This document shows positions 1 to 64,000 of a stretch of DNA of 64,000 bases, piece after piece. Source of the DNA: Thermoanaerobaculia bacterium (GTDB taxonomy: Bacteria; Acidobacteriota; Thermoanaerobaculia; Gp7-AA8); contig DASVRB010000185.1 in assembly GCA_036388835.1 (NCBI GenBank), forward strand, positions 12,021-76,020, in the 5' to 3' direction. Numbering within the stretch: position 1 is the stretch's first letter; each line of letters begins with the position of its first letter. The position numbers and the translations under genes are program-made. The notes under the pieces are model-generated. The model searched no databases. It worked only from the letters and a program-made list of their open reading frames with translations, and had not been told where the DNA came from.

Positions 1-2822
1 GTCGAATTCGACTTCAGGCAGCGCGCCGACGCGGTGTTGTTGCGGCGCGTGAGCACGGTCGTGTTCACGAAGTCGGGATCTTCGATGCCCTGATTGTTGA
101 AGAGGTTCAGCACGTCGCCTTCGATGAAGATCTCGGTGCCGCGCATCGCCGGCAGATAGAAGTTGATCCCGAGATCGGTCGACATGATGTCCTCGAGGCG
201 GAACGCGCCACGGTCGCTGAAGTAGTAGCCGACCGACGACGGCGGCGTCTCATAACCGGGATTCGTCACGCCGTTCGCCGGGCCGTTCGCGGTGCCGGCG
301 CGCACGTCGATCGTCGCGAACGCCGAATGCGAGAGGCCGGAGTGATACCGCTCGAGCAGCGAGAGGTTGAGCCGGCCGAAGCCGAAATTGACGTCGTACG
401 CGAGCCACGCATTCGCGCGATGGCGCATGTCGGACGAGAGATAGCCGACCGGCTTGTTCTGCGCGAAGTCGGTGTACTCCGGGAAGTTGTGATAGTCGGT
501 GAAGGTCGTGGCGAAGCTCGCCGACTCCCCTTCCACGTTGCCGCGCAGACGGCCGTAGGTGTAGTTGCCGCCGAACGTCAGCGCCGGCAGGATGCGATAG
601 CTGCCCTGCAACTGGAAGCCGCGGTAGTTGCGCTCCAGACCGTCGCCGCTGTTCTCGATCACGCCCTGATCGAACGTGTTGCCGTTCGGGCCGACCGCTT
701 TTCCGGTCTCGAGCGTGCGGCGGATGACGTAGAAATCAGTCCATTCGCGATGGATGCCGTCGACGCGCAGCACGCCGCGGCTGCCGAGCTGAATCGCGTA
801 GCCGAGCGTGATCTCGTCCATGCTCGGCGCCTGCAGCGAACGATCGAAGCGCGTGGTCGTGCCGGGGATGTTCGGCGGATCGGCGAGGAGGTCGAGATTG
901 CTCGTGCCGCCGGCGGCCTGGAACCAGGCGAACACCTGCTGGATGAGCTGCGGAATCGGCACGAGCTGATCGTTCGGCGTTCCCGGCGGGTTGATGGCGG
1001 GGCCGCCGTAGTTGAAATAGTACGACGCGTAACGGCCGGCCGTGGCGGTGTTGTCGGCCGGACCCTGATCGACCTTCGCCACGTACTTGCCGTACGTCGC
1101 GCTGAAGCGATGACGGCCGTTGCCGGCGATGTCGTAATGCGCCGCGAGGCGCGGGCTGAACGCCGAATCGTCGACGGTCTTGTGGCCCGCCTGGTCCTTA
1201 CCGTCGGCCTGGTCGTAGCGGATGCCGACGTTGAAGTTCCAGTGCTGATTGAAGTCCCAGCGATCGTTGAAGAACACCGACTGCACGCCGAAGTCGGAGG
1301 TCTGCGAAAGCGCCGGCACCGGATCCCACTCGATCTGCGACGCGTCGGGATCGACGCTGAAGAACTGCTGTCCGTTCACGAAGATGAAGTTGCCGTGAAT
1401 GCGGAAGTCGCTGCCCGACTGGAAATTGTTTTCGTTGCGGAGCTGGCGGAACTCTTCGACGCCCGCGACCAGCGCGTGGTTGCCGAGCGACTGCGTACCG
1501 AGAAAATACGAGCCCTTGGCCAGCCAGCTCTTGTTGTTGCGCTGTTTCGGCGGGCACGGCGCGCCGCAGAACGTCGGCGACCAGCCGCGGACGCCGAGAT
1601 CGCCGTCCACGAGCAGCGTGCCGTTGATCAGGTCGCGCGCCGTTGCACCGTTCGTGAACTGATCGTTCATCCGGCTGTACTGCCCTTCGAGCAGCACCGT
1701 GTCGGAGAGCACGCCGTTGTAATTGAGCGACAGCAACGACTTCGGACGCGCGTACGGCGCAAGACTGCGAAGGTCGACGACCTGGCCGCCGCTGACGTTG
1801 TTCTCGCGCGTCTCCTCGCTGTCGATGTACGTGCCGACGACCGAATGACGCTGCGTCACCTGTCCGGTGAGCTTCACCTCATAGCGACTGTCTTCGGTCG
1901 AGAAGACATACGGGATGTTGGTGAGTGTCGTCTGACGCGACAGCGACGACTCGTTGTAACGCCCGGCCAGCAAAAACCAGAGACGGTCGCGGATGATGCG
2001 TCCGCCGAGGGTCGCCTCGTACGCGCTGTTCACGTCGTCGATCGGATCGGTCTGCGCCGCGTAATCCGATTTCTCCGTCCAGCTCGGGTTCGTCAGCGAA
2101 TCGCGCAGCGAGCCGGAAAACTCGTTGCCGCCCGACTTCGTGATCGTGCTGACCACGCCGCCGGTGAAGCGTCCGAACTCCGCGGAGATACCGCCGGTGA
2201 GCACGGTCGTTTCCTGGATCGCGTCCTCGATGTACAGCGGGTTCGGCTGGCCGCGCAGGTTCTCGTTCACGATCACGCCGTCGACGAGGAAGAGGTTGTC
2301 GTACGAGTTCGCGCCCGAGATCGTGATCTGGTTGTTCGGGCCCGCTTCATTGACGCCGGCGGCGAGCCGCGTGATGTCATCGATGGTGCGTCCCGTCGGC
2401 AGTTCGTTGATCTGCTCGGACTCGAAGTTCGTCGCGACCTCGGTGGTCTCGATGATCGGCACCGAGCCGGCCGTGACGGTCAGCACTTCCGACACCGACT
2501 CCATCACCAGTTCCGCGTCCGCGCGGCTGTTCTGCGCGAGCGAAACATTGGCGCGCCGTTCCGCGCGCCGCATGCCGCTCAATTCGAACGTGACGGTGTA
2601 GTTGCCGGGAGGAAGCGACGGCAGCGAATAGCCGCCCGCTTCATTCGTGACGGTACTGCGCGTGCCCTGGAGCGATGGCGACGACACCGTGACGGTGACG
2701 CCCGGCAGCGGACTTCCGCTGCTCGTCACCGTGCCCGACAACGAGCCGGTCGTACCTTGGGCAAATGCGCTGGAGAAAACTGCCAGGACGAGGAGGGACA
2801 CGGCCGCAACGCGGCGGAGCAT
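1..2822 (-). CDS. TonB-dependent outer-membrane receptor with CarboxypepD_reg-like N-terminus (partial; C-terminal barrel runs off the window start)
   Basis: Reverse-complement translation from ~2822 gives MLRRVAAVSLLVLAVFSSAFAQGTTGSLSGTVTSSGSPLPGVTVTV..GGYSLPSLPPGNYTVTFELSGM.., a signal peptide plus carboxypeptidase-regulatory-like domain typical of Acidobacteria TonB-dependent receptors. The 892-aa plus-strand ORF 327..3005 is its antisense shadow (R/E/A/V-rich). The ORF has no stop inside the window, which explains its absence from the track. Confidence 0.65.
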   Translation of the reverse strand, partial: MLRRVAAVSLLVLAVFSSAFAQGTTGSLSGTVTSSGSPLPGVTVTVSSPSLQGTRSTVTNEAGGYSLPSLPPGNYTVTFELSGMRRAERRANVSLAQNSRADAELVMESVSEVLTVTAGSVPIIETTEVATNFESEQINELPTGRTIDDITRLAAGVNEAGPNNQITISGANSYDNLFLVDGVIVNENLRGQPNPLYIEDAIQETTVLTGGISAEFGRFTGGVVSTITKSGGNEFSGSLRDSLTNPSWTEKSDYAAQTDPIDDVNSAYEATLGGRIIRDRLWFLLAGRYNESSLSRQTTLTNIPYVFSTEDSRYEVKLTGQVTQRHSVVGTYIDSEETRENNVSGGQVVDLRSLAPYARPKSLLSLNYNGVLSDTVLLEGQYSRMNDQFTNGATARDLINGTLLVDGDLGVRGWSPTFCGAPCPPKQRNNKSWLAKGSYFLGTQSLGNHALVAGVEEFRQLRNENNFQSGSDFRIHGNFIFVNGQQFFSVDPDASQIEWDPVPALSQTSDFGVQSVFFNDRWDFNQHWNFNVGIRYDQADGKDQAGHKTVDDSAFSPRLAAHYDIAGNGRHRFSATYGKYVAKVDQGPADNTATAGRYASYYFNYGGPAINPPGTPNDQLVPIPQLIQQVFAWFQAAGGTSNLDLLADPPNIPGTTTRFDRSLQAPSMDEITLGYAIQLGSRGVLRVDGIHREWTDFYVIRRTLETGKAVGPNGNTFDQGVIENSGDGLERNYRGFQLQGSYRILPALTFGGNYTYGRLRGNVEGESASFATTFTDYHNFPEYTDFAQNKPVGYLSSDMRHRANAWLAYDVNFGFGRLNLSLLERYHSGLSHSAFATIDVRAGTANGPANGVTNPGYETPPSSVGYYFSDRGAFRLEDIMSTDLGINFYLPAMRGTEIFIEGDVLNLFNNQGIEDPDFVNTTVLTRRNNTASARCLKSNS

Positions 2823-3023
2823 GGACATTCACACCTCCGAAAATTTTCGATTGAACAGGGCAGATGGCGATGGTCGAGGCCGCCGATTGTATCCGCGGAA
2901 GGTGAGGGTTCACTGAGTTCGGGACGAGGCGGTCCGAGGAGCTCGGCAACGTCCTGTGGCGCGACGCACACGCCCTTTGCCGCGGCGTGCGTACGAAGCG
3001 AGTGACATAAGATCCGCCCCTCT

Positions 3024-3692
3024 ATGGCGTTCCTCGAGGGGCACGGCCTCTCCAAAACGTACCGCAACGCGGAAGTGCCGGTGCTGGTGTTCGGCGGGCT
3101 CGATCTCGAGGTCGAACAGGGCGAGATGCTGGCGATCGTCGGGCCGTCGGGCATCGGGAAATCGACGCTCCTGCATCTTCTCGGCGGACTCGATCGCGCC
3201 GACTCCGGGCGCGTGCGCGTAGCCGAGCACGACCTGACGCGGATGAACGCCGACGAGCTCGCGCGCTTTCGCAATCGCAACGTCGGCTTCGTGTTCCAGT
3301 TCCATCACCTGCTGCCGGAATTCACTGCCGCGGAGAACGTGGCCATGCCGGGCTGGATTGGAAAAATGGATCGCGCCGCGGCGCTCGAGCGCGCGCATGC
3401 ACTCCTCGGCGAGCTCGGTCTCGCGCAGCGCAGCGGCCACTATCCCAACCAGCTCTCCGGCGGCGAACAGCAGCGCGTCGCCATCGCGCGCGCGTTGCTC
3501 GCCGATCCCATTCTTTTTCTCGCCGACGAGCCGACCGGCAACCTCGATCTCGAGACCAGCGAACGGGTCTTCGAACTGATGCGCGACTGTCACCGGCAGC
3601 GCGGCCTGACGTCCGTTATCGTCACCCACAATCCCGATCTTGCCGCGCGCTGCGACCGAACCTTCGAGATGAAGCAGCAGCGCTACAACTAG
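3024..3692 (+). CDS. ABC transporter ATP-binding protein, LolD/MacB-like
   Basis: Walker [13 protein letters not shown] signature [15 protein letters not shown], Walker [15 protein letters not shown]-loop VTHN. No cognate permease gene in the window. Confidence 0.85.
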
Positions 3693-3715
3693 TTCGATTC
3701 GATTGAGGGGGGCGG

Positions 3716-5332
3716 ATGCGTCGCTTGCTCGCTGTTCTGTTGGCGTGCTGTACGGCGGTACCTGCTGTGGCTCAGGATCCCCGCTTCGGCGAGGTCATCG
3801 AAGTCTCGCTCATCAACGTCGACGTCATCGTCACCGATCGCGCCGGCAATCACGTGCGCGGTCTCACCGCCGACGACTTCGAGTTGTACGAAAGCGGCGA
3901 GCTGCAGCCGATCACCAACTTCGCCGAATACCGCGGCAGCGGCGCGAAACGGGTCGCCAATGCTCCCGCTTCGACAGGCACAGCGGCGGCCGACGCCGCA
4001 CCGCCGCAGAAGCGCGCGATCGTCGTGTTCGTCGACAAGCTCAACGTGCATGGCCGCGAACGGACGCAGCTCTTCGATGGAGTCAAGCAGTTCCTGCGGC
4101 GCAACGTGCGTCCGGGTGATGCGGCCGCGGTGGTGCGGTGGTCGGCCGGCCCCGGCTCGATGCACGACTTCACCGACGACGTGGCGAAGCTCGAGGCGTC
4201 GCTCGACGCGATCTCGAATGAACGCGCGCGTGTGAAGGGGAGCGAGTGGGACTACATCGACTTCGAGCGCACGCAGCTCGAGTGGTTCTACGCCATCGCC
4301 GACGGCGGCTGGGTCGGCACGTCCGTCTCGCAGTACGACGCCACCGCGCGCGTCGCGCTCGATGTGCGGCAGAAGGCGCGCGTGCTTTCCCGTTTGATCG
4401 AGACGATCGGCGGTACGGACGGGCAGAAACTGCTGCTCATGCTGTCCGATCGCTTCGCGGCGCACTCTGGTGCGGAGTACGCGGGCATGAATAACAAGGT
4501 CGCGGTCAACGCGAGCGTGCAGATCGCCGACATGCTCCGCGCGGCGAAGGCCAACGGCGTGCGCGTGTATCCGCTCTATGCGCGCATCGGCGACATGGAC
4601 GTCAACGAAACTGCTTCGACCAATCGACAAGCCACGTTGCTGCAGAAGACGCAGTCGACGCTGCGGAACGTCGAGACCTCCTCGCTCATGAACATCGCGA
4701 ACGAGACCGGCGGCGTCGCCGGCACAGGCCTCGGCGACATCCAGCGGCTCTTCACCGGCATCACTGAAGATCTGGAGTCGTATTACTCGCTCGCGTACCG
4801 CGCCACCGAGGCGCGCGACGGCCGCGAGAAACGGCTGGTCGTGAAAGTGAAGAACGGCGCGTATCGCGTGCGCACGCGGCGCGACGTCGTGAACCGTTCG
4901 AGCGAGACGCTGACGCGCCAGCGCATCATCGCGAAGCTCCTCCAGCCCGCGCACACCGAAGGGTTTCCGGTGAACGTCTTCCTCAAAAAATCGCGACGCG
5001 ATGAAGCGGGCCTGCTGCGACTTCCACTCGAGATCAAAGTGCCGATGAGCGCATTGACGCTCTTGCCGGATGGCGAAACGCAGACCGGTGGTTTCAGCGT
5101 TTACGTCGCATGGGCCGCCGATCTCGCAACCGTCAGCGACATCACACGCCGCTCGCAAGCGGTGAGCATTCCGGCGACTGAGCTCGCCGCTGCAAAGTCG
5201 CGCGTCATCACATACGACCTCGAGATCGCGGCCACGCGCACGATCGAGCGTGTCGTCGTCGCCGTGGTGGACGACCTGTCGCAGGAAATCGGCTACGTGC
5301 GCTTCGACATCCCGAAGCCGAAAGCGAAGTGA
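3716..5332 (+). CDS. Secreted VWA-domain protein (VWFA-related Acidobacterial domain, TIGR03436-like)
   Basis: Signal peptide MRRLLAVLLACCTAVPAVAQ. N-terminal EVIEVSLINVDVIVTDRAGNHVRGLTADDFELYESGELQPITNF matches the acidobacterial VWFA-related family. GAGGGGGG RBS upstream. Confidence 0.65.
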   Translation: MRRLLAVLLACCTAVPAVAQDPRFGEVIEVSLINVDVIVTDRAGNHVRGLTADDFELYESGELQPITNFAEYRGSGAKRVANAPASTGTAAADAAPPQKRAIVVFVDKLNVHGRERTQLFDGVKQFLRRNVRPGDAAAVVRWSAGPGSMHDFTDDVAKLEASLDAISNERARVKGSEWDYIDFERTQLEWFYAIADGGWVGTSVSQYDATARVALDVRQKARVLSRLIETIGGTDGQKLLLMLSDRFAAHSGAEYAGMNNKVAVNASVQIADMLRAAKANGVRVYPLYARIGDMDVNETASTNRQATLLQKTQSTLRNVETSSLMNIANETGGVAGTGLGDIQRLFTGITEDLESYYSLAYRATEARDGREKRLVVKVKNGAYRVRTRRDVVNRSSETLTRQRIIAKLLQPAHTEGFPVNVFLKKSRRDEAGLLRLPLEIKVPMSALTLLPDGETQTGGFSVYVAWAADLATVSDITRRSQAVSIPATELAAAKSRVITYDLEIAATRTIERVVVAVVDDLSQEIGYVRFDIPKPKAK

Positions 5333-5577
5333 CGCCGCACGCGCGGCAGCGATCTCTGCCGTCTGTGCGCACGTGTGTGCCGGATCGGTCACAGCACCCA
5401 ATGCGGCGCTCGGCACGATTTGTGTTCAGTGCGTGACGGAGGCTAGCGAACCAGCACGAACGGAAGAACAGTTCCGGGCGAGGCGTTCCGAAACTCGCCG
5501 GTGGTGACGTCTATAATCAACAATCGATCACGCACCGGCATTAGCGAATCGCAGATGACGCAACGCTAACCAGTCCA

Positions 5578-8013
5578 ATGTTCGAAAAATACAACGAGAA
5601 AGCACGCCGCGCACTCTTCTTCGCCCGATACGAAGCATCGAAGCTCGGCTCCCGCGTCATCGAGTCCGAGCACATCCTCCTCGGCGTTCTCCGCGAGGGG
5701 GAAGAAATCATCAAAGAGATCTTCTCCCGCTTCAATGTGAAGCCCGAGCAGATCCGCCGCGAGGTCGAAGGCGATCGCCTGTTCGTCGATCGCATCTCTT
5801 CCTCGGCCGAGCTTCCGCTCTCAGAAGAATCAAAGAAAATCCTCGCTTACGCCGCACATGAAGCGGAGTCGATGCTGCACCAGTACGTCGGCACCGAGCA
5901 CCTCCTGATCGGCATCCTTCGCGTCGAGTCGTCCACCGCCGCGCGCATCCTCACCGCCAAAGGCCTCAATGTTTACGGCGTGCGCGAGGAGACGATCTCG
6001 ATCCTCAAAGAGCGCGAAGCCGACAAGCAGAAGAAAGAGCTTCCGTTCCTCGCCGAGTACGCCCGCGACCTCACGGCCATGGCGCACTCGCAGCAGTTCG
6101 ATCCGCTGATCGGACGTGAAAAGGAAGTCGAGCGGATCATTCAGATCCTGTCGCGCCGCACGAAGAACAATCCGATCCTCCTCGGCGAGCCGGGTGTCGG
6201 CAAGACCGCGATCGTCGAAGGCCTCGCGCAGCGCATCGTCGACGGCAACGTGCCGCTCTTCATCGCGAACAAGCGCATCCTCTCGCTCGACCTCTCGCTC
6301 ATCGTCGCCGGCACGAAATACCGCGGCCAGTTCGAAGAGCGGCTCAAAGGCATCATCAAAGAGCTCAAAGAAAACCAGGACATCATCATCTTCATCGATG
6401 AGATCCATTCACTGATCGGAGCTGGTTCCGCCGAGGGTTCGCTCGACGCGGCCAACATCCTCAAGCCGGCGCTGTCGCGCGGCGAGATCTCGTGCATCGG
6501 CGCAACGACGATTCGCGAATATCGCCGCTACATCGAAAAGGACCGCTCGCTGCTGCGCCGCTTCCAGGCCATCATCGTCAATCCTCCGACCGAGGACGAG
6601 ACGCTGCAGATTCTCGAAGGCGTCAAAGAGCGTTACGAGAGCTTCCACAAGGTCAAATACAGCGATACGGCGATCCGTACTGCCGTCTATCAATCCAACC
6701 GCTACATCACCGATCGCTTCTTCCCCGATAAAGCGATCGACATTCTCGACGAGGCCGGCGCGAAGGTGAAGCTGCGCCGCGTCGCCGACACGCAGAACCT
6801 CCGCCGCCTCGAGGCGGAAACGCGCTCGATCGTCAAAGAGATGAAGAAAGCGATCTCGGACAAAGACTTCGAGAAAGCGGTCTTCCTGCGCGAGCGCGAG
6901 ATCGAGCTCAAAGAAGAGATCGAGCGCTTCAAGCAGGAGCGCGAGATGGTCGGCGACGAGATGATGGAAGTCACTCAGCGCGACGTCGAAGAGATCATCA
7001 GCTCCTGGACCGACATCCCGGTGACGTCGATCGAAGCCGACGAAGCGGCGAAGCTGATCAACATGGAAGACATCCTGATGCGGCGCATCGTCGGTCAGGA
7101 CAAAGCGATCAAAGCGATCTCCCGTGCGATCCGCCGTTCGCGACTCGGCGTCGCGTCACCGAACCGGCCGATGGGCTCGTTCATCTTTCTCGGCTCATCC
7201 GGCGTCGGTAAGACCGAGGTCGCGCGCAGGCTCGCCGAGTTCCTGTTTGGCTCGCAGAAACACCTCATCCGCTTCGACATGTCGGAGTACATGGAGAAGC
7301 ACGCCGTCTCGAAGCTCATCGGCTCGCCTCCCGGCTACGTCGGGCACGAGGAGGGCGGTCAGCTCACCGAGCGCGTGCGCCGCAATCCGTACTCCGTCGT
7401 GCTGCTCGACGAGATCGAGAAAGCGCATCCCGACATCGCCAACCTGCTGCTGCAGATCCTCGAGGACGGCATCCTCACCGACTCGCTCGGCAATCAGGTC
7501 GACTTCCGCAACACGCTCATCATCATGACGAGCAACCTCGGCACGCGGCACCTCGCCACGCGCGGCCACATGGGCTTCCGCGAGCAGGGCGACGCGGTCG
7601 ACCAGAAGTCGGCCGAGCAGCTCATTCACACGGAGCTGAAGCGCGAGTTCTCGCCCGAGTTCATCAACCGCATCGACGAAGTCATCATCTTCAACCCGCT
7701 CACCGACGCCGAGCTGCGCGCGATCTGCCAGTTGCTGATCGACGACGTCAACAACGCGCTCGTGCACAAACACGTGCAGATCGCCGTTGACGACTCTGTC
7801 GTGGCGTGGCTGCTCGCGAAAGCACGCGAAGAATCAAACTCCGGAGCGCGTCCGCTCCGCCGCGCGATTCAGCGGCACATCGAAGACGAGCTCTCGGAGT
7901 TCATGATCCGCAACAAGGACTCCGTCCCCGAGCGCGTCGACTTTGTGCTGCAGGACGATCAGGTCATCCTCGTCCCGCACGTCGCCATCGAGCCGGAACC
8001 AATCGCGAACTAA
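5578..8013 (+). CDS. clpC: ATP-dependent Clp protease ATP-binding subunit ClpC (Clp_N repeats plus two AAA+ modules)
   Basis: N-terminal repeat [43 protein letters not shown], second Walker [18 protein letters not shown], and a UVR-like linker between the two AAA domains. Confidence 0.9.
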
Positions 8014-8016
8014 AGT

Positions 8017-8052
8017 GGAGGACAGGCAATCCTGCCTGTCCTCTCTTTTTTC
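8017..8052 (+). terminator. Rho-independent terminator after clpC
   Basis: GGAGGACAGG-caatc-CCTGTCCTC hairpin followed by TCTTTTTT. Confidence 0.6.
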
Positions 8053-8070
8053 TGCGCAATAATCGCGGCC

Positions 8071-8451
8071 ATGCCGCTCGTACGCATCACGCTCCGCCAG
8101 GGAAAGCCGGCGGACTTTCTCGCCGCCGCATCCGCTGCCATTCACCAGGCGCTCGTCACGAACGCCAACGTTCCGGCCGACGATCTGTTTCACGTGATCG
8201 ACGAGGTCGCGTCGTCGAATCTGATCGCGCATCCGACGTACGCCGGGATGGAGCGCAGCGACGACGTCATCTTCATCGAGATCACGCTCAACGCCGGCCG
8301 CACCATCGAGATCAAGCGCGCGCTGTACGCCGACATCGCGTCGCGTTTCGGAGCGATCGGCGTGCGTCCCGATGACATCCTCGTCAACCTCGTCGAAGTG
8401 ACAAAAGAGAACTGGTCATTTGGACGCGGGCTGGCGACGTACGCGAGCTGA
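8071..8451 (+). CDS. Tautomerase-family protein (4-oxalocrotonate tautomerase-like)
   Basis: The N-terminal MPLVRITL places Pro-1 immediately after the initiator Met, as in the 4-OT/tautomerase superfamily. 126 aa. Confidence 0.55.
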   Translation: MPLVRITLRQGKPADFLAAASAAIHQALVTNANVPADDLFHVIDEVASSNLIAHPTYAGMERSDDVIFIEITLNAGRTIEIKRALYADIASRFGAIGVRPDDILVNLVEVTKENWSFGRGLATYAS

Positions 8452-9315
8452 AATCCACTCGGTTCGCGCCTTCCCGTTCGCGTCGTACATCCGCACGCGA
8501 ATCGAACGCGCCGCGATCTCCACGACCGCGAATCCGATCCGCTCCAGCCGGATCTGATCGGGAAAGAGGGTCGTCGTCCGGAGCTTGATCGGCGGGACGG
8601 GCGAGGAGCCTGCGCCGCTGATCAGGTGAAGCATCCGTCCGCGGATCAGCTCGACGTGGTGATCGTGGCCGCAGATGAAGAGGTCGATCCGCTCCTCGCG
8701 CAGCAGCGGGATGAGCGTGCGCATCCTCGCGACCTCGTCGCGCGGAAAGTAGCCGTGGTAGCCGGACGAGATGACCGGATGGTGGCCGACCACCACGCGC
8801 CACGGCTTCTTCGACGCCGCGAATGTCTCCCGGATCGCCGGCGCGATCGCGTTGCGTCCGCCGCGCACGAGCGGCGTCGTGTCAACAAACGCGAAATCCG
8901 CGACCGGGGTCCGCAGCGCGTACTGCCGTCCGGGGAAGCGCCAGTTGGGGATGACTTCGCTCGCACGAACCTGCGCGTCGGGATCCGCCTTTCCGCAGAA
9001 ATCGTGATTGCCGAGGACCGGAAAAACCGGCACTCCGACCCGCGTCAGCGGCAGGTTGACCGACCAGCGCGGATCGGTCTCTGACGTAACTCCGCACGGG
9101 TAGAAGTTGTCTCCTGTCAACAGGATGGCGTCGAGCGGCGACGCTGCATGCACGCGCGCGATTCCCTTCGCCACCGCTGCCGCGCCATCGCCCGTATCGC
9201 CCGTCACCGCGAGGCGCAGCGTCTTCGTCTGCGGCTCGATGGTGACGACCGGTAAGCCCGCCGCGAACGCGGTCGCGCTCCAGGCGAGCAGAACGATGTA
9301 GCGCAGGGTCGTCAT
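8416..9315 (-). CDS. Secreted calcineurin-like metallophosphoesterase
   Basis: Signal peptide, then metallophosphatase motifs GDTGDG, GDNFY, GNHD and GHDHH. Its 3' end overlaps the convergent tautomerase gene by ~36 nt. Confidence 0.8.
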   Translation of the reverse strand: MTTLRYIVLLAWSATAFAAGLPVVTIEPQTKTLRLAVTGDTGDGAAAVAKGIARVHAASPLDAILLTGDNFYPCGVTSETDPRWSVNLPLTRVGVPVFPVLGNHDFCGKADPDAQVRASEVIPNWRFPGRQYALRTPVADFAFVDTTPLVRGGRNAIAPAIRETFAASKKPWRVVVGHHPVISSGYHGYFPRDEVARMRTLIPLLREERIDLFICGHDHHVELIRGRMLHLISGAGSSPVPPIKLRTTTLFPDQIRLERIGFAVVEIAARSIRVRMYDANGKARTEWISARVRRQPASK

Positions 9316-9439
9316 CGCCTTTGATGATACGGACCGCCGTGTAGAATGCGCCGCGTTTCCCCTGTGTTGACTGGCCCGCGTGACCTCCAGCCCGGGTCGT
9401 GCGTCTCACAACCAAACTGCAGCACCTCGCAAAAAATCT

Positions 9440-11923
9440 ATGACTCGACTTCTAGTGACGCTCGTCATCGTGCTGTTTGCCGGCACGATCGCCCGGGCCC
9501 AAACACCCACCACTCCGGAACGTCCGCGCCCGCGGCCCGGCTCGATTCTGGAGACACCCGGCTCCGGCCGCATTACCGACGCACCCGCTCCGACGGCGCC
9601 GCGTCCCGCGGTCACCGGTCAGGTCGTCGAACGGTTCGAAGTCACGGGAAACACTTCCGTCGCCTCCGACACCATTCGCGTCTACCTCGGCATCAGCCCC
9701 GGCGACACGTACGATCCCGCCGCGATTCAGCGCAACTTCACCAACCTCTGGCAGACCGGTCTCTTCGACGACATTCAAATCGAGAGCGTGCCGGGCGACA
9801 CCCCGAACGGCGTCGTCGTTCGCGCGATCGTTCAGGAGCGTGCGCGCATCGGCTCCGTCGAATACCGCGGCAACAAGGCGCTCAGCCAGTCCAAGATCAC
9901 CGAAGCACTCGAAGGCGACAAGATCGACCTGCACGTCGGCAACACGATCGAGCAGACGCTCATCCGCCGCGCTGCTGAAACGATCCGCCGCGCGTACACC
10001 GAGGGTGGTTTCGAAGGCGTGTCCGTCGACGCGCGCACCGAAGACCTCGACACGCCCGGCGAAAAGAAAGTCGTCTTCGTCATCAACGAAGGTGTGAAGG
10101 CGAAAGTCGCCTCCATCGACTTCACCGGCAACCAGCGCTTCTCCGATCGCCGCCTGCGCGGCGAGATGAACGAAGTCAAAAAGCACAACCTCTATACGTG
10201 GGTGCGGAAGAAGAACCTCTACATCCCGTCGAAGCTCGACGCCGATCTCGAGACGCTCCGCAACTACTACCAAGATCACGGCTATCAGGACGTCTCGTTC
10301 GGAGACCCGATCGTGACCACGGCCGGCAAGCGCGTGCGCCTCACCATTCCGGTCAAAGAAGGCGACGTCCACACGTTCGGCAATGTCACGGTCACCGGCA
10401 ACACCGTCTTCACGAACGAGCAGATCATCGGCGACTGGCCGCTGCAGGGTGGCGAGACGCTTGCGCGCAAGCCGATCCAGGCGCGCGTCGATGCGTTCGA
10501 TGAGGCGTACCGCATGCGCGGCTACATCTACGCGTACGTCGACCCGGAGTACGTCGATCGCGGCAACAACGTCGTCGACGTGAACCTGCGCGTATTCGAG
10601 GGCGAGCAGTTCCGCCTCGGCCGCCTCGAGTTCGAAGGCAACACCACCACCAAAGACAAGGTTCTCCGCCGCGAGATCTTCCTCGAGGAAGGTCAGATCA
10701 TGGACATGGAGACCTTCAAGCAGAGCCTCTACAAGCTCGGGCAGCTCGGCTACTTCAAAGTCACGGAGAACCCTGATTTCAAGGTCAATCCGGAGTCGAA
10801 GACGGTCGACATCACGGTCAAAGGTCTCGAAGAAGGAAAGAACGACGTTCAGTTCGGCGGCGGTTACTCCGAGGGCGGCGGGTTCTTCCTGCAGGCCAAC
10901 TTCGCCACGCGCAACTTCCTCGGTGAAGGCGAGAGCTTCTCGATCGGCTACCAGCGCGGTGCGCGCACGAACTTCTACAGCATCGCGTACTCCGATCCGT
11001 GGTTCCTCGACACGCCGAACAGCCTCGGCATCTCGCTCTACAACCGCGACACCGTTCTGCCGGAAGCATTCGGCTTCGAGAACCGCGGCAAGGGCGGCAC
11101 CATCGCGTACGGCTATCGCCTGCGCCGCTTCGACAGCCTGGGATTCGTCTACGGCTACGAGCGCTCGCGCAGCGTGTACGAGACCGTCGAAGCGCCTGAC
11201 GAAAACGGCAACATCCCGGTGCCTGCCGTTTCCGACCTTCGCTTCGTCACCTCGTCGGTCGTGCCGACCTATCGCTACGACTCGCGCGACAACCCGTTCG
11301 ACACCATGCGCGGTGCGCGCATGAGCGTCGGCCTCGCGTACTCGGGCGGTGTGCTCGGCGGCACGATCAACATGTTCAAGCCGACGCTCAACCTGACGAA
11401 GTTCTTCCGCCTCTCGCGGCGCAGCTCCGTCAGCGTCAATGCGGAAGGCGGCTACATCCACCCGTTCGGCGACGATCAGGATTGCGCGTACACATACGAC
11501 GAGCTGACGTCGAAGAGAACTCAGCTCTGCGTTCCGCCGTCGGAGCGCTTCCTCGTCGGCGGTGAGTCGTCGGTGCGCGGCTTCCGTCTCGGCACGCTCG
11601 GCGCGTACGAAAGCATCCAGGGCCAGAGGTCGCGTCCGGCCGGCAGCTACAAGTACCACACGTACAACTTCGAGTACCTGTATCGCATCAACGACCCGCT
11701 GCGGCTCGTGTTGTTCGCCGATGCGGGCCGCGGTTATGGGTATCGCGAGAACATCGATTTCTCGGGTCTGCGCTACACGGTGGGCGCCGAGCTTCGGATT
11801 TTCCTGCCTGTCTTCCAGTTCCCGCTGCGGTTCATTTACGCGATGAATCCGGGCAGCCAGGACGAAGACAGATCAGAAAACAAATTCGAGAGTTTCCAGT
11901 TCACGATCGGGAATACGTTCTAA
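9440..11923 (+). CDS. bamA: Outer membrane protein assembly factor BamA (POTRA repeats plus Omp85 barrel)
   Basis: Start moved to M21 of the track ORF (MTRLLVTLVIVLFAGTIARAQ signal peptide). POTRA-like repeats (VVERFEVTGNTSVASDTIRVYLGISPGDTYDP..), C-terminal beta-barrel ending ..FQFTIGNTF. Conserved synteny with skp-lpxD-fabZ-lpxA. Confidence 0.85.
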   Translation: MTRLLVTLVIVLFAGTIARAQTPTTPERPRPRPGSILETPGSGRITDAPAPTAPRPAVTGQVVERFEVTGNTSVASDTIRVYLGISPGDTYDPAAIQRNFTNLWQTGLFDDIQIESVPGDTPNGVVVRAIVQERARIGSVEYRGNKALSQSKITEALEGDKIDLHVGNTIEQTLIRRAAETIRRAYTEGGFEGVSVDARTEDLDTPGEKKVVFVINEGVKAKVASIDFTGNQRFSDRRLRGEMNEVKKHNLYTWVRKKNLYIPSKLDADLETLRNYYQDHGYQDVSFGDPIVTTAGKRVRLTIPVKEGDVHTFGNVTVTGNTVFTNEQIIGDWPLQGGETLARKPIQARVDAFDEAYRMRGYIYAYVDPEYVDRGNNVVDVNLRVFEGEQFRLGRLEFEGNTTTKDKVLRREIFLEEGQIMDMETFKQSLYKLGQLGYFKVTENPDFKVNPESKTVDITVKGLEEGKNDVQFGGGYSEGGGFFLQANFATRNFLGEGESFSIGYQRGARTNFYSIAYSDPWFLDTPNSLGISLYNRDTVLPEAFGFENRGKGGTIAYGYRLRRFDSLGFVYGYERSRSVYETVEAPDENGNIPVPAVSDLRFVTSSVVPTYRYDSRDNPFDTMRGARMSVGLAYSGGVLGGTINMFKPTLNLTKFFRLSRRSSVSVNAEGGYIHPFGDDQDCAYTYDELTSKRTQLCVPPSERFLVGGESSVRGFRLGTLGAYESIQGQRSRPAGSYKYHTYNFEYLYRINDPLRLVLFADAGRGYGYRENIDFSGLRYTVGAELRIFLPVFQFPLRFIYAMNPGSQDEDRSENKFESFQFTIGNTF

Positions 11924-11975
11924 ACGGCGGTAGCTTAACGACCGTTGTCCAACGGATCACAGAAGGAGAGTCCCC

Positions 11976-12509
11976 ATGAAGAAGTTCCTCGTTACGATTG
12001 CTGTGGCCGCACTCGCGACGCCGATGTTTGCGCAGAACGCGCCGGCGCGCGTCGCGGTGATCGACGTGCAGAAGGTCCTGACCCAGTCCTCTTCCGGCAA
12101 AGCTGCCTATGAGAAGTTGAAGGGCCTTCAGGAAGAGCGCATCGCCAAGGCGAAGCAGCTCGATGAAGACGCGCGCAAGCTCGAGACCGACATCGGCACC
12201 AAGCGCATCTCGCTGAGCGAAGACAAGCTCGCCGAAATGCAGAAGCAGCTCGCCGACAAGCGCATCGCCATCCAGCGTTACGCGCAGGACGCGGACCGCG
12301 AGATCGGTGAAGCGCGCGACCGCGAGCTCCAGGCCCTCGAAGCCCGCATCAAGCCGGTCATCGACGGCATCGGCAAAGAGATGGGCCTCGCCGCCATCTT
12401 CAACAAGTTCGAGTCCGGTCTGGTGTACGCGTCGGACGCGATCGACATCACCGACACGGTCATCCAGCGCTTCAACTCGGCCGCTCCGGCCGCTGCCGCG
12501 AAGAAGTAA
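11976..12509 (+). CDS. skp: Periplasmic chaperone Skp/OmpH
   Basis: Signal peptide [20 protein letters not shown], coiled-coil K/E/Q-rich body, position directly downstream of bamA. AGGAGAG RBS. Confidence 0.8.
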
Positions 12510-12532
12510 GCGATTCGCTTCGCTGCACGTCG

Positions 12533-12561
12533 AAGCCTCCCCTCGCGGGGAGGCTTTTTTT
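12533..12561 (+). terminator. Rho-independent terminator after skp
   Basis: GCCTCCCC-tcgc-GGGGAGGC hairpin followed by TTTTTTT. Confidence 0.7.
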
Positions 12562-12583
12562 ACGCTGCTACAATCCGCGCGCG

Positions 12584-13546
12584 ATGCCCGCCGTCCCTCT
12601 CTCCGACATCGTCAAATTCGTTTCCGGCAAGTACGACGGGCCTGACGCGGCGATCGACGGCGTGCTGCCGCTGGGCGAGGCGGGCGAGCGGCACATCAGC
12701 TTCCTCTCCAACCCCAAATACGCGCCGCAACTCGACACCACGCGCGCCGCGGCGGTGCTGGTTGCGAACGATCTCGAAGGCGATTCGCCGCGCTGGATCC
12801 GCGTCGCGAATCCGTATTACGCGATGGCCACCGTGGTCGCGCGTTTCTTCAATCAGCGCCCCGCTCCGAAAGGCATTTCGCCGCTTGCCTCGATCGCAGC
12901 ATCAGCGACCCTCGGCAACAACGTCGCGGTCGGTGCATTCGCCTCGATCGGCGACGGCGTGACCATCGGCGACGACGTCACCATCTATCCGCACGTCACC
13001 ATCGAAGACGGCGCGGCCATCGGCGACGGCACGGTCATCTATCCACAGGTCTCCATCTACTTCGGCTGCAAAGTCGGACGGAAATGCATCATCCACAGCG
13101 GCGTCGTCATCGGTTCCGACGGCTACGGCTTCGCGACCGACGAGCGTGGCTATCACCACAAGATTCCGCAGGTCGGCATCGTGCGCATCGAAGACGAAGT
13201 CGAGATCGGCGCCGGCACGACCGTCGATCGCGCCGCCCTCGGCGAGACGGTCATCGGTGAAGGAACGAAGATCGACAACCTCGTGCAGATCGGTCACAAC
13301 GTTCGCATCGGCAAGCGTTGTCTGCTCGTGTCGCAGGTCGGCATCGCCGGCTCGACGGAGTTGGGCGAGAGCGTGCAGGTCGGTGGACAGTCGGGGTTTG
13401 CCGGACATCTGAAGATCGGAAACCGCGTGCGCGTGTACTCGAAGAGCGCCGTTTTCGAAGACGTACCGGACGGCATCTGGGTCCGCGGCATCCCCGCCGT
13501 CAGCCAGCGCGAGTACGTTCGCCAACAGCGAGAAAGAAAGAAATGA
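12584..13546 (+). CDS. lpxD: UDP-3-O-acylglucosamine N-acyltransferase LpxD
   Basis: Left-handed beta-helix hexapeptide repeats ([28 protein letters not shown]..), LpxD-like N-terminus, synteny with fabZ and lpxA. Its stop overlaps the fabZ start. Confidence 0.9.
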
Positions 13547-13995
13547 GCAGCCTGAACATCATCGAAATCATGAAGCTCCTGCCGCATCGCTACCCGATGC
13601 TGCTGGTCGATCGCGTCCTCGAGATCTCGGACGACGCCAAACGGATCGTCGGTCTTAAGAACGTCTCGGCTAACGAGCAGTTTTTCCAGGGACACTTCCC
13701 CGGCTCGCCGGTCATGCCGGGCGTGCTCATCGTCGAAGCGATGGCGCAGTGCTCGGCGCTCCTCGGGCTGAAGGAGATGAGCGAAGAGGAGCGTTCGAAG
13801 AAACTGTTCCTCTTCGGCGGGATCGACAAGGCGCGCTTTCGCCGCCCCGTGGTTCCGGGCGACCAGTTGATCCTCGAGTGCGAAGTGCTGCACCGCCGCG
13901 CCAGCACAGTGAAGATGCGCGGAGTGGCCAAGGTCAACGGCGTCGTCGTCGCCGAGGCCGAGCTTCTGAGCATGCTGGTGGACCGCCCGCAATGA
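13543..13995 (+). CDS. fabZ: 3-hydroxyacyl-ACP dehydratase FabZ
   Basis: Start moved to the internal Met ([27 protein letters not shown]..). [19 protein letters not shown] hot-dog motif. ATGA overlap with the lpxD stop. Confidence 0.9.
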
Positions 13996-14768
13996 CCATC
14001 GCAGAAAGCGCAATCATCAGCAGCGAGGCGACGCTTGCACCTGACGTCGAAGTCGGTGCGTACGCGATCATTGGCCCGCATGTGACCGTCGGCGCCGGCA
14101 GCGTCATTGGACCGCACGTGCGCATCGACGGACCGACCACCATCGGCGAGCGCAATCGCTTCGTCGGGCAGGCGTCCATCGGCACCGAGCCGCAGGACCT
14201 GAAGTTCAAAGGCGAGCGTACCGAGCTGCGCATCGGCAACGACAACGTCTTCCGCGAGTTCGTCACCATCAACCGCGGCACCACCGGCGGCGGCGCAATC
14301 ACGACCATCGGCTCCAACAACTTCTTCATGGCGTACGCGCACGTCGCGCATGATTGCCATGTTGGCTCGAACACGATCTTCGCGAACAACGCCACGCTCG
14401 CCGGTCACGTCGAAGTCGGTGACTTCACGACCGTCGGCGCGTTTTCCGCGGTCCATCAGTTCTGCCGCGTCGGCGATCACGCCTTCATCGGCGGCGGCTC
14501 GATCTGCACGCAGGACGTGCTGCCGTTCGTCAAAACCGTCGGCAACCGCCCGGCGAAAACGTATGGCGTGAACAACATCGGTCTCGAGCGGAAAGGGTTT
14601 CAGAAGGAGACGATCGAAGCGCTGCAGCGCGCGTATCGCATCCTCACGCGTTCGAAGCTGCGTTTGCAGGAAGCGCTCGATCGCATCGAAGCGGAGCTCG
14701 GCTTTCACGCCGAGGTGCGCTACTTCGCGGAGTTCATCCGCGAGTCGAAGCGAGGCGTCATCCGATGA
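13992..14768 (+). CDS. lpxA: Acyl-ACP--UDP-N-acetylglucosamine O-acyltransferase LpxA
   Basis: Start at the internal Met ([31 protein letters not shown]..), hexapeptide repeats, LpxA C-terminal helical domain. Start overlaps the fabZ stop. Confidence 0.9.
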   Translation: MTIAESAIISSEATLAPDVEVGAYAIIGPHVTVGAGSVIGPHVRIDGPTTIGERNRFVGQASIGTEPQDLKFKGERTELRIGNDNVFREFVTINRGTTGGGAITTIGSNNFFMAYAHVAHDCHVGSNTIFANNATLAGHVEVGDFTTVGAFSAVHQFCRVGDHAFIGGGSICTQDVLPFVKTVGNRPAKTYGVNNIGLERKGFQKETIEALQRAYRILTRSKLRLQEALDRIEAELGFHAEVRYFAEFIRESKRGVIR

Positions 14769-15709
14769 CCGTGAAGGTCGGCGTCGTCGGCACCGGCTAT
14801 CTCGGCCGCCTGCACGCGCGCGTGCTCAGCGAAACGCCCGAAGCGACGTTCGTCGGATTCGTCGAGCCGAACGACGCCATCGCCGCGGAGGTCGAATCGA
14901 GCCTCGGCCTGAAGCGCTTCGAATCGGTCGCCGCGCTGGCGAAAGAGATCGACGGCGCCGTGGTTGCCACTCCGACCACATCGCATTTCGCCGTCGCGAG
15001 CGAGCTGCTCGCGGCGGGTGTCGACGTCATGGTCGAGAAGCCGATCACCGCGACTGTCGACGAAGCGCAGCGACTGATCGAGCTCGCCGCGAAACATGGT
15101 CGCATCGTGCAGGTCGGCCACGTCGAACGCTACAACCCCGCCATCGCGGCGGTCGCGTCGCTCGTCCGCGCATCGCGTTATTTCGAGGCCGAGCGTCTCG
15201 GCGTGTTCGTTCCGCGCTCGCTCGACGTCGACGTGCTGCTCGATCTCATGATTCACGACCTCAATCTCGTGCTCTCGCTCCTCGGCCAGAAAGTGGTCGA
15301 CGTACGCGCGGTCGGCGTGCCGGTGCTCACCGACAAAGTGGACATCACCAACGTGCGGCTCGAGCTCGAGAACGGTGCGGTTGCCAATCTCACGGCCAGC
15401 CGCGTGTCGCAGGAGCGGGTGCGCAAGCAGCGCTTCTTCGGCAGTGACTTTTACATCTCGGTCGACACGAAAGAGCAGGAAGTGAAGGGTTACCGCCTCG
15501 TCGAAGAAGGCGGCAGCCGTCATGTCGTTCCGTTCGATTTCAACGTAGAGAAGAAAGAGCCGCTGCGCGCGGAGAACGACGCATTTCTGCAGTGCGTGCG
15601 CGATCGTTCGCGGCCGACCGTGTCTGCTGAAGACGGGCTGGCGGCGGTGGAGCTAGCGTCGCGCGTGCGCGATGCGATCGATGAGGCGGTGAGGAGATTC
15701 CGGGCATGA
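14765..15709 (+). CDS. Gfo/Idh/MocA-family NAD(P)-dependent oxidoreductase (GnnA-like candidate)
   Basis: N-terminal Rossmann fold MTVKVGVVGTGYLGRLHARVL and an EKP motif (VMVEKPITATVDEA). Start overlaps the lpxA stop, so it is translationally coupled to the lipid A genes. Confidence 0.8.
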   Translation: MTVKVGVVGTGYLGRLHARVLSETPEATFVGFVEPNDAIAAEVESSLGLKRFESVAALAKEIDGAVVATPTTSHFAVASELLAAGVDVMVEKPITATVDEAQRLIELAAKHGRIVQVGHVERYNPAIAAVASLVRASRYFEAERLGVFVPRSLDVDVLLDLMIHDLNLVLSLLGQKVVDVRAVGVPVLTDKVDITNVRLELENGAVANLTASRVSQERVRKQRFFGSDFYISVDTKEQEVKGYRLVEEGGSRHVVPFDFNVEKKEPLRAENDAFLQCVRDRSRPTVSAEDGLAAVELASRVRDAIDEAVRRFRA

Positions 15710-16572
15710 GTGACGCGCAGATCGGCATCATCGGAGGCTCCGGCCTCTACCAAATGGACGGGCTCAACGTGCTGTACGAGCGGACGCTCGACACGCCGTT
15801 CGGTTCACCATCGGACCCGTTCGTGATCGGCGAGATCGACGGCGTGCGCGTGGCCTTTCTGTCGCGGCACGGACGCGGCCACCGCTTCACACCGTCCGAG
15901 GTCAACTATCGCGCGAACATCTACGGCTTCAAACTGCTCGGCGTCGAAACAATCCTTTCCGCCAGCGCGGTTGGCTCGATGAAGGTCGACTACAAGCCGA
16001 CCGACATCGTCTTTCCCGATCAGTTCATCGATCGCACTCGGCATCGCGCCGACACCTTCTTCGGCAACGGCATCGTCGCGCACGTGGCGTTTGCCGATCC
16101 GATCTGCGCCGGTGTGTCGTTCCTGATGGCTGATGCCGGTCGCGAAGTCGGCGCGACCGTGCACATCGGCGGCACCTACATCTGCATGGAAGGTCCGCAG
16201 TTCTCGACGCGCGCCGAATCGAATCTGTATCGCACGTGGGGCGCCGACGTGATCGGCATGACCAATCTCACCGAGGCCAAACTCGCGCGTGAAGCGGAGA
16301 TCTGTTACGCCACGATGGCGATGATCACCGACTACGACTGCTGGCACCCCGAGCACGACGACGTCGACATCGAGCAGATCCTCGGATACCTGCGCGCAAA
16401 CGCCACGACGGCGCAGGCGATCCTCAGAACCTCGATCGCCCGCGCCGCCGCGCGGAAACGCGACTGCGGCTGCGTGAACGCACTGCAGTTCGCGCTGCTC
16501 ACCGATCCGGCCGTGATCCCGCCGAAAGTGAAAGACGAGCTCGCGCCGCTGATCGGCAAGTACGTGCGCTAA
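15706..16572 (+). CDS. mtnP: S-methyl-5'-thioadenosine phosphorylase
   Basis: IGIIGGSGLY..AFLSRHGRGHRFTPSEVNYRANI..GMTNLTEAKLAREAEICYATMAMITDYDCW, the classical MTAP/PNP family signature. Start overlaps the upstream gene's stop. Confidence 0.85.
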   Translation: MSDAQIGIIGGSGLYQMDGLNVLYERTLDTPFGSPSDPFVIGEIDGVRVAFLSRHGRGHRFTPSEVNYRANIYGFKLLGVETILSASAVGSMKVDYKPTDIVFPDQFIDRTRHRADTFFGNGIVAHVAFADPICAGVSFLMADAGREVGATVHIGGTYICMEGPQFSTRAESNLYRTWGADVIGMTNLTEAKLAREAEICYATMAMITDYDCWHPEHDDVDIEQILGYLRANATTAQAILRTSIARAAARKRDCGCVNALQFALLTDPAVIPPKVKDELAPLIGKYVR

Positions 16573-17288
16573 GGCGCGTAATTGACGGTGAGCTTGAAGA
16601 TCACCGGCTTCGCCACACCATCGGCCTTGCCGGGCTCGAATCGCCACTGCCGGATTGCGTCGAGCACCACATAAGACATCGTCGGCGCGGGCAGAGGTTT
16701 GACGATCGTCGGTCCGGTCACACGGCCGTCGGTCTCGATGATCACTTCCACCTGCAGCGCGCCGGTGACGCCGAACGCGCGTGCGCCGGGCGGATAGCGC
16801 GGTTCGACGCGACGCTTGATTTTCGGCGCCGTCACCTTCGGCTGCTTCGGGCCATCGACCGGCGCACCGCCCTCCGACCTGGAGTGCACCTTCCGGTTCT
16901 GCATCAGGAAGCGGCCGGGATTGCCGAACTCGGACAGATTGCGGCTGCCGTACGCCGGATAGAGCCCCATCACCGTGTGCCAGTGCCAGAGCGCTTCTTC
17001 ATCGCGGTCGAGTCCGGCCAGTGCGATCGCTTTGTGCGTCAGCACGAGCCCGAAAATCTCGCTCGAGCCTTGTCCCGGGCCGAGGCGATTGATCATTTCT
17101 TCAATGAGCGCATTCGAGATCTGCAGCGATTTTCCGTAATCGCCTTTCTTGAGCGATTCGCCGCTTTGATCGATGCGCGTTTTCCATCGCTCGACCGTCG
17201 CATCCTGCGCCTGCAGCGCGGTCGCGAACACGATTGCCGCCAATAGTAGAAGTGGTACTCTCCGCCGCCGAAAGGAAAAGGAATTCAT
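16569..17288 (-). CDS. TonB C-terminal-domain (energy transducer TonB family) protein
   Basis: Start chosen at M27 of the track ORF (MNSFSFRRRRVPLLLLAAIVFATALQAQ). The C-terminal ~90 aa (PKIKRRVEPRYPPGARAFGVTGALQVEVIIETDGRV..) resembles a TonB_C domain. Start codon uncertain (alternative upstream Mets). Confidence 0.55.
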   Translation of the reverse strand: MNSFSFRRRRVPLLLLAAIVFATALQAQDATVERWKTRIDQSGESLKKGDYGKSLQISNALIEEMINRLGPGQGSSEIFGLVLTHKAIALAGLDRDEEALWHWHTVMGLYPAYGSRNLSEFGNPGRFLMQNRKVHSRSEGGAPVDGPKQPKVTAPKIKRRVEPRYPPGARAFGVTGALQVEVIIETDGRVTGPTIVKPLPAPTMSYVVLDAIRQWRFEPGKADGVAKPVIFKLTVNYAP

Positions 17289-17292
17289 CAGC

Positions 17293-18213
17293 ATGCCCAT
17301 CCTCGTTGTCGGTAGTGTTGCGTTCGATGCTTTGCAGACTCCGTTCGGAAAGGTCGACCGCTGCATCGGCGGCTCCGCGACCTACTTCTCCGTCGCGGCG
17401 TCGTTCTTCACCCGTGTCGATCTGGTCGCCGTCGTCGGCGAGGACTTCACGGCCGAAGATGCAGCAGTGTTCGACGGACGCAATATCAATACCGACGGCC
17501 TGCAGCGCGTGCCCGGACAGAAGACGTTTTTCTGGAGCGGCGAGTACGGCTTCGACCTGAACGTCGCGAAAACGCGAGACACGCAGCTCAACGTCTTCGC
17601 CGATTTCAAGCCGCAGCTCAGCGAAGCGCAGCGCACTCCGGACGTCCTTTTCCTGGCGAACATTCAGCCCGAGCTGCAGCTCGACGTGTTGCAGCAGACG
17701 CAGCGTCCGCGCCTCGTCGCGCTCGACACGATGAATCTCTGGATCGACATCAAGCGCGACGCGCTGGAGCGCGTGATCCGCGAGGTCGATCTCGTGATTA
17801 TCAATGAAGCGGAAGTGCGCATGTTCACGAAGGAGCCGAACCTCGTGAAAGGGGCGCGCCAGATCCTCGAGCTCGGACCGCAGACGCTGGTCATCAAGCG
17901 CGGCGAGTACGGCGTGCTGATGGTGCGCAAGGACGCGATCTTCGCGGCGCCGGCGTATCCGCTCGAGAACGTCTTCGATCCGACCGGCGCGGGCGACACG
18001 TTCGCCGGCGGTTTCCTCGGATACCTCGCCTCCCGCAGCGAAGTGACGGACCACGAGCTCCGCCGCGCGATCGTGTTCGGCAGTGTGCTCGCGTCGTTCA
18101 CGGTCGAAAAGTTCTCGCTCGACCGGCTGCGCGAGATCACGGTGGCCGACATCCACCAGCGCTACCAGGACTTTCGCGCCCTCACACACTTCGACGACGC
18201 GAGCCGGGACTGA
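17293..18213 (+). CDS. PfkB-family carbohydrate/nucleoside kinase (ribokinase-like)
   Basis: N-terminal MPILVVGSVAFD, DPTGAGDTFAGGFLGYL (PfkB signature 2 with the GAGD anion hole). Start adjusted to M41 of the track ORF. Confidence 0.75.
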   Translation: MPILVVGSVAFDALQTPFGKVDRCIGGSATYFSVAASFFTRVDLVAVVGEDFTAEDAAVFDGRNINTDGLQRVPGQKTFFWSGEYGFDLNVAKTRDTQLNVFADFKPQLSEAQRTPDVLFLANIQPELQLDVLQQTQRPRLVALDTMNLWIDIKRDALERVIREVDLVIINEAEVRMFTKEPNLVKGARQILELGPQTLVIKRGEYGVLMVRKDAIFAAPAYPLENVFDPTGAGDTFAGGFLGYLASRSEVTDHELRRAIVFGSVLASFTVEKFSLDRLREITVADIHQRYQDFRALTHFDDASRD

Positions 18214-18261
18214 ACCTTGTGCCGCGAAGACGGCGAAGGACCCCCTGCCTTCCGACTGACT

Positions 18262-18303
18262 CCGCCCCGTCATCCTTCGCTAAAGCTCAGGATGACGGGG
18301 CGG
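18262..18303. terminator. Perfect 14-bp stem-loop between convergent genes (GTCATCC-family hairpin), probable bidirectional terminator
   Basis: CCGCCCCGTCATCC-ttcgctaaagctca-GGATGACGGGGCGG. No strong T-run on either side. Confidence 0.45.
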
Positions 18304-18316
18304 GGCCGTGCAGGTG

Positions 18317-19996
18317 CTATCGCTCGCCGTACACGATCTCGCCACCCACCACGGTGTAGCGCACCTTCGCTTTGAACAACTCCGGGATCGCGAAGAGATC
18401 GCCCTCCACGATCGTCAGGTCCGCGAGCTTGCCTGGCTCGATCGTGCCGCGTGACTGTTCCTCGAATGCTGCAAACGCAGCATCCGACGTGAAGCCGCGA
18501 ATGGCCTCGGTGAGTGTGAGCCGTTCGTGCGGCATCCAGCCGCCATCCGGCCAGCGTTTCTGGTCCTGCCGCGTCACCGCGGCGTACAGGCCGAAGAACG
18601 GATTCACGTCCTCCACCGGAAAGTCGGAGCCGAGCGCGAGGCGGCCGCCTGCATTCAGGATCGTGCGCCACGCGTATGCGCCGCGCACGCGCTCCGGTCC
18701 GAGCCGCGCCTCCGCCCAGTACATGTCGGAAGTTGCGTGGGTCGGCTGCATCGACGCGATGATGCCGTGCTGCACGAGACGCGGCACGTCGGGCGGCGAG
18801 ATCACCTGCAGATGTTCGATGCGGAAGCGATCGCTCGCCACCACGCCTGCTTTCGCATACGCGTCGATCGTCGAGCGGACGCCGCGATCGCCGATCGCAT
18901 GCGTGTTGATCTGAAAGCGCGCAGCGCGTCCGCGACGTGCAACATCTTCAATGTGCTCCGGTCGCGAGACCATCAAGCCGCTGTTCGACGGATCGTCGCT
19001 GTACGGCGCGAGCAGCGCGGCGCCGCGGCTGCCGAGCGCGCCGTCGGCGTACAGCTTCACCGCGCGCACGGTCAGCCGTCCGCCGTAATCGACCAGCGGA
19101 CCGCTCTTGAACCACTGGTTCAGCAACGCCTCGTTGTCGCCGAGCATGGCGTACACGCGAATCGGGAAGCGCTTCTCGTCGATCAGCTCACGGACCGCGG
19201 TGATGGTCGCGGCGTCGATGCCGGCGTCGTGCATCTCGGTCAGGCCGCTCGCCGCGATCGCCTGCGCCGCCGCGAGCACGCGCGCTTTTCGCTGCGCGGC
19301 CGAAACCTCAGGCATGGCCCGATCGATGAGCCCTGACGCGGCGTCGATGAACACGCCCGTCGGATTGCCGTTAGCGTCGCGCACGATCTTCCCGCCCTCG
19401 GGGTCCTGCGTCGCGCGCGTCACGCCGGCCGCGCGCATCGCGGCGCTGTTCGCGAGCGTGGCGTGGCCATCAACGCGCTCGAGCGCGACCGGGGTATTCG
19501 GCAGCGCCGCATCGAGCGCGGCGGCGGTCGGGAACTCCTTCACCTGCCAGTCGTTCTGATCCCATCCGCGTCCCACCACCCACTCGCCCGGCGCCGCCTT
19601 CGCCGCTCGCTCGCGAACGCGCGCGATCACGTCTTCATACGAAGTGGTGCCGACGAGATTGACGACATCCAGCGCCACGCCGAGGCCGTAGAGATGGCCG
19701 TGCGCGTCGGTGAGACCGGGGAGAATCGTGGCGTTCGACGCGTCGACCATTCGCGCGCTCTGATGTTTCGCGCGCATCTCGGCGGCAGGGCCGATCTCGC
19801 GAATCACGCCGTCACTGACGAGCACGGCGTAATCGCGCCGCGGCGTGTGCGCCGCACCGGCCACGACCGTGCCGCCGATGAAAAGCGTGCTCGAGGTCGT
19901 CGGTGCACCACTTTCATGTGCATGATTTTCGATCGGCTGCGGCCCGGACGTGCATGCGAGCAGAGTGAGCAGGAGAAAGGCCGTAATTATTCGCAT
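18317..19996 (-). CDS. Amidohydrolase-family (Amidohydro_3) metal-dependent hydrolase, lipoprotein
   Basis: Lipoprotein signal (LLTLLACTSG), metal-binding HGH (LTDAHGHLYGLG) and the general amidohydrolase_3 architecture. 559 aa. Confidence 0.8.
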   Translation of the reverse strand: MRIITAFLLLTLLACTSGPQPIENHAHESGAPTTSSTLFIGGTVVAGAAHTPRRDYAVLVSDGVIREIGPAAEMRAKHQSARMVDASNATILPGLTDAHGHLYGLGVALDVVNLVGTTSYEDVIARVRERAAKAAPGEWVVGRGWDQNDWQVKEFPTAAALDAALPNTPVALERVDGHATLANSAAMRAAGVTRATQDPEGGKIVRDANGNPTGVFIDAASGLIDRAMPEVSAAQRKARVLAAAQAIAASGLTEMHDAGIDAATITAVRELIDEKRFPIRVYAMLGDNEALLNQWFKSGPLVDYGGRLTVRAVKLYADGALGSRGAALLAPYSDDPSNSGLMVSRPEHIEDVARRGRAARFQINTHAIGDRGVRSTIDAYAKAGVVASDRFRIEHLQVISPPDVPRLVQHGIIASMQPTHATSDMYWAEARLGPERVRGAYAWRTILNAGGRLALGSDFPVEDVNPFFGLYAAVTRQDQKRWPDGGWMPHERLTLTEAIRGFTSDAAFAAFEEQSRGTIEPGKLADLTIVEGDLFAIPELFKAKVRYTVVGGEIVYGER

Positions 19997-20040
19997 TCTG
20001 CGGAATCCTACATGTGGAGGGCCGGTTCGGTAGGTGCCCT

Positions 20041-20700
20041 ATGAAAACACCTATTGTGATCGCCGTCACGTTGCTGGTCGCCTCGACTGCCGTTGCCGGT
20101 GAGCGCAAGTTTTCTGCGTCGGCGGTTCCTCACGCCAAACTGAAGAAAGCAGGGAAGGTCGTGATCTCGAACAACGATCGCACCATCACCGCCCACCGTT
20201 TCTTCGGCGACATTCGCGAAGCGCTGGTCACGCTGCGCAGCACGCGCACGCTCGCCTCGCGGCCGTTCGGCGCTTCGGTCTACAACTCCGGCGCCGCGGT
20301 GAACGCTCCGGCGCATCTCGCCTCGGCGATTCAGGATGCATCGCGCGCCCACGGCGTCGATCCGCGTCTCGTCACCGCCATCGCGCGACGCGAGTCGGCG
20401 TTCAACGCGAACGCAATCTCGCAGGTGGGAGCGCAGGGCGTCATGCAGCTCATGCCCGCCACCGCGAAGTTCCTCGGCGTGAAGAACGCGTTCGACGCAC
20501 GCGAGAACATCTTCGGTGGAGCGCGTTACCTGAGGACGCTGCTCGACACGTTCAACGGTGACCTCGATCTCGCGCTGGCCGCGTACAACGCCGGCCCTGG
20601 TGCGGTCGCGAAGTATCGCGGCGTGCCGCCGTATCGCGAGACTCGCGCGTACGTCGCCGCGGTCCGTTCGACCTACGAACAGTCGCTCGTCGCGCGCTGA
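20041..20700 (+). CDS. Lytic transglycosylase (SLT-domain) protein
   Basis: Signal peptide MKTPIVIAVTLLVASTAVAG. SLT motif ESAFNANAIS..GAQGVMQLMPATA and AYNAGPGAV. Confidence 0.75.
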   Translation: MKTPIVIAVTLLVASTAVAGERKFSASAVPHAKLKKAGKVVISNNDRTITAHRFFGDIREALVTLRSTRTLASRPFGASVYNSGAAVNAPAHLASAIQDASRAHGVDPRLVTAIARRESAFNANAISQVGAQGVMQLMPATAKFLGVKNAFDARENIFGGARYLRTLLDTFNGDLDLALAAYNAGPGAVAKYRGVPPYRETRAYVAAVRSTYEQSLVAR

Positions 20701-20704
20701 GGCG

Positions 20705-21190
20705 TTACTTCGAGTACCACTCCGCGAGCGCGGTCACGACGCCGTCGCGAATGAAGACGCTGGTGTGTCGCGCGCAGAGCTCCGAGACGCGGCAGACGTA
20801 AAAGTATTCGAGATCGCCCAGCTTTTTGAGCGACGTCTCGGGAGGCGCCGACGCATCCGGACGCCCCATCTTCTCCACGACTTCGATGGTCTTGTCGCCA
20901 AGCTGCAGCCCTTTCCGCGCCTGCACGTCGATGGCCGTGGCCTCGTCCGGACGTTTGCACGGCTGCTCGCTCGTCACCGCGACGCGCCACGGCTTGCCGT
21001 CCTTCTTGTCCATCGAGATCAGCAGGTAACGCCCTTCGCCGATCCGATAGCAGCCCTCTTTCTTCAGCCCGGGAAACTGCGTCTGCAACGACGCGAGCGG
21101 CGTTTCCATGAGCTGGTCGAGATACACCGGGTCGGCCGCCTGGCTGTTGAGCGCGACCGCGAACGTGAGCACCGCCAATGCGAGTTTCAT
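20705..21190 (-). CDS. Hypothetical secreted protein
   Basis: Start at M5 of the track ORF (MKLALAVLTFAVALNSQA signal peptide). ATGA overlap with the nadK stop suggests co-transcription. No recognisable domain. Confidence 0.5.
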   Translation of the reverse strand: MKLALAVLTFAVALNSQAADPVYLDQLMETPLASLQTQFPGLKKEGCYRIGEGRYLLISMDKKDGKPWRVAVTSEQPCKRPDEATAIDVQARKGLQLGDKTIEVVEKMGRPDASAPPETSLKKLGDLEYFYVCRVSELCARHTSVFIRDGVVTALAEWYSK

Positions 21191-22047
21191 CCTTCGCCCC
21201 ACTTCAACTTGTTGCGCAGAACGTCGAAGTAATTCTTGTCGGGTGACTGGACGAGCAGCACCCGCTCTTCCGATTTGCGGACGCAGACGCGATCGCGATC
21301 GCTGATCTCGAAGCCCTCCTGACCGTCGAGCGTCAGGAAGATGTCTTTCGAGTCCGGCGTCGCGAGACTGATCTCGATGTCGAGCTCGTCGGGCAGGACG
21401 AGCGGGCGGTTGGTGAGCATGTGCGGGCAGATCGGCGTGATCACGACCGCATTCATGGTCGGATAGATGATCGGCCCGCCGGCGGAGAGGTTGTACGCGG
21501 TGGAGCCGGTCGGTGTGGCCACGATCAGACCGTCGCCGCGGAACGTCGAGACGAACAGGCCCGCCACGCTGACGCGCATCTCGATGATGCGCGCGACCGC
21601 GCTTTTGTTGATCGCGCAGTCGTTGAGGACGCGATAGCGCTTGCTCGAATCGCGGCCCGGTCCCGACACCGACACCGTGAAGGTGACGCGCGGCTCGACG
21701 TCGAACTGGCCGTCCAGCACCTGCTCGAGCACCTTCGGGAACTCCTCGACCTGAATCTCGGTGAGGAAGCCGAGCGTGCCCATGTTCACGCCGACGATCG
21801 GGACGTGATCGGGCGCGTGGCGCGCCACGGACAGCAGCGTGCCGTCGCCGCCGAACGTGATCAGGAGGTCACTGTGGCTTCCGAGCTCCTGCTTCGAGAG
21901 TGGCGGTTTGGAGTCGCCGGTCGCGGCGGCGGTGTCTTCGTCGAAGATGACGTCGAGTCCCCGCCCACGGAGTTCGGCCGCGATTTTCTGCGCGTATGCG
22001 AGCGCGGGTGGGGCGATGGTCTTTGCTGCAATTCCGATCGTGCGCAT
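21187..22047 (-). CDS. nadK: NAD kinase
   Basis: GGDGT motif (LLITFGGDGTLL), NGDG-like NMGTLGFL, and the conserved C-terminal half of PpnK/NadK. Confidence 0.9.
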   Translation of the reverse strand: MRTIGIAAKTIAPPALAYAQKIAAELRGRGLDVIFDEDTAAATGDSKPPLSKQELGSHSDLLITFGGDGTLLSVARHAPDHVPIVGVNMGTLGFLTEIQVEEFPKVLEQVLDGQFDVEPRVTFTVSVSGPGRDSSKRYRVLNDCAINKSAVARIIEMRVSVAGLFVSTFRGDGLIVATPTGSTAYNLSAGGPIIYPTMNAVVITPICPHMLTNRPLVLPDELDIEISLATPDSKDIFLTLDGQEGFEISDRDRVCVRKSEERVLLVQSPDKNYFDVLRNKLKWGEG

Positions 22048-22073
22048 GAGCTCACTCTAGCGCGCAGCGACGA

Positions 22074-23117
22074 TCATGCCGACATCGCAATCGCACGGCG
22101 CACGTCCTCACTCTCCACCACGATCCGCTCGCCGGCCCGCTCGGGGCCGAGGAAGAGGATCGGGTGCAGCACCTTCTCCATGATTGCGCGCAGCGCGCGT
22201 GCGCCGAGGCGCTGGCGGATCGCGGCGTTTGCAATCTCGAACAACGCCTCGCGCGTGAACTCGAGCTGAATCGAATCGAGCGCGCAGAGGCGCTGGTACT
22301 CCGGGATCATCGCCTCCCGCGGCTCGGTCAGGATGGCCACGAGGTCCTGTGGCGCGAGGGCGTGCAATTCGACGCGCAACGGCAGCCGGCCGAGGAGCTC
22401 GGGGAGGAGGCCGTAGCGCACCAGATCGTCGGTCGAGACCTCCCGCTGCGACGGCGCCGCGTTCTCGAAGAATCCGACGCTGCGGCCGTCCGGCGCTTCC
22501 TCGAGATCGGAGAACGCACCGGCGCAGATGAAGAGGATGTTCGAGATGTCGAGCTCGACGAAATCGTGCTTGTTCCAGTGCGCCGTCACGTTCATCGGCA
22601 CGAACAGCTTCTCGCCCTCGAGGATCTTCAGCAGCGACTGCTGCACCCCTTCGCCGCCGATGTCGCGCTGACTCGCGCCGGTGCGATTGCCGCCGGCGCG
22701 CCGCGCGATCTTGTCGATCTCGTCGATGAAAACGATCCCGTTCTCCGCCTGCTTGACGTCCTGATTCGTCGCATAGAGCAGCCGCCCGATGGCGACTTCG
22801 ACGTCTTCCCCGTAATACCCAGCCTCGGTGAACGATGTCGCGTCGTTGTACGCGAACGGCACGTCGAGCACTTTCGCGAGCGTGCGCGCCAGATACGTCT
22901 TCCCGCTGCCGGACGGGCCGATCATCAGGATGTTCGACTTCCGGATCGAGACCTCGCCGCCGAACTTCAGGTATTCGATGCGCTTGAGGTGGTTGTACGC
23001 CGCGATCGCGAGCACTTCTTTCGCGTGGCGCTGACCGACGACGTACTGATCGAGCTGGTCGTAGATCCGGCGAGGTGTGACGTGGAGGAAGCGATAGGTC
23101 TCACGCTTTTCCTTCAT
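22074..23117 (-). CDS. ClpX-like AAA+ ATPase lacking the N-terminal zinc-binding domain
   Basis: YVVGQRHAKEVLAIAAYNHLKRI, Walker A GPSGSGKTYLARTLA, Walker B IVFIDEIDKI, GGEGVQQSLLKILEG and sensor-2 regions all match ClpX. The protein starts at MKEKRETY with no C4 zinc finger and no adjacent clpP. An alternative start 11 codons upstream (23150) would coincide with the divergent gene's start. Confidence 0.7.
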   Translation of the reverse strand: MKEKRETYRFLHVTPRRIYDQLDQYVVGQRHAKEVLAIAAYNHLKRIEYLKFGGEVSIRKSNILMIGPSGSGKTYLARTLAKVLDVPFAYNDATSFTEAGYYGEDVEVAIGRLLYATNQDVKQAENGIVFIDEIDKIARRAGGNRTGASQRDIGGEGVQQSLLKILEGEKLFVPMNVTAHWNKHDFVELDISNILFICAGAFSDLEEAPDGRSVGFFENAAPSQREVSTDDLVRYGLLPELLGRLPLRVELHALAPQDLVAILTEPREAMIPEYQRLCALDSIQLEFTREALFEIANAAIRQRLGARALRAIMEKVLHPILFLGPERAGERIVVESEDVRRAIAMSA

Positions 23118-23148
23118 CGAGTGCCTGCGGTTGAGTATAAACGTGCTC

Positions 23149-24288
23149 ATGATCCTGGCCACCGTTCTCGCCGCCGTGCTTTCGCTGCAGTCGCCTGCCG
23201 GAGCCGGCGCGGCCGAGCCGCACCTCGCCACGCATCCCGACGGAACGCTGCTGATGTCTTGGCTCGAAGGGAACGCGCTGAAGTTCGCGGCGCTGAAGAA
23301 TGGAGAGTGGTCGGAGCCGCGCACGATCGTGCAGCGCGACGATCTGTTCGTGAACTGGGCCGACTTCCCGTCGCTCGTTGCCGATGCGCGCGGGACGCTG
23401 TTCGCGCACTGGCTGCAGAAGAGCGGGAAGGGGACGTATGCGTACGACGTGATGGTCACGTCGTCGCGCGACGGCGGAAAGACGTGGTGCGCGCCGCGGG
23501 TGGTGCATCGCGACGGCAAACAGGCCGAGCATGGATTCGTGTCGTTTGCACCGCTGCCGAAAGGCGGTGTCGGCGTGGTCTGGCTCGATGGCCGCGAGAT
23601 GACGGAAGGCCACGGCCACGACGACATGGGTCCGATGACGCTCCGTTACGCGGAGCTCGACGCTGCGCTCGACGTCACGAGCGAGTCGCTGCTCGACGCG
23701 CGGGTCTGCGAATGCTGCACGACCGCGATGACGACGACCGCGCGGGGTGCAGTGGTCGCGTATCGCGACCGCTCCGCCGGCGAGCTGCGCGACATCGCCT
23801 TCACGCGAAACGTGCGTGGCAAGTGGACGAATCCGATGCGCGTCGCCGCCGACAACTGGAAGCTGGCCGGCTGCCCGGTGAACGGCCCGCAGCTCGCCGC
23901 CCGCGGCGACCAGGTCGCCGTGGCCTGGTTCACCGCCTCGAACGACCAGCCGCGCGTGCAGCTCGCATTCTCGAAAAACGCCGGCGCCACGTTCGGCCGT
24001 CCGATCCGCATCGACAGCGGCAACGCGGTCGGCCGAGTCGACGTCCTCCTCCTCACCGACGGCTCCGCCCTCGTCACCTGGATCGAAGGCGCGAACAACA
24101 ACGCCGCCATCTTCGCCCGCCGCGTCTCCCCGAACGGCCGCGCCGAAGCTCCCGTCAAACTCGCCACCACCAGCTCCGCCCGAGCCTCCGGCTTCCCCCG
24201 CACCGCCCTCGCCGGAAACACCGCCTACTTTGCCTGGACCGACCCGGCGACAAAGTCGGTGAAGGTGCAGAGCCTGACGTTGCGCTGA
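23149..24288 (+). CDS. Secreted BNR/sialidase-like (exo-alpha-sialidase fold) protein
   Basis: Signal peptide MILATVLAAVLSLQSPAGAGA. Repeated S-x-D-x-G-x-T-W-like BNR motifs (SSRDGGKTW, FSKNAGATF), Cys-rich segment CECCTT. Confidence 0.55.
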   Translation: MILATVLAAVLSLQSPAGAGAAEPHLATHPDGTLLMSWLEGNALKFAALKNGEWSEPRTIVQRDDLFVNWADFPSLVADARGTLFAHWLQKSGKGTYAYDVMVTSSRDGGKTWCAPRVVHRDGKQAEHGFVSFAPLPKGGVGVVWLDGREMTEGHGHDDMGPMTLRYAELDAALDVTSESLLDARVCECCTTAMTTTARGAVVAYRDRSAGELRDIAFTRNVRGKWTNPMRVAADNWKLAGCPVNGPQLAARGDQVAVAWFTASNDQPRVQLAFSKNAGATFGRPIRIDSGNAVGRVDVLLLTDGSALVTWIEGANNNAAIFARRVSPNGRAEAPVKLATTSSARASGFPRTALAGNTAYFAWTDPATKSVKVQSLTLR

Positions 24289-24356
24289 ACGGCGTCTCGA
24301 CGACCACGAACCGTCGCGAATTTTTGCGCTCGGCGCTTCGGGTATGCTGGTGCGCC

Positions 24357-24854
24357 GTGGACGATTTCGCCGTCGCGCTCGCCGCCGTTCGCGACCTGAA
24401 GGCCGAGAAGATCGTCGCTGAGTACGCGATTGGCGGTGCAATGGCGCACGCGTTTTGGTCGGAGCCCACGCCGACCTTCGATTTGGACGTGTTCGTACTG
24501 TTGGAGTCGCCCGGACTGCTCGTTGATCTCGGTCCAATCTATGCGTGGGCGCGGCAGCGCGGCTATCGCGAAGAGGCCGAGCACATCGTGATTGCAGACG
24601 TTCCCGTACAAGTCATCCCTGCTCACAACGATCTCGCGTCGGAAGCCGTTGCCCACGCGGCCGAGCTCGACTACGACGGCCAGCCAGTGCGGGTGATCAC
24701 ACCGGAGTACTTGATCGCGATGTACCTCGAGCCGAGCGCGCGTACGCATAAGCGATTAGCGCGTGTTGGCGCACTCCTCGACGAAGCTGATCTCGACCGC
24801 ACGTTGCTGGAGAATTTGTTGGAGCGATATCAATTGGAGCTTCCGAACGGATGA
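24357..24854 (+). CDS. Minimal nucleotidyltransferase-fold protein (pol-beta superfamily)
   Basis: AIGGAMAHAFWSEPTPTFDLDVFVLL carries the G[GS]-x(9-13)-D-x-D signature of minimal nucleotidyltransferases. This is the C-terminal part of the long track ORF 22164..24854. Start placed at an in-frame GTG and is uncertain. The stop overlaps the next small ORF (ATGA). Confidence 0.5.
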   Translation: MDDFAVALAAVRDLKAEKIVAEYAIGGAMAHAFWSEPTPTFDLDVFVLLESPGLLVDLGPIYAWARQRGYREEAEHIVIADVPVQVIPAHNDLASEAVAHAAELDYDGQPVRVITPEYLIAMYLEPSARTHKRLARVGALLDEADLDRTLLENLLERYQLELPNG

Positions 24855-25051
24855 CTACGGAGCGCGAACCAGACGCGATTCACCGCCTGCGTGACGGCAA
24901 GCGGCAGATCCGCGAAGCGCGGACTGCGATGTCGCTCAGCGAGAAGGTGCGGCAAGTCGTGCGACTACAAGCCGCCGTCCTTCCTCTGATCCAGCGTAGG
25001 CGCGAGCTCGGACCGCTCGAGCGCGTATGGCCGCTCCGAGACCGTCGGTAG
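24851..25051 (+). CDS. Small hypothetical protein (66 aa) translationally coupled to the nucleotidyltransferase gene
   Basis: ATGA overlap with the upstream stop. Predicted helical, basic (MTTEREPDAIHRLRDGKRQIREARTAMSLSEKVRQVVRLQAAVLPLIQRRRELG..). No recognised family. Confidence 0.35.
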   Translation: MTTEREPDAIHRLRDGKRQIREARTAMSLSEKVRQVVRLQAAVLPLIQRRRELGPLERVWPLRDRR

Positions 25052-25099
25052 CCAGCTAACCCGCAGCTAACCCCCCGCTCCGGCTTCGCTTCCCCTTCA

Positions 25100-25166
25100 G
25101 TGGAGCGGCGGGCTTCAGCCCGCCGACCTCTCGCCGCTTTCGGCGGGCTAAAGCCCGCCGCTCCAC
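25100..25166. repeat. Long imperfect inverted repeat with nested sub-hairpins (cruciform-capable element)
   Basis: GTGGAGCGGCGGGCTTCAGCCCGCCG ..16 nt.. GGCGGGCTAAAGCCCGCCGCTCCAC. Each arm also folds on itself (GCGGGC..GCCCGC). Confidence 0.6.
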
Positions 25167-25447
25167 GAGCACCACCCCCATCCCGCCAACTCCGTCGAAA
25201 GCCGCTCTCCGCGGCAAAAAATTTTGACGTCTTCGAGTTCGGTAAATCCGCGTAAGAGTCGACAGGTCAGCGATTTAGCCGCGTCGTGCCAGTGGCCGTC
25301 CGCTTGAACTATGCCTCCCGCGAAAGGAGGTGGTGCTGAGACAGAGCATCGACGGATACGGAAAGAAACAGACGGTTCAAGTGTGGAACAAAAACGTCGG
25401 CCCGAAACAGACCCAGGTCAACAACTTAACCAAAGGAGAAAAGACCC

Positions 25448-25810
25448 ATGCGGAAGTCCCTTCCGATCTTCACTCTCGCCCTGATCATCCTCTCGCTTTC
25501 CACCGTTGCATTCGCCGACGCCGCGCCGGCGCCGGTGCCCAGCTCGGCCGGTGTCGTCAACATCAATACTGCTGATGCGACGCAGCTCTCGCTGCTGCCG
25601 CGCATCGGGCCGAAGGCGGCGCAGCGGATCATCGAATACCGCACGCAGCACGGCTCCTTCCGCAAGACCGCGGACCTGATGCAGGTCAAAGGCGTCGGCG
25701 CGAAGACGTTCGAGCTGCTCACGCCCTACATCGCCGTCGAAGGCAAGACCACGCTGGCGAAGAAAGTCTCCTCGCCGCGGAAGCCGCGCGCCGCGAAGGC
25801 GTCGAAGTAA
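25448..25810 (+). CDS. ComEA-like helix-hairpin-helix DNA-binding protein (copy 1)
   Basis: Signal peptide, then VVNINTADATQLSLLPRIGPKAAQRIIEYRTQHGSFRKTADLMQVKGVGAKTFELL (tandem HhH). AAGGAG RBS. Confidence 0.8.
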   Translation: MRKSLPIFTLALIILSLSTVAFADAAPAPVPSSAGVVNINTADATQLSLLPRIGPKAAQRIIEYRTQHGSFRKTADLMQVKGVGAKTFELLTPYIAVEGKTTLAKKVSSPRKPRAAKASK

Positions 25811-25813
25811 GGA

Positions 25814-26173
25814 GTGACGACGATGCGCAAGCTGCTCTTCGGTCTCGCTCTGTTCGTCCTCACGCTCACCACCACGGCCATGGCTGAAACGGTTCCGGCC
25901 GGCGTCGTCAACATCAACACCGCCGACGTCGCGCAGCTCTCGCTGCTGCCGCGCATCGGAGAGAAGGCGGCCCAGCGCATCGTCGACTACCGCACCGAGC
26001 ACGGTCCCTTCCGCTCCGTGTCCGACCTCACGGAAGTGAAAGGCCTCGGCGAGAAGACGGTCGCGATGCTCTCGCAGTACGTCGCCCTCGACGGGGAGAC
26101 CACGCTCACGACCAAGGTCGCCTCGCCGCGCAAACCGCGCGCGAACAAGCCCACCACCACGGCGTCGAACTAG
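25814..26173 (+). CDS. ComEA-like helix-hairpin-helix DNA-binding protein (copy 2, tandem paralog)
   Basis: VVNINTADVAQLSLLPRIGEKAAQRIVDYRTEHGPFRSVSDLTEVKGLGEKTVAML, ~65% identical to copy 1 over the HhH region. AGGAG RBS. Confidence 0.8.
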   Translation: MTTMRKLLFGLALFVLTLTTTAMAETVPAGVVNINTADVAQLSLLPRIGEKAAQRIVDYRTEHGPFRSVSDLTEVKGLGEKTVAMLSQYVALDGETTLTTKVASPRKPRANKPTTTASN

Positions 26174-26282
26174 ACGCCGCCCGCCACCCATCCTCAACGG
26201 CCGCCGCGCGCACCTGTCGCGCGGCGGCCCCTCCCGTCCGGCCCCGCCGGCCCTCCCGCAACGCAACACAAAGGAGATACGT

Positions 26283-26867
26283 GTGCCCAGACACCAGCGC
26301 GGATCCTGCCTCCTCGAGCTCCTCGCGATCGTCGGCATCATCGCGATGTTCCTGCTCGTCGCCCTCCCGGCATTCGGCAACATCGGCCGCAAGCGCGCCC
26401 TGCGCGCCGCCACCGCCGAGCTCCGCTCCATCTTCGCCCTCACCCGTGCGCGAGCGATCTCGCGCAACATCAACTGCGGCCTGAAGTTCAAAAAGACGGG
26501 CCCGGTGTGGCAGTTCGCCGTGTACGAAGACGGCGATCGTGACGGTGTTCGCAACGACGACATCGCGAAAGGCGTCGACCGGCTGCTCGATCAGCCGCGC
26601 GTCGTGTTCCGCGAGTCGGGTCTCGTCACCATCGGCCTGCTCGACCAGAAGATCAACGATCCGGACGGCGACCCGCTGCCGCCGACGAAAGGGCCGGTCG
26701 CCTTCAACCGCACCACGATCTGCTCGTTCTCACCGCTCGGGCAGGCCACGCCGGGCTCGATCTACCTCACCGACGGGCGCGATCTCTGGTGCGTGCGCGT
26801 CTACGGCGCGACCGCAAAACTGCGCACGCTGCGCTACGACCCGAAGAAGAAACGGTGGCTGTCGTGA
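26283..26867 (+). CDS. Prepilin-type pseudopilin (GspH/FimT-like minor pilin)
   Basis: Class III signal MPRHQRG|SCLLELLAIVGIIAMFLLVALPAF with Glu at +5. AAGGAG RBS. GspH-like length (194 aa). Confidence 0.7.
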   Translation: MPRHQRGSCLLELLAIVGIIAMFLLVALPAFGNIGRKRALRAATAELRSIFALTRARAISRNINCGLKFKKTGPVWQFAVYEDGDRDGVRNDDIAKGVDRLLDQPRVVFRESGLVTIGLLDQKINDPDGDPLPPTKGPVAFNRTTICSFSPLGQATPGSIYLTDGRDLWCVRVYGATAKLRTLRYDPKKKRWLS

Positions 26868-26875
26868 TCGCGCCG

Positions 26876-28477
26876 CTACGTGCCGGAACGGCGCACCACC
26901 ACCCGCTCGGCCTCGTAGGTCTGGATCACCGACAGCGTGCTGCGGCGCACGATGTCGTCGCGAAATGCGTCGGTGAGAATGCGGCCGTCCATGTCGCGGC
27001 CGATCGGCAACCCCGCGCCGAACAGCAGCGTCGGCACGACGTCGACGACAGATGCGGTCGCGGCATGCTCGCGATGTGCGGCAGCGGGGCCGCCGACGAT
27101 CAGAAAGCCGTCGTCTGCGCCCGGCTCGTCGCGCCGCACCTTTCCGGTCGCAAAGTCCCACACGTTCGCCGGCAGTTTCGGCGGCACGACGCCGGCGGGC
27201 GAGCAGATGACGAGCAGATGGTTCGGGTGCCGCCGCGCGATCGCCGCGAGCATCGCATCGAGCTGCTGCACGTAGGCGCGCACGCCGTCGCCTTTCGGTG
27301 TGCCGCGCGGCGGGAGCTCGTTGCTGAAGACATGCAGCGCGCGCTGCGCCGGCTCGAAGCCTTCCAGCGCCACCGCGGTGAGCGCGGCATTCGCGTCGAC
27401 AGTCGCCGCGGCGCTGAGGTCGGCGACGAGTGCCTCGACCACCTCGTCGCGCGCCGCGCCGGTCGCATTGAAGCGCTGCGCCTCGTTTCCGATCCCGGCC
27501 GGCCGCAACGGTGCAGTCTCGACCGACGGCCAGCGCACCACACGCGCCGGCAATTGCAGCCGCTCGAACAGCGACCACACCGGCAGCGCGTGGCCGGAGC
27601 GCAGCGATGCGCTGATCCGCTCGACGGGCGGAATCAATCCCCACACGCGAAAAGCCACGCCGTACGGCAGCAGCAGGAACGGCTCGTCGCGATTGAGCGG
27701 CGTCTTGTACGAGAAGCGGCCGGTCACGCCGTGCCGGTGCGGCAGTTTTCCCGTCGCGAGCGAAGCCCAGAGCGACTTCGTGTGCGTCGTGCGGAATGCC
27801 TCGAGCCTCGTAAAGTACGCCCGCTCGGTGATGCCGTCGAAGAACGGGAGCGAGCCCTCGCCCTTCATGGTCACGATCCAGTCGTACGGCAGATTGCGTA
27901 TGGCGATGAAGATCACCTGCGCCTGCGCGGACGGCGCGCCGATCGCCGCCACCACCGCTTGTCGCCGCTCGGTGCGATAGCTCTCGCGCCGCTGGTAGAG
28001 GAACACCGCGGAGACGCCGATCAGCACCAGACCGGTGAAGAAGATCGCGCGCGACACACCGCGGTTCGCGTTGCGCTCGATCACCCACAACAGCAGCAGG
28101 ACGAACGCAGTCGCGGTGATGACGTTCGACGCTTTCGAGAGGATGCGCATCGCGTCGACCGGCAGGTAGCCGCGCAGCAACTGCAGGTGCATCCAGTAGG
28201 TGAACGAGGAGACGAACGCCGCGCAGACGACGAATCCGAAACCGTGCGTGCGATACGGGTCAGGACGTCCGAACAGCCGCACGCGCAGCGCCCGCAGGCC
28301 CCACAGGATCGAGCCGAAAAGAAGGCCGCAGGTGAGGCCGTAAATCAGCGTCACGCTGGCCAGCCGTCCCGGCGTGATCTCGACCTGCGGATTGATGAAG
28401 TACAGCAGGTGAGCCATGTACAACCCGAAGATGGCACCGGCGAGAACGCGCTTCAGATAGGCCCAACGGATCGGCAT
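26876..28477 (-). CDS. Membrane-anchored alkaline-phosphatase-family protein (type I phosphodiesterase/nucleotide pyrophosphatase or sulfatase-like)
   Basis: About five predicted N-terminal TM helices, then a soluble domain with AP-superfamily features (..LATGKLPHRHGVTG.., ..LLVICSPAGV..). Assigned from general architecture. The overlapping plus-strand ORFs translate to R/A/G-rich low-complexity sequence. Confidence 0.55.
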   Translation of the reverse strand: MPIRWAYLKRVLAGAIFGLYMAHLLYFINPQVEITPGRLASVTLIYGLTCGLLFGSILWGLRALRVRLFGRPDPYRTHGFGFVVCAAFVSSFTYWMHLQLLRGYLPVDAMRILSKASNVITATAFVLLLLWVIERNANRGVSRAIFFTGLVLIGVSAVFLYQRRESYRTERRQAVVAAIGAPSAQAQVIFIAIRNLPYDWIVTMKGEGSLPFFDGITERAYFTRLEAFRTTHTKSLWASLATGKLPHRHGVTGRFSYKTPLNRDEPFLLLPYGVAFRVWGLIPPVERISASLRSGHALPVWSLFERLQLPARVVRWPSVETAPLRPAGIGNEAQRFNATGAARDEVVEALVADLSAAATVDANAALTAVALEGFEPAQRALHVFSNELPPRGTPKGDGVRAYVQQLDAMLAAIARRHPNHLLVICSPAGVVPPKLPANVWDFATGKVRRDEPGADDGFLIVGGPAAAHREHAATASVVDVVPTLLFGAGLPIGRDMDGRILTDAFRDDIVRRSTLSVIQTYEAERVVVRRSGT

Positions 28478-28488
28478 GCGGAGGGCCC

Positions 28489-31400
28489 ATGCTGACGGCG
28501 GCCCGGCTCAGAGAATACAACGCGCACGGTGCCGCTCTCGATCTGCTCCGCGACCTCGGCTACCCGGTCGCGCCAATCGAAGTCGATCCGCACGAGTGGC
28601 GCCGCGGCGGCGTGGACATTCCGTGGAACGGCACCACGCGCCTGCGACTCGCGGCGCGCATGCGCAACTTCGACCTGTTCGTCCTCACCGGGAACGTGAG
28701 CGGAGAAGCGGTGACACAATTTCTGCGCAGTTACGCCACCTACAATGTGATCACAAAATCCGCGCTGATTTATGAGCATGAACAAAAGCTTTCGATATTC
28801 GATCTCTCCTCGCAGCGCACGCTCCGGCGGCTCGACGTCGATCTCTCCGCTCCCAGCGCCCATGCGCTCGACCGGCTGAACCTCCTCGCCGCGGGAGGCG
28901 ATGAGTCTTCGCTGCCGCGCATCTACGATCGTGCGCTCGATCGCGAGAGTGTCACGCGCGAGTTCTTCCAGCGCTTTCGCGGCGCGGTGAACGACGTCGC
29001 GGCCGCGTTGCCGGGCGACGATCGCGAGGCGGCGGCGTCCGAGGGGCTGCTGCTGCTTTCCAGGTTGCTGTTTCTGTCATTCGTGCAGGAGAAAGGGTGG
29101 TTGAACGGCGAACGGCGTTTCCTGGTCGACCGGCTCGAGCGGGAGATGCAGCGCGGACGCGAGTTCTTTTCAGGCGTGCTCGTCCCGCTTTTCTTCGGCG
29201 CGCTCAACACGCCGCTGCACGAACGAACGCTCGCCGCGCGGCGGCTCGGGCGCATCCCGTACCTCAACGGCGGTCTCTTCGAGCCGTCCGCGTTCGAGTT
29301 GAAACATCGAGACCTGCACCTGCCGAACGAGCTGATGCAGCGCGTGCTCGAAGAGGTCTTTGAGAAATTCGACTTCCGTATCGACGAGACCGATTCCGCC
29401 GGCACGCACGTCGATCCCGAGATGCTCGGCAAAGTCTTCGAGTCACTCATGGCTGCGGACGAGCGCGCGGCGAGCGGAAGCTTCTACACGCCGAAAGAGG
29501 TCGTCGATCTCCTCACCGAACGCGCGATCTCCGAATGGCTCGGCGACGGCGGCGTCGAGAAGCTCGCGACGATCACGGTGATCGATCCAGCGTGCGGCTC
29601 CGGCGCGTTTCTCCTTTCCGCGCTCGGCGCGATCGAGAAATTGTGGCGCGCGCGAGCGGGCGACGTACCGCGCGATCTCCGGCGGCGCATCGTGGCGAAC
29701 TCGCTGTTCGGCGTCGACCTCAAGCCGGAAGCGGTGCGGCTTTGTGAGCTCCGTCTCTGGCTGGCGATCGTCGCGGGGAGCGACGCGCGGATCGAGGACA
29801 TCGAGCCGCTGCCGAATCTCGATCGCAACATCCTGCAGGGGAACGCGCTCCTCAGCCCCACGGATTTTCTCGGCGATGCGCGCACCGACATTTACGCGGA
29901 GTGGCTGGTGTCGTTGCGCGCGCAGAGCGACCTGCTCGAGCGCTATCGATCGGCGCCCCACGCGCAGCGGCCGGCGTTGTACCGGATCATCCGCGGCAAC
30001 GATCAGCGCCTCGCTTCCGAGCTGCTGGCGCGCAGCGTCGAGAACCTCGAGCGCGAGCTGCAGTACGCGTGTGCGCCGCAGCGCGATCTCTTCGGCCGCA
30101 ATGCTCCCGTCGATGCGGAGCTCTCCCAGGAACTGCAACTGCGCGCCGCCGAACAGCGGACGCTGCTCGAGCGGGTGGAAGAGGGATCGCTCGACTTCTT
30201 CTCGTTCGACGTGCACTTCGCGCACGTGATGGCGTCCGGCGGCTTCGACGTCGTGGCCGGCAATCCGCCGTGGGTGCGCAACAGCCGCATCGAGCCGCGC
30301 ACGAAACGGATGCTCAACGCGCGCTACAAGTTCTTCGGCGGCCATCGCGACGGCACCGCCTTTCATCAGCCCGATCTCTCGGTGGCGTTCTTCGAGCGCG
30401 CGTTGTCGCTCGCGAACAAGGACGGCGTGATCGCGCTGCTGATGCCGGCCAAGATCGTCAACGCGCGATACGCCGGTGCGTTGCGCCGCGCTGCCGCGAA
30501 TCGAGTGATCGCGCTCGACGACTGGAGCGACGATTCGCGCCGGCGCCGCTGGTTCGACGCCGACACGTTCCCCCTCGGCATCACCTGCGGTGCCGTCAAT
30601 GCTGCCAGGCCGCACGTGCGCATCGCTGCATCGGGCGAGTCGTTCGAATTGCCGGCAAAAGATCTCGCGTGCGGCGGTCCGTCGTCCGAATGGGCGCTCG
30701 TGCCTCCCGACGTCGCGGCCGTGCTGCATCGGCTGCGCGCGACGCATCGGCCGCTCGAGCGCGTGCATGCGCGACGGCCGTTCATGGGTGTGAAGACGGG
30801 CGACAACCGCAACTTCTTTCTCGAGGCGCAGACGATCGGCGGCCGCTACCTCACGACAACCGACGGCATTCGCATTCCGTTGACCGCGGTCTGTCGCTGC
30901 GTCCGTGGACGCGACGTGCGGCGCTGGAGCGTGAGCGCGTCGCAATGGATGCTCTGGCCTGCTGCCGGTGCTTGGCGCAAGCCGCCGCAGTGGCTGCTCA
31001 AACTCGCCGAGGCGCGCGGGCTCGAGCCGGCGGACTTTCGATTGTCGTTCGTGAGGCCGGAACACGTCGGCATCAAGGTCGTCTGGAAAGACCTCTCGCG
31101 CGTGCTCGCCGCGACCGTGTTGCCGGACTCGGTGCACATCAATGAGATGCCGTTTCCGCTGGTGCCGAATCAGACCTTGTACGGCATCGACGCCGCGTCG
31201 CTCGATGAAGCGTACGTCGTCGCGGCGCTGCTCAATTCATCGATTGCCGGAGCGTTGCTGGTGTCGGTCGCGGAGCGTGCGAAAGATGGTCACTACCGCT
31301 ATTTCGGCCGCACCGTCGCCGCGTTGCCGTGGCCCGATCCGACCGCGGAATGGGAGCATCTCGTGCGTCTCTCGCGGCGCGCTCATCGCGGTGTCGACGT

Positions 31401-31503
31401 CATGGCGGAGCTCGACGAGTGCGTTGCGCGCACGTACGGTGTGACCGCCGAGGAGCTCGCGATTCTGCAGGCGTTCGTCGAGCGGAGGACCGGTGCTCGC
31501 TGA
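28489..31503 (+). CDS. Eco57I/TaqI-like gamma-class N6-adenine DNA methyltransferase with C-terminal TaqI_C-type target-recognition domain and an uncharacterised ~230-aa N-terminal domain
   Basis: Motif X SFYTPKEVVDLLTE. Motif I VIDPACGSGAFLLSA. Motif II/III LFGVDLKPEAVRLCELRLWLAI. Motif IV DVVAGNPPWV (NPPW). TRD motif MGVKTGDNRNFFLE. The helical LLLLSRLLFLSFVQEKGWL segment is typical of type IIG / PglX / DrmMI-type methyltransferases. The N-terminal region holds a possible degenerate PD-(D/E)xK-like pattern (FDLFVL..x35..EHEQK), unconfirmed. Confidence 0.8.
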   Translation: MLTAARLREYNAHGAALDLLRDLGYPVAPIEVDPHEWRRGGVDIPWNGTTRLRLAARMRNFDLFVLTGNVSGEAVTQFLRSYATYNVITKSALIYEHEQKLSIFDLSSQRTLRRLDVDLSAPSAHALDRLNLLAAGGDESSLPRIYDRALDRESVTREFFQRFRGAVNDVAAALPGDDREAAASEGLLLLSRLLFLSFVQEKGWLNGERRFLVDRLEREMQRGREFFSGVLVPLFFGALNTPLHERTLAARRLGRIPYLNGGLFEPSAFELKHRDLHLPNELMQRVLEEVFEKFDFRIDETDSAGTHVDPEMLGKVFESLMAADERAASGSFYTPKEVVDLLTERAISEWLGDGGVEKLATITVIDPACGSGAFLLSALGAIEKLWRARAGDVPRDLRRRIVANSLFGVDLKPEAVRLCELRLWLAIVAGSDARIEDIEPLPNLDRNILQGNALLSPTDFLGDARTDIYAEWLVSLRAQSDLLERYRSAPHAQRPALYRIIRGNDQRLASELLARSVENLERELQYACAPQRDLFGRNAPVDAELSQELQLRAAEQRTLLERVEEGSLDFFSFDVHFAHVMASGGFDVVAGNPPWVRNSRIEPRTKRMLNARYKFFGGHRDGTAFHQPDLSVAFFERALSLANKDGVIALLMPAKIVNARYAGALRRAAANRVIALDDWSDDSRRRRWFDADTFPLGITCGAVNAARPHVRIAASGESFELPAKDLACGGPSSEWALVPPDVAAVLHRLRATHRPLERVHARRPFMGVKTGDNRNFFLEAQTIGGRYLTTTDGIRIPLTAVCRCVRGRDVRRWSVSASQWMLWPAAGAWRKPPQWLLKLAEARGLEPADFRLSFVRPEHVGIKVVWKDLSRVLAATVLPDSVHINEMPFPLVPNQTLYGIDAASLDEAYVVAALLNSSIAGALLVSVAERAKDGHYRYFGRTVAALPWPDPTAEWEHLVRLSRRAHRGVDVMAELDECVARTYGVTAEELAILQAFVERRTGAR

Positions 31504-33036
31504 ACATCAGCGCGACGCGGCCGACCGCGCGATCGAACTGCTGCAGACGCGCGGCGGCCTGCTGCTGGCCGATGACGTCGGGCTCGGCAAATCGTTCGTC
31601 GCGGCCGATGTCATGCGGCGGTTCGGCGGCGCGTGCGAGCTCATCGTGCCGGCGGCGCTCATCGCGCAGTGGCGCGACACGCTCGCGCGATTCGGTGTCG
31701 ACGCACACCTCCAGACGCACGACGGCATCGAGGAGGAGCGGCCGTCGACCACTCGCCGGCTCGTTGTCGTTGACGAAGCACATGCCTTTCGCAATCCGCG
31801 CACGCAGCGATATGCGGCGCTCGCGCGACGCACCGCGGGCGCGCGTGTGCTGCTCGTCACCGCGACGCCCGTCTGCAACTCCATCGACGACCTCGCCGCG
31901 CTGCTGCGCATCATCGCCCGCGACGACATACTGGCCGACGCCGGCGTTCCCTCCATCGACGTTGCCTTCGAAACGCGCGACCTCGAGTGCATCGATCGCA
32001 TCGTGGCCGCGCTGTTGATTCGCCGCGATCGCAGCGTGCTGCCGGCGTCATTGCATTTCGGTGCGCTCGATCGCCGCGTGATCCGGCATCCGGTGCTCGA
32101 CGCGCCCGAGATCGACGAGCTGCAGTTTCCGCTCGTCGGCGAGCACGCCATCCTGCGGCGTTTCCTGCGACGGAGACTCGAGTCGAGCGAGGCCGCGCTC
32201 GTCGAATCGCTGCGGCGCCAGTTGCGTTTTTATGAGCGCGCATTGAGCGCGATCGCCGCCGGCCGCACGTTGCCGAAACGCGAGTACCGCCGCGCGTTCG
32301 CGCACGAGGAAGATCGCCCCGCGTTTCAGGACGTGTTGTTCTGGGAAGTCTTCGCGCCGCCCGGCGAGGCGCGCCCCGAGGAGGTTCGCGCCGAGATGAA
32401 GCGGATCGAGGCGTTGATGCAGCGTGCGCGCACCGCGCCGGCGGTGAAACGCGAGCTGCTTGTCGAAGCATTGAACGGCGAGCCGACGCTCATCTTCACC
32501 GGCTCCGTCGCAACCGCGCGCGAGCTCGCGGCAACACTGCGATGCGGCTGCGTCACTTCGCGCGATCGCTCGCGCGACGCGGTGTTGCACGCATTCACGA
32601 GCGGGCGCATCGATCTCGTGGTCTCGACCGACATCGCGGCGGAAGGGCTCAACCTGCAGCGCGCCGGCACGATCGTCCATTACGACATTCCGTGGAATCC
32701 GGTGAAGCTCGACCAGCGCAACGGCCGCGCGCATCGCATCGGGCAACAGCGCGAGTCGGTGCGCGCGATCTACTTCATCCCGCAATCGCGTGAGACGCGC
32801 ATCGTCGAGACCATCGCGCGGAAGAACCGCAGCCGCCGCCGCGTGCTCAAGCCGCTTGCTCCGCCGGCTGCTGTCGAACGGCAGCGCACCCTCCGTCCGC
32901 GCGTCACGCGCGACGCCGCCTGCGCACGTCTGCAGAACCCGCCGGAACTGCTCGTGCGCCGTCACAAGGCCGGCATCGAGCAGCTCATCGCCGAGTTGCC
33001 GCTCGACGCGCTGCTGCGGCTCGTGCAGACGGAAGC

Positions 33037-33040
<4 letters not shown>
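31493..33040 (+). CDS. Minimal SNF2-family (SF2) helicase/ATPase
   Basis: Motif I LLADDVGLGKS. Motif II VVVDEAHAFRNP (DEAH). SNF2-specific motif III LLVTATPVCNSIDDLAALLRI. Motifs V/VI STDIAAEGLNLQRAGTIVHYDIPWNPVKLDQRNGRAHRIGQ. GTG start overlaps the methyltransferase stop by 11 nt. No nuclease or accessory domain. Confidence 0.85.
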
Positions 33041-34472
<1,432 letters not shown>

Positions 34473-34476
<4 letters not shown>

Positions 34477-34976
34477 GACGTGCAGCCATGGTCATGCTGA
34501 TGTTGTTCGCGGCCTGTTCGCAGCCGTCCTCCGCACCTTCGTCGGCAACGGAAACGACCGGCGCGCAGCCGGCCGTCGCGACGAACGGACCGCGGGTGAT
34601 CTTTCCGGACGGCTTCGTCGTCAGCGTCGAGATCGCGGCCGATGACGAGCTGCGAGCGCAGGGGCTGATGTATCGCGATCACCTCCGCCCCGGCACCGGC
34701 ATGCTCTTTCTGTTCGCACGGGACGAGGAGCATGCGTTCTGGATGAAGAACACGGTCATCCCGCTGGACATGGTCTGGATCGATGCGAACCAGCGGGTCG
34801 TGGCCGTGAAGTACAACGTGCCTCCGTGCAAGGTCGAGAACTGCCCCAGCTACCCGCCGGGCGTGTTGTCGCGGTACGTGCTGGAAGTGGCGGGCGGCGT
34901 GGCGCAGCAGCACGGCATCAAGGCGGGCGATCAGCTCCGGTTCGAGCAAACCGAGGGCATCGCGATACGTCCATAG
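34473..34976 (+). CDS. DUF192-family secreted/lipoprotein
   Basis: MRRAAMVMLMLFAACSQP lipobox-like signal. LFLFARDEEHAFWMKNTVIPLDMVWID matches the DUF192 core (COG1430). ATGA overlap with the response-regulator stop. Confidence 0.6.
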
Positions 34977-35031
34977 GAGCGAAAGCGCTCGAATAATTCG
35001 GGCGGGGCGGCACGTTCCGCCTGAGACACAC

Positions 35032-35940
35032 ATGTTCCGGTCCCGAGGCGAAAACCTCCGTTTCGTATTCGTCCTGCTGTTCCTGAATGTCGCGTTTTTT
35101 CTGCTCGAACATCAGGACAAGGAAAAGTACGCGCGCATGTTCGCGTTCGACTGGAGCGCCGTCCTCGGCGGCGAGGTGTGGCGCCTCTTCACCTACCAGT
35201 TCACGCAGGCGGGCTCCGGATTCATGGAGGCGCTCTCGCTTTTCATCACGCTGCTGCTCCTCTACATGATGGGCTCGGCGCTCGAGGAGGAGTGGGGGAG
35301 CGCGCACTTCATGACGCTGTTCGCGGTGTCGACCCTCGGCTCGGCCGGCATGGCCGCGTGGCTCGGGATACCGCTGCTCGGAACGTATTTTGTGTTCTTC
35401 ACGCTGCTGTTCGTTTACGCCGCGGCGTTTCCACAGCAGACCTTCTATCTATTCGGTGCGGTGCCGGTGCGCGTGCGCGTGCTCGCGTTCTTCTCGCTGG
35501 CGGTGCTGGTGTACGGCGTCCTGAGCGGCGGCGCGGCGAACCTGGCGGCGCTGAGCGGTGCGGTGTTCGCGTACATCTATTACCTCAGCCAGCGCGTGCG
35601 CGTGCGGTTCGTGGTCGCGGAAGTGCCGGCGGCCGAGGAAGCGCCGCGCGTCAAGATCGACACGACCGCCATCACCAACGCGGCGCGGTATGCAGCGCTG
35701 CGACAGGTGCTCGCGAGCGGCGCCGCGGACGAGATCGAGCGGCTCCAACTGCAGTACGAGCGCGACACCGTCGCGAACGTGAACATCTGCCCGCCGGCCG
35801 ACTACAAGCCGGAGAATGTTGACGGCTACTGCATTCGCTGCGAAGGATTTGCGGAGTGCTCGGCGCGCTACCTGCGCCTGAACCGGCCCGCGCGTGTGAC
35901 CGCGGCTCCGCAGGTCATCGCGGCGCCCGACGTGCCGTAG
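35032..35940 (+). CDS. Rhomboid-like polytopic membrane protein (catalytic motifs not evident) with Cys-rich C-terminal tail
   Basis: WRLFTYQF..GSALEEEWGSAHF resembles the rhomboid TM2/L1 region. The canonical GxSG serine and the AHxxG histidine are not recognisable (GSAG, no His). C-terminal NICPPADYKPENVDGYCIRCEGFAEC looks like a zinc ribbon. Confidence 0.45.
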   Translation: MFRSRGENLRFVFVLLFLNVAFFLLEHQDKEKYARMFAFDWSAVLGGEVWRLFTYQFTQAGSGFMEALSLFITLLLLYMMGSALEEEWGSAHFMTLFAVSTLGSAGMAAWLGIPLLGTYFVFFTLLFVYAAAFPQQTFYLFGAVPVRVRVLAFFSLAVLVYGVLSGGAANLAALSGAVFAYIYYLSQRVRVRFVVAEVPAAEEAPRVKIDTTAITNAARYAALRQVLASGAADEIERLQLQYERDTVANVNICPPADYKPENVDGYCIRCEGFAECSARYLRLNRPARVTAAPQVIAAPDVP

Positions 35941-35946
35941 CGGCGG

Positions 35947-36864
35947 CTACTCGCCGCCGCCTTCGCCGCCGCCGCCCTCGCCACCACCACCACCGCCACG
36001 GCGGCGACGACGGAAACGACGCCGTTTGCGCGCGGCCGGATCTCCACCCGCGTCACCCGCACCTTCCGGAGACGGGCTGCCTTCGCCGGCCGGACGTTCG
36101 GGACGCGGCGCGCGGTCAGGCCGCGGTGGGCGTTCGGGACGAGGACCACGATCCGGACGCGGTTCGCGCTCGGGACGCGGTTCGCCTTCCGCGCGCGGCG
36201 GGCGATCGGGACGGGGCGGACGTGGCGGACGATCGGGACGCGGTCCGCGCGGCGGGCGCGGCTCCCCCTCGGCGCGAGGCGGCCGGTCGGGACGAGGTCC
36301 GCGCCCCGGACGCGGCGGGCGAGGTGGACGCTCGCTGCGCGGCGCTCCCTCGGCGGCGTTCGCCGTCGACTGCATCTCTACATTCGGAAGATTTGCTTCC
36401 GCCGCACCGCCACCGCCGCCGCGCCCACGACGACGCCTGCGACGACGCGACGCCTGCTGCTCCGCCCCTTCAACCAACTGCGCCGGCTGCTGCTGCGGCC
36501 GCGGTCCCTCGGGACGAGGACGCTGGCCCTGCTGCTGTTGACGCGGCTGACCTTGTCCCTGCTGCGGACGTTGTCCCTGCTGCTGCGGCTGACCGGGACG
36601 TTTGCCATCGCGGCCGCGTTGCGGACGCTGATCGCGACCGCCGCGGCGTTGCTCTTCACGTCCGCCGCCGCCGCCGCGCTCATCCTTCCGCGAAGTCTTC
36701 CCGGTGCGCTGCTCGAACTCGCGCACCTTCTTCTCCATGTAGCGGCGAGCCTGCGCGTCCTGCTTCGAGCGGAGCTCGTCGTGACCGCAGTACGGGCAGC
36801 GCTTCCAGCCCTCGGGATAGGTACGTTTGCAGCCCGTGCAAAGGATGGATTTTGGCAGCGGCAT
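35947..36864 (-). CDS. Zinc-ribbon protein with long R/P/G-rich tandemly repeated low-complexity tail
   Basis: Start at M51 of the track ORF. N-terminal MPLPKSILCTGCKRTYPEGWKRCPYCGHDE (CxxC..CxxC), then Q/G/R-rich and (P-R-P-D/E-R-P) repeats (..PRPDRPPRAEGEPRPPRGPRPDRPPRPPRPDRPPRAEGEPRPEREPRPDRGPRPERPPRPDRAPRPERP..), ending in a poly-G/E tail. Confidence 0.55.
   Translation of the reverse strand: MPLPKSILCTGCKRTYPEGWKRCPYCGHDELRSKQDAQARRYMEKKVREFEQRTGKTSRKDERGGGGGREEQRRGGRDQRPQRGRDGKRPGQPQQQGQRPQQGQGQPRQQQQGQRPRPEGPRPQQQPAQLVEGAEQQASRRRRRRRGRGGGGGAAEANLPNVEMQSTANAAEGAPRSERPPRPPRPGRGPRPDRPPRAEGEPRPPRGPRPDRPPRPPRPDRPPRAEGEPRPEREPRPDRGPRPERPPRPDRAPRPERPAGEGSPSPEGAGDAGGDPAARKRRRFRRRRRGGGGGGEGGGGEGGGE
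36050..36350. repeat. GC-rich tandem nucleotide repeats encoding the PRPDRPPR-type peptide repeats
   Basis: Repeated cgggacg(a/c)gg(a/t)cc(g/a)cg.. units across ~300 nt inside the minus-strand CDS. Confidence 0.6.
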
Positions 36865-37077
36865 CGTAAATCGGCGCGCATTGTACACTTCGGTCCGTGG
36901 ACGAATCCCGGAGGCGCACGCTGCTGGCATTGATCGAACTGGCCTCCGACAGCAACCCCACGGCGTGCTGGGATGACCAGCGCGCCATCGAGTTGCTGAG
37001 GCGCGAAGCGACACCCGAGGAGCTGCGCGAGCTCGGCGCCGCCGAGGGGATCATCGAGTTCGTTTTCCCGGAGGAGC

Positions 37078-37461
37078 ATGCCCGCTGAATTCACCGTGCG
37101 CGTCGAGGCGAGATTCGAATCCGCCCACTACCTGCGCGAATACCGCGGCATCTCCGAACCGCTGCACGGCCACTCGTACAAAGTCGAGGCGGACCTCGCG
37201 GCGCGCGGCGGCGGCGTCGATCAGGATGCGATCGCGGTCGATTTCGTCAGCGCGAAACGGAAGCTCGAGCAACTCGCGAAAACACTCGACTACGGCTGCA
37301 TCAACGACATCGCCCCGTTCACCGAGATCAATCCCAGCGCTGAGAACATCGCGCAATGGTTTGCGCGCGAGCTGCAGACCGCGGTGGAGAGTGAAGACGC
37401 GCTCGTCGTCGCGGTGACGATCTGGGAAGGGCCGGTCAACTCGGTCACCTACCGGCCATGA
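37078..37461 (+). CDS. queD: 6-carboxy-5,6,7,8-tetrahydropterin synthase (6-pyruvoyl-tetrahydropterin synthase family)
   Basis: RFESAHYL..LHGHSYKVEA (Zn-binding His triad region) and a CxxxHGH-type QueD/PTPS core. 127 aa. Confidence 0.8.
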   Translation: MPAEFTVRVEARFESAHYLREYRGISEPLHGHSYKVEADLAARGGGVDQDAIAVDFVSAKRKLEQLAKTLDYGCINDIAPFTEINPSAENIAQWFARELQTAVESEDALVVAVTIWEGPVNSVTYRP

Positions 37462-37982
37462 ACAAGCTCGCGAACCACACCGCGCTCAAAGAGTGGTCGA
37501 ACGTCGTGGCCGCGCTCGGGCGGGGCGAACAGATCCTGCTGATGCGCAAAGGCGGCATCGCCGATCCGTCGTTCGGCGTCGAAGCGGAGCGCTTCTACCT
37601 CTATCCAACCTACTTTCATCAAGGTGAGTCGGAGACGCGACCCGTCGTGACGATCACGCACTGGTGTGAAGTCGTGCGGACCTGGTCGGTGACCGATCTC
37701 GAGGCGCTGGAGCGGCTCGCGCCGCTGGTGGTGATGCCGTGGGACGCGCTCGAGACGCGCTACCGGTTTCGGCCCGATCAGGCCTTGTACGTCATTGCTG
37801 TCAGGACGTGGGAACTGGCGCGCCAGACGCAAGTAGAGTTCCGTGAAAGTTACGGTGGTTGCAGGAGCTGGATCAGCGTCGACGATGAGATCGATGTCAC
37901 CGGCTCGCGCCCGGTTTTGACGGATCGCGAGCTCGACGCGAAGCTCTCGGCGATCGACGCGCTGCTCGCGGTCGCCGTCTAG
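37458..37982 (+). CDS. Hypothetical protein, DUF1802-like (assignment tentative)
   Basis: The N-terminal ALKEWSNVVAALGRGEQILLMRKGGI resembles the DUF1802 signature as I recall it. Start overlaps the queD stop (ATGA). Confidence 0.4.
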   Translation: MNKLANHTALKEWSNVVAALGRGEQILLMRKGGIADPSFGVEAERFYLYPTYFHQGESETRPVVTITHWCEVVRTWSVTDLEALERLAPLVVMPWDALETRYRFRPDQALYVIAVRTWELARQTQVEFRESYGGCRSWISVDDEIDVTGSRPVLTDRELDAKLSAIDALLAVAV

Positions 37983-37993
37983 CGAGACGCAAC

Positions 37994-38692
37994 GTGGAGC
38001 TGATCGCCGCGATCTTCATGCTCGGCGCGGGAGGCGCGCTGGCGGTCTTCGTTCTGGCCGCGATCAAAATCGACCGTGCCGAGCGCGGCGAAGAAGATCC
38101 GCGGCCGCGCCGCGACGCCGTCGCGGCATCGCTGCTCTTCCACGTCGTGAACGCGGGAGGCGTGTCGCGCGATGAAGCGATGCGCCAGGTGCGCCGCGGC
38201 AGCGGACTGGCCGCGCCGGTGACGCAAGGGATCGACGTCTGCAACTGGGCCGAAAGCTATGCGCGTCACGCGACGCCTGAGCAGCGGTCGCTGCTGCTCG
38301 AGACGGCGGTGCAGCTCGTCGCACAGCGCGACGCACCTGTGCCGCTGCGTCAGTACGCAGCGCTCCTCGATCTCAGTTTCGGCCTCGGGTTTCAGACCGA
38401 TGCGCTGGCGCGGCTGCGGCAGAGTTATGGATTCGAATACGTCGACCACGCCAAAGAGGCGCGGGCTGTCGCGCGCACGAAGAAAGAAGCGCCCGGAGAG
38501 CTGCTGGCCGTGCTCGGCATGTCGGGCCTGCCGACGCGACAGGAGCTGAGCGCGACGTATCGGAAGCTCGTGGCCCAGCATCATCCCGACCGTTTCCATG
38601 GTGCGCCGGCGGAGGCGCGGGATCAGGCGGCGGCGCGGTTCATCGAGATCACCCGCGCGTACGAAGAATTGATGATTCGCGTGCGGGATTGA
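37994..38692 (+). CDS. Membrane-anchored J-domain protein (DjlA-like co-chaperone)
   Basis: N-terminal TM helix LIAAIFMLGAGGALAVFVLAAI. C-terminal J-domain with HPD motif (LSATYRKLVAQHHPDRFHG). Confidence 0.6.
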   Translation: MELIAAIFMLGAGGALAVFVLAAIKIDRAERGEEDPRPRRDAVAASLLFHVVNAGGVSRDEAMRQVRRGSGLAAPVTQGIDVCNWAESYARHATPEQRSLLLETAVQLVAQRDAPVPLRQYAALLDLSFGLGFQTDALARLRQSYGFEYVDHAKEARAVARTKKEAPGELLAVLGMSGLPTRQELSATYRKLVAQHHPDRFHGAPAEARDQAAARFIEITRAYEELMIRVRD

Positions 38693-39041
38693 AATTTTTT
38701 CGGCGCATGTGTATGATTCGCCGGCTGGGGAATACCCGTAGTTTGCGGCAACGTTCACAACCAGTTTGCCAGCAGTTCCCTCCGGTAAACCTTAGTATTT
38801 CTCGTAGTTCTCATTGATAAAGCGCTTTCGGGGACGGACGTGTCCGGCAACAGTGACGGACTCGCGTTTGCGTTCCGAAACGAACCCGGTCTCACGACCG
38901 CGGCTTTATCAGGTAAACCACACGGCGGATACGACTTGGATGTTCGTGTCCCGCGGCCCGTAACTATTTATTTGTTCGTGCATCTAAGGATGCATGCGGC
39001 ACGAAGGTTGAAGTTTTTTGTCGTCGTCGCAGGGAGAGACC

Positions 39042-39815
39042 ATGAAGAGCGCCGAAATTACACATGAGCAGGGTTGGGACTTCGAGACGGCAGCGATGCC
39101 GTACGTCGACTCGCTTTACAACACGGCGTACCGGATGACGCGGAACTCCGAGGACGCGGAAGACCTCGTCCAGGAGACGTATCTCAAGGCGTACAAGTAC
39201 TACGACAAGTTCGAAGAAGGTACGAACTTCAAGGCGTGGCTCTTCAAGATCATGAAGAACACGTTCATCAACAATTACCGGAAGAAGAAGCTCACGCCGC
39301 ACAAGATCGACTTCTCGGAAATTGAAGAGTCGTACGAGCGCGTGATCCAGAAGAACGCGCCGGATCTCATTCGCGATCCGGAGAGCGAGATCTTCCAGGA
39401 CATGATGGATGCCGACGTCAAGCGTGCGCTCGACTCGCTTCCGCACGATTACAAGATGGTCGTGCTGCTCGCCGACATCGAAGGCTTCTCGTACAAGGAG
39501 ATCGCCGAGATTCTCGACTGCCCGGTCGGCACCGTGATGTCGCGCCTCTACCGCGGCCGCAAGATGCTCGAGCGGACGCTCCTCGACTACGCCCGCAAGT
39601 ACGGCTACATCCGCGGCGAAGCCGAGCCGGCCAAGATGCGCTCGCGCAAAGACGAGACGAAGGGCCGCAAGAAGAAGGACGACGAAGCGAAGCCGGAAGA
39701 GACCGACGTTCAGGAACCGGAAGAGAACGAAGAAGCAGTCCTCTTCGCGCCGGACGAGGACGAGGAGTTCGAGTTCGTCGACGAAGAAGAGGAAGAGCGC
39801 TTCGACATCGAGTAA
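39042..39815 (+). CDS. ECF (group 4) sigma-70 family sigma factor with long acidic C-terminal extension
   Basis: Region 2 EDAEDLVQETYLKAYKYYDKF. Region 4 YKEIAEILDCPVGTVMSRLYRGRKML. A ~70-aa K/E/D-rich tail follows (..EENEEAVLFAPDEDEEFEFVDEEEEERFDIE). Start moved to the ATG that follows a GGGAGAG RBS. Confidence 0.85.
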   Translation: MKSAEITHEQGWDFETAAMPYVDSLYNTAYRMTRNSEDAEDLVQETYLKAYKYYDKFEEGTNFKAWLFKIMKNTFINNYRKKKLTPHKIDFSEIEESYERVIQKNAPDLIRDPESEIFQDMMDADVKRALDSLPHDYKMVVLLADIEGFSYKEIAEILDCPVGTVMSRLYRGRKMLERTLLDYARKYGYIRGEAEPAKMRSRKDETKGRKKKDDEAKPEETDVQEPEENEEAVLFAPDEDEEFEFVDEEEEERFDIE

Positions 39816-39838
39816 CCAACCCCACAGATTTTCAACTC

Positions 39839-39875
39839 GCGAGGGCGGCCGCAAGGCCGCCCTCGCCGTTTTTGC
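39839..39875 (+). terminator. Rho-independent terminator between the ECF sigma and anti-sigma genes
   Basis: GCGAGGGCGGCC-gcaa-GGCCGCCCTCGC followed by CGTTTTTG. Confidence 0.65.
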
Positions 39876-40053
39876 ACGTATTGGCCGCGCGGTTGCAAAA
39901 GCGCGCAGCGATTGGAATTCGCTGCGGTGCGCTATTTACGGAATTCACAAAACTGCAACCGAGTTGCGATCCGTGCTTGCGCCGATTGCGCAACGAGCGC
40001 AGAAAACGGCCCGATGAATGCGCCGTCACCTCAACCCCGGAAGGAAAGCAGTG

Positions 40054-40287
40054 ATGCTCTGTGACGATGTGAAACGCGTGGTGTACTTCTTCCTCGATGG
40101 ATCGCTTGCCGATCAAAAGAAGCACTCTCTCGAGATTCATCTGAGCAACTGCCCTGACTGCGAAGTCCGCATCACGGTTCATCGCAAACTCAGGTCGTTC
40201 CTGCGCCGGCGCCTCGCGCCGGTCGCCGCTCCCGAAACTCTTCGGATTCGCCTGACGCAGTCGCTTCGAACGCTTCCGGCCGAGTAA
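40054..40287 (+). CDS. ZAS-family (zf-HC2) anti-sigma factor
   Basis: MLCDDVKRVVYFFLDGSL..EIHLSNCPDCEV gives the C..H-x3-C-x2-C zinc-binding signature of zinc-associated anti-sigma factors (RsrA-like). Short, with no TM segment. Confidence 0.65.
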   Translation: MLCDDVKRVVYFFLDGSLADQKKHSLEIHLSNCPDCEVRITVHRKLRSFLRRRLAPVAAPETLRIRLTQSLRTLPAE

Positions 40288-40297
40288 ACTCGCCGCC

Positions 40298-40900
40298 TTG
40301 CCGAAGTTGACGAAGAAGTCGAATCCGAAATCCGCCGAGCCGCCGCCGAACGAGGAGCAGTTGATCCTCGTTTCGACGAACCCCAACAAAGGCATCGAGG
40401 CCGAGCGCATTCTCGGCGTGCCGGTGCTGCGCGTCTCGCTCACCCTTCCTGAGATCCAGGCCGCCACGGTCGAGGAGATCACCCGCTACAAAGTCGAGAT
40501 CGCGAAGAGCAAAGGCTACGCGCGGCTGATCGTCGAAGATGTCTCCCTCGGCTTCGACGAGCTCGGCAACTTCCCCGGGCCCTACGTTCGCTGGCTGCTC
40601 GAGGCCGCCGGTGGCACCGGTCTCGCCGCGATCGCCTACGCGCTCAACAATCGTGCGGCCCGCGCGCAATGCTGCGTCGGCTATTGGGACGGTCACGACG
40701 TGCGCATGTTCCTCGGCGAAACGAGAGGGGAGATCCTCGTCAAACCGCGCGGCGAGCGCGTTTTCGGCTGGGACGCCTGGTTCCTGCCGGAAGGCTCACA
40801 GCAGACGTTCGCCGAGATGACACCCGAGGAAAAGGACGCCATCTCGCATCGCGGGCGCGCCTATCGAAAGCTCGCCGAGTACCTCGCGAAATCGAAATGA
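40298..40900 (+). CDS. rdgB: Non-canonical purine NTP pyrophosphatase (RdgB/HAM1 family), TTG start per track
   Basis: Ham1 architecture: LILVSTNPNKGIEAERIL.., ..FLPEGSQQTFAEMTPEEKDAISHRGRAYRKL (SHR motif). Confidence 0.75.
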   Translation: MPKLTKKSNPKSAEPPPNEEQLILVSTNPNKGIEAERILGVPVLRVSLTLPEIQAATVEEITRYKVEIAKSKGYARLIVEDVSLGFDELGNFPGPYVRWLLEAAGGTGLAAIAYALNNRAARAQCCVGYWDGHDVRMFLGETRGEILVKPRGERVFGWDAWFLPEGSQQTFAEMTPEEKDAISHRGRAYRKLAEYLAKSK

Positions 40901-41082
40901 ACGTTCATTCATATGGACGCTCTGAGTCGAATTCTGGACAGGTCGCGTTTCTGAAACGGCACGCCTTTTTGCAAACTAAACGCGTAACCCCTTCGTATTA
41001 AAGGTCGTTGACAGCGTGCGCGAGCATGCCGCGGCGGTGGCAGGGCGCTTGAAGTATCTGCCCGTAACGAAAGGACACGACC

Positions 41083-41259
41083 ATGTGGGTTTTCGACGGC
41101 GAAGAGTGGACGCAGGACAACGGCAGCGATCAGGTGACGGCGAACAAGCCCGAGACTGTGCGGCCGCGGTACGAACAGATGATGCCTGAGCTGCAGGTCA
41201 TCGAGATCGTTCCGGTCGTACCTCGGAACACGAACGTTCCGCCGCTTCCGATGCCGTGA
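41083..41259 (+). CDS. Small hypothetical protein (58 aa), below the ORF-track length cutoff
   Basis: AAAGGA RBS 7 nt upstream of the ATG (MWVFDGEEWTQDNGSDQVTANKPETVRPRYEQMMPELQVIEIVPVVPRNTNVPPLPMP). An intrinsic terminator sits directly downstream. Confidence 0.35.
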   Translation: MWVFDGEEWTQDNGSDQVTANKPETVRPRYEQMMPELQVIEIVPVVPRNTNVPPLPMP

Positions 41260-41285
41260 GTTTCAACCTCCAACAGACGACAAGC

Positions 41286-41322
41286 GGGCCGCGTCGCAAT
41301 CAGCACGCGGCCTTTTTGTTTC
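41286..41322. terminator. Rho-independent (bidirectional) terminator between convergent genes
   Basis: GGCCGCGT-cgcaatcagc-ACGCGGCC followed by TTTTTGTTT. Confidence 0.6.
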
Positions 41323-41337
41323 TGGATGCGTTTCTGC

Positions 41338-42126
41338 TCAGCGCGCGCAATGGCGGCCAAGGAAATCGCGCACGATCGGCTCCACCGCGTCGGAAGCGAC
41401 GTTGAAAATGCGGTCCGCGTGGTAGTTCCCCTCGATGTCGAGCACGTGCAGTTCTTTTGGTTCGTGCGCCGCCTCGTACAACTTCACCGAGTGCTGATGG
41501 CCGATCAGCCAGTCGTTTTTCACGTGAACGAAGCAGACCGGCACGTGCACGTTGCCGATGTCGTCCAGCGCCCGGATCTTTGCCGCTTTGCGCACGCTCC
41601 AGGCGAAGCGCGGACGCCGCAACGCCTGCGACAGCGCGATGTGCCGGTGCATTGTGAAGGGGTTCAGCCGCGGCACGATCATCTCGAAATCGGCGACCGC
41701 GGAGACCAGCAGAAGCGACGACACCGGTAAATTGTGCCGGGCGGTGGTCGAGACCGCGATCGCCCCGCCGTACGAGAATCCGAGCAGCGCGAAGGTCGAG
41801 CTCGTCGCGGCGCGCTGCTGAAGATCGGTGATCACGGCGGCGACGTCGTGATGCTCGTGCATGTTGAAGCCGTACGTGCCGTCGCTCTCGCCGTGTCCGC
41901 GCACATCGACCACGGCGACGCGGTAACCGTCGCCGTTGAGGAAACGGGCGAGCCGCATCATCGATGCGTGCCGGCGGTCGCGCCAGAATCCGGGCACCAC
42001 GACGATGGTCGAGGCGGACGGCGCGTCGTACACGTCGTAGTGGATCGTCGCGCCGTCGAATGACGGCACGCGCAGGTGAATCGGCTCTCGCGGCGGCTCG
42101 ACCGCTGTCAGGGCGCGGCTTGACAT
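41338..42126 (-). CDS. Alpha/beta-hydrolase fold protein (esterase/peptidase S9-like)
   Basis: Start moved to M40 of the track ORF. Nucleophile-elbow-like GFSYGG, downstream Asp/His candidates (NDWLIGHQH), HGESDG. Confidence 0.7.
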   Translation of the reverse strand: MSSRALTAVEPPREPIHLRVPSFDGATIHYDVYDAPSASTIVVVPGFWRDRRHASMMRLARFLNGDGYRVAVVDVRGHGESDGTYGFNMHEHHDVAAVITDLQQRAATSSTFALLGFSYGGAIAVSTTARHNLPVSSLLLVSAVADFEMIVPRLNPFTMHRHIALSQALRRPRFAWSVRKAAKIRALDDIGNVHVPVCFVHVKNDWLIGHQHSVKLYEAAHEPKELHVLDIEGNYHADRIFNVASDAVEPIVRDFLGRHCAR

Positions 42127-42304
42127 CTCATCCTCTGCTCTTATGATATGCGCCACCTGAACGCGCGGTGCGCCTTCTGTGCCCCCGGTAGTTTCCCCCC
42201 GACAACCTGCTGCTCCGTTCGCTCGAATTGCGCTCGTTGTCACCCGTGTGCGTAACCGAAATTCAGATCAGAGATCTGAAACAACAATAAGGAGAATCAC
42301 CCGC

Positions 42305-42598
42305 ATGAAGAAATCCCTCGTTCTGACCCTGGCCGCCCTGCTCGTTGTTTCGATGTTCGCCGTTGGTTGCAAGAAGGAAGAAGCTGCGACCGACACCGGT
42401 GCGACCGACACCTCCATGACGATGGGCGACACGATGGCCACCGACACCGGTATGACCACCGACACGTCGACGACCACCATGTCGACCACCGACACGATGG
42501 CGACCGACACGATGGCCACCGACACCACGGCCACCGGCACGACCGGCACCACGACCGATACGTCGGCCACCGGCACCGCCGCGACGACCACCACCTAG
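42305..42598 (+). CDS. Small lipoprotein with Thr/Asp/Met-rich (TDTMATDT) repeats
   Basis: AAGGAG RBS. Lipobox LVVSMFAVGC. The mature part is almost entirely T/D/M/G/A repeats (DTGATDTSMTMGDTMATDTGMTTDTSTTTMSTTDTMATDTMATDTTATGTTGTTTDTSATG..). Confidence 0.6.
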   Translation: MKKSLVLTLAALLVVSMFAVGCKKEEAATDTGATDTSMTMGDTMATDTGMTTDTSTTTMSTTDTMATDTMATDTTATGTTGTTTDTSATGTAATTTT

Positions 42599-42612
42599 TC
42601 TTCGCAACCCTC

Positions 42613-42648
42613 GAACGCCTCGCCTCCGCGAGGCGTTCGCATTTTGTG
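42613..42648 (+). terminator. Probable intrinsic terminator after first TDM-repeat lipoprotein gene
   Basis: GAACGCCTCGC-ctcc-GCGAGGCGTTC followed by GCATTTTGTGG. Confidence 0.5.
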
Positions 42649-42847
42649 GCATCGCAGTTGCTGTTCGTTGACCTGGGTCCCCTCTCCTGCCTGGAGAGGG
42701 CTTTGCCTCGACAATCTGACAAAGTTTCCCGACGGGATGCAGTGTCCAAATTGAAATGGCAAGGAGGTGAGCCCGGCACCTACACAAGTGCGCATTCGAC
42801 TGGCGCTCACGAACCGAGTAAGACAACAAAGAGAAGGAAGAGAAAAA

Positions 42848-43162
42848 ATGGCTAAGAAACTGATGGTTCTCCTGACGATCCTCACGCTCGTCACCCTCGT
42901 CGCCTGCAAAAAGGAAGAGACGAACATTGACGCCGGCACCGACACGATGGCGACCGACACCTCGATGACGGGCGGCTCGACCGACACCGGCATGACCAGC
43001 ACCGAGACCGGCATGACCACCACCGACACGATGGCGACCGACACGATGGCCACCGACACGATGGGCACCGGCGGCACGACCACCGACACGTCGGCCACGG
43101 GCGGCACGACGACGGGCGGCACGACGACGACCAGCGGCACGACGTCGACGACCACCACCTAG
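42848..43162 (+). CDS. Paralogous small lipoprotein with Thr/Asp/Met-rich repeats
   Basis: AAGGAAG RBS. Lipobox LVTLVAC. Same repeat style (TDTMATDTSMTGGSTDTGMTSTETGMTTTDTMATDTMATDTMGTGGTTTDTSATGG..). Confidence 0.6.
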   Translation: MAKKLMVLLTILTLVTLVACKKEETNIDAGTDTMATDTSMTGGSTDTGMTSTETGMTTTDTMATDTMATDTMGTGGTTTDTSATGGTTTGGTTTTSGTTSTTTT

Positions 43163-43179
43163 TCGCGACTCAACGACTG

Positions 43180-43824
43180 CTACGGAGCCTCGGGTGCAAG
43201 CCCGAGGCTCTTTTTTTTCGCCTCGAGATCGGCGAGGAGAGCGGCGTGCACGCGGCGGGTCTCGCTCTCGAGCTGCCCCACGTCGCCACTGTTGTCGATG
43301 ACGTAGTCGGCGAACGGCCTGCGGTCGTCGCGCGGCATCTGATTGGCGATGCGGCGCATCACCTCGTCGCGCGGCAGTCCGCGTGCGACACCGCGCTCGA
43401 TCTGCACGTCCGGCGCTACGTCGACCACGACGACCTTGTCGTAATTCTTGTAGCCGCCCGACTCCAGCATCAGCGTCGCCTCGACGATGACGATGCCGTC
43501 CTCGTGCGTCCGCTCGTACTCGTCGAGCACCTCGAGCGTTCGCGCGTGCACGAGCGGATGAATGAGCGCGTTGAGCTTTTTCGCCTCTTCCGGTGCGGAG
43601 AAGGCGATGCGCGCGAGTTTCGCCCGATCGACGGTCTGATCGTCACGCAGGATCTCGCGGCCGTACGTTTCGACGAGCGCGTCGTGGCCGGCGTGGCCCG
43701 GCTCGTAAAGCCAGGCCACGAGCGCGTCCGCGTCCAGCGCGTAGCAACCAAAGGCCGCGAACAGCGCCCGGACCGTCGATTTGCCGCTGGCGATGCCGCC
43801 GGTGAGACCGACGCGCAGGATCAC
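43180..43824 (-). CDS. coaE: Dephospho-CoA kinase
   Basis: GTG start at V31 of the track ORF (VILRVGLTGGIASGKST Walker A). GTGA overlap with the folD stop. C-terminal lid region typical of CoaE. Confidence 0.8.
   Translation of the reverse strand: MILRVGLTGGIASGKSTVRALFAAFGCYALDADALVAWLYEPGHAGHDALVETYGREILRDDQTVDRAKLARIAFSAPEEAKKLNALIHPLVHARTLEVLDEYERTHEDGIVIVEATLMLESGGYKNYDKVVVVDVAPDVQIERGVARGLPRDEVMRRIANQMPRDDRRPFADYVIDNSGDVGQLESETRRVHAALLADLEAKKKSLGLAPEAP
43184..43218 (+). terminator. Rho-independent terminator for the lipoprotein gene, located inside the 3' end of convergent coaE
   Basis: GGAGCCTCGGG-tgcaa-CCCGAGGCTC followed by TTTTTTTT. Confidence 0.65.
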
Positions 43825-44723
43825 CCGCGTCTCCGCTGCGCCGCGTCGACCGTGTTCTTCATCAGCATGCCGATGGTCATTGGACCGACGCCGCCGGGAA
43901 CGGGCGTGATCCACGACGCAACTTCGCGAACGGCCGCGTAATCGACGTCGCCGAGGAGCACGCTGCCGTTTTTTTCGAGGAGGCGCGATTTCTCCGCGTC
44001 GTGCGCGAGCCGCGGCGCGAAATCGCGCTCGACCCGGTTCATCCCGACGTCGATCACGATCGCTTCCGGTTTGACGAAATCGGCGGTGACGAAGATCGGC
44101 CGTCCGATCGCGGCGACGAGAATGTCCGCCGTCCGCGCGACCGCCGGAAGGTCGCGCGTTTTCGAATGGCAGATCGTGACGGTGGCGTTGCGCTGCAGCA
44201 GAAGCGCAGCCATCGGCTTGCCCACGATGTCGCTGCGGCCGATCACCACCGCGTGCTTGCCGTCGATGCTCTCACCCGTCGATTCGATGAGGCGGATCAC
44301 GCCGGCCGGAGTGCACGGCGCGAGCGTGGAGCGCCCTTGGTGCAGCAGGCCGACCGTGATCGGATGAAAGCCGTCCACGTCTTTCGCCGGCGCGATGGCG
44401 TCGATGACTTTCCGCGCATCGATGTGTTTCGGCAGCGGCAACTGCACGAGGATGCCATCGACCGAGTCATCGGCGTTGAGCCGCGCCACTTCGTCGAGCA
44501 GCTCGTCCTCGGACATCGACTCCGGGAAGATGAGCTCCGTGCCGGTGAGGCCGAGCTCGCGCGCCTTCTTCGCCTTGTTGCGGACGTAGATCTCGGAGGC
44601 GGGGTCGTTGCCGACGCGAACGGCCACGAGGCCGGGCGAATATCCGAGTCGGGAAATGGATTCGGCGACTTCGTGTTTAAGCTGCTGCGCGACGGCTTTG
44701 CCGTCGATGATGCGAGCGGTCAC
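43821..44723 (-). CDS. folD: Bifunctional methylenetetrahydrofolate dehydrogenase/methenyl-THF cyclohydrolase
   Basis: MTARIIDGKAVAQ.., YVRNKAK, ..DVDGFHP.., GRS.IVGKP.., PVPGGVGPMTIGMLMKNT. Confidence 0.9.
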   Translation of the reverse strand: MTARIIDGKAVAQQLKHEVAESISRLGYSPGLVAVRVGNDPASEIYVRNKAKKARELGLTGTELIFPESMSEDELLDEVARLNADDSVDGILVQLPLPKHIDARKVIDAIAPAKDVDGFHPITVGLLHQGRSTLAPCTPAGVIRLIESTGESIDGKHAVVIGRSDIVGKPMAALLLQRNATVTICHSKTRDLPAVARTADILVAAIGRPIFVTADFVKPEAIVIDVGMNRVERDFAPRLAHDAEKSRLLEKNGSVLLGDVDYAAVREVASWITPVPGGVGPMTIGMLMKNTVDAAQRRRG

Positions 44724-44990
44724 GAGCGGCTTCTACCACAAAGGCGAAGGTGCGCGTGCGCTCCGCCGCGCGGGAATGAATCCGTTGACACTGCACGTTC
44801 GGCAGTGTTACCGTTTTGGCCCTTTCCCCAGAGGAAAGGTGTGTTCTTCGTCTTTGAGTAATCGGTGGCGTTTGCGGTCCACACCTGCGCCGCGCGATTT
44901 CAGGTAGTTCCAAGTCAGTTGCTCGCTGTCCGGCCCGAGCCCCGCGGACAACGGACGACGTGACGACCGACATTAGTTTTCAGGAGAGTC

Positions 44991-45425
44991 ATGCGTACCT
45001 ATTTCCCCAAACAGGGCGACATCGAGCCGCGCTGGTTCATCATCGACGCCGACGGCCTGGTCCTGGGGCGTCTGTCGACGACCATCGCCAACATCATCTC
45101 GGGAAAGGCGAAGCCGACGTACACGCCTTTTCTCGACACCGGCGATCACGTGATCGTCATCAACGCCGAGAAGATCAAACTCACCGGTAAGAAGGAGACG
45201 GACAAGATCTACCGTCATCACTCCCTCTATCCGGGTGGTCTCAAAGAGCGCGCCGCGCGCTTCATCCGTGCTGAAAAGCCGGAAACGATGATCGAAACCG
45301 CGGTCTGGGGCATGCTGCCGAAGAACAAACTCGGCCGCAAAATGCTGAAAAAACTGAAGGTGTATCGCGGCGCGAATCATCCGCATCAGGCCCAGTTGCC
45401 TGAGGCGCTGAAGCTCGGCGAGTAA
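44991..45425 (+). CDS. rplM: 50S ribosomal protein L13
   Basis: Conserved L13 N-terminus ([30 protein letters not shown]..) and ..[13 protein letters not shown]. Confidence 0.95.
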
Positions 45426-45441
45426 TCACAGGAGGATTTCC

Positions 45442-45834
45442 TTGGCTTTGGTCGAATACTACGGAACGGGAAGACGGAAAACGTCGACGGCGCGCGTGCA
45501 CATTCGTCCGGGATCGGGCGCGATCACGGTCAACCGCCGGACGCTGGACAACTACTTCGGCAACGAAGTGCTCAAGATGATCATCAAGCAGCCGCTTTCG
45601 CTGACGGAGACGGTCGACAAGTTCGACATCGTCGTGACCGTCGACGGCGGCGGCCCGAGCGGTCAGGCCGGTGCAATCCGCCACGGGATTTCGCGTGCTC
45701 TGCAGGTCTACAACACCGAGCTTCGCAAGCGGCTCAAGAAGGCCGGCCTCCTCACGCGCGACCCGCGCATGAAGGAGCGCAAGAAGTACGGCCAGAAGGG
45801 CGCCCGCGCGCGCTTCCAGTTCTCCAAGCGCTAA
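45442..45834 (+). CDS. rpsI: 30S ribosomal protein S9
   Basis: ..[19 protein letters not shown].. and the C-terminal [17 protein letters not shown]. Confidence 0.95.
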
Positions 45835-45866
45835 TCCATGTTCCGGTTTCTCTAAGGTTTTTCATG

Positions 45867-45903
45867 AAGACAGGAGCGTTGCCTGCTCCTGTCTTTTCTT
45901 TTC
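45867..45903 (+). terminator. Rho-independent terminator after rpsI
   Basis: GAAGACAGGAGC-gttgcct-GCTCCTGTCTT followed by TTCTTTT. Confidence 0.6.
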
Positions 45904-45957
45904 AGGGCAGCAGCTCGTTTTTCACGTTCACACTTTCACATTAGAAGGAGGGTTCAC

Positions 45958-46740
45958 TTGGCGGTCTCTATTACGATGAAAGAGCTTTTGGAGGCTGGCG
46001 TCCACTTCGGTCATCAGACCAAGCGCTGGAACCCGAAGATGAAGAAGTACATCTTTGGAAAGCGCAATGGGATCTACATCATTGACCTGCAGAAGACGCT
46101 GAAGCTCTTTAAGGAAGCTTCCGGGTTCATTGCCGACCTCTCATCCCAGGGAAAACGCATCCTGTTCGTCGGCACCAAGCGCCAGGCACAGGACGCGATT
46201 CTCGAAGAGGCGAACCGCTGCGGAATGTTCTACGTGAACAACCGCTGGCTCGGCGGCACACTCACCAACTTCACCACTGTCCGCAAGTCGATCGAGCGTC
46301 TCAAGGAGATCGAATCGATCCTTGGTGACACCGAGAAAGAGATGTCGAAGAAGGAGCGCGCTTTGATGGACAACGAGCGCGACAAACTCCAGAAGAATCT
46401 CATCGGCATCCGCGAGATGGACGGCCTTCCCGATGCACTCTTCGTGATCGACCCGAAGAAGGAGTACATCGCGGTCAAGGAAGCGAAGAAGCTCGGCATC
46501 CCGGTGGTCGCGATCGTCGACACGAACTGCGATCCGGAAGACATCGACTACGTCATTCCGGGCAACGACGACGCCATCCGCGCGATCCGTCTGTTCACGA
46601 CGAAGATCGCCGACGCCTGCCTCGAGGGCTATAACCTCGCCGAGGAGAAGTTCATCGGCGTCGAGGACAAGGGCGAGCGCACCGGCGACATCATGCCGGC
46701 GGACATCGCTGAGCAGATGCAGGCCGCTCCGGCGGTCTGA
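45958..46740 (+). CDS. rpsB: 30S ribosomal protein S2 (TTG start per track)
   Basis: [28 protein letters not shown].. aligns with the S2 N-terminus. AAGGAGGG RBS. Confidence 0.9.
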
Positions 46741-46895
46741 TCCCGACAGCAGGACGACAAGTTGGAGGACAGGCGTCACGCGCCTGTCCTCGTTGTTCTC
46801 CACGGACTCGTGGAGCGGCGGGCGCTCAGCTCGCCGGCCCCGACATTCGGCGGACTGAGTGCCCGCCGCTTCCACAAAAATTTACGAGGTTTGAA

Positions 46896-47819
46896 ATGAC
46901 GCAGATTACGGCAGCGATGGTCAAGGAGCTGCGCGACTCCACCGGCGCCGGCATGATGGACGCGAAGAACGCGCTCACCGAGGCGCAGGGCGACATGGAG
47001 CAGGCAGTCGTCATTCTCCGCAAGAAAGGTCTCGCGGCAGCCGGCAAGAAGGCCGGACGTGTGACCGCGGAAGGGACGATCGTCGCGCACGTCTCCGGCA
47101 ACACCGGCGTGCTCGTCGAGGTGAACTGCGAGACCGACTTCGTCGGCCGCAATGAGAACTTCAAGAACTTCGCGACCGAGGTCGCCAAGGCCGTCGCGCA
47201 GAGCAAGGCCAATACGGTCGAGGAGTTCCTCGCCGAAAACTGGCCGGGCAGCGACGAGCCGGTGAGCCAGAAGGTCGCCGAGCAGATCGGCTCGATCAAA
47301 GAGAACATTTCGGTTCGCCGCTTCGCCCGTTATGAGGCGCCCGCCGAAGCGACGTTCGGCGCGTACATCCACGGCGGCGGCAAGATCGGCGTGCTCGTCG
47401 AAGTGATCGCGCGCAGCGGAAACAAAGGCGCCGAAGTCGAAGAGATCGCCCGCGACATCGCCATGCACATCGCCGCGGCCGAGCCGCGTTTCCTCCGCCG
47501 CGAAGACGTGACCGAGAAGGACCTCGAGACCGAGCGCGAGATCGCTCGCGACGCGGCCGCCAAGTCCGGCAAACCGGAGAACATCGTCGAGAAGATGGTC
47601 ACCGGCAAGATGGACAAGTTCTATGGTGAGGCGTGTCTCCTCGAGCAGCCGTACATCAAGGACGACAAGGCCACGGTCACGCAGTACCTGCAGCGCCGCG
47701 GCAAAGAAGCGGGCTGCGAGTACGGCATCACCCGCTACACGCGCTTCAAGCTCGGTGAAGGCATCGAGAAGCGCAGCGAGGACTTTGCTGCGGAAGTCGC
47801 GTCGTACATGAAGCAGTGA
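46896..47819 (+). CDS. tsf: Elongation factor Ts
   Basis: ITAAMVKELRDSTGAGMMDAKNAL.. (UBA-like N-terminus) and the dimerisation core. Confidence 0.95.
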   Translation: MTQITAAMVKELRDSTGAGMMDAKNALTEAQGDMEQAVVILRKKGLAAAGKKAGRVTAEGTIVAHVSGNTGVLVEVNCETDFVGRNENFKNFATEVAKAVAQSKANTVEEFLAENWPGSDEPVSQKVAEQIGSIKENISVRRFARYEAPAEATFGAYIHGGGKIGVLVEVIARSGNKGAEVEEIARDIAMHIAAAEPRFLRREDVTEKDLETEREIARDAAAKSGKPENIVEKMVTGKMDKFYGEACLLEQPYIKDDKATVTQYLQRRGKEAGCEYGITRYTRFKLGEGIEKRSEDFAAEVASYMKQ

Positions 47820-47842
47820 TTAATCAACCGTCGATTCTGAGA

Positions 47843-47869
47843 AAGGCGACCTCCGGGTCGCCTTTTTTG
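47843..47869 (+). terminator. Rho-independent terminator after tsf
   Basis: AAGGCGACC-tccg-GGTCGCCTT followed by TTTTTG. Confidence 0.7.
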
Positions 47870-47885
47870 CTATAAACCGCTCCGC

Positions 47886-48620
47886 ATGACTGACGCCCCG
47901 CAGATCAAATTCAAGCGCATCCTCCTCAAACTCTCCGGCGAAGCATTGATGGGCGGACGCCGCTCCGGCATCGACGCGGATGTGCTCGCAACGATTGCCG
48001 ACGAGATCGTGGAAGTGCAGCAGATGGGCGTGCAGATCGCGATCGTGATCGGCGGCGGCAACATCTTCCGCGGCGTCACCGGCGCGACCCAGGGCATCGA
48101 TCGAGTCGCCGGCGATCACATGGGGATGCTGGCCACGGTCATCAACGCGCTGGCACTGCAGGATGCGCTCGAGCGCCGCAACATCCCGACGCGCGTGACG
48201 ACGGCGATCACGATGGCCGAAGTCGCCGAGCCGTTCCTCCGCCGCCGCGCGGTGCGCCATCTCGAAAAAGGGCGCGTCGTGATCTGCGCCGCCGGCACCG
48301 GCAATCCTTTCTTCACCACCGACTCCGCGGCCGCGCTCCGCGCCGCGGAACTGAAGTGCGACATCATTTTCAAAGCGACGAAAGTGGACGGCATCTACAC
48401 CGCCGACCCCGAAAAAGATCCGAACGCCGAGCGCCTGCCGCACGTGACGTATCAGCGCGTGCTCGCCGATCGCCTGCAGGTGATGGACGCCGCGGCCATC
48501 GATCTCGCGCGCGGCAGCTCGATTCCGATCTACATCTTTTCGTTGCGCGAGAAGGGCAACATCAAGCGTGCATTGCTCGGCGAGGATGTCGGCTCGATCG
48601 TTTCCGACGAGGTAGCGTAA
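47886..48620 (+). CDS. pyrH: UMP kinase
   Basis: KRILLKLSGEAL.., ..IVIGGGNIFRG.., amino-acid kinase fold. Confidence 0.95.
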   Translation: MTDAPQIKFKRILLKLSGEALMGGRRSGIDADVLATIADEIVEVQQMGVQIAIVIGGGNIFRGVTGATQGIDRVAGDHMGMLATVINALALQDALERRNIPTRVTTAITMAEVAEPFLRRRAVRHLEKGRVVICAAGTGNPFFTTDSAAALRAAELKCDIIFKATKVDGIYTADPEKDPNAERLPHVTYQRVLADRLQVMDAAAIDLARGSSIPIYIFSLREKGNIKRALLGEDVGSIVSDEVA

Positions 48621-48622
48621 TC

Positions 48623-49183
48623 ATGACAATCGCAGACGTAATGAAGGACGTGCAGCACCGCATGCATGGTGCGATCGAAGCGCTACACTCGCATTTCAAT
48701 ACCCTCCGCACCGGACGCGCGAACGCTGCCATGCTCGACGCGGTAGTCGTCGATTATTACGGCACGCCGACGCCGGTCGCGCAGGCGGCGAACGTCAAGG
48801 TTCCGGAGCCCGCGCTGCTCGTGATCGAGCCGTGGGACAAGTCGATGGTCGCTCCGATCGAAAAGGCCATCCGCAACGCAAACCTCGGCTTCAACCCCGC
48901 CTCGGACGGCAAGGTCATTCGCGTCCCGATCCCGATGCTCACCGAAGAGCGCCGCAAAGATCTCGTGAAGAAAGCGGCCGTCATGGCCGAGGAGTCGCGC
49001 ACCGCGATCCGCCAGGTGCGCCGCGACGGCAACGAAAAGCTGAAGAAACTGCTCAAGGACAAAGCCATCTCCGAGGACGACGAAAAGCGCTCGTCCGAGG
49101 ACATCCAGAAGCTCACCGACAAGCACATCGACGAAGTCGCCCGCGTCCTCAAGCAGAAAGAACAGGACATCATGGCCGTCTGA
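48623..49183 (+). CDS. frr: Ribosome recycling factor
   Basis: Start at M90 of the track ORF (MTIADVMKDVQHRMHGAIEALHSHFNTLRTGRANAAMLD..). Confidence 0.9.
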   Translation: MTIADVMKDVQHRMHGAIEALHSHFNTLRTGRANAAMLDAVVVDYYGTPTPVAQAANVKVPEPALLVIEPWDKSMVAPIEKAIRNANLGFNPASDGKVIRVPIPMLTEERRKDLVKKAAVMAEESRTAIRQVRRDGNEKLKKLLKDKAISEDDEKRSSEDIQKLTDKHIDEVARVLKQKEQDIMAV

Positions 49184-49202
49184 CGGCTGGCGCCGTCGGA
49201 CG

Positions 49203-49288
49203 GGATTGAGGATGAAGGATTGAGGATTACCCGTGATCACGACTAGTGGCGAGCAGATCCTCAATCCTCAATTCTCAATCCTCAATCC
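49203..49288. repeat. Inverted-repeat element built from GATTGAG heptamer repeats (copy 1)
   Basis: Left arm GGATTGAGGATGAAGGATTGAGGATTA. ~26-nt spacer. Right arm ATCCTCAATCCTCAATTCTCAATCCTCAATCC. A second copy with near-identical arms lies at 55064..55150. Confidence 0.6.
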
Positions 49289-49300
49289 GGCACCGGCCGC

Positions 49301-49981
49301 ATGAGCATCGTCGTCATCATCCCCGCCGCCGGTTCCGGCTCCCGTTTCGGCGGCAGCATCCCGAAACAGTTCCAGCAACTCGCGGGCAAGCCGCTCATTC
49401 AGCATGTGATCGAGCGCTTTCTGCTCGACGAGAACGTCTCTCGCGTCATCGTCCCTGTTGCGGAGATGCTGCTCGCGAGTGTGAAAAACAGCGAGCGGGT
49501 GGCGTTCATCGCCGGCGGTGCGACGCGGCAGCAATCGGTGATGCGTGGCGTGGCCGCGGCGGGCGACGACGCGGAGCTGATTGCGATTCACGACGCTGCG
49601 CGGCCGCTTTTCAGCGCCGCCACCTTTCACGCCGTGATCTCCGCCGCACGCGATGCCGGCGCGTCGCTGCCGGTCGTGCCGGTGACCGACACCATTCACG
49701 TCATGACGAATGAGGCCACGGTCGCGGAGACGCTCGATCGCGCCATGCTCGGCGCGGCGCAGACGCCGCAGTGTTTCCGTCCCGACATCCTGCGCGACGT
49801 CCTCGAGCGCGCGGTCCGCGACGGCGTCACGTCGGCGACCGACGAAGCCGGCCTCGCCGCGCGTTACGGCTATCTCGTGAAGGCGGTGCCGGGCGACCCG
49901 CGCAATCTCAAGATCACCCTGCCCGAAGATCTGGCCATCGCTGAGTCGTATCTCGAGCAGTGGAGCGACAGCGACTCGTGA
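49301..49981 (+). CDS. ispD: 2-C-methyl-D-erythritol 4-phosphate cytidylyltransferase
   Basis: VVIIPAAGSGSRFG.. and the IspD fold. Stop overlaps the ispF start. Confidence 0.9.
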   Translation: MSIVVIIPAAGSGSRFGGSIPKQFQQLAGKPLIQHVIERFLLDENVSRVIVPVAEMLLASVKNSERVAFIAGGATRQQSVMRGVAAAGDDAELIAIHDAARPLFSAATFHAVISAARDAGASLPVVPVTDTIHVMTNEATVAETLDRAMLGAAQTPQCFRPDILRDVLERAVRDGVTSATDEAGLAARYGYLVKAVPGDPRNLKITLPEDLAIAESYLEQWSDSDS

Positions 49982-50469
49982 CCGGACCCGCGTTCCGCAT
50001 CGGCCAGGGCATCGATGTGCATCCGTTCGACGAAACGCGTCCCTTGATTCTCGGCGGCGTGCAGATCTCCGAGACCGGCGGTCTGGCCGGACATTCCGAC
50101 GCCGACGCGGTGCTGCACGCGATCGTCGATGCGATGCTCGGCGCCGCCGGCGCGGGCGACATCGGCCACTACTTTCCGTCGACCGACGAGCGCTGGCGCG
50201 GCGCCGATTCGTCGCGCTTCATCGCCGAAGCGAAACGGATTCTCGACGCGATGTACGCCGAGATCGCGAACGTCGACGTCACGATCATCGCGCAGAAACC
50301 GAAGCTCGCACCGCATCGCGACGCGATGGTCGCGTCCATCGCCGCGCTGCTGAATCTTCCGCACAATCGCGTGAATGTAAAAGCGACGACCACCGATCAC
50401 CTCGGCTTCATCGGTCGCGGCGAAGGCATCTGCGCGATGGCCATCCTCGCGTGTGAGATCCGCACATGA
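49978..50469 (+). CDS. ispF: 2-C-methyl-D-erythritol 2,4-cyclodiphosphate synthase
   Basis: GTG start overlapping the ispD stop. FRIGQGIDVHPF..GHSDADAVLHAIVDAMLGA.. Confidence 0.9.
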   Translation: MTGPAFRIGQGIDVHPFDETRPLILGGVQISETGGLAGHSDADAVLHAIVDAMLGAAGAGDIGHYFPSTDERWRGADSSRFIAEAKRILDAMYAEIANVDVTIIAQKPKLAPHRDAMVASIAALLNLPHNRVNVKATTTDHLGFIGRGEGICAMAILACEIRT

Positions 50470-50482
50470 GGGGCTGGCCAGG

Positions 50483-50588
50483 ACTGTCATCCCGAGCGTA
50501 GCGAGGGACCTGGGCGGGTGGGTCGCGGAAGGCATGTGCGTCGCGCGCCGTCCGCCGAGGTCCCTCGACTCACGCTCGGGATGACAGT
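50483..50588. repeat. Large near-perfect inverted repeat (~37-bp arms, ~30-nt loop) between ispF and gltX, GTCATCC-family
   Basis: ACTGTCATCCCGAGCGTAGCGAGGGACCTGGGCGG ..loop.. CCGCCGAGGTCCCTCGACTCACGCTCGGGATGACAGT. Confidence 0.6.
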
Positions 50589-50629
50589 TGGGAAGACCGC
50601 CGTCGCGATATAAACGATTAGAGCTTTCA

Positions 50630-52012
50630 ATGACCGTAAGAGTTCGATTCGCACCATCTCCCACTGGCCACCTGCACGTCGGCGGCGCGCGCACCGCCAT
50701 CTTCAACTGGCTGTTCGCGAAGCATCACGGCGGCACGTTCATCATCCGCGTCGAAGATACCGACCAGGCGCGCTCGACGCGCGAATCGGAGGAGATGGTC
50801 CTCGACGATCTCCGCTGGCTCCGCCTCGACTGGACGGAAGGTCCGGACCTCGGCGGGCCGCACGCGCCGTATCGGCAGAGCGAGCGCGTCGAGCTCTACG
50901 GCCGCGTCGCGCGCGAGCTCATCGACCGCGGCGTCGCATATCGCTGCTATTGCAGCGAGGAGAAGCTCGAAGCGAATCGCAAACAGGCGGAAGCGGACGG
51001 ACGTCCGCCGCACTACGACCTCACCTGCTGGCTGAATCGTCGCGATGACGACGCGCCGCACGCGATTCGCTTCCACGTTCCGGACGACGGCGACGTCACG
51101 ATCGACGATGCCATTCGCGGCGAGGTGACGTGGCGGAAGGAGTCGCTCGGCGACTTCATCATCGTCCGCACCGACCAGTTGCCGACCTACAACTTCTCGG
51201 TCGTGGTCGACGATCACGACATGGAGATCACGCACGTCATCCGCGCTGAGGAGCATCTGACGAACACACATCGCCAGGTTCTGATCTACCGCGCGATGGA
51301 GTGGGCCGTGCCGCGTTTCGCCCACGTCTCCCTGATCCTCGGGCAGGACCGGACGAAGCTGTCGAAGCGCCACGGCGCGACGTCGGTCTCCGCATACGCG
51401 GAGGAGGGCTACCTCCCTGATGCGATGGTCAACTACTTGACGCTCCTCGGCTGGTCGTCGCCTGAGGGGCTGGATGTGTTCTCGCGCGACTACGCGATCT
51501 CGAAGTTCTCGCTCGAGCGGGTGAACTCCGCGCCGGCGGTGTTCGATCCGCAGAAGTTCGAGTGGGTGAATGCGCAGTACATCCACGCGATGAGCGCGGC
51601 CGAGCTCGCGCCGCTGGTGCGGCCGTTCTTCGACGTGCCGTGGCTCGAGCAGGGGATCGACCTCGTGAAGACGAGCGTGCAGCGTTTGACGCAGTTCGAA
51701 GAGGCGTTGCGATTCGTCGCCGAGTACGCGGCGCCCGCGATCGAGCGTCCGTTCGCAGAGCAGCTCGCCGCGGACCTGCGGACGCATGGCGCGCCGCGCG
51801 AAGAGGCGGGCTACAAAGCCATGACCGAACGGCTCAAGAACGCGACCGGCGCGAAAGGAAAGGCGCTGTTCATGCCGCTGCGTCTCGCGATCACCGGCAT
51901 GGAGCACGGACCGGAGCTCGTGCGCGCCATTCCGCTGCTGCAGCACGCGAGCGAAGTCGATGACCGCGTGTTGTCGCCGCTCGCGCGCGTCGAGCGCATC
52001 CTCAGCGCATGA
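50630..52012 (+). CDS. gltX: Glutamate--tRNA ligase
   Basis: Start at M15 of the track ORF. HIGH motif (SPTGHLHVGGARTA), KMSKS motif (KLSKRHG). Confidence 0.9.
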   Translation: MTVRVRFAPSPTGHLHVGGARTAIFNWLFAKHHGGTFIIRVEDTDQARSTRESEEMVLDDLRWLRLDWTEGPDLGGPHAPYRQSERVELYGRVARELIDRGVAYRCYCSEEKLEANRKQAEADGRPPHYDLTCWLNRRDDDAPHAIRFHVPDDGDVTIDDAIRGEVTWRKESLGDFIIVRTDQLPTYNFSVVVDDHDMEITHVIRAEEHLTNTHRQVLIYRAMEWAVPRFAHVSLILGQDRTKLSKRHGATSVSAYAEEGYLPDAMVNYLTLLGWSSPEGLDVFSRDYAISKFSLERVNSAPAVFDPQKFEWVNAQYIHAMSAAELAPLVRPFFDVPWLEQGIDLVKTSVQRLTQFEEALRFVAEYAAPAIERPFAEQLAADLRTHGAPREEAGYKAMTERLKNATGAKGKALFMPLRLAITGMEHGPELVRAIPLLQHASEVDDRVLSPLARVERILSA

Positions 52013-52986
52013 TCTATTCGCTGCTCCGCCGCGCGCTGTTCCGTCTCGATGCCGAGACCGCGCACGAATGGACGCACGAACAGATCTCGCATCTGCAGCA
52101 GATTCCGCTGCTGCTGCACGCACTCGAGCGCATCTGCAAACCGCCCACTCGCGCAGCGCGCACGTTCCTCGGCATGCGCATGCAGTCACCGATCGGCATC
52201 GCCGGCGGCTTCGACAAAAACGCGACGATGATGCCGCTGCTTGCGGCCCTCGGCTTCGGCTTCATCGAGGTCGGCACCGTCACGTGGAAACCGCAACCCG
52301 GCAATCCGCGGCCGCGCCTGTTCCGCTATCCAGCTGACAAGGCGATCATCAATCGGATGGGCTTCAACAACGACGGCGCGGATGCGGTCGCGGCGCGGCT
52401 GAAGAGCTGGGAGCGGACCGTGCCGACGTTCGTGAATGTCGGAAAGAACAAAGAGGTGCCGCTCGAAGGGGCGACCGAGTCGTACGTCGAGTGCTACCGG
52501 CGCGTCGCGCCGCACGCCGACGCCGCGGTGCTCAATCTCTCATCGCCGAACACGCCGGGCCTGCGCGAACTGCAGCGTCCCGAACACCTCGAGGCGTTGC
52601 TGCGCGCCGTGCAGAGCGTGCGCAGCGGACCGGTGCTCATCAAGATCGCGCCCGATCTGGAGGCGACTCAGGTGCGGGAGATCGCGGACGTCTGCGTCCG
52701 CCTCGCCGACGGCATGATCTGCACGAACACGACCCTCGACCGGCTGCCCGGCATGAACGAGGCCGGCGGTCTTTCGGGAAAGCCGCTGATGGAAAAATCG
52801 ACGTCCGTGCTGCGGCAGGTGCGGCAGTGCGTCGGTCCGGAGTACCCGCTGATCGGCGTCGGCGGCGTCTTCACGCCGGCCGACGTGCGGGCGAAATTCG
52901 AGGCAGGAGCGAATCTGGTGCAGATCTACACGAGCTTCATCTACGAAGGTCCAATGCTTGCGAAGAGGCTGGCCAGAGCATGTTGA
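52009..52986 (+). CDS. pyrD: Dihydroorotate dehydrogenase (quinone)
   Basis: Class 2 DHODH: N-terminal membrane-association helix, ..NRMGFNNDG.., ..LSSPNTPGLR... Start overlaps the gltX stop. Confidence 0.9.
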   Translation: MIYSLLRRALFRLDAETAHEWTHEQISHLQQIPLLLHALERICKPPTRAARTFLGMRMQSPIGIAGGFDKNATMMPLLAALGFGFIEVGTVTWKPQPGNPRPRLFRYPADKAIINRMGFNNDGADAVAARLKSWERTVPTFVNVGKNKEVPLEGATESYVECYRRVAPHADAAVLNLSSPNTPGLRELQRPEHLEALLRAVQSVRSGPVLIKIAPDLEATQVREIADVCVRLADGMICTNTTLDRLPGMNEAGGLSGKPLMEKSTSVLRQVRQCVGPEYPLIGVGGVFTPADVRAKFEAGANLVQIYTSFIYEGPMLAKRLARAC

Positions 52987-53693
52987 TCTACGGAACGAAC
53001 CCGGTTCTCGAAGCCATCCGCGCGCATCCGGCGCGCATCCGTTACGTCGCGATCGCCCGCGAGCACAGCGGCCGCATGGCCAAAATCGTCGAGGAAGCGC
53101 GCGAAGCGGGACTCGAAGTGCGCATGCTGCCGAATCAGCAGCTCGACAAACTGACCAGCCGCGGCGTGCACAACGGTGTCATCGCCGAAATCTCCGAAGG
53201 CCGCTTCGCCGATTTTCACGACACCATCGAGAGCGAAGAGACGACGTTCGTCCTCATCCTCGACGGCATCACCGATCCGCAGAACTTCGGCGCAATCCTT
53301 CGTGTCGCGGATGGCTTCGCGGTCGACCTGGTGGTGCTGCCGGAGCACGAGAGCGTCGGCCTCACGCCCGCTGCCGTGAAAGCGAGCGCGGGGGCGTCGG
53401 AGTGGGTCGCGGTGTCGTACGTGACCAATCTCGCCCGCGCCATCGAGACATTGAAAGAGAAGGGCTACTGGGTCTACGCAGCCGCGGCGGACGGCGATCG
53501 CGCCGACAAGATCGACTTCCGCGGCAAGGTCGCCCTCGTGCTCGGAAGCGAGGGAAAAGGGGTGCGCCGCAACGTGCTCGAGCATTGCGACCGGACGGTG
53601 AGCATCCCGATGTTTGGTCACGTCGACTCGTTCAACGTGGCGTCGGCGACGGCGGTGCTCTGCTACGAGGTCATCCGGCAGACCCGCCCGTGA
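52980..53693 (+). CDS. rlmB: SpoU/TrmH-family 23S rRNA 2'-O-methyltransferase (RlmB-like)
   Basis: Start at M164 of the track ORF (MLIYGTNPVLEAI..). SpoU motifs ..LILDGITDPQNFGAILR.., ..VLGSEGKGV.., ..SLNVS-like (DSFNVASATA). Confidence 0.8.
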   Translation: MLIYGTNPVLEAIRAHPARIRYVAIAREHSGRMAKIVEEAREAGLEVRMLPNQQLDKLTSRGVHNGVIAEISEGRFADFHDTIESEETTFVLILDGITDPQNFGAILRVADGFAVDLVVLPEHESVGLTPAAVKASAGASEWVAVSYVTNLARAIETLKEKGYWVYAAAADGDRADKIDFRGKVALVLGSEGKGVRRNVLEHCDRTVSIPMFGHVDSFNVASATAVLCYEVIRQTRP

Positions 53694-54415
53694 CGAAGCA
53701 CCCGCTCTTCATCCGCAGCCTGTCAGTGCGGCAGGACCGGTTTGCGGTGCGGGACCGCTACCCCTTCACCGTCCCGGTGGTACGCAACCTCGATCAGCTC
53801 GTCTTCACGTCGCAGGTCACCTTCCTCATCGGTGAGAACGGCTCCGGCAAGTCGACCCTGATTGAAGCGCTCGCGCTCGCGTGCGGCTTCAAGGCCGAAG
53901 GAGGCTCGAAGCACTTCGAGTACGAGACCGCGCTCGACGAGTCGGAGCTGCACGAGATCTTGCGTGTGGTGCGCGGACACAAGCGGCCGTCGGACGGCTA
54001 CTTTCTGCGGGCGGAGAGCTTCTACAACGTCGCCACCGAGATCGAGCGGAAGCAGCTCGAGTCGTACTACGGCGGGACTTCGCTGCACCGGATGTCGCAC
54101 GGTGAGGCGTTCTTCACCGTTCTCAACGAACGCTTCCTCGGCGGCGGCCTCTACATCCTCGACGAGCCGGAGGCGGCGCTCTCGCCGACGCGGCAGATGG
54201 CGATGCTGACCCGCATGCACGAACTGGTGCTCGACGCCTCGCAACTCATCATCGCCACCCACTCGCCGATCCTCATGGCCTACCCGGGCGCGCAGATTCT
54301 CGAGATCGCAGACGGCGAGCTGCGCGAGGTCGAGTACGAGCAGACGGAGCATTTCACCGTGATGCGGCAGTTTTTCCAGCAGCGCGAGCGGATGCTGAAG
54401 ATCCTCCTCGGCTAG
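53690..54415 (+). CDS. AAA/ABC-type ATPase (COG3910-like predicted ATPase)
   Basis: GTG start overlapping the rlmB stop. Walker A GENGSGKST, signature-like MSHGEAF, Walker B YILDEPEAALS, H-loop ATHSP. Confidence 0.65.
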   Translation: MTKHPLFIRSLSVRQDRFAVRDRYPFTVPVVRNLDQLVFTSQVTFLIGENGSGKSTLIEALALACGFKAEGGSKHFEYETALDESELHEILRVVRGHKRPSDGYFLRAESFYNVATEIERKQLESYYGGTSLHRMSHGEAFFTVLNERFLGGGLYILDEPEAALSPTRQMAMLTRMHELVLDASQLIIATHSPILMAYPGAQILEIADGELREVEYEQTEHFTVMRQFFQQRERMLKILLG

Positions 54416-54610
54416 GCTGCAACTGCCGGGCGGCCGCTGCCGCAAACGAGCAACCGTGCCGCGTCGACCGACGCGGAATAGGGTTCTCTTGCGTGGCGTT
54501 GGGCACTCTGCTATAACCCGCAGTTCCTCGGCCTCCGCCGCAGGATCTCTCAAAAAGATCACTGGCAAGAGGCTGTTTGTGTCTTTGAAATCAGGTGTTT
54601 AGAAATTGGT

Positions 54611-54686
54611 GCTGGCATAGCTCAGTTGGTAGAGCAGCTGATTTGTAATCAGCAGGTCGCGGGTTCGAGTCCCGTCGCCAGCTCCA
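54611..54686 (+). tRNA. tRNA-Thr (anticodon TGT)
   Basis: Cloverleaf: acceptor GCTGGCA/..GCCAGC, anticodon arm GCTGA-TTTGTAA-TCAGC, T-loop GTTCGAGT, 3' CCA encoded. Confidence 0.85.
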
Positions 54687-54713
54687 GATCGAAACGAAGA
54701 AAGCTCAACTCGG

Positions 54714-54800
54714 GGAGAGTTGGCTGAGCGGTCAAAAGCAGCAGACTGTAAATCTGCCGGGCCACGCCCTACGGAGGTTCGAATCCTCCACTCTCCACCA
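54714..54800 (+). tRNA. tRNA-Tyr (anticodon GTA), long variable arm
   Basis: Acceptor GGAGAGT/ACTCTCC, anticodon arm GCAGA-CTGTAAA-TCTGC, long variable arm, T-arm GGAGG-TTCGAAT-CCTCC, CCA encoded. Confidence 0.85.
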
Positions 54801-54828
54801 AATGTTCTCGAGGCTGGCGCCCACGTGA

Positions 54829-54903
54829 GCGGGAGTAACTCAGGGGTAGAGTCACAGCCTTCCAAGCTGTTGGTCGCGGGTTCGAATCCCGTCTCCCGCT
54901 CCA
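54829..54903 (+). tRNA. tRNA-Gly (anticodon TCC)
   Basis: Acceptor GCGGGAG/CTCCCGC, anticodon arm ACAGC-CTTCCAA-GCTGT, T-loop GTTCGAAT, CCA encoded. Confidence 0.85.
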
Positions 54904-54977
54904 ATCAGGAACACCAGTCCTCGCGCAGTCGGCGGGGCGAGAAGCAGGATGCGCCGGCCGCGGCGCAGACGAAGTAA

Positions 54978-55052
54978 GCCCTCGTAGCTCAGGGGTAGAG
55001 CACGTCCTTGGTAAGGACGGGGTCACCAGTTCAAATCTGGTCGAGGGCTCCA
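54978..55052 (+). tRNA. tRNA-Thr (anticodon GGT)
   Basis: Acceptor GCCCTCG/CGAGGGC, anticodon arm CGTCC-TTGGTAA-GGACG, T-loop GTTCAAAT, CCA encoded. Confidence 0.85.
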
Positions 55053-55063
55053 CCAAATCGAAG

Positions 55064-55150
55064 AATTGAGGATTTGGAATTGAGGATTGAGGATTAGAAG
55101 CGACAGCCGTCCGCGGCCGACCTTCATCCTCAATCCTCAATTCTCAATCC
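55064..55150. repeat. Inverted-repeat element built from GATTGAG heptamer repeats (copy 2)
   Basis: GAATTGAGGATTTGGAATTGAGGATTGAGGATTA ..loop.. TCATCCTCAATCCTCAATTCTCAATCC. Arms nearly identical to the 49203..49288 copy, loop sequence different. Confidence 0.6.
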
Positions 55151-55166
55151 TGACGGAGTCAGAAAA

Positions 55167-55325
55167 ATGGCCGCAACGCGCGAAATCATCACTCTCCAGT
55201 GCACCGAGTGCAAACGTCGGAATTACACGACCACCAAGAACAAAAAGACGATGACCGAGAAGCTGGAGCTCAAGAAGTTCTGCCGGCACGATCGGAAGCG
55301 CACGGTCCACAAAGAAACCAAGTGA
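55167..55325 (+). CDS. rpmG: 50S ribosomal protein L33
   Basis: [52 protein letters not shown] (zinc-ribbon L33, 52 aa). Too short for the ORF track. Confidence 0.85.
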
Positions 55326-55444
55326 GGAAAGCGCCGCGATTGCGGCGCGGACACTCATCCTGAGCGGCGCCGCCGCGAGGGATCTTCAGCACCAGGGAAT
55401 TAACGGGGAGGCGTAAGTCTTCTCGGCAGTTTGCGTCTCTGCAC

Positions 55445-55520
<76 letters not shown>

Positions 55521-55537
55521 AATTTCACACGTGACGA

Positions 55538-55579
55538 ATGACGACTGATCAGGACGGAAACGTCTGCTGATCAGTCGTC
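55538..55579 (+). other. Strong 14-bp stem-loop in the tRNA-Trp/secE spacer (possible processing site or attenuator)
   Basis: TGACGACTGATCAG-gacggaaacgtctg-CTGATCAGTCGTCA. No T-run. Confidence 0.4.
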
Positions 55580-55601
55580 ACTTGTCACGCCGAGGTCAGC
55601 G

Positions 55602-55862
55602 ATGGCAGCAATGGAAGCAGGAAACAACAACGGCGGTGCTGTCTCCAGGCCGAAACAGTGGTGGCTCTCCACACAGGAGTTCTTCCGCGACACGGCCAGC
55701 GAGATGAAGAAGGTGACGTGGCCGAGCCGCAACGAGGTCGTCGGCACCACCGCCGTCGTCATTGTGGCGACGCTCGTGTTCGCGGTTTACCTCTGGGGCT
55801 GCGACGAGCTGTTCGGGCGTGGCGTGCTGTGGCTCCTCCGCCGGTTTGGAGCGGAAGTCTAG
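55602..55862 (+). CDS. secE: Preprotein translocase subunit SecE
   Basis: Single C-terminal TM helix (TTAVVIVATLVFAVYLWGCD), conserved ..EMKKVTWPSRNEV.. motif, position before nusG. Confidence 0.85.
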   Translation: MAAMEAGNNNGGAVSRPKQWWLSTQEFFRDTASEMKKVTWPSRNEVVGTTAVVIVATLVFAVYLWGCDELFGRGVLWLLRRFGAEV

Positions 55863-55865
55863 AAA

Positions 55866-56456
55866 ATGGTCGAAGCAGCCGGACAGAAGCAGTGGTACAT
55901 CGTCCACACCTACTCCGGGTTCGAGGAGCGGGTGAAGGAGAACCTCGGCCAGCGCATCGATGCGCTCGGCATGCGCGAAAAGTTCGGCGAGATCAAGATC
56001 CCGACCGAGACCCTCGTCGAGATGAAGGGGGGGAAGAAGCGCGAAGTGCAGCGCAAGTTCTTCCCCGGCTACATCCTCATCGAGATGGACATGACCGACG
56101 ACGCGTGGCATCTCGTGAAGAACACGCCGAAGGTTACCGGCTTCGTCGGTACCGGCAAGAAGCCGACGCCGCTCACGCCGGAAGAGGTCGACCAGATCCT
56201 CACGCAGGTCGTCACCACCAAAGAAAAGCCGAAACCGAAGCACGTTTACGAGCACGGCGAGCACGTGCGGATCATCGACGGGCCGTTCACGAACTTCACC
56301 GGAGTCGTGGAAGAGGTCAACGTCGACCGCAGCACGCTGAAGGTCATGGTCACGATCTTCGGCCGTTCCACCCCGGTCGAGCTCGACTTCCTGCAGGTCG
56401 CGCGCTACGACGCCGCCGAGGAACAGGCTGGCGGCGGCGCCGCACAGAAGAGATAG
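55866..56456 (+). CDS. nusG: Transcription termination/antitermination factor NusG
   Basis: NGN domain ([14 protein letters not shown]..) and C-terminal KOW ([21 protein letters not shown]..). Confidence 0.95.
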
Positions 56457-56510
56457 CAATCATCAATTCCGTGCGGCATTCGCACGACTGATTATCACAA
56501 GGGATTTACG

Positions 56511-56936
56511 ATGGCGAAAAAGATCACCGGATACATCAAGCTCCAGATTCCCGCCGCCAAGGCGACCCCGGCCCCGCCGGTCGGACCGGCCCTCGGCCAG
56601 CACGGCGTGAACATCATGGAGTTCTGCAAGACGTTCAACGCCCGCACGGCCAAGGACGAGGGACTCATCATCCCGGTCGTGATCACGGTCTTCTCCGACC
56701 GTACGTTCACGTTCATCACCAAGACCCCGCCCGCCGCGATCCTGCTGCTCAAAGCAGCCGGCATCCAGAAGGGCTCGGGCGTGCCGAACAAGACGAAGAT
56801 CGGCAAGGTCACGCGCAAACAGGTCGAGGACATCGCCCGCCTGAAAATGCCCGACCTCAATGCCGCCAGCGTCGAGGCAGCCATCCGCACCGTCGAAGGC
56901 ACTGCGCGTTCGATGGGGATGGAAATCGCCGAATAA
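56511..56936 (+). CDS. rplK: 50S ribosomal protein L11
   Basis: [43 protein letters not shown]... Confidence 0.95.
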
Positions 56937-57114
56937 TCTCGTTGTCGGTGGTCTGTGATCGGTTGTCTGCGAGGTTTCGCCTGAACGAGGCACCGCAGAC
57001 AACTGACAACCGATGACTGACAACCGCTTCAACGGCGCCTCAGCGCGTAGCTGAGGCAATCAACAACGTAGGAGGTTCGTGGCAACACGGGCCGTCTGCA
57101 CTACGGAGGTGAAA

Positions 57115-57816
57115 TTGGCCAAACACGGCAAGAAGTATCGTGCTGCGGCCGAGAAGGTCGAACAGCGGCCGTACCAGTTGGACGAGGCGTTTGGTCTGCT
57201 CAAGCAGATCGCATTCGCCAAGTTCAATGAGACGGTCGAGCTCTCGATGCTCCTCGGCGTAGATCCCAAGCACGCCGACCAGATGGTTCGCGGGACGACT
57301 CTGCTCCCGCACGGCACTGGTCAGACCAAGCGCGTGCTCGTGATCGCCCAGGGCGAGAAAGTGAAAGAAGCGCAGGATGCCGGCGCCGACATGGTCGGCG
57401 GCGATGACATGGTCGAGCGGATCCAGGGTGGCTGGGTCGACTTCGACGCGGTCATTGCGACCCCCGACATGATGCGCTCCGTCGGTAAGCTCGGTAAGGT
57501 GCTCGGCCCTCGCGGCCTGATGCCGAACCCGAAGACCGGCACCGTCACTTTCGATGTCGGCAAGGCGATTCAGGAGATCAAGGCCGGTAAGGTGGAGTTC
57601 CGCGTCGACAAGACCGCGATCGTCCACGTTCCGGTCGGCAAGATCTCGTTTTCGACGGACCAGCTTCGCGACAACGCCTCGGCGATCATCAACGCCGTTC
57701 GCAAAGCGAAGCCGCCGGCTGCCAAAGGCAAGTACGTCCGCTCCATCTACGTCTCCTCGACCATGAGCCCGTCGCTGCAAATCGACCCGGCCGTGGGCGA
57801 GGCGAAAGCCGAATAA
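57115..57816 (+). CDS. rplA: 50S ribosomal protein L1 (TTG start after GGAGGTG RBS)
   Basis: Start placed at [15 protein letters not shown].. (L13 of the track ORF), which matches the canonical L1 N-terminus. Confidence 0.9.
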
Positions 57817-57825
57817 GGAGAGAGC

Positions 57826-58371
57826 ATGAAGAATCGCGCACAGAAAGCAGAAGCGATCTCCGAATTCTCCGAAGGCATCGGTTCCGCCACGAACGCGTTC
57901 GTCCTCGACTTCAAGGGCATCACCGTTCCCCAGGTGACCGAGCTGCGCAAGCAGGTCCGTGAGTCGGGTTCGGAGTACGTCGTCATCAAGAACACGCTCG
58001 CGCTCATCGCCATGAAGGACACGCCGATGCAGAAGCTCACCGGCACGTTCTCCGGCATGACCGCGGTCGCGTACAACACCAGCGATCCGGTCGCGCTCGC
58101 GAAAGTCCTGACGAAGTTCGCCAAGGACGTTCCGACCGTCCAGTTCAAGGGAGCATTGCTCGCCGGCCAGGTCGTCGCGGCGAACGAGATCCAGAACATC
58201 GCCAACCTGCCGTCCCGTGAAGAGCTCCTCGGCAAGCTGCTGTACCTCATGCAGCATCCGATTCGCGGCCTCGCGGTCGTGCTCAACGGCACTCTTCGCA
58301 ACTTCGCGGTGGTCCTCGACCAGATCGCGCAGCAGAAGGGCGGCACCGGTGGCGGAGAAGCAAACGCGTAA
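57826..58371 (+). CDS. rplJ: 50S ribosomal protein L10
   Basis: MKNRAQKAEAISEFSEGIGSATNAFVLDFKGITV.. (L10 family). Confidence 0.9.
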   Translation: MKNRAQKAEAISEFSEGIGSATNAFVLDFKGITVPQVTELRKQVRESGSEYVVIKNTLALIAMKDTPMQKLTGTFSGMTAVAYNTSDPVALAKVLTKFAKDVPTVQFKGALLAGQVVAANEIQNIANLPSREELLGKLLYLMQHPIRGLAVVLNGTLRNFAVVLDQIAQQKGGTGGGEANA

Positions 58372-58442
58372 TGAATTGGCGCGGATCGTTTCGACGGTCC
58401 GCTTGGGATTGACTCGAGAGTTAGAACTTTTTGGAGGCTGAA

Positions 58443-58829
58443 ATGGCTATTTCTACTGAAGATTTCGTGAAGCAGGTTGAAACGATGACGGTTCTCGATC
58501 TGGCGAACCTCGTCAAGGCGCTGGAAGATCGCTTCGGCGTCTCCGCCGCCGCGGCGAGCGTTGCCGCTGCGCCGGCTGGTGGTGGCGCCGCTGCCGCGGC
58601 CGCTCCGGCCGAAGAGCAGACCGAATTCACGGTCGTGCTCGAGAGCGCGGGCGACAAGAAGATCAACGTCATCAAGGCTGTCCGCGAGGTCACCTCGCTC
58701 GGCCTGAAGGAAGCAAAGGACCTCGTCGAAGGCGCGCCCCAGACCATCAAGGAAGGCGTGACCAAGGATGAGGCCGAGAAGATCCGCAAGGCCTTCGAAG
58801 AAGCCGGCGCGAAAGTTTCGGTCAAGTAA
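58443..58829 (+). CDS. rplL: 50S ribosomal protein L7/L12
   Basis: Start at the ATG 5 nt after a GGAGG RBS ([33 protein letters not shown]..). Ala-rich hinge, C-terminal ..EAGAKVSVK. Confidence 0.9.
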
Positions 58830-58834
58830 AAAAC

Positions 58835-58965
58835 ACGTGTCATCCCGTGGCTGCGCAGACAGCCGCGGGATCCCCTCATTCAGGGGATTCCGCGTCGTCT
58901 CCGCGACGCGGAATGACACGAGACATGTTTCCGGGCGGTGCGATTGCATCGCCCGGATTTGTCGT
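58835..58965 (+). promoter_or_regulatory. Structured rplL-rpoB intergenic attenuator region: three adjacent hairpins closed by an outer helix, then a terminator-like hairpin
   Basis: Outer CGTGTCAT../..ATGACACG. Inner hairpins CCCGTGGCTG-cgcaga-CAGCCGCGGG, ATCCCCT-cattc-AGGGGAT, TCCGCGTCG-tctc-CGACGCGGA. Then CCGGGCGGTGCG-attg-CATCGCCCGG followed by ATTTGTCGTCTTTG. E. coli has a partial terminator at this position. Confidence 0.5.
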
Positions 58966-59104
58966 CTTTGAAGAAACACCTCTAGAGCCAGAGAAGGGGG
59001 GAGCGGCCTTCTCGCCACGGCTCACCATCGCGTACTCCTCTTTGCGTTGCCTGCAAAGAGGCCTCGCCTGACGCGAAGTATCAGTTCAATAGGAGTCACA
59101 CCGA

Positions 59105-63391
<4,287 letters not shown>

Positions 63392-63394
63392 CGA

Positions 63395-63583
63395 ATGGCC
63401 CGCAGAGTCACGAGCCTTGCCCGCATGCCGAACGCCGATTGCCGTGCCTGTCACGGCCTCGGATCGATTCACATGACCGTTCACTTTCACTCCGGCGATA
63501 CCGATTGGGAAACGCCGTGCTGGGAGTGTTTCGGCACGAACGTGAAACTGCAGTTCCCGCATCCCAAAACGACTGACAACTGA
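63395..63583 (+). CDS. Small putative zinc-ribbon protein (62 aa) encoded between rpoB and rpoC
   Basis: AAGGAA RBS-like sequence ~7 nt upstream of the ATG. CRAC-x22-CWEC (MARRVTSLARMPNADCRACHGLGSIHMTVHFHSGDTDWETPCWECFGTNVKLQFPHPKTTDN). A 12-bp perfect-stem hairpin (GACCGGCGCGCG-ttcc-CGCGCCGGTC, 63586..63611) directly follows the stop. Confidence 0.4.
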   Translation: MARRVTSLARMPNADCRACHGLGSIHMTVHFHSGDTDWETPCWECFGTNVKLQFPHPKTTDN

Positions 63584-63622
63584 CCGGCGCGCGTTCCGCG
63601 CCGGTCATCCTGAAGCGCGTGA

Positions 63623-64000
<378 letters not shown>

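What the first reader, a model, noticed from the sequence alone, without database searches (positions are those of the whole stretch)
28489..33040. Compact Eco57I/TaqI-like adenine methyltransferase plus minimal SNF2 helicase pair: candidate DISARM-like, reduced type ISP/IIG-like restriction module or orphan epigenetic system
A 1004-aa protein combines an uncharacterised ~230-aa N-terminal domain, a gamma-class N6-adenine methyltransferase (motifs X, I, IV as NPPW) and a TaqI_C-type target-recognition domain (seen in sequence). It is translationally coupled (11-nt overlap) to a 515-aa protein that is essentially a bare SNF2 ATPase core with all diagnostic SNF2 motifs (seen). From established knowledge, Eco57I-family methyltransferase plus SNF2 helicase is the core pairing of DISARM class 1 (DrmMI + DrmD), and the methyltransferase architecture matches type IIG / type ISP / BREX PglX enzymes. 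Here DrmA/B/C, BrxA/B/C/Z/L, HsdR, Mrr and any recognisable nuclease are all absent, and the pair sits in a 4.5-kb slot between a membrane phosphatase gene and an NtrC-type regulator. GC content matches the host, so it is not a recent import. Inference: either a minimal defence module whose nuclease is cryptic (the N-terminal FDLFVL..EHEQK segment could be a degenerate PD-(D/E)xK), or an ATP-driven sequence-specific methylation/epigenetic system. The two-gene architecture as such does not match any catalogued system I know.
Basis: partly seen in the sequence, partly recalled or inferred. Interest (0 to 1): 0.8.

Follow-up and report, generated by a model that had tools for sequence, protein, structure and literature searches.

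The report
Lineage-fixed nuclease-less methyltransferase–SNF2 gene pair
A DNA adenine methyltransferase built like a restriction enzyme, and a bare SNF2 motor protein coupled to it, have lost every sign of a DNA-cutting activity and are inherited as a fixed chromosomal gene pair across two bacterial lineages, so they look more like an ATP-driven DNA-marking system than a mobile anti-phage weapon.

Summary
The two ORFs exist exactly as described: 1004 aa at 28489-31503 and 515 aa at 31493-33040, with an 11-nt overlap.

The methyltransferase has an MmeI/PglX-type layout: a 138-aa N-terminal α/β domain, a helical spacer, a γ-class N6-adenine methyltransferase (DPACGSG, NPPW), and a BseCI/CamA-like recognition domain.

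The proposed cryptic nuclease fails. EHEQK is not conserved even among 70%-identical orthologues, and no acidic or lysine residue in aa 1-145 is conserved across 149 family members. The SNF2 protein starts at its Q-motif, has no extra domain, and keeps all ATPase motifs.

The pair is not a decayed DISARM or BREX locus. SNF2 follows the methyltransferase in every sufficiently long locus of Thermoanaerobaculia (44-95% identity) and Gemmatimonadota (33-38%). In both lineages it sits among conserved non-defence genes. Its divergence tracks that of its neighbours (r = 0.82-0.95), and the recognition domain is not swapped.

The nearest mobile relatives, on plasmids at about 28% identity, pair a type IIG-like enzyme with an HKD-nuclease–SNF2 helicase.

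Best reading (about 0.5): a domesticated, restriction-less, ATP-coupled m6A methylation module. Main rival (about 0.3): a nuclease-independent, BREX/DISARM-like immunity fixed in these lineages.

It is a new variant of a known kind and has not been characterised experimentally.

The parts
28489..31503 (+). Methyltransferase gene (1004 aa), MmeI/PglX-like architecture without a nuclease signature
   Evidence: ORF; translation; Pfam; PADLOC best match REase_MTase_IIG 7.8e-37, starting only at aa ~150; more than 120 orthologue clusters at 69-95% identity
28489..28902 (+). N-terminal α/β domain (aa 1-138). Fastest-evolving part, with no conserved catalytic residues. Proposed to be a degenerate nuclease-like or partner-binding domain.
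28903..29388 (+). Helical spacer domain (aa ~139-300), MmeI/PglX/HsdM-N type
29389..30588 (+). γ-class N6-adenine methyltransferase domain (aa ~301-700). Motif I is at 29584-29610 and NPPW at 30262-30273. It carries a ~110-aa helical insertion (aa ~455-565).
   Evidence: Pfam Eco57I/N6_Mtase; D366, G370, G372 and N592-P-P-W595 are 100% conserved in 149 sequences
30589..31503 (+). Target-recognition domain (aa ~701-1004), BseCI/CamA/TaqI type. An indel hot-spot lies at aa ~698-735 (30580-30693).
   Evidence: Profile against PDB: M.BseCI 4e-23 covering positions 614-1010, CamA 5e-24. Scaffold residues W735, G767, T770, G771, N773, R806, G807, W866, D868, Y898, N916 and R937 are conserved. Identity tracks that of the whole protein.
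31493..33040 (+). Minimal SNF2-family ATPase (515 aa), overlapping the methyltransferase gene by 11 nt. Walker A is at 31580-31594, DEAH at 31772-31783, motif VI at 32714-32737.
   Evidence: ORF; Pfam; PDB hits are SNF2 remodellers and RapA; all ATPase motifs are invariant in 50 sequences from both phyla; it lies directly downstream of the methyltransferase in every locus long enough to show it
26876..28477 (-). Divergent neighbour: 533-aa polytopic membrane protein with a weak alkaline-phosphatase-type domain. Always adjacent in Thermoanaerobaculia and absent in Gemmatimonadota. Probably not part of the core system.
   Evidence: Pfam Phosphodiest 5.7e-5; no PADLOC hit, so not PglZ; adjacency

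Best explanation
The pair is a domesticated, restriction-less descendant of a type IIG/IIL-like methyltransferase plus (nuclease-)SNF2 helicase restriction-modification module.

Proposed mechanism: the 1004-aa protein recognises a specific DNA sequence through its BseCI/CamA-type recognition domain and methylates an adenine at N6. The co-translated SNF2 ATPase binds it, plausibly through the fast-evolving N-terminal domain that occupies the place of the MmeI nuclease. The ATPase uses ATP to translocate on or remodel duplex DNA. That either delivers the methyltransferase to its sites or clears them of bound proteins, or it gates catalysis.

The output would be a chromosome-wide m6A mark that serves the host (self-marking or regulation) rather than licensing a cognate nuclease.

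Shown here: the architecture, intact catalytic motifs in both proteins, the absence of conserved nuclease residues, strict gene pairing, and vertical inheritance in conserved non-defence neighbourhoods.

Inferred: physical interaction of the two proteins, ATP-dependence of methylation, DNA as the substrate, and the physiological role.
For: 1. Strict pairing. SNF2 lies immediately downstream, mostly with the same 11-nt or 23-nt overlap, in every Thermoanaerobaculia and Gemmatimonadota locus that extends far enough.
2. Vertical inheritance. Methyltransferase identity to the window copy correlates with that of flanking genes across 21-41 loci: up533 r=0.95, SNF2 0.91, NtrC 0.89, rhomboid 0.86, DUF1802 0.82. 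The synteny up533 | MTase-SNF2 | NtrC-DUF192-rhomboid-PTPS-DUF1802-DnaJ is conserved. A different but equally conserved non-defence context holds in Gemmatimonadales: Ser/Thr kinase, S9 peptidase, DUF402, PhoU, Na/Pi transporter, radical SAM, ImuB-like. In the reverse test starting from up533, 15 of 15 metagenome loci that include its 5' side carry the methyltransferase.
3. No close relative on plasmids (best 28-30% identity) or phages. The single 67% IMG/VR hit shows the same chromosomal synteny.
4. Purifying selection on both enzymes. Motif I and NPPW are 100% conserved in 149 sequences, and all SNF2 ATPase motifs are invariant in 50.
5. The recognition domain evolves at the same pace as the rest of the protein (70/48/26% against 66-83/28-62/14-43% for the other domains). 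There is no domain swapping of the kind seen in defence methyltransferases (contrast PMC9881135).
6. No nuclease. EHEQK is not conserved. No conserved D, E or K exists in aa 1-145. SNF2 begins at the Q-motif. No nuclease gene lies within about 10 kb in the window or in orthologous loci.
7. Descent from a restriction-type module. The helical spacer matches MmeI and PglX. The nearest mobile relatives are IIG-like methyltransferase plus HKD+Snf2 helicase operons.
Against: - No methylation, ATPase or interaction data exist for any family member. All carriers found are uncultured MAGs.
- Conservation of the recognition domain at ~70% identity does not prove conserved specificity, and an indel hot-spot (aa ~698-735) sits at its start.
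- BREX and DISARM show that methyltransferase-plus-helicase immunity can work without an obvious nuclease. A nuclease encoded elsewhere cannot be excluded.
- How completely the pair is fixed across whole classes was not measured. Loci were found by searching for the gene itself, and the reverse test reached only close relatives (54-83% identity).
- Gemmatimonadota SNF2 partners carry extra N- and C-terminal regions of unknown function. These could hold an effector that the window copy lacks.
Confidence: 0.5

Rival explanations
1. Nuclease-independent (or trans-acting nuclease) immunity of the BREX / DISARM class 1 kind, fixed in the chromosome. The methyltransferase marks self DNA. The methyltransferase-SNF2 complex recognises unmethylated sites on incoming DNA and blocks its replication, or recruits a host nuclease.
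Against: All NCBIfam equivalog scores are far below cut-off. No BrxC/PglZ or DrmABC is nearby in any locus. The pair shows conserved housekeeping synteny and neighbour-tracking divergence rather than a defence-island context or patchy distribution. The recognition domain is not diversified. There is no close mobile copy.
Confidence: 0.3
2. A true type IIG/ISP-like restriction enzyme split over two genes, with the N-terminal domain of the methyltransferase acting as a cryptic PD-(D/E)xK nuclease.
Confidence: 0.05
3. The two proteins act on transcription or repair rather than as a methylation system. Examples: a RapA-like SNF2 that recycles RNA polymerase, with the methyltransferase as a targeting subunit; or the two genes are merely syntenic and functionally independent.
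For: SNF2 matches RapA weakly (8e-15; PDB RapA 1e-9). In the window the SNF2 stop overlaps the start of an NtrC-type regulator.
Against: Gene overlap and strict co-occurrence across two phyla with different surroundings. Co-varying divergence, r=0.91. The methyltransferase catalytic motifs are 100% conserved, which argues against a purely structural role. NtrC adjacency is lost in many loci while the pair stays.
Confidence: 0.1
4. A decayed remnant of a larger DISARM, BREX or type I locus.
For: The SNF2 is minimal and nuclease domains are absent.
Against: Hundreds of intact full-length orthologues with invariant catalytic motifs in two phyla. No remnants of other components in any locus.
Confidence: 0.02

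Closest known systems
Unnamed type IIG-like methyltransferase + HKD(PLD)-SNF2 helicase operons (e.g. Nostoc cf. commune plasmid pANSO36A, Deinococcus radiophilus pRadio5; PADLOC models REase_MTase_IIG and C3a139 'HKD+Snf2'; contexts noted in PMC9881135)
   Same: Same two protein families in the same order. The methyltransferase aligns over aa 105-782 at ~28% identity. The SNF2 cores are homologous: window 25% identity, 4e-31; Gemmatimonadota long form 31% over 689 aa, 2e-80.
   Different: Those are on plasmids or in variable loci. One to three extra genes (e.g. DUF262) lie between the two, the helicase is ~1100 aa with an N-terminal HKD nuclease region, and some have invertible recognition domains. 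The window pair has no HKD domain and no intervening genes, and it is chromosomally fixed.
DISARM class 1 (DrmD SNF2 helicase + DrmMI adenine methyltransferase, with DrmA/B/C)
   Same: Eco57I-family N6-adenine methyltransferase next to an SNF2 helicase. PADLOC DrmMI 1e-22, DrmD 7e-29.
   Different: The core DrmA, DrmB (DUF1998) and DrmC (PLD) are absent in every locus. NCBIfam DrmD scores 121 against a cut-off of 610. DrmD is ~870-1040 aa against 515 here.
MmeI / DrdV (type IIL restriction-modification enzymes)
   Different: The MmeI D-X-EXK nuclease residues have no conserved counterpart. MmeI needs no ATPase partner. MmeI-family specificities diversify, and this family's recognition domain does not appear to.
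BREX PglX (with BrxHI/BrxHII helicases in some types)
   Different: PglZ, BrxC, BrxA and BrxB are absent. PglX equivalog scores are 48-58 against cut-offs of 400-900.
CamA of Clostridioides difficile and other lineage-conserved orphan adenine methyltransferases (Dam, CcrM)
   Same: CamA is the best sequence match among solved structures (5e-24). Shared features are lineage-wide conservation without a cognate nuclease.
   Different: CamA is 577 aa and acts alone, with no N-terminal domains and no ATPase partner.
Eukaryotic SNF2-coupled DNA methylation (fungal DNMT5; DDM1/LSH with DNA methyltransferases). Functional analogy from general knowledge, not tested here.
   Same: An SNF2 ATPase coupled to a DNA methyltransferase to write a heritable mark.
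   Different: Those are cytosine-5 methyltransferases acting on chromatin. No homology beyond the SNF2 core.

Membership tests
DISARM class 1 | Core genes drmA (helicase), drmB (DUF1998) and drmC (PLD) adjacent to drmD and drmMI | tested here: not met
   Pfam on the window neighbours and gene tables of orthologous loci show none within ~10 kb
DISARM class 1 | SNF2 protein reaches the DrmD equivalog score | tested here: not met
   NF038317 121.5 bits vs cut-off 610; NF038318 99 vs 950
BREX | PglZ phosphatase and BrxC/PglY ATPase in the locus | tested here: not met
   Absent from the window flanks and orthologous loci. The upstream alkaline-phosphatase-like membrane protein has no PADLOC PglZ hit.
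BREX | Methyltransferase reaches a PglX equivalog score | tested here: not met
   Best is NF033451, 57.7 bits vs cut-off 400
Type IIG / IIL (MmeI-like) restriction-modification enzyme | Helical spacer + γ-class N6-adenine methyltransferase + C-terminal recognition domain in one chain | tested here: met
Type IIG / IIL (MmeI-like) restriction-modification enzyme | N-terminal PD-(D/E)xK nuclease with conserved catalytic D...(D/E)xK | tested here: not met
Type ISP (LlaGI-like) | Single polypeptide: Mrr nuclease + SF2 translocase + methyltransferase + recognition domain | tested here: not met
   Two genes, no nuclease domain, and a motor of the SNF2 type placed after the methyltransferase
Type III restriction-modification | Res subunit = SF2 helicase with a C-terminal PD-ExK nuclease; Mod = β-class methyltransferase | tested here: not met
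   SNF2 has no domain beyond the ATPase core. The motif order X-I-IV is γ-class.
HKD(PLD)-SNF2 + IIG methyltransferase modules | N-terminal HKD nuclease domain on the SNF2 helicase | tested here: not met
   The window SNF2 starts at the Q-motif (residue 6). It aligns only to residues 235-792 of the Nostoc HKD-SNF2.
SNF2-family ATPase | Motifs Q, I (GxGK[ST]), II (DEAH), III, V, VI (QxxGRxxR) | tested here: met
   Present and invariant in 50 family members. PDB hits are to SNF2 remodellers.
Lineage-conserved 'orphan' DNA methyltransferase | No cognate nuclease in the locus; vertical inheritance with conserved synteny | tested here: met
Lineage-conserved 'orphan' DNA methyltransferase | Demonstrated methylation of a conserved motif with a physiological role | not testable with these tools
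   Needs methylome sequencing and genetics. All carriers found are MAGs.

The most novel reading that the evidence does not exclude
Thermoanaerobaculia and Gemmatimonadota carry a core, vertically inherited epigenetic writer in which an SNF2 remodeller is obligatorily coupled to an adenine methyltransferase. This would be a bacterial counterpart of eukaryotic SNF2-dependent DNA methylation (DNMT5, DDM1/LSH), derived by domestication of a restriction-type module that lost both of its nuclease domains.
Probability: 0.35. Interest if true: 0.8.

Novelty: new variant of a known kind. Interest (0 to 1): 0.6.

Why it matters
If the reading holds, it adds a kind of bacterial DNA methylation system I found no description of: a sequence-specific adenine methyltransferase that depends on a chromatin-remodeller-type ATPase and is kept as a core gene pair by whole lineages of abundant soil bacteria.

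It would be a clear case of a restriction-type module domesticated for a host function. It would also offer a simple two-protein model for how SNF2 motors assist DNA methyltransferases.

If the pair instead proves to be immunity, it would be the smallest BREX/DISARM-like system known. It would also be unusual in being lineage-fixed rather than mobile.

Either way, several hundred proteins now annotated only as 'N-6 DNA methylase' or 'DEAD/DEAH box helicase' would gain a defined family and partner.

Tried and rejected
**Explanations rejected**
- Cryptic PD-(D/E)xK nuclease in the N-terminal domain: rejected on conservation. Structure gave only weak support for a nuclease-like fold.
- The upstream alkaline-phosphatase-like gene as a PglZ analogue: no PADLOC or NCBIfam hit, and it has an N-terminal transmembrane region. 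It is also absent from the Gemmatimonadota loci.
- Hma, MADS and the BREX-related (BR) systems were considered and rejected. They have different methyltransferase families or require components that are absent here.

**Searches that led nowhere**
- Foldseek of the aa 1-312 model against PDB: nothing significant, best E 0.097.
- The afdb50 fold library was unavailable.
- The listing of cluster members on ten distant representatives returned no organism names.
- Literature searches found no description of this family or of a conserved methyltransferase-SNF2 pair in these phyla.
- The promoter/terminator scan was uninformative: 0 promoter-like sites, and terminator-like sites at background level.
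- The small ORF between the methyltransferase and SNF2 genes in some Longimicrobiales shows no similarity to the small ORF in the Nostoc operon.

**Method note**
- My crude ORF caller failed on these high-GC loci. SNF2 coordinates in Gemmatimonadota were therefore taken from tblastn plus open-frame extension.

Full report
**Observation**

The ORF list gives 28489..31503 + (1004 aa, ATG) and 31493..33040 + (515 aa, GTG), overlapping by 11 nt. A GGAGG precedes the first ATG.

The translations show:
- Methyltransferase: motif X (GSFYTPKEVV, aa 330-339), motif I (DPACGSGAF, 366-374) and motif IV (NPPW, 592-595).
- SNF2: Q6, GLGKS 30-34, DEAH 94-97, TATP 123-126 and QRNGRAHRIGQ 408-418.

Pfam confirms Eco57I, N6_Mtase and MmeI_Mtase for the first protein and SNF2-rel_dom and Helicase_C for the second.

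Upstream is a divergent 533-aa membrane protein with a weak alkaline-phosphatase-type match. Downstream is an NtrC-type sigma-54 activator whose ATG overlaps the SNF2 stop. GC content does not differ from the rest of the window. The best hit (95% identity) is from a Thermoanaerobaculia MAG.

**Anatomy of the methyltransferase**

An AlphaFold model of aa 1-312, built on 27 diverse family members, has pLDDT 91. A model of aa 1-138 alone has pLDDT 94.
- Residues 1-138 form a compact α/β domain: H15-22, H34-39, E51-58, E61-67, H72-85, E90-97, E100-106, E112-118, H124-132.
- Residues ~139-300 form a helical domain.

A full-length family profile against PDB sequences gives:
- CamA, 5e-24.
- M.BseCI, 4e-23, covering the methyltransferase C-lobe and the whole C-terminal region (profile positions 614-1010).
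- MmeI, 2e-17.
- BrxX/PglX, about 1e-15 to 1e-12.

The layout is therefore: N-terminal domain, MmeI/PglX-type spacer, γ-class adenine methyltransferase, BseCI/CamA/TaqI-type recognition domain. Pfam TaqI_C itself is not detected in this protein. It is precomputed for some Gemmatimonadota orthologues.

**The cryptic nuclease does not hold**

Among 17 orthologues at 70-81% identity, the positions of EHEQK read QQAKA, QHENR, EHDKT, VAGNR, CADES, VRENA and so on.

D62, K90-S91 and D105 are invariant within that close set but are lost in 30-50% identical relatives.

In a 149-sequence alignment spanning the family, the only position of aa 1-145 conserved at ≥85% is G24. No column is ≥40% lysine, and only position 128 is ≥50% D/E.

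This is compatible with a degenerate nuclease-derived fold but does not establish it. The N-terminal domain is also the fastest-evolving part of the protein, at 66, 28 and 14% identity in close, middle and distant relatives.

**The SNF2 partner**

It begins at the Q-motif and ends about 70 residues after motif VI, so it has no accessory domain. All ATPase motifs are invariant in 50 sequences from both phyla.

Profile matches to DrmD, BrxHI, DpdE, ZorD and HKD+Snf2 are all partial and fall far below the NCBIfam equivalog cut-offs.

**Distribution and inheritance**

| Search | Result |
|---|---|
| Protein search, methyltransferase | >120 distinct 90%-identity clusters at 69-95% identity over full length, all Thermoanaerobaculia/Acidobacteriota MAGs |
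| Protein search, SNF2 | 120 clusters listed at 65-92% identity, named ones Thermoanaerobaculia/Acidobacteriota |
| Exhaustive representative search | 2195 clusters (50% identity) at E ≤ 1e-30; best 150 are mostly proteins of about 1000-1150 aa, plus some shorter fragments |
| Species-representative genomes | 576 stretches encode a relative; best 80 are Thermoanaerobaculia (44-81%) and Gemmatimonadota incl. Longimicrobiales (33-38%, nearly full length) |
| Search from a Gemmatimonadota copy | another 120 clusters at 50-79% identity |

tblastn of the window's genes against all fetched loci shows SNF2 directly downstream of the methyltransferase in every locus that extends far enough, in both phyla. 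The overlap is usually the same 11 or 23 nt in Thermoanaerobaculia.

In Thermoanaerobaculia the order up533 | MTase-SNF2 | (NtrC-DUF192-rhomboid-PTPS-DUF1802-DnaJ) is widely conserved.

In Gemmatimonadales the pair sits in a different but also conserved non-defence context: Ser/Thr kinase, S9 peptidase, DUF402, PhoU, Na/Pi cotransporter, radical SAM, ImuB-like.

Methyltransferase identity to the window copy correlates with that of its neighbours: up533 r=0.95, SNF2 0.91, NtrC 0.89, rhomboid 0.86, DUF1802 0.82.

A reverse search starting from up533 in metagenome contigs found the methyltransferase adjacent in all 15 loci that include the 5' side of up533.

No plasmid record covers more than 68% of the protein, and the best identity is 28-30%. 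Phage records match only the methyltransferase core. The one 67%-identical IMG/VR hit has the same up533-MTase-SNF2-NtrC order, so it is host DNA.

The recognition domain diverges in step with the rest of the protein and is never swapped.

**Nearest mobile relatives**

The best plasmid hits are in Nostoc pANSO36A and Deinococcus pRadio5. Each encodes a ~1060-1110-aa methyltransferase that matches type IIG profiles strongly (1e-132). One to three small genes follow (a DUF262 protein in Deinococcus), then a ~1100-aa helicase matching the PADLOC 'HKD+Snf2' model (4e-69).

The long SNF2 of some Gemmatimonadota is 31% identical to the Nostoc helicase over 689 residues (2e-80). The window SNF2 is 25% identical (4e-31), and both align only after the HKD region.

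Type IIG genes next to PLD-SNF helicase genes, some with invertible recognition domains, have been noted in the literature without a name (PMC9881135).

The family here therefore looks like a reduced derivative of such modules. The methyltransferase's N-terminal domain has no catalytic residues, and the helicase has lost its nuclease domain.

**Interpretation**

The decayed-remnant and cryptic-nuclease readings are contradicted. The facts to be explained are:
- two intact enzymes under purifying selection;
- obligatory pairing with gene overlap;
- vertical inheritance in housekeeping neighbourhoods of two phyla;
- an unswapped recognition domain;
- no mobile copies.

These are the hallmarks of lineage-conserved methyltransferases such as Dam, CcrM or CamA (general knowledge), not of defence islands.

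I therefore favour, at about 0.5, a domesticated ATP-coupled m6A methylation module in which the SNF2 motor delivers or licenses the methyltransferase. The N-terminal domain is the likely docking site.

The main rival, at about 0.3, is nuclease-independent immunity of the BREX/DISARM type that has become fixed. Nothing here measures activity, and the Serratia DISARM work shows that DrmMI and DrmD contribute to protection against some phages.

**Caveats**
- All carriers are MAGs.
- Occupancy across whole classes was not measured.
- ~70% identity in the recognition domain does not prove identical specificity.
- An indel hot-spot (aa ~698-735) lies at the start of the recognition domain.
- The Gemmatimonadota SNF2 proteins have unexplained N- and C-terminal extensions.

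**Novelty and score**

The components and their general pairing are known kinds: type IIG-like methyltransferase with SNF2 helicase, DISARM class 1, and PLD-SNF2 contexts.

What is new is the nuclease-free, minimal, lineage-fixed form and its breadth. I found no paper describing it.

I rate it a new variant of a known kind, with interest 0.6.

Noticed in passing
window 26876-28477 (-) and the 11-nt gap 28478-28488: The 533-aa membrane protein (N-terminal transmembrane segments plus a weak alkaline-phosphatase-type domain) starts 11 nt from the methyltransferase ATG on the opposite strand. Each gene's promoter must therefore lie inside the other's coding sequence. This tight divergent arrangement is kept in every Thermoanaerobaculia locus with upstream sequence, even where the downstream synteny is broken. 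The gene is absent next to the Gemmatimonadota pairs.
   Followed up: partly
window 33037-34476 (+) and downstream to ~38000: The ATG of an NtrC-type sigma-54 response regulator overlaps the SNF2 stop codon (ATGA), which suggests co-transcription. NtrC-DUF192-rhomboid-(PTPS)-DUF1802-DnaJ is a conserved block in many relatives. It is separated from the pair by insertions, or absent, in others (L001, L018, L024, L027-L029, L036, L037, L042, L043).
   Followed up: partly
window 30580-30693 (methyltransferase aa ~698-735): An indel hot-spot at the junction of the methyltransferase and the recognition domain. Orthologues at 70% identity differ here by insertions of up to ~40 residues, and identity drops to 14-54%. 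It may be a surface loop, or it may modulate specificity.
   Followed up: no
window 29851-30183 (methyltransferase aa ~455-565): A helical insertion of about 110 residues lies between motif I and NPPW. It makes the spacing (226 aa) roughly twice that in CamA. It is moderately conserved within the family (70/32/21%).
   Followed up: no
L047-L049, L053, L057 (SNF2 ~1030-1180 aa); L063, L070 etc. (~780 aa); L067, L078, L081 (small ORF between the two genes): Gemmatimonadota SNF2 partners carry N-terminal (~200 aa) and C-terminal (~200-300 aa) extensions with no Pfam match. Some Longimicrobiales have a ~180-aa ORF between the methyltransferase and SNF2 genes. The window's C-terminal tail aligns with the end of these extensions.
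   Followed up: partly
L086 (IMGVR_UViG_3300003315_000001, 37 kb): A contig filed as viral in IMG/VR carries the full host synteny up533-MTase-SNF2-NtrC at 67% identity. It is probably host flank of a prophage call, or a misclassified contig.
   Followed up: partly
L035 (DATDFN010000334.1, labelled Candidatus Binatia): A 6.3-kb contig binned to Binatia carries up533, the methyltransferase and SNF2 at 55-60% identity in the Thermoanaerobaculia arrangement. This is likely a mis-binned contig rather than a third phylum.
   Followed up: no
L087 and L088 (IMG/VR contigs): Remote methyltransferase relatives (24-27% identity) on viral contigs also have an SNF2 gene within about 2 kb, downstream in L087 and upstream in L088. 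The methyltransferase-SNF2 association therefore recurs in mobile contexts.
   Followed up: no

Follow-up and report, generated by a model that had tools for sequence, protein, structure and literature searches.

A predicted zinc-finger gene between rpoB and rpoC in a clade of uncultured soil Acidobacteriota

Omega, delta, epsilon, RbpA, RpoP/Rpb12, and RpoN/Rpb10 are small proteins, sometimes zinc binding and in some cases restricted to particular lineages, that dock on the large subunits of RNA polymerase. We know of none that is encoded between rpoB and rpoC. The adjacency of these two genes is among the most conserved in bacteria, and it is unusual for a gene to be inserted there and then held under purifying selection throughout an order-level clade. 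Within the polymerase, the C terminus of beta and the N-terminal zinc-binding region of beta' meet. DnaJ-type fingers serve as protein-binding modules, as in DnaJ itself and in Anti-TRAP, a protein of ~50 to 60 amino acids that has a DnaJ-type zinc finger and works by binding another protein. The transcription machinery of Acidobacteriota is essentially unstudied.

For the rplJL-rpoBC transcript of Escherichia coli, a passage of PMC2777011 citing Barry et al. 1980 documents an RNase III site in the rplL-rpoB spacer. We searched the literature for genes located between rpoB and rpoC, for zinc proteins of the rpoBC operon, and for the RNA polymerase of Thermoanaerobaculia and found nothing relevant, nor any description of the protein family treated here. 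We describe a small gene, termed X, that lies between rpoB and rpoC in a Thermoanaerobaculia bacterium, together with its relatives and the hairpins that follow it. The window referred to throughout is the whole 64,000-nucleotide stretch of DNA that was analyzed.

Location and coding capacity of gene X

The 3' end of the window carries, in order, tRNA-Thr/Tyr/Gly/Thr, rpmG, tRNA-Trp, secE, nusG, rplK, rplA, rplJ, rplL, rpoB, and rpoC, the last represented by its first 107 codons (Table 1). Between rpoB and rpoC, an interval of 285 nt contains X. The sequence confirmed several points of the original prediction, namely, an open reading frame of 62 amino acids that starts at the fourth base past the rpoB stop, a plausible ribosome-binding site ahead of it, and the cysteine pairs C16-x2-C19 and C42-x2-C45. 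The encoded protein includes the peptide MTVHFHSGDTDWETPCWECFGTNVK. The last codons of rpoB, L-K-E-stop (...TTGAAGGAATAG), contain the Shine-Dalgarno sequence of X, the AAGGA being formed by the final Lys-Glu codons; the TAG stop lies at 63389 to 63391, leaving three bases, CGA, before the ATG of X. An rpoB orthologue is the 5' neighbor of X at every related locus, and at locus L002, Pfam RNA_pol_Rpb2 domains were matched in the rpoB upstream of X.

Table 1. Coordinates of gene X, its neighbors, and associated elements in the window
Feature	Coordinates	Strand	Description
rpoB (RNA polymerase beta)	59105..63391	+	1428 aa; 5' neighbor of X; identified from ORF list and synteny
Shine-Dalgarno-like AAGGA	63383..63387	+	Within rpoB 3' end, 7 nt 5' of X ATG; identified from sequence
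Small gene X	63395..63583	+	ATG to TGA; 62 aa, 7.0 kDa, pI 6.9; translation MARRVTSLARMPNADCRACHGLGSIHMTVHFHSGDTDWETPCWECFGTNVKLQFPHPKTTDN
Hairpin 1	63581..63607	+	11-bp perfect GC-rich stem TGACCGGCGCG / CGCGCCGGTCA, loop CGTTC
Hairpin 2 (REP-like unit)	63604..63637	+	GTCATCCTGAAGCGCgtgaGCGCTGAAGGATCTC; identified by folding; first bases GTCA common to hairpin 1 3' arm
rpoC Shine-Dalgarno GGGAGG	63665..63670	+	Part of GGGAGGCGCAAATTG block; kept in essentially all loci
rpoC (beta') start	63677..64000	+	TTG start; Pfam RNA_pol_Rpb1_1; continues past window end
Second two-part module copy	55331..55387	+	GCGCCGC-gatt-GCGGCGC hairpin plus TCATCCTGAGCGgcgccgCCGCGAGGGATCTTC, directly after rpmG (L33) stop

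Relatives of X were collected by two routes. A search of 5.8 billion proteins returned homologues in 37 clusters at 58 to 88% identity, nearly all of them 62 amino acids long. A scan in which each GTDB species was represented by a single genome found relatives in 42 loci, all from metagenome-assembled genomes (MAGs) labeled Thermoanaerobaculia or Acidobacteriota. These 42 species representatives and two contigs from protein look-ups make up the 44 loci fetched via X; six further loci reached independently via rpoB bring the number of X-carrying loci to 50. The order rpoB-X-rpoC with an intact X frame was found in 44/44 of the former and 6/6 of the latter, without a single frameshift or premature stop of the kind that the original prediction had named as evidence against a gene. 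Across the 44 loci, the frame is 61 to 65 codons long. X occupies the same 200-nt slot from rpoB to rpoC in all 50 loci, among which divergence of the protein reaches 45% identity.

The pattern of substitution in these loci is that of a protein under purifying selection. In pairwise Nei-Gojobori comparisons, the median dN/dS was 0.23 (mean pN of 0.19 versus mean pS of 0.53), and nucleotide diversity at the third codon position was twice that at positions 1 and 2. GC contents at the three codon positions of X are 0.52, 0.53, and 0.78, and in L003, the closest relative, all differences from the window copy are synonymous. All 44 loci have an open X frame, compared with 2 to 27 of the 44 for the five other frames; the antisense ORF at 63408 to 63608, considered as an alternative, was rejected since it is open in just 27. 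The first ten codons are constrained as well (pN/pS of 0.51), and the ATG and upstream Shine-Dalgarno sequence are conserved there; we therefore prefer the 62-residue form over the 52-residue form annotated by some pipelines. Although X of the window happens to be in frame with rpoB, the length of the intervening gap modulo 3 is evenly spread across loci (17/11/15), which excludes a conserved read-through fusion with beta; X was nowhere seen fused to beta or beta'. Overall, these comparisons indicate that X is almost certainly a real protein-coding gene, whose significance lies in its conservation and not in the length of its open frame. An open frame of 62 codons would by itself be weak evidence, as the GC-rich window holds dozens of spurious ORFs.

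An NJ tree of the last 1000 residues of RpoB from 74 loci placed all X-bearing loci in one clade, with outgroups that lack X. Noncoding rpoB-rpoC spacers of 60 to 278 nt with no X-like sequence are found in the nearest outgroups (L060, L061/L064) and in ~27 Acidobacteriota loci that lie farther away. One further locus without X, L053 (WNEY01004017.1), is nested within the X clade as sister to L048 to L051 and has a hairpin-rich spacer of 127 nt, and we read its lack of X as a secondary loss. Based on this tree, X is specific to one clade of uncultured soil Acidobacteriota and had a single origin at the base of that Thermoanaerobaculia clade, inside the rplKAJL-rpoBC cluster, followed by one loss; it is retained in 50 of the 51 sampled clade loci. 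The RpoB of L053 carries 6 unique substitutions compared with 0 to 8 in X-bearing lineages, and a hint of a polymerase interface from this locus was accordingly discarded, the count being within the range of the X-bearing lineages and giving no signal.

In ~32 loci, X starts 2 to 9 nt past the rpoB stop, with AAGGAR (AAGGAA/AAGGAG) in the final rpoB codons, an arrangement that implies translational coupling of X to rpoB. Another ~12 loci have a longer gap of 49 to 141 nt, often with REP-like repeats, and a GGAG-type site belonging to X itself. The spacer between X and rpoC ranges from 12 to 105 nt and always ends with GGGAGGCGCAAATTG at the rpoC start, which is TTG in 44/45 loci. At several loci, the X stop falls just 12 to 20 nt before this TTG, and the rpoC Shine-Dalgarno sequence comes immediately after the stop.

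Finger motifs and family of the X protein

Seventeen residues of X are invariant, namely, P12, C16, A18, C19, H20, G21, G23, T28, H30, F31, G34, C42, W43, E44, C45, P55, and P57. The C-terminal D61-N62 are nearly invariant, so that the conserved C-terminal tail comprises K51, P55, P57, D61, and N62; the N-terminal tail is basic (MxRR/KxxxLSR). Motif 1, C16-R-A-C19-H-G21-x-G23, is a perfect DnaJ-type CXXCXGXG that is invariant in 38 sequences, and motif 2, C42-W-E-C45-[FY]-G47-x-[DN], is a near-match to the same signature. All 38 aligned members matched the DnaJ cysteine-rich profile PF00684 at an E value of ≤0.01 (best, 9e-6), and the window copy scored 23.1 bits (E = 9e-5) against a gathering threshold of 32.7 bits. 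Every member of the family falls below that threshold, and the match spans only profile positions 16 to 52 of 65, corresponding to one of the two zinc centers of DnaJ.

Against PDB sequences, the X profile gave its best match to the UvrA C-terminal zinc finger (E = 0.04 to 0.07) and its second to the DnaJ cysteine-rich domain (E = 0.07), neither of them significant. The NCBIfam Anti-TRAP model NF058604 matched a 14-residue stretch of X at 18.2 bits (E = 0.002; cutoff, 65 bits), and the Pfam Anti-TRAP family PF15777 gave a weak match (E = 0.036). An AlphaFold2 model built from the family alignment (pLDDT of 77) has a beta-hairpin of residues 24 to 31 and 34 to 41; both knuckles grip the base of this hairpin, and the N- and C-terminal tails are extended. 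A Foldseek search of this model against the PDB returned nothing significant. When 1.84 billion representatives were searched with a HMMER profile, five matches below 1e-10 were obtained, all of them X family members or truncated copies, and the distant matches comprised a few multirepeat CXXCXGXG proteins and one doubtful 83-residue protein, P0046.

From these results, we consider it highly likely that X is a DnaJ/UvrA-type finger with one zinc center, predicted to bind zinc. The original prediction had described a zinc-ribbon pattern; the four cysteines are invariant, and the fold class is better described as a single-center CXXCXGXG finger than as a classical zinc ribbon. As all members lie below the PF00684 threshold, X constitutes a new, narrow, and uncurated family and is not a member of any named one. 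In databases, its relatives are labeled "hypothetical protein" or, by JGI, "DnaJ-class molecular chaperone." A donor dnaJ or uvrA gene within the window was also considered and rejected, as a six-frame search of the window turned up CXXCXGX[GDN] motifs nowhere but in X.

Hairpins and repeats after X

The spacer taken as a whole folds more stably than expected (z = -3.45), and 0/200 shuffled sequences fold as well. In hairpin 1, positions 63581 to 63591 pair with 63597 to 63607 around a 5-nt loop, the 5' arm beginning at the TGA of X. The original prediction had placed a 12-bp perfect stem directly after the ORF; the hairpin is real, beyond chance, and adjacent to X, although it has 11 pairs and its 5' arm overlaps the stop codon. 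Perfect hairpins of 11 bp or more number 8 in the whole window, compared with 0.45 expected, and strong hairpins are therefore a general intergenic feature of this DNA.

A GC-rich stem that begins at the X stop codon was found in 12/45 loci, including the window. Across these 12 species, 100% of the cells in the stem alignment are paired, and 6 of the 11 pairs have changed on both sides; 0/500 shuffles reached this level, and no slid register came close. Pairing and compensatory change together indicate that the structure of hairpin 1 is under selection. In 10 of the 12 loci, hairpin 1 is joined via the common GTCA to hairpin 2, with the consensus GTCATCCTGAGC(n)GCGAAGGATCTC. The element is absent from ~70% of X loci. 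Quite different long hairpins are present at L009, L022, L028, L037, and L038, and some further X loci have a spacer that leaves no room for a hairpin.

The 3' half of the element is a dispersed repeat. Across 507 kb of sequence, made up of the related loci and the window, the motif GTCATCCTGAGC..GCGAAGGATCTC was matched 34 times. Three of these matches are in the window, one of them at ~18262 to 18305 after a minus-strand gene and another after rpmG. Most intergenic copies are placed after the stop codons of rplL, rpoB, rpoC, or rpmG, and inverted pairs occur at L002, L003, L004, L013, L023, and L038. At least 3 of the 34 matches lie within the coding region of rpoB or rpoC, probably by chance. 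Hairpin 2 thus resembles REP/BIME elements in that many dispersed intergenic copies of an imperfect palindrome exist, some as inverted pairs. Like those elements, it is short and GC rich and often lies just past stop codons, whereas its sequence is unrelated to that of enterobacterial REPs, and hairpin 1 has a sequence particular to its locus that changes by compensatory substitution. The N-terminal extension annotated for P0028 is one of the spurious features to which the REP-like repeats give rise.

Based on this distribution, we conclude that the hairpin is a separate, optional, REP-like element between cistrons and no obligate partner of X. It probably acts on mRNA 3'-end stability, on processing, or on ribosome release at the X stop codon, rather than on the function of X. 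An intrinsic (Rho-independent) terminator was considered and rejected: the stem is present, but it is followed by TCCTGAAG instead of a U-tract, and no terminator was called on the plus strand between 62800 and 64000. A known RNA family was likewise discarded, as no Rfam model passed its gathering threshold and a search relaxed to E values of ≤10 brought up nothing meaningful. The original prediction had also likened the hairpin to an RNase III site in the rpoB-rpoC spacer of E. coli. That comparison is inaccurate; in the passage of PMC2777011 cited above, the known site belongs to the rplL-rpoB spacer, whereas hairpin 1 lies in the rpoB-rpoC spacer.

Possible role of X and comparison with known systems

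Taken as a whole, the data are best explained by a genuine clade-specific zinc-finger gene whose product is most likely a protein-binding partner of RNA polymerase, a reading to which we assign a probability of roughly 0.5. That X acts on or with the polymerase has close to even odds on our estimate and is suggested by the strict rpoB-X-rpoC synteny and by the coupling of its start to the rpoB stop. Ribosomes that finish beta would then translate X, just ahead of beta' from the same mRNA, and the product could serve as a lineage-specific accessory subunit or as an assembly or holdase factor at the beta/beta' junction. In this scheme, docking would fall to the conserved tails, with the zinc finger as a rigid scaffold. 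More specifically, and tentatively, X may be an unrecognized lineage-specific zinc-binding subunit or a dedicated assembly factor docked at the beta/beta' junction. Such a protein could possibly be the bacterial functional counterpart of Rpb12/RpoP and Rpb10/RpoN, small zinc-binding subunits that help hold the large subunits of archaeal and eukaryotic polymerases together.

The C terminus of beta and the N-terminal zinc-binding region of beta' are encoded on opposite sides of X. The tail residues M11-P12 and K51, P55, P57, and D61-N62 resemble docking segments. Scans of X against Pfam (E ≤ 10) and NCBIfam (E ≤ 1) returned no polymerase subunit or factor family (RpoZ, RpoE-delta, RpoY-epsilon, RbpA, DksA, RpoP, and others). 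Loss of X in L053 with no unusual change in RpoB argues that X is probably not indispensable as a subunit, and it was counted against a polymerase role that DnaJ-type fingers elsewhere have chaperone and protein-binding roles apart from transcription.

The rpoB gene itself carries an insertion with four CxxC motifs near the N terminus of beta, with weak double zinc-ribbon matches, and the original prediction had linked the ORF to it. The insertion is almost invariant within the X clade, and it is also found at 58 to 78% identity in outgroup lineages without X. A DNA-level scan of metagenomes yielded at least 590 confirmed stretches with it, a protein-index search yielded fragments only, and ~30 loci of other Acidobacteriota lineages combine it with a noncoding rpoB-rpoC spacer. 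The insertion is therefore far older and broader than X and does not covary with it. Since it long predates X, finding the two together does not support a functional link, and the proposed connection was dropped.

Other readings of the locus were weighed against that of a polymerase partner. The many chance ORFs in GC-rich genomes, together with the true covariation in hairpin 1, could be taken to mean that the ORF is spurious and the hairpin is the conserved functional element of the spacer, a scenario of lost frame and conserved hairpin that the original prediction had itself set out. The reverse was seen: the frame is intact at 50/50 loci, with a dN/dS and a GC3 typical of coding sequence, and the hairpin is missing from most X loci, some of which have only the shortest X-rpoC spacers, so that this reading is already refuted. 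Also very improbable is an ORF whose chief purpose is coupling or regulation, in which translation of X and the stop-codon hairpin would set the beta:beta' translation ratio and the peptide would be secondary. The close spacing of X behind rpoB in most loci and ahead of the rpoC TTG in several would fit such an ORF, but the X-rpoC spacer varies too widely to give conserved coupling to rpoC, and a pure coupling ORF would not be expected to conserve a zinc-finger motif or to keep its amino acids under purifying selection, with 17 of them, including the four cysteines, invariant.

Two further possibilities accept X as a functional finger protein and differ in what it would bind. X could be a general DnaJ-finger chaperone, holdase, or thiol-redox miniprotein with clients apart from the polymerase, profiting from a strong constitutive operon. 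Its sole detectable similarity is to DnaJ-type fingers, the JGI label of its relatives is that of a chaperone, and it was lost in one nested lineage with RpoB visibly unchanged. We nevertheless regard this as unlikely, as a hitchhiker would be expected to move, whereas 50/50 loci keep X in its slot at identities down to 45% with its start coupled to the rpoB stop, and the five matches below 1e-10 among 1.84 billion representatives revealed no other context. Alternatively, the beta-hairpin could touch DNA or nascent RNA in the manner of the UvrA finger, making X a nucleic acid-proximal factor in transcription or repair. The alignment of the UvrA C-terminal finger (CEACHGDGIIKIEMHF..PCEVCHGK) with X (CRACHGLGSIHMTVHF..PCWECFGT) at E values of 0.04 to 0.07 and the basic N-terminal tail would favor this, but those E values are not significant, the pI of X is near neutral, and its conserved residues are mostly aromatic, His, or Pro rather than basic. 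Moreover, the UvrA finger has been reported to regulate damage-specific DNA binding and not to bind DNA directly, and we judge a nucleic acid-proximal role improbable.

If X does bind RNA polymerase, the few lineage-specific partners of the bacterial enzyme would gain a new member, a zinc-finger protein acting as accessory subunit or assembly factor. In the opposite case, X still defines a new minimal single-center DnaJ-type zinc-finger family. At 7 kDa, X is testable by heterologous coexpression without culturing the organism.

Among described systems, one close to X is the DnaJ cysteine-rich domain (PF00684), in particular its inner zinc center II. X shares with it the CXXCXGXG of motif 1 (C16-R-A-C19-H-G21-L-G23), a second knuckle beyond the beta-hairpin (C42-W-E-C45-F-G47), and an F at +12 from the second Cys. 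DnaJ, however, has four motifs and two zinc centers, whereas X has two motifs, four cysteines, and one center; X is a stand-alone protein of 62 amino acids without a J-domain or C-terminal substrate domain, its beta-hairpin is 4 residues longer, and motif 2 has D or N in place of its final Gly. The UvrA C-terminal finger is the top profile match among solved structures. It has in common with X the pattern CxACHGxGxIxxxxHF...PCxxCxG, with identical spacing from the second Cys to H-F and a P-C before the second knuckle; it differs in being a module within a 940-residue ABC ATPase, its match to X is not significant, and no sign supports derivation of X from uvrA.

In overall architecture, X resembles Anti-TRAP (RtpA) of Bacillus subtilis, likewise a small stand-alone protein with a DnaJ-type finger. 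It is no member of that family, scoring 18 bits against a cutoff of 65; Anti-TRAP lacks the conserved tails and the HF/WE residues of X, and the RtpA gene lies in an rtpA-ycbK operon, whereas X lies between rpoB and rpoC. Omega, delta, epsilon, RbpA, RpoP/Rpb12, and RpoN/Rpb10 have no sequence similarity to X, whose polymerase binding is putative. Like them, X is small, and it is encoded inside the polymerase operon.

Rpo junctions with and without gene X

Several Acidobacteriota loci without X, the 62-aa DnaJ/UvrA-type zinc-finger gene between rpoB and rpoC, have non-coding rpoB-rpoC spacers of 100 to 278 nt (L075, L076, L078, L080, L091, L094, L107, and others) flanked by long inverted repeats, e.g., cagttctcggttcccagttc...gagaactgggaaccgagaactg, which look like processing stalks. 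The sole X-less lineage nested in the Thermoanaerobaculia X clade, L053 (WNEY01004017.1), retains the rpoB ending ...GAAGGAATGA, and its site is filled by a 127-nt spacer of nested hairpins, with ccctctcc...ggagaggg repeats enclosed by cccctcacc...ggtgagggg. Downstream, 44 of 45 loci use TTG as the rpoC start codon (position 63677 in the window), with an almost invariant block, GGGAGGCGCAAA, ahead of it; the combination of a conserved weak start codon and a strong Shine-Dalgarno sequence is a hint that β' translation is tuned.

Features of the window
Feature	Position	Strand	Description
REP-like hairpin copy	63604-63637	+	GTCATCCTGAGC(n)GCGAAGGATCTC
REP-like hairpin copy	55353-55387	+	GTCATCCTGAGC(n)GCGAAGGATCTC
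REP-like hairpin copy	18262-18305	-	GTCATCCTGAGC(n)GCGAAGGATCTC
rpoB (β) insertion	gene 59105-63391, residues about 82-140		~60 aa, four CxxC pairs
rplL-rpoB spacer hairpin	58887-58914		11 bp, perfect
rplL-rpoB spacer hairpin	59037-59061		9 bp, perfect
tRNA-Thr/Tyr/Gly/Thr cluster, then directly rpmG and tRNA-Trp	54611-55520

A dispersed hairpin and an insertion in β

The REP-like motif was matched 34 times in 507 kb and recurs in the related loci L002, L003, L004, L013, L016, L023, L026, L038, and others. Stop codons often lie directly 5' of its copies, inverted pairs are also frequent, and a locus-specific GC hairpin precedes some copies. Read-through translation of the repeat yields spurious N-terminal protein extensions, such as that of P0028.

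The CxxC insertion of rpoB, which gave weak double zinc-ribbon matches in Pfam, is nearly invariant across the X clade; many other Acidobacteriota lineages also carry it at 58 to 78% identity, and at least 590 stretches were confirmed in metagenomes. Overall, we conclude that the insertion is ancient and independent of X, that it apparently spans the whole phylum, and that it has seemingly not been described earlier.

Comparison with known gene orders

In E. coli, attenuator and processing signals are known at the position of the rplL-rpoB spacer, and the two hairpins within the 275-nt spacer here are candidate counterparts. The common bacterial arrangement places tuf between the tRNA-Thr/Tyr/Gly/Thr cluster and rpmG/tRNA-Trp, whereas tuf is absent from this stretch of the window.
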